13,495 nt of DNA, taken from positions 1 to 13,495 of the forward strand of contig JAWBTW010000018.1 in the NCBI GenBank assembly GCA_039000165.1, read 5' to 3'. This DNA is from Candidatus Aenigmatarchaeota archaeon. GTDB lineage: Archaea > Aenigmatarchaeota > Aenigmatarchaeia > CG10238-14 > SCSR01. The notes under the pieces are model-generated. The model was not told the DNA's origin and searched no databases. It saw only the letters and a program-made list of their open reading frames with translations. Positions 1 through 13,495 of the stretch are shown here, in pieces. The position numbers and the translations under genes were made by a program. Position 1 is the first letter of the stretch; each line of letters starts with the position of its first letter.

Positions 1-2343
1 CTACCAGCTTCTTCCTTTGCTTCTTCCTTTTCCGTTACTCCAAGCTCTGGAGATGCAGGTACAACTCTTAGACTTAATTTTTCCTTCACACCAGATACCA
101 AGGTCCAATCAATAAAAATTTATGTCCCTCCATGTAATCCAAGCGGTTGCCCAAGCGCTCCATATTACGATATTGATGAAAATTCGATTGGTTCTTCTTC
201 TTCGACACAGATAACTACCGAGTCTTACGAAGGAAAAATCTCAGCTATAAATTTGTCATGGACTACCTCTTTTCCTCAATTTACAGTTCTTCTCTTCTTC
301 AACGCAACTTTAGATACACCACCCCAAGACAGAAAAGATGAATGGCTATGTTATTATGCAGAACGTCAAGGAATAGAAGGAAGTGCCTCTACTTATTTTT
401 CTGTTCTAGCCCCAAATCTCAACATAGTCGAGCTAAAAATTCAACCTAAGGAGGTAATCCTCAATTCAACTAACCCAAAAGCAATTATTTACGTAAGCGC
501 AACGATTAAAAATATCAAAGATTCGACTCACTCAGGAACTTCTTACGATTTAAGCCCTTTAATGTCAGTCTTTCCAGACTGGTTACCTTCCCCGCTTCCT
601 TCCCCTTCTTGGGTAAACTCTACCCTTTCAAAATTGCTTCCTGACGAAGCTCTTTTAGCTAGTTGGGATTTAACCGCAAACTATGATGAAACAGAAAGTA
701 ATTCTTATACGATAGAAATCAAGGTTTCTGATAGGAATGGCTATTCTTCTTTCTTAGAAGATTATGTTAAGGTTACCAAAACTGAAACAATTGGAACAAT
801 TCAGCCTACTTGCACAAAATGTTATGTTAAGATAAAAGAATGTCCTCTTCAAGTAATAGCTGGTTCAAACTTTCAAATAACTTATCAAATAAACGCTTCT
901 AGCAGCTATGACGTTCAAGCAATTTTTATAAACGGAACAAGAGAAGCGTGCTATTTTAACGAAGATTTTAACCAATGCTCGCTTCAAACTATAACAAGGA
1001 CGATTTCCGCACCTTTAACCCCTGGAAAATATAAAATTAAAGTAAGCTGCTACGCTTCTTCTTTACCCGAAAGGTCTTCTTGCGATTTGGAGGATAGCTC
1101 TGATTTTTGCGAGATAGAAGTTAAGCAAGCCTCAGGACTTACAGTTTTTCTACAAACAGACAAGAAAGAATACACAAAAGGTGAAAAAATTTTGATAAGC
1201 GGGAATGCTTTAACTCAAGAAAGACTTCCTGTTCAAAATGCTGAAGTTTACATAACACTAGAATTGGGCAAGTGGAAGTTAAACTTTAAAACCTATACAG
1301 ACAGCTACGGAAGGTTTTATTATGAATATCCGATAAGCTTTGGCGACCCTGAAGGAAGCTGGAAAATTTCAGTGGAAGTTATCGATGCCTCTGGCAATGT
1401 AGGAAAAGCCCAAACTTTCGTTTTAGTAAAAGCTCCGGCAGAAGTTTACTATTCCTTAAACTTTTTATCTCCGCAAGAAGATTCAATTTTCAAAAGAGGA
1501 GATACTCTTAAGATAGAGGTTGAAGTGAAAAGAGGAAATACCTCAGAAACCAATGCTATAGTGAGTTGTAATCTTCCTAATGGTATAACAATCAAACTAA
1601 ATCAAACTTCTGGCAACTATTCTGGAGAATATAAAATAAAGTTTAGCGACCCCCTAGGAAGCTGGAATATCGTTTGTGAAGCTGTAAAGGAAGAAAAAGG
1701 TAAAATCTACAGAGGAGGATCTTTCGCTACAATAAATGTTGAGCCAGCAAATATCATACTTGAACTTCTTTCCCCAAGAGAAACTGAACTAATTTCAGGC
1801 GAAACTGTAAGTTTTCTTGTTAGAGCTTTCTATTCTGATAACAAGCCAGTAGAAGGAGCTACAGTATTTTTAACTTTTCAAGGCCAGCAGGTTTCCTTGA
1901 GCGAAACAGAAGAAGGGAATTATACTTGCAAATTTCTAGTTAAGGAAGAAGGTCAGTTTATTGCAAGAATCTCAGCAAAAGATTCTAACAATAATCAAGG
2001 AGAGCTAGAAAAAATGTTTACGATAAAAGCTAAGCTAAACATGTTCTCAAGCTATTGGTGGAGCTTTCTTTTTCCTATTCCAATCTTGCTTTACTTTGCC
2101 TACAAACTTTTGAGAGCAAAAGTTTCAGAAGAAGAAAAAATTAAAAAAGAAATAGAGAATTACAAGAAAGAGCTTGAGCACATAGAAGAAATGCAAAAAG
2201 TAACTCAAAAAGAATACTTCCAAAGAAAAATTCCAGAAGAAGCTTTTAAGAGAATGATGGAAGATTTTGAGAAAAAAACTATAGAGATTCAGGTAAAAAT
2301 AAAAGACCTTGAAGAAAGACTTGAAAAAATGAGAAAAAAATAG
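1..2343 (+). CDS. Large membrane-anchored surface protein (5'-truncated): Cys-rich and tandem Ig/MG2-like beta-sandwich domains, C-terminal TM helix, cytoplasmic coiled-coil tail
   Basis: Frame 1 is open from base 1 (LPASSFASSFSVTPSSGDAGTTLRLNFSF...) into the listed 253..2343 ORF, so the TTG at 253 is probably not the real start. MG2-like motif LQTDKKEYTKGEKILISG; repeated DPxGSW motif; many N-x-S/T sequons; hydrophobic YWWSFLFPIPILLYFAYKLL at ~2053-2112; K/E-rich helical tail. Confidence 0.8.
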   Translation, partial: LPASSFASSFSVTPSSGDAGTTLRLNFSFTPDTKVQSIKIYVPPCNPSGCPSAPYYDIDENSIGSSSSTQITTESYEGKISAINLSWTTSFPQFTVLLFFNATLDTPPQDRKDEWLCYYAERQGIEGSASTYFSVLAPNLNIVELKIQPKEVILNSTNPKAIIYVSATIKNIKDSTHSGTSYDLSPLMSVFPDWLPSPLPSPSWVNSTLSKLLPDEALLASWDLTANYDETESNSYTIEIKVSDRNGYSSFLEDYVKVTKTETIGTIQPTCTKCYVKIKECPLQVIAGSNFQITYQINASSSYDVQAIFINGTREACYFNEDFNQCSLQTITRTISAPLTPGKYKIKVSCYASSLPERSSCDLEDSSDFCEIEVKQASGLTVFLQTDKKEYTKGEKILISGNALTQERLPVQNAEVYITLELGKWKLNFKTYTDSYGRFYYEYPISFGDPEGSWKISVEVIDASGNVGKAQTFVLVKAPAEVYYSLNFLSPQEDSIFKRGDTLKIEVEVKRGNTSETNAIVSCNLPNGITIKLNQTSGNYSGEYKIKFSDPLGSWNIVCEAVKEEKGKIYRGGSFATINVEPANIILELLSPRETELISGETVSFLVRAFYSDNKPVEGATVFLTFQGQQVSLSETEEGNYTCKFLVKEEGQFIARISAKDSNNNQGELEKMFTIKAKLNMFSSYWWSFLFPIPILLYFAYKLLRAKVSEEEKIKKEIENYKKELEHIEEMQKVTQKEYFQRKIPEEAFKRMMEDFEKKTIEIQVKIKDLEERLEKMRKK

Positions 2344-3807
2344 TTACTTTAGAAGCTTCTTCACTACTTTCATAACTTCCTTTGCTTCTATTTTTCCTCT
2401 AACTTTGCTCATCACCAAGCCCAAAGCCTTTTCAAAAGGCATGTCTTTTGTAACAATGCTTTTGGCTATTTCTTTTAGCTCACTAACTTTTATTGGTTTT
2501 AAGTCAAGCTCTTTTACCGCAAAGCTCACGCTTTTATCAGGGTTTTTTGCTAAGTAAGCTAGAACTTGAGGAAGCGCTTCTTTTATCAGTTGTTTTCTAG
2601 CCAAAGCATCAAAAACTTCAAGGAAATGCTTCTCAGTTAAATTCTCAACGTTTACCTTTTCCCTTTTCTCCAAATCTTTAAGAGTGGAAACGAAAGTGTT
2701 TGCTACTATGCTAGGCTCGACTCTTTTCTTTTCAACAATTTTTTCAAAAATTTCTAGATAATCAGACCTTATTATTTGTTTTGCCAAATCATCAGAAAGC
2801 TTAAGCTTTGTTTTAAATCTTGCTAATTTTTTTGTCCAAGGTTCAGGCAGACTTTTCTTTATTCTTTCTATTAACTCTTTCGAAACTATTATCGGAGCAA
2901 TGTCAGTTTCAGGGTATAAGCGAGCAGCTCCTGGTAAAGGTCTTAAGAATTTTGTTGTAGCATCTGGCAAAGCAGCTCTTGTTTCTTCTTCAATTTTTTG
3001 CCCTTTTTCTATTAGTTCTAGCTGCCTTTTTACTTCTAGCTCGATAACCTTTGCTATTAAACCAAGCTCCTGCACCCCTTTAATTTCAACCCTTTTTCCT
3101 TTTTTTATGCTAACGTTCAAATCCTGCCTTATGGTTCCTATTCCACGCTTAACTTTTCCTGTTGACTTGCAAGTTAACCCAATAAAATAAGCAATCTCCT
3201 GGATTTCTTCAGGAGAAAAACCTTCTAATAAGCCTGTACTTATCTCAACCAAAGGAATACCAAGCCTGCTTAGCCTATAGGTTACATTACCATCTTCTTC
3301 CTTAACTATCGCTGCTGCATCTTCTTCCAAACAAACATGCTTTATCTCAATTTTCTTTCCCTTATACTTGAGAAAACCATCTTTTCCAATTATTGCAGTT
3401 CTTTGAAAACCCATTGGGGTTGAGCCGTCTATAACAGTTTTCCTCATGACATGAATTTCTTCTGGAATAGAGCAGTTTAAAAGCAAAGCAATTTGTAAAG
3501 CAATTTCTAAGGCTTCTTGGTTTAAAGGTAAAGGCGGTTCTTCATCCAAATCGATTAAGCAAACTTCATTCCTAAAAACCTGGTAATAGAAAGTTCTGTT
3601 TCTCAAGTATTCATACTGAGCAGCTACATCAACTTCTCCTAACTCACTTTGAACAGGATGCTGCTTTCTTTTAATTATTGCTACAGGCTCTTTTTCTTTC
3701 ATCTCAGTCGAGCAATTGCAAAAAAGCTTATGCTTAGTGTTAAGCTGAACATGAATTTCCAAACCAGCCTTCAAACCAATTTTTTTATAATTTATTCCTT
3801 CACTCAT
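2344..3807 (-). CDS. gatE: Glu-tRNA(Gln) amidotransferase subunit E, short form (487 aa) without the AspRS-like insertion domain
   Basis: GatE motifs GLKAGLEIHVQL, SELGEVD, DEEPP, MRKTVIDGS..GFQRT, CLEEDAA, RLGIPLVEI, KVKRGIGTIRQDLNVSI, RVEIKGVQ, RPLPGAARLYPETD; adjacent to gatD. ATG at 3807 preferred to TTG at 3813: it overlaps the gatD stop (ATGAGTGA) and has GGAGAG upstream. Confidence 0.95.
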   Translation of the reverse strand: MSEGINYKKIGLKAGLEIHVQLNTKHKLFCNCSTEMKEKEPVAIIKRKQHPVQSELGEVDVAAQYEYLRNRTFYYQVFRNEVCLIDLDEEPPLPLNQEALEIALQIALLLNCSIPEEIHVMRKTVIDGSTPMGFQRTAIIGKDGFLKYKGKKIEIKHVCLEEDAAAIVKEEDGNVTYRLSRLGIPLVEISTGLLEGFSPEEIQEIAYFIGLTCKSTGKVKRGIGTIRQDLNVSIKKGKRVEIKGVQELGLIAKVIELEVKRQLELIEKGQKIEEETRAALPDATTKFLRPLPGAARLYPETDIAPIIVSKELIERIKKSLPEPWTKKLARFKTKLKLSDDLAKQIIRSDYLEIFEKIVEKKRVEPSIVANTFVSTLKDLEKREKVNVENLTEKHFLEVFDALARKQLIKEALPQVLAYLAKNPDKSVSFAVKELDLKPIKVSELKEIAKSIVTKDMPFEKALGLVMSKVRGKIEAKEVMKVVKKLLK

Positions 3808-5125
3808 ACTCAATTCTCTCCGAGATTTCGCCAGCTAAATTAGAAAGCATGAGCTCTTTTATTTTTTCCATTTTCTTTTCATGCCCCAAAACAAACATCA
3901 GCTTAACATAAGCAACTTCAGGAAGCATGTCACTTGCAAAAATTACCCCTCTTTTCAAAAGCTCCCTTAAATTATGGTAAATTGTTGGATGAGTTCTTCC
4001 GTACAAGCATTGCGAAGCTATAACAACAGGAATTCCTAGGCTTACAGCTTTTTCAATTTTTGGTAATAAAGAATTTTCTCCTAAAGTAGGAACATGTCCC
4101 AAGCCTGTTGCTTCTACAACAAAACCCTTATAGCCTTTTTCTAAGTAGAAATCAAAAATTTCAGGGTTAAGACCAGGATAACATTTGATTAAAGCAACTT
4201 TTCTCTCAATCTTTTCATCAACCTTTACTTTTCTCTCACTTCTTTTCCTGTAATTTTGGTTCAAAATTTCAATTTTTCTGTTTTCCCAGTAAATTTTTGC
4301 TATTGGCAATTCATTAATTGCCTTAAAAGCATCTCTTCTACTAGCATGCATCTTTCTTGCTCTTGTTCCCCTTATGGCAAAGCAATAATCATCATTTATA
4401 CTCCCATGCATTACTATGCAAACCTCAGCTACATCAGAATTTGCTACAAAGTTTGCTGCACAGCTTACATTCATTACAGCATCACTACTTGGCCTATCGC
4501 TAGACCTTTGCGACCCAACTAAAGCTACAGGGCAAGGCAAATCTTTCAGCATAAAGCTTAGAGCAGCAGAAGTATAATGCAAAGTATCTGTGCCGTGAGT
4601 GACTATTACTCCTTTTGAGCCAGAGTTAATTTCTTTTGCTACTGCTTTTGCTATTTCTACCCATTTTTCTGGAGTAATATCTTCGCTCATTATATTCATA
4701 ACTTGCTCGACTTTTATGTTTGCAATTTCTTTTAACTCAGGAATTTGTGCTACTATGTCGCGAGGAGAAAAAGAAGCATACACTCCTCCGCTTCTATAAT
4801 CTACTCTGCTTGCAATAGTCCCTCCTGTTCCAAGAATAGAAATCAAAGGAAGCTTTTTGTCAAATATTAAAACTTTTTCTTTTTCTACTTTGGGCTCCTC
4901 AAGCCTCCACTCTTTTTTTACTTTTTCTATCTTTACTCCTTTCTCAAGCTTGATTCCAATATTGTATCCGTTATCCAACTTGAGAATTAAGCAAGAAGTA
5001 TTGCCAAGCTCTATTCTTGGCATTAAAATTCCTTCATACTTTTTTCCTTTTTTGGAAACAACTATTCTATCTCCAACTTCAATTTTTTTACTTTTAAGTA
5101 GTGACTCTATTTCCTTAGAATACAA
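3800..5125 (-). CDS. gatD: Glu-tRNA(Gln) amidotransferase subunit D (asparaginase-like glutaminase)
   Basis: GatD N-terminal domain (YEGILMPR...LKLDNGYNIGI), catalytic TGGTIASRVDY and HGTDT, plus GSQRSSDRPSSD, RKMHASRRDAF, GLGHV, DMLPEVAYVKL. TTG start preceded by AGGTGA. Confidence 0.97.
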   Translation of the reverse strand: MYSKEIESLLKSKKIEVGDRIVVSKKGKKYEGILMPRIELGNTSCLILKLDNGYNIGIKLEKGVKIEKVKKEWRLEEPKVEKEKVLIFDKKLPLISILGTGGTIASRVDYRSGGVYASFSPRDIVAQIPELKEIANIKVEQVMNIMSEDITPEKWVEIAKAVAKEINSGSKGVIVTHGTDTLHYTSAALSFMLKDLPCPVALVGSQRSSDRPSSDAVMNVSCAANFVANSDVAEVCIVMHGSINDDYCFAIRGTRARKMHASRRDAFKAINELPIAKIYWENRKIEILNQNYRKRSERKVKVDEKIERKVALIKCYPGLNPEIFDFYLEKGYKGFVVEATGLGHVPTLGENSLLPKIEKAVSLGIPVVIASQCLYGRTHPTIYHNLRELLKRGVIFASDMLPEVAYVKLMFVLGHEKKMEKIKELMLSNLAGEISERIEYE

Positions 5126-5177
5126 GCGTTCACCTTTCCTAATAAATATTGCAAACTCTTTTATTAATTTTTGCCTT
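5126..5177 (-). promoter_or_regulatory. glnA-gatD spacer with Shine-Dalgarno (AGGTGA) and possible TATA box (TTAATAAA)
   Basis: Minus strand reads ...GGCAAAAATTAATAAAAGAGTTTGCAATATTTATTAGGAAAGGTGAACGC-TTG: purine-rich BRE-like run, TATA-like box, then SD 4 nt before the start. Confidence 0.5.
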
Positions 5178-6548
5178 TTAAAGAGCTAGGTATTTCTCCA
5201 ATTCCCAAGGATGAACTTGTTTTCTGTAACTATCCCACTGAGCTTTAAGTATTTCATATACCTTCTCTTTCACAAACCTACCTAAAGCTTTTTCTACTAT
5301 TTTGCTTTTCCTCGTTAGCTCCATAGCCTCTCCTAAGGATTGAGGCAAAGTTTCTATATAAAATTTCTTGAGTTTAGAATCGTCAAAATGATAGACATCT
5401 TCTTCTACTGGCTGAGGAGGTTCGAGCTTTTTTTCTATTCCATACAAACCAGCTTCAAGCATTACCGCATAACCAAGAAAAGGGTTCATCGAAGGGTCAG
5501 GCCACCTTGCTTCTAGTCTAGTTTCTTTCTCCTTTCCAGGAAAATATTCTGGCTTTCTTATTAAAGCTGACCTGTTTCTGCTTCCCCAGCAAATATAAAC
5601 AGGAGCCTCATAACCAACCACTAGTCTTTTATAAGAATTAACAGTAGGGTTAGTTATTCCAACTATTTCTTTTACACATTTAAGCTGTCCGGCAAGAAAG
5701 TGTCTTGCTAAATCAGAAAGATGATAACTATCTTTTTCATCAAAGAAAAGGTTTTCTCCATTCCTCATTATGCTTTGATGAGTATGGGCTCCTGAGCCGT
5801 TCACTCCGTAAATTGGTTTTGGCATAAAACTTGCAAACAACTCATTTTCATAACTTGCAACCTTAACGCAAAGCTTGTAATTTATAAAATCTATAGCCGC
5901 TTCTAAAGCAGGTTTATGCTTGTAGTTTATTTCATATTGACCTTGGGAAACTTCATGATGCTCTTTGACAACATTTACGCCTAGTTTTTCCATGTAGTCT
6001 ATGGCTTTATTTAACGCTAAGGTTGTTTTGTGAAGAGGGGCATAATCAAAATAGCCATACCTGTCAGTTTTTAGGGGAGTGGCTGCAATATCATCTTTCA
6101 TTTCAAAAAGAAAAAACTCTATCTCTGAAGCAAAGTTAGGAGTTGTTCCTTTTCCAAGTTTTTCTTCAAGCCTTTTCTCACAATTTTTTAAAACATAAAT
6201 CGGGTCGCCCTCAAAAGGAAATCCTCCAGGCCTCAAAACTTCGCACAAAAATCTTGCTTCTTTAATTTCGTTGATTCTCCAAGGAAAAATTCTGAAAGTT
6301 GAGATATGTGGCTTTAAAACTAAATCGCTTTCTGCAATTCTTACAAAACCCTCAACAGAAGAGCCATCAAAGCCTAAACCATTCTCTACATATTCCTTAA
6401 AATTTTCCAGGTTTTCTTTCGTTTTTGTTGGCACGCTCACGCTTTTCAAATTACCAACTATATCAACAAATTGAAAATGAACTCTTTCGATCTTTTCTCT
6501 TTTAACCTCACTAACTATATCTTCTTCTGTTACAATTTTTTCGTTCAC
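5178..6548 (-). CDS. glnA: Glutamine synthetase type I (GSI-alpha-like)
   Basis: FDGSS, EIEFFLF, HHEVSQGQYEI, FMPKPIYGVNGSGAHTHQS, NSYKRLVVGYEAP, NRSALIR and RLEARWPDP motifs; metal- and substrate-binding Glu/His/Arg residues appear intact. GTG start. Confidence 0.97.
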   Translation of the reverse strand: MNEKIVTEEDIVSEVKREKIERVHFQFVDIVGNLKSVSVPTKTKENLENFKEYVENGLGFDGSSVEGFVRIAESDLVLKPHISTFRIFPWRINEIKEARFLCEVLRPGGFPFEGDPIYVLKNCEKRLEEKLGKGTTPNFASEIEFFLFEMKDDIAATPLKTDRYGYFDYAPLHKTTLALNKAIDYMEKLGVNVVKEHHEVSQGQYEINYKHKPALEAAIDFINYKLCVKVASYENELFASFMPKPIYGVNGSGAHTHQSIMRNGENLFFDEKDSYHLSDLARHFLAGQLKCVKEIVGITNPTVNSYKRLVVGYEAPVYICWGSRNRSALIRKPEYFPGKEKETRLEARWPDPSMNPFLGYAVMLEAGLYGIEKKLEPPQPVEEDVYHFDDSKLKKFYIETLPQSLGEAMELTRKSKIVEKALGRFVKEKVYEILKAQWDSYRKQVHPWELEKYLAL

Positions 6549-6657
6549 GTTACTTTTTTTCTCACTACAAATATATAAGTTTTAGCTTAAAAATTTGAAC
6601 AAAAATCCAAAAATTTTTATATTTGATTAACAAATATTCAAAAAGGTGAATAAAAAA
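6549..6657. promoter_or_regulatory. Divergent glnA/lrp promoter region
   Basis: Minus-strand TTATATAT (6571-6578) lies ~22 nt before the glnA GTG (leaderless geometry); plus-strand TTTTATAT at ~6615-6622; SD AGGTGA at 6644-6649; two imperfect TTTG...CAAA inverted repeats. Confidence 0.6.
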
Positions 6658-7101
6658 ATGGAGCTAGACAAAACAGACGTTAAAATAATTAAGCTTTTGC
6701 TTTCAAACTCAAGACTTTCCTTTAGAGAAATAGCAAGGCATTTAGGTTTATCCGTAGGGACAATTATAAATCGAGTAAAAATTCTAGAAAGCGAGAAGAT
6801 AATTAAAGGCTATTCAGTTCTTTTGGATCATGAAAAAATTGGTTATGAGCTTACAGCAATTATAGAAATAACAGTTTCAAAAGGCAAGCTTTTGGAAGTT
6901 GAAAAAGAAATAGCAAAATTTTCTAATGTATGCGCAGTATATGACATTACTGGTTTGACAGATGCCTTGATAATAGCCAAGTTTAAGAAAAGGCAAGAGC
7001 TTAGCGACTTTGTTAAAAGCTTGCTAGCAATGCCAAACGTGGAAAGAACAAACACTCATGTAGTTTTGACAACTATTAAAGAAGATTTTAGGGTTGTTTA
7101 A
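6658..7101 (+). CDS. Lrp/AsnC family transcriptional regulator
   Basis: N-terminal HTH (LDKTDVKIIKLLLSNSRLSFREIARHLGLSVGTIINRVKILESEKIIKGY) plus RAM domain (VYDITGLTDALI...NVERTNTHVVL). ATG 6658 has AGGTGA 8 nt upstream; GTG 6646 is an alternative start. Confidence 0.95.
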   Translation: MELDKTDVKIIKLLLSNSRLSFREIARHLGLSVGTIINRVKILESEKIIKGYSVLLDHEKIGYELTAIIEITVSKGKLLEVEKEIAKFSNVCAVYDITGLTDALIIAKFKKRQELSDFVKSLLAMPNVERTNTHVVLTTIKEDFRVV

Positions 7102-7119
7102 TTTTTTATTTATAAAAAA
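7102..7119 (+). terminator. T-tract / A-T inverted repeat after lrp; may also contain the TATA box of the next gene
   Basis: TTTTTTAT-TT-ATAAAAAA directly after the lrp stop; archaeal terminators are typically oligo-T tracts. Confidence 0.35.
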
Positions 7120-7131
7120 CAAAAATAAATT

Positions 7132-8760
7132 GTGGAAAAAGTAGTCTTAGCTTTTTTAGTAGTTTTGGCTGTTGGTATATTAGCAGGCATAGTACTTTAC
7201 TTCCTATATCCTTCTGTTAACACTTCTGATTTGCTAACCAAAATTTTTGAAAAAGCAGAAAAAGTTAATGAAATAGGAATTTCTTACTCCCTTTCGCTTA
7301 GTTATTACTCTGGAAGTTTAGAGAGAACAACTTCTGGAAGTTTAGATTTCATTTACGCTAACGGAAACCACAAAAGTTTAATAAAGATTGAAAGCTCACC
7401 ATACCTTTATTTTTCTTCTTCAGAACTCGCTAATTATTATGGCAAATATGAACTAGAGATTTATTCTATACCAGAAGGTAGCATTGCTTGCACAAAAACT
7501 TCTATAATAAACCCAACCTATTCTTGTGAGGAGTTCAATCCAGTTAAGATGATAGCATATCCTTTGGACATTGGCCATCAAACCAAGAATTTGAAAGAAT
7601 TGGTAGAGAAAAAGATTGCTTCCGTTTCTTATCTTGGGGAAAAAGAATTTATTAACAGAAAATGCGATTATTTCAAGTTTAAAATCGATTTGAAAAAGCT
7701 TTCCCAAGAATACCAGCCAGAATTTTTATCTAGCTATACCAATGCAAACTATACAGTTTATAGTTGTTATGATGAAGAAACAGGCTTTCCTTTATATTAC
7801 TCTTTTGAAATGGTGAGCAATTCTTCTTACGGTAGTTATTCTTATGTCTCAGGTCTTAAGGGTGAATATGAAGCAAAAAGCTTAGCGTTTGATGTTGACG
7901 AAACGCAAATAAGGCTTCCTGTTCCCTTAGAAAAAGTAACCTGGCTTCCAAACTTCGAGATAATCGAATCCTACTGCGACTTAAATTCTAACGAAGTAAA
8001 AATTGCAATAGAAGCACTTAAAAACATGCTTGGTGGTGAAGCCAATTTAACGTTAAAATACTCAACTTACGGCACGAGTGGTGACATATACATCACTTCT
8101 TCCTATGCTTTTAACGGCTCTTATTCTGTTTTCGTTAATCCAGAGAACGATAATTGGGGTGGCGAAGAAAATTACATATACCAAACAATAGACTTTGGTA
8201 ACAGAGGAAAAATAAAGTGGAGATGGATGGTAGACGAAGATGCTTGCTGCTACGGGTTTAGATACCTTTCTTATTGGTTAGACGGTACAAGAAGAAAAGT
8301 TTTGGATTTCCGTGAGGCTGAGAAAGGAAAATGGTACGAATATACGCTTGAACTTAATGGCACTCATAAGATAGGAATAGGAGTTTATTCTGCTTTGGAC
8401 GGAAATAATGACTGGGATGCTGCTATTGATTATATTGAGGTAGAAAAAGACGGAAGCAAAACAATTTACAATTTTGAAGATGGAACTTTTCAAGGCTGGG
8501 AAAAGTACAATAGCTACGGATACAAAACATCAAGTGTTTCTGCAAGCTCTTCCTTTGAAGGAGCTAAGAAAGGGGAGGTTAAAATCCTTAACTTTACTTT
8601 ATCCTCTCCTCTAAAGAGAAATGAATCTTACACAATCTATTTAGAAATAAACAAGGTTAAAAAAACTTCTTATTGTTACACTTCTGAACCACGCATTACA
8701 GTTACAGGTTTGTTTACAGAAATTTTGAAAAAAATAATGAACATAACTCAAGCTACTTAG
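7132..8760 (+). CDS. N-terminally anchored extracellular mosaic protein (LolA/LppX-like beta region; Ig-like domain with inserted CBM-like jelly roll)
   Basis: N-terminal hydrophobic helix VVLAFLVVLAVGILAGIVLYFLY; S/Y-rich; multiple sequons and Cys pairs; YLGEKEFINRKCDYF...CYDEETGFPL pattern; CBM-like motifs AFNGSYS, IDYIEV, NFEDGTFQGW. Domain names are inferred from motif resemblance only. Confidence 0.75.
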   Translation: MEKVVLAFLVVLAVGILAGIVLYFLYPSVNTSDLLTKIFEKAEKVNEIGISYSLSLSYYSGSLERTTSGSLDFIYANGNHKSLIKIESSPYLYFSSSELANYYGKYELEIYSIPEGSIACTKTSIINPTYSCEEFNPVKMIAYPLDIGHQTKNLKELVEKKIASVSYLGEKEFINRKCDYFKFKIDLKKLSQEYQPEFLSSYTNANYTVYSCYDEETGFPLYYSFEMVSNSSYGSYSYVSGLKGEYEAKSLAFDVDETQIRLPVPLEKVTWLPNFEIIESYCDLNSNEVKIAIEALKNMLGGEANLTLKYSTYGTSGDIYITSSYAFNGSYSVFVNPENDNWGGEENYIYQTIDFGNRGKIKWRWMVDEDACCYGFRYLSYWLDGTRRKVLDFREAEKGKWYEYTLELNGTHKIGIGVYSALDGNNDWDAAIDYIEVEKDGSKTIYNFEDGTFQGWEKYNSYGYKTSSVSASSSFEGAKKGEVKILNFTLSSPLKRNESYTIYLEINKVKKTSYCYTSEPRITVTGLFTEILKKIMNITQAT

Positions 8761-9913
8761 CAAAGGCAATTTCTACTACATCTTTATTCTTAAGCTGATA
8801 ATCAGCAGAAAGCTTTTTCTTCGTTCTTGCGTCTATACCACAAATAAACTTTTCCCCAATTTCTGTATGGATTTTGAAGGCAAACTCTTTAAGAGTTATT
8901 CCTTTTGGAACAAGAAAAACATCTGGTAAAATATTCCCTTCATTATCACTTAACTTTTTGCTGTCAGCAACAGGATAAACTGCTATGTAATTCAGTAATT
9001 CAAAAACAGCTTTGTTTAAACAATCTTGCACTCCAGTAGAACCATACTTTTCTATTATCTCTTTTTTTATCATCTCCAAAACTTTTATCTGTTTCTCATC
9101 AAGCTTACTTCTATCAACGATTTCAAAGCCATTTCCAGGCAAGTAATCTATCAAGTTTTTTTCTGCAGCTTTTTTTAAAGCAACTTCTGCCTCTGCGCTT
9201 GTTGGAATTATGTTAGGATATTTCTCTTTCAACCTTTCAAAATTTTCTTTCGCTTCTTTTAAATCTATCTTGTTTGCAGCTATCAATATTGGTTTAGAAA
9301 TTTGTCTTAAAACTCTAGCAAAATTTTTTATGTCAGCTAGTGAAGCTTTTTCCAAGGCTTTTTCAACATGCTCTCTTGAAATTTCCAAACCACTAAGTTG
9401 TTGAGTTAAGATTTCGATCAAGTCTGCTTTTGTTTTTCCTATCAAGCTTCTTTCAAACTTTTTAATTGCTTTTTCTATAACACTTGCAAACCATAAGTCA
9501 ATTTCCTCTTCCAAAAATTCTATGTCGCGAGAAGGATCATAACCAGAAGTTGGCCTTCCTTCTTCATCTCTTAAACCAGAAAAATCAACTATATGAATCA
9601 AAACCGAAGCCTGCCTTAAGTCATCTAAAAATTGATTTCCTAGGCCTCTACCTTCATGAGCCCCTGGAACTAAGCCTGCAACGTCTATTAGCTTAACAGG
9701 AACAAACCTTTTTCCATTCTTGCAAAAACCAGCTTTAGGCTTACACTTAACACCAAACTCTTTACAAACGCAATCAATAATAACATATCCTATTCCAACA
9801 TTAGGCTTTATAGTGCAAAAGGGTATTCCTGTTATTTTCACATCTATCAAAGTTGCTGCTTTAAAAAAGGTTGATTTTCCGCTAGATGGCTTGCCAACTA
9901 AGCCTATCTGCAT
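8753..9913 (-). CDS. ychF: Obg-family translation-associated GTPase (archaeal YchF/Ygr210-like) with C-terminal TGS domain
   Basis: G1 GKPSSGKST, G2 PFCTIKPN, G3 DVAGLVPGAHEGRGLGNQFLDDLRQA, G4 NKID, Cys cluster CVC..C..C, TGS-like FAFKIHTEIG. ATG 9913 (TTG 9916 alternative). Confidence 0.92.
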   Translation of the reverse strand: MQIGLVGKPSSGKSTFFKAATLIDVKITGIPFCTIKPNVGIGYVIIDCVCKEFGVKCKPKAGFCKNGKRFVPVKLIDVAGLVPGAHEGRGLGNQFLDDLRQASVLIHIVDFSGLRDEEGRPTSGYDPSRDIEFLEEEIDLWFASVIEKAIKKFERSLIGKTKADLIEILTQQLSGLEISREHVEKALEKASLADIKNFARVLRQISKPILIAANKIDLKEAKENFERLKEKYPNIIPTSAEAEVALKKAAEKNLIDYLPGNGFEIVDRSKLDEKQIKVLEMIKKEIIEKYGSTGVQDCLNKAVFELLNYIAVYPVADSKKLSDNEGNILPDVFLVPKGITLKEFAFKIHTEIGEKFICGIDARTKKKLSADYQLKNKDVVEIAFAK

Positions 9914-9961
9914 CAATTAACATTTGTGCTACTTATATTTCAAACTTTCTAATTTTTATTG
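9914..9961. promoter_or_regulatory. 48-bp divergent promoter, probably leaderless in both directions
   Basis: Central CTTATATTTCAAA (9932-9944) is ~20-25 nt from both ATGs; no SD on either side. Confidence 0.45.
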
Positions 9962-10801
9962 ATGAAGATACTCGAAATCTATAAAAAAAGTTTAGCAGAT
10001 TCTCTCAAGTTTAAAAGAATTTTTCCTTTTTTTACGCTCTACTTCATTTCTTCTTTCGTTTCTCTTTTCTTTCTTTTGCCACTAATAAGCATTTTACCAA
10101 ACTTTTTAACTTTAAAATTAACTCAAGAAAACCTTAATCTAATTCTTATAAACTCTTTAATACTTGTGGCAATTTCTTTTATTGTTTTTGTTTTCAACTG
10201 CTGGCTTTCAGGAGCTTTAGTTTATGATATCTGGAGAAAAGAAGGTTTAAACGCTGGATTAAAATTCTCAAAAAAACTTTTACCTCAAATCTTAGGTTTA
10301 TTCTTTTTTCTAACTTTCATCAACCTTTTTCTCTATTTTTTTGGAAGTTTTGGCTTGCTCCTAAGATTTCTTGTAAGCTTTATTTTCCTTCTTTCCTTGC
10401 CATCAATAGTTATAAACAGAGAGGACTTCCTTGAAGCTATGAAAAGAAGTTATTCGCTAGTTATTAAAAACCTTTTGACATCTTTTCTATTTTGGCTTTT
10501 TCTCTATCTAATCTATTTTTCCATCCTTTTTTCTTCATTTTTCCTTGTAATTCTTTCACTTTCACCTCTTTTCTCTCAAATAGTTTTTGTTTATCAAATC
10601 TTCTCAACTTACGGCGAGCTTTCGCAGGCTGGTTTAATTCAAATTATCGGTTTAATAACGAACAACCCCGAAAGAATAACAGTAGCTTTAGCTGTTCTTT
10701 CCTTTTTCTTTTCTTATTCTTACATTTTCCTAACAACAGCAAAAACTCATTATTTCCTTTTCCTTACAAGAAAAAAACTTATCTCTTCTAAACAATCTTA
10801 A
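9962..10801 (+). CDS. Multi-pass integral membrane protein of unknown function
   Basis: About six F/L/I-rich hydrophobic segments; PSIVINREDFLEAMKRSYSLV amphipathic linker; 4 nt upstream of ABCE1. ATG 9962 (TTG 9959 alternative). Confidence 0.8.
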   Translation: MKILEIYKKSLADSLKFKRIFPFFTLYFISSFVSLFFLLPLISILPNFLTLKLTQENLNLILINSLILVAISFIVFVFNCWLSGALVYDIWRKEGLNAGLKFSKKLLPQILGLFFFLTFINLFLYFFGSFGLLLRFLVSFIFLLSLPSIVINREDFLEAMKRSYSLVIKNLLTSFLFWLFLYLIYFSILFSSFFLVILSLSPLFSQIVFVYQIFSTYGELSQAGLIQIIGLITNNPERITVALAVLSFFFSYSYIFLTTAKTHYFLFLTRKKLISSKQS

Positions 10802-10805
10802 TGTT

Positions 10806-12584
10806 ATGGCAAAAAGGATAGCAGTAGTAGATAAGGAGCTATGCAAGCCGAAAAAATGCAATTATCAATGCATAAAAGTTTGTCCAAAGAATAGAAGTGG
10901 AGAAGAATGTATAGTAGTTGAAGAAGAAACTAACTTTCCAAGAATAGACGAAAACATTTGTATTGGCTGTGCTTTATGCGTTAAAGCTTGTGAAAGAGCA
11001 AGCTTTAAAGCCTTAAGCATAGTTAACTTACCAAAAGAGCTTGAGGAAGCACCAATTCACAGGTTTGGTCCTAATGAATTTGCACTTTTTAGGTTGCCTT
11101 TTCCTGTAAAAGGTAAGATTGTTGGTTTAGTTGGACCAAACGGTACAGGAAAAACTACTGCGCTAAGAATTCTAGCAGGAGAAATAAAGCCAAACCTTGG
11201 GAATTTTGGTAGCGAGGCAGATTTTTCAAGTTTGATTAAAATTTTTCGTGGAACAGAACTTCAAACTTATCTTGAAGAAATGAAAGAAGGGAAAATAAGG
11301 GTTTCTTATAAACCTCAAAGAGTTGACCAAATACCAAAATTTTACAAAGGGAAAGTTTCAAAACTCTTGGAAAAAATAGACGAAAGAAAAATTTTAAACG
11401 AGCTTCTCAAAAAAACAAACCTCGAAAGTATAGTAGAAAAAGAGATTAACCAGCTTTCAGGAGGCGAGCTTCAAAGAGTTGCAATAATCGCTTGCCTTTT
11501 GAAAGATGCAGACATTTTTTATTTCGATGAACCAACAAGCTTTCTTGATGTTTTTCAAAGACTAAGCATGGCAAAAATTATAAAAGAATATTCAAGCGAG
11601 AAATCAGTTTTAATAGTAGACCATGACTTAGCAACTTTAGACTTTTTAGCTGATAGAATTCACATTTTTTACGGTTATCCAGGGGCTTATGGAATAGTTT
11701 CTAAGCCTTATAGCACAAGAGTAGGAATAAACGTTTTTCTTGATGGTTACATAAAAGAAGATAACGTAAGGTTTAGGGAAGAGCCAATAACCTTTTTCTC
11801 AAGCATTTCTGAAAGAGGAATTTCACAGGAAATTTTAGTTTCTTTTGAAAAGATTTCAAAAAAACTTGATAGCTTTTCTCTTGAAATAGAAAAAGGCGAT
11901 TTAAGAAAAAAAGAAGTTTTAGCAATTCTCGGAGCTAATGCTTTAGGAAAAACAACTTTTGCAAGAATTCTAGCAGGAGAATTAAAGCCTGATAAAGGAA
12001 AACTTAGCTCTTCGGTTAAAATTTCCTACAAGCCACAGTACATTGAAATAAATTTTGAAGGCACAGTCAAAGAATACTTAAGCTCTGTAGCAGATGTTGA
12101 AAAAGATGAATACAAAATAGAAATAGCTAAACCTTTAGCTCTGGAAAAGCTTTTGGAAAGAAAGATAAAAGAGCTTTCAGGAGGCGAGCTTCAAAGAGTT
12201 TCTATAGCTTATTGCCTTTCTAAGGATTCTGACCTTTACATTTTAGACGAACCTTCTGCTTTCTTGGATGTAGAGCAAAGGCTTAGCCTTGCCAAACTTT
12301 TGAACAAGCTAGTTGATTTAAAAGAAAAAAGTTGTATAGTTATAGACCATGATTTGCTTTTCCTAAGTCAAGTAGGAAGTAGAGCGATGGTTTTTTTAGG
12401 AGAACCAGGAATAAAAGGTTATGTAGAAGAAGTTAAAAGAATTAAAGATGCTTTAAACCTCTTTCTTTCCAAGGTTGGTGTAACTTTCAGAAAAGACCCT
12501 CAAACAGGAAGACCTAGAGCTAATAAACTTAACTCTCAGCTTGATTTAGAACAAAAGGAAAAAGGCGAGTACTGGAAGGTTTAA
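10806..12584 (+). CDS. rli: Ribosome recycling ATPase ABCE1 (RLI)
   Basis: N-terminal Fe-S domain (CKPKKCNYQCIKVCP...CIGCALCVKAC), IVNLP, two NBDs (GPNGTGKTT / GANALGKTT, LSGGELQRV twice, DEPTSFLD / DEPSAFLD, HDL), C-terminal TFRKDPQTGRPRANK. Confidence 0.98.
   Translation: MAKRIAVVDKELCKPKKCNYQCIKVCPKNRSGEECIVVEEETNFPRIDENICIGCALCVKACERASFKALSIVNLPKELEEAPIHRFGPNEFALFRLPFPVKGKIVGLVGPNGTGKTTALRILAGEIKPNLGNFGSEADFSSLIKIFRGTELQTYLEEMKEGKIRVSYKPQRVDQIPKFYKGKVSKLLEKIDERKILNELLKKTNLESIVEKEINQLSGGELQRVAIIACLLKDADIFYFDEPTSFLDVFQRLSMAKIIKEYSSEKSVLIVDHDLATLDFLADRIHIFYGYPGAYGIVSKPYSTRVGINVFLDGYIKEDNVRFREEPITFFSSISERGISQEILVSFEKISKKLDSFSLEIEKGDLRKKEVLAILGANALGKTTFARILAGELKPDKGKLSSSVKISYKPQYIEINFEGTVKEYLSSVADVEKDEYKIEIAKPLALEKLLERKIKELSGGELQRVSIAYCLSKDSDLYILDEPSAFLDVEQRLSLAKLLNKLVDLKEKSCIVIDHDLLFLSQVGSRAMVFLGEPGIKGYVEEVKRIKDALNLFLSKVGVTFRKDPQTGRPRANKLNSQLDLEQKEKGEYWKV
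11165..11989 (+). repeat. Intragenic direct repeat, 26/27 nt (11165-11191 and 11963-11989)
   Basis: AAGAATTCTAGCAGGAGAA[A/T]TAAAGCC follows each Walker A motif of ABCE1. Confidence 0.9.
11452..12200 (+). repeat. Intragenic perfect 29-nt direct repeat (11452-11480 and 12172-12200)
   Basis: AGCTTTCAGGAGGCGAGCTTCAAAGAGTT encodes both LSGGELQRV signature motifs. Confidence 0.92.
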
Positions 12585-12592
12585 AGCAAATA

Positions 12593-12598
12593 TTTAAA
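12593..12598 (+). promoter_or_regulatory. Putative TATA box for the egsA-like gene
   Basis: TTTAAA preceded by GCAAATA, 21-24 nt before the tandem ATGs at 12619/12622; no SD. Confidence 0.45.
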
Positions 12599-12618
12599 CT
12601 TTATCAAATGAATTTGAT

Positions 12619-13495
12619 ATGATGCAAGAGCAAAAACTACCAAGAATAATCAAGATTAGGCCAGAGCAAGATATTTACGAGAATGTAGCCAAACTTTTTG
12701 ATAGTATTGAGGTTCCAAAAGAAAGCATAGGAGTAATAAGTGGAAAAGAAAAAGGAGTAACCTATACTATTGCTCAAGACTTGTGTAAAAAAATTTCCGG
12801 CTATAAACTTGAAGGTCCTTTTGTTGTCGAATCTGCAACTAGCGAAGAAGGAAGCAGAATTGCCCAAATTATTCAAAGAAAAAAATACAACCTAGTTTTA
12901 AGCGTTGGTGGCGGAACTGTAGAAGATACAACAAAGTATGCAGTGCAACTTGCAAGCAAACCAGAAAAAAGAGTTTATTTCGTCCATTTCGCAACAACGG
13001 TTTCTCATGATGGTTTAATTTCACCTAGATGCTCAATTAAAAACAAAGAGTTTATATCCTTAGATGTTTCTCCACCAATAGGCTTGATAATCCCCTATAA
13101 AATACTTCAAGAAGCTCCTTATTCTTCTATAACAGCTGCCATAGGTGATGTTATAGGAAAGCTTACGGCTGTAAAAGATTGGAAGTATCAAGAGCCGAAT
13201 TCTTTCAAGGAAGAAATTGCTTCATCTTTATTCTTGCAACCTGCAAAGAATCTCTTAAACTTGATAGACCAGATGCAAAATAAAAACATTCCTCCTGGAA
13301 GTGCATCACCTTTTTATAAAGAAAAAATCATACCAGAAGTTGTTGATGCTTGTATAAAGTGTGGAGAAGGGATGATAAGAAACAATTCAACATTGGGAGC
13401 TTCAGGTTCAGAGCACGATTTATCTCATGCTACTGATAGGCTTGCTCCTAAGCCTGCACGTCACGGTCATCAAGTTGCCTTGTGGACTTCTTTTG
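12619..13495 (+). CDS. egsA: sn-glycerol-1-phosphate dehydrogenase family protein (3'-truncated, divergent)
   Basis: Absent from the ORF track because it runs off the window. Hand translation is open for 292 codons: MMQEQKLPRIIKI...SVGGGTVEDTTKY...TTVSHDGLISP...IGDVIGKLTAVKDW...ASGSEHDLSHATD...ARHGHQVA. NAD(P)-binding GGG, SHDG and the Asp/His/His Zn ligands match G1PDH. Confidence 0.85.
   Translation, partial: MMQEQKLPRIIKIRPEQDIYENVAKLFDSIEVPKESIGVISGKEKGVTYTIAQDLCKKISGYKLEGPFVVESATSEEGSRIAQIIQRKKYNLVLSVGGGTVEDTTKYAVQLASKPEKRVYFVHFATTVSHDGLISPRCSIKNKEFISLDVSPPIGLIIPYKILQEAPYSSITAAIGDVIGKLTAVKDWKYQEPNSFKEEIASSLFLQPAKNLLNLIDQMQNKNIPPGSASPFYKEKIIPEVVDACIKCGEGMIRNNSTLGASGSEHDLSHATDRLAPKPARHGHQVALWTSF

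Follow-up and report, generated by a model that had tools for sequence, protein, structure and literature searches.

A gatD-linked GatE without the AspRS-like insertion in an aenigmatarchaeal genome: a likely case of secondary domain loss

The window, i.e. the whole stretch of 13,495 nt that was analysed, is one of the 25 contigs (C18) that make up a 783-kb genome; this genome is 91.6% complete and has a G+C content of ∼33%. Close homologues of its GatE protein bear the name Candidatus Aenigmatarchaeota, and the sequencing runs that hold the gatE gene are hot-spring metagenomes. The gene lies in a row with gatD and glnA, and the features concerned are the following.

2344..3813, minus strand: gatE, short form, 489 aa from the TTG at 3813 or 487 aa from the ATG at 3807 (open reading frame and translation); it comprises the cradle (kinase/transamidase), helical and YqeY-like tail domains, without the AspRS-like/GAD insertion
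2977..3027, minus strand: the gatE junction, residues 263–279, RQ-LELIEKGQKIEE-ETR (sequence, and alignment to 2d6f_C and 1zq1_C)
3800..5125, minus strand: gatD, glutaminase subunit, 441 aa (Pfam GatD_N, Asparaginase and Asparaginase_C)
5178..6548, minus strand: glnA, glutamine synthetase (Pfam Gln-synt_C, E 5e-105, and Gln-synt_N), 52 nt upstream of gatD
6646–7101, divergent from glnA-gatD-gatE: Lrp/AsnC-type regulator

The ATG lies two codons after the TTG, and the junction covers residues 261–277 when numbered from it. GatD, encoded directly upstream, scores 565.8 bits on NCBIfam NF003217 (cut-off 310; protein 14–439, profile 2–416 of 420), and the start of gatE overlaps the end of gatD by 14 nt (TTG) or 8 nt (ATG). 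glnA may form one operon with gatDE.

The window protein is recognized by both NCBIfam models of GatE above their cut-offs (NF003107, 570.4 bits for a cut-off of 456; TIGR00134, 506 bits for 319.55). Each model matches it in two stretches, the first of which ends at query position 270–272 and profile position 266 of 622–630 (for one of them, query 7–270 against profile 4–266 of 630). Pfam finds GatB_N at 15–316 and GatB_Yqey at 355–488, and no GAD domain (PF02938) in the protein at E ≤ 0.01. Similarity to the canonical enzymes of known structure is strong, with phmmer E-values of 2.7e-111 for 2D6F of Methanothermobacter thermautotrophicus and 1.2e-107 for 1ZQ1 of Pyrococcus abyssi. Window and canonical proteins share the cradle, helical and tail domains, the Mg ligands and the pairing with gatD. 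The difference lies in a single block: residues 2–269 and 383–611 of 2d6f_C are aligned to the window GatE, as are residues 4–271 and 396–626 of 1zq1_C, so that ∼130 residues, about 270–395 in 2d6f_C, are absent. They correspond to the AspRS-like insertion which, in passages of PMC2943598 and PMC2330236, is the feature that separates GatE from GatB and a proposed dock for GluRS. Long GatE proteins have about 126–138 extra residues at the junction site. In a wider MAFFT alignment, the span between query positions 255 and 290 comprises 30–37 residues in every short form and 146–199 in the long ones; three intermediates (P0126, P0204 and P0228) and three likely fragments (P0239, P0246 and P0253) were excluded from the trees described below. 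The missing domain does not reside elsewhere as a recognizable gene: no Pfam GAD match occurs anywhere in the genome, and a search for a detached insertion domain with an HMM built from 128 insertion segments gave a best E-value of 0.015, with tblastn reaching only E ∼1 or worse.

The protein is not a GatB. Six GatB models all remain under their own cut-offs (top score 189.7 bits for a cut-off of 338), the partner gene is gatD and not gatA or gatC, and identity to GatB of GatCAB (3IP4_B, 3H0L_B and 3AL0_B) is 20–27%; a separate, true gatB exists in the genome. The likeness to these GatB proteins is architectural and includes a size of ∼480 aa, a 12-residue RQ...ETR connector and TM-scores of 0.63–0.69 to the model of the window GatE, equal to or above those of the GatE chains. 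Model scores, pairing with gatD and the Mg-binding residues place the protein in GatE, without the GAD insertion, and the window gene encodes a known enzyme in a variant that has lost a domain. The original prediction, made on the sequence of the window, had described a GatE-type protein of 487 aa, coupled to gatD, without GAD insertion and with RQ joined to ETR by 12 residues. All these points were confirmed, including the position of the junction when numbered from the ATG, and the search that it had proposed for a GAD match, in the protein or as a stand-alone gene, yielded none.

The short protein keeps what catalysis would need. Its AlphaFold2 model is of high confidence (pLDDT 93.2, pTM 0.86), and the best Foldseek matches by E-value are the GatE chains 1zq1_C and 2d6f, followed by GatB. 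In the M. thermautotrophicus enzyme, His15, Glu157 and Glu184 bind Mg and their mutation inactivates the enzyme, according to a passage of PMC2330236. These residues align to H21, E163 and E190 of the window GatE; H21 and E163 do not vary across 42 short and 18 long GatE proteins, in which E190 is almost invariant (≥90%). In the GatB_Yqey tail, only A463-x-G465 of the published GatE motif is kept as judged by eye, and G465 is ≥90% conserved. The only class-Ic synthetase encoded in the genome is an archaeal GluRS; GlnRS was not found. Moreover, ∼85 genomes of the phylum have a short GatE, and 44 of them show no GatB match (hand tally). With its Mg-binding residues and tail domain preserved, the short GatDE is most likely a working Glu-tRNAGln amidotransferase, as far as sequence and model can tell. 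In the expected mechanism, GatD would free ammonia from Gln or Asn; phosphorylation of the glutamate on tRNAGln and its amidation would fall to the GatE cradle, and reading of the D-loop to the tail domain. Since none of these parts belongs to the lost domain, catalysis and tRNA choice should persist without the insertion. On the tRNA side, Rfam gives 43 tRNA matches in the genome, and ARAGORN identified no tRNAGln, tRNAAsn or tRNAAsp in it at 91.6% completeness. One tRNA candidate has an A1–U72 acceptor end, and excision of its segment pairs by brute force let ARAGORN assign almost any anticodon, so that this test is uninformative.

Insertion-less GatE is not rare. The best 120 database matches of the window protein fall into 98 proteins of 452–513 aa without PF02938 and 22 proteins of 615–636 aa, 21 of which contain it. 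Among 201 genomes sampled over the phylum (Aenigmatarchaeota by the names of the homologues), 198 have a GatE match and ∼85 a short GatE, the latter being a hand count of rows where a single match runs through the junction. Pfam GAD matches occur in 95 of the 201 genomes and are an imperfect proxy for long GatE in both directions: at least one match (in G193) is a bacterial-type AspRS, and some GatE proteins of ∼590 aa (family f27) have no GAD match. Both forms coexist within families f1, f3, f7, f9, f17 and f19. The family of the window genome, f1, has a GatE match in 56 of 61 genomes, with long forms only in genera g6, g7, g9, g16 and g121 (13 genomes). Beyond the phylum, the same loss at the same site is seen in database GatE entries, namely one Woesearchaeota-labelled record and two ‘Methanobacteriota’ metagenome-assembled genomes; Hydrothermarchaeota-related records have short forms too. 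The window gene differs from the other short forms by its place in a particular clade (family f1) where the connector is still 7, 8 or 12 residues long. A GAD-free GatE cluster in the ESM Atlas, most commonly labelled Nanobdellota, offers a further lead only.

The connector that replaces the insertion varies in length. The distance from RQ to E[TV]R amounts to 12 residues in all four GatB proteins examined and in 17 of 24 diverged short GatE proteins, and Leu at +3, Gly at +7 and Val/Ile at +10 recur in GatB and in many short GatE. Overall, short forms have connectors of 7, 8, 11, 12 or 14 residues. The window gene and three of its kin have 12 (the window sequence given above and similar ones), a gene 89% identical to it has 8 (LSLAKVEE) and other relatives have 7. 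The connectors of 7–8 residues lack the Gly, and different lengths are interleaved within one genus. Long GatE proteins already have both flanks, RQxxLL... on the N-terminal side of the insertion and ...GVPxETR on its C-terminal side. In a comparison of short P0128 with long L061, the best breakpoint takes 4 residues from the N-terminal flank and 8 from the C-terminal flank, with 8 of 12 residues identical; for three other short/long pairs, it is ∼9+3 and weakly determined. Breakpoint fitting covered 12 pairs, 4 of which failed or were mislocated and most others of which were weak. Breakpoints thus appear to differ between lineages. In the model of the window protein, a helix (250–269), a loop (270–276) and a strand (277–281) form the junction, a block with pLDDT 95–96. 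We read the 12-residue mode as the mark of a structural constraint rather than of ancestry: 12 residues would be the most suitable length for the turn from helix to strand.

Gene trees, computed with the junction columns removed and with GatB of the same class as root, distribute the two forms in a scattered manner. A FastTree tree of 167 rows requires 20 state changes, of which well-supported branches force at least 12; an IQ-TREE tree (LG+C20) of 57 rows requires 17, at least nine forced; and a tree of 47 rows with named records, where L076 was omitted for its over-long frame, requires nine, at least eight forced. Short forms are nested among insertion-bearing GatE proteins in four trees, and a single clade of all 24 short rows is rejected (AU p 0.000444, delta lnL 683) in a set whose long rows, partly chosen as nearest neighbours of short rows, are a sample and not a census. 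Choosing long nearest neighbours cannot produce false sister pairs. The short P0128/L059/L060 group sits inside a clade of Hydrothermarchaeota long forms supported at 98%, and P0128 is 63–68% identical to long forms of Hydrothermarchaeales versus 49% to the window protein. Short P0145 groups with long P0183, adjoining a Thermoplasmatales record, and P0183 is the nearest sequence to P0145 in both the N-terminal (74.5%) and C-terminal (48.6%) halves. In the family of the window genome, a careful tree unites the long forms in one clade (95/87) and leaves the short forms as an unresolved set; there, one deletion may suffice. Nesting among long forms and rejection of a single short clade argue for secondary loss, the option of the original prediction that the trees favour. 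Collectively, gene trees support a recurrent secondary loss of the GatE insertion. Very probably, the window gene encodes a working GatE subunit whose lineage deleted the GAD insertion, with a short connector closing the gap, and this would be one of several independent losses. On the sampled gene trees, the same domain would have been deleted independently at least eight times in archaea, and most of these deletions would have settled on the 12-residue connector.

Part of the polyphyly in the gene trees could nevertheless come from recombination inside gatE rather than from separate deletions. Carried to its end, this supposes one ancient deletion, with a junction that then passed between lineages, by gene transfer and by homologous recombination within gatE, while the flanks followed the recipient. 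Such a spread would fit the likeness of the motif among distant short forms (LIxxGKKVxxEVR), the six families with both forms and the behaviour of genus g24, which departs from the taxonomy, with short G070 47–48% identical to long G021 and G063. It is nevertheless unlikely. In the clearest pairs, one and the same long sister comes out closest for either half of the gene, which argues against a transferred junction; the best-fitting breakpoints (4+8 versus ∼9+3) and the connector lengths differ between lineages, and the short forms concerned, 45–50% identical, are too diverged for easy homologous exchange.

Deletion of the insertion would primarily touch the relation with synthetases. Passages of PMC2943598 and PMC2330236 model the insertion and the cradle as a pocket that docks the non-discriminating GluRS without tRNA, and an excerpt of PMC2943598 reports a tRNA-independent GluRS:GatDE complex in M. 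thermautotrophicus with a KD of 40–100 nM. In the short GatE, this concave pocket between insertion and cradle is probably lost. It is reasonable to infer an altered association with GluRS, and loss of GluRS docking would be the likeliest functional consequence of the short form. If the pocket does dock GluRS, the hand-over of Glu-tRNAGln would then be mediated by the tRNA or occur by free diffusion. GluRS itself has the same length in short- and long-GatE lineages (549–561 aa), with no visible co-adaptation, and a predicted complex of the genome's GluRS with cradle residues 3–335 of GatE obtained a score of 0.00, which is uninformative on binding either way.

The same modelling bears on specificity, as the insertion would clash with the class II non-discriminating (ND) AspRS and keep it out (passages of PMC2943598 and PMC2330236). 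The original prediction had raised a relaxed specificity, namely that a short GatDE, freed of the AspRS-excluding insertion, also amidates Asp-tRNAAsn. Besides this modelling, nine of the ∼85 short-GatE genomes, in which neither GatB nor AsnRS was seen (hand tally), would agree with such a change; eight of them are only 82–90% complete and one 91%. The wider comparison finds no link of short GatE with missing GatB or AsnRS among 201 genomes: GatB is present in 99 and AsnRS in 103 of them, GatB in 41 of 85 short-GatE genomes versus 58 of 116 others, and both enzymes are lacking in nine of 85 versus nine of 116 (hand tallies). The window genome itself possesses AsnRS, a gatC-gatA-gatB row on contig C2 (true gatB, 594 bits) adjoining an ND-type AspRS and a second AspRS-type gene, giving two ND-type AspRS. 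Furthermore, recognition of the tRNA resides in the cradle (A1–U72) and the tail (D-loop), according to passages of PMC2943598, PMC2330236, PMC9499178 and PMC2811023, and both are kept in the short GatE. An extension to Asp-tRNAAsn is thus very unlikely and finds no support in the genomes surveyed. Concerning the genes that the original prediction had suggested looking for, gatCAB and AsnRS are present in the genome, and GlnRS and a stand-alone GAD gene are absent from it.

The other option of the original prediction, that short GatE proteins are relics that never gained the insertion and retain a GatB-like ancestral segment, drew its appeal from the junction. The spacing it had noticed is real: the 12-residue length and the Leu, Gly and Val/Ile positions are those of GatB, and the deepest branches of GatE are not resolved in the GatB-rooted tree. 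The reading of this segment as an uninterrupted ancestral one did not hold. Long forms possess the RQxxL and VPxETR flanks, and close kin of the window gene have connectors of 7–8 residues without Gly. Thus, with flanks alike in long forms, differing breakpoints and a labile connector length, a GatB-like junction is no proof of ancestry. At the tips of the trees, short forms pair with long sisters whose outgroups are long as well (e.g. P0145/P0183 and P0174/P0219), others sit inside Hydrothermarchaeota, the single short clade is rejected, and on these trees a relic would require many gains of one homologous domain at an identical site. Such nesting among insertion-bearing proteins is what the original prediction had named as fatal to its ancestral option, and survival of a pre-insertion form is exceedingly unlikely.

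The chance that the short gene is an assembly collapse or a pseudogene being lost is practically nil, as nothing was found in favour of it, the gatE frame is open, independent contigs from three studies agree without gaps, the short form is common to 98 of the 120 best homologues, the GatE catalytic residues are invariant and the fold is predicted at high confidence. The check for a collapse at 2977–3027 relied on Logan contigs, not on raw reads; such contigs show presence and leave aside rare variants. The junction is spanned without a gap by contigs of other runs, among them X4 record 13 (2603–3132) and X8 record 18 (the whole gene, with 37 differences). A third, X12 record 9, is a 306-nt contig of a metatranscriptome (RNA) library that spans 2767–3072 with 0 gaps and is not proof of transcription. 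No insertion or deletion is listed in the junction-spanning contigs, which settles in the negative the collapse that the original prediction had envisaged, at the level of contigs.

A full-text search found no published description of an insertion-less GatE; its scope was the main texts, with supplements and the structural and evolutionary papers of 2005–2008 lying outside. Rearrangement of such an enzyme in a small-genome archaeon has a parallel in the Glu-tRNAGln amidotransferase of Nanoarchaeota (NEQ245/NEQ396), where, according to a table in PMC3655853, the gene is split into two and not shortened. The interest of the loss lies in the status of the insertion, which reviews and structural papers (passages of PMC2943598) present as a hallmark of GatE that lets GatDE bind GluRS without tRNA, excludes AspRS and may be what established GatDE as the enzyme for glutamine in early archaea. 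A broader proposal can be put forward tentatively, with somewhat less than even confidence: the insertion would be a dispensable accessory, deleted at least eight times at different breakpoints that converge on the 12-residue connector of GatB, and each loss would have ended the tRNA-independent GluRS:GatDE transamidosome.

If this proposal is true, pairs of closely related genomes that differ in the domain, e.g. from genera g1 and g6 in the family of the window genome, would be natural material for studying its role, and the functions proposed for the insertion would be testable on natural short and long enzymes. If large archaeal groups lack the insertion, and many of them GatB as well, the domain would not be needed to make Gln-tRNA. 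The repeated return to a connector of GatB length would be an example of a structural constraint that steers domain loss. For annotation, neither length nor the presence of GAD can separate GatE from GatB, and public annotation already calls the insertion-less proteins GatE.

The genome that hosts the short GatE, the form devoid of the AspRS-like (GAD) insertion, encodes both routes to Asn-tRNA, namely gatC-gatA-gatB together with an ND-type AspRS, and AsnRS. The ND-type AspRS gene adjoins the gatC-gatA-gatB row, and a second AspRS-type gene lies on contig C7. A GatB search of the phylum sample gives no match in the other genomes of the same genus (0 of 3), one of which carries a GatE 99% identical to that of the window.

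Contig C2, about 34700-36000 and 70100-74950: Asn-tRNA route genes (L001, L003, L004, L008, L058)
Contig C3, 61614-61709, minus strand: tRNA candidate

Genome-wide, ARAGORN assigns no gene to tRNA(Gln), tRNA(Asn) or tRNA(Asp), and it calls the C3 candidate a tRNA(Ser) with one intron. The acceptor end of this candidate carries A1-U72, its T-arm is of the kind usual in archaeal tRNA(Gln), and extra sequence interrupts its anticodon arm; judged by eye, removal of two small introns would yield the anticodon CUG.

In the window, glnA lies upstream of gatD-gatE on the same strand, at a distance of 52 nt, and an Lrp/AsnC-type regulator gene is transcribed divergently. The row glnA-gatD-gatE may constitute a glutamine-supply operon serving the amidotransferase.

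5178-7101: glnA (strand of gatD-gatE) and Lrp/AsnC-type regulator (divergent)

Both GatE forms occur within one genus (code g24). Long, insertion-bearing GatE proteins at L054 (G021) and L055 (G063) have divergent C-terminal tails lacking the conserved stretch G..M.KVRGK; L053 (G070) encodes a short GatE only 47-48% identical to them. Sequence comparison of L053 with L054 and L055 thus suggests gatE gene replacement within the genus. Genome G193 combines a short GatE with a 631-aa bacterial-type AspRS bearing a GAD domain (loci L057, G193:C74, and L056, G193:C37); therefore, GAD matches in the phylum are not always GatE.

A 7640-nt contig from hot-spring run X8 (record 19) matches short conserved pieces of gatE. 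Compared over window positions 2989-3389, it has 789 letters against 399 in the window; it is probably a long-form gatE from a co-occurring relative.

Three further ORFs are found in the window:

7132-8760: 542-aa ORF
9959-10801: 280-aa ORF
1-2343: 780-aa ORF, 5′ end open

The 542-aa and 280-aa ORFs have no Pfam or NCBIfam match. The sole matches of the 780-aa ORF are an MG2 domain and weak Ig-like hits, and its product may be a surface protein.
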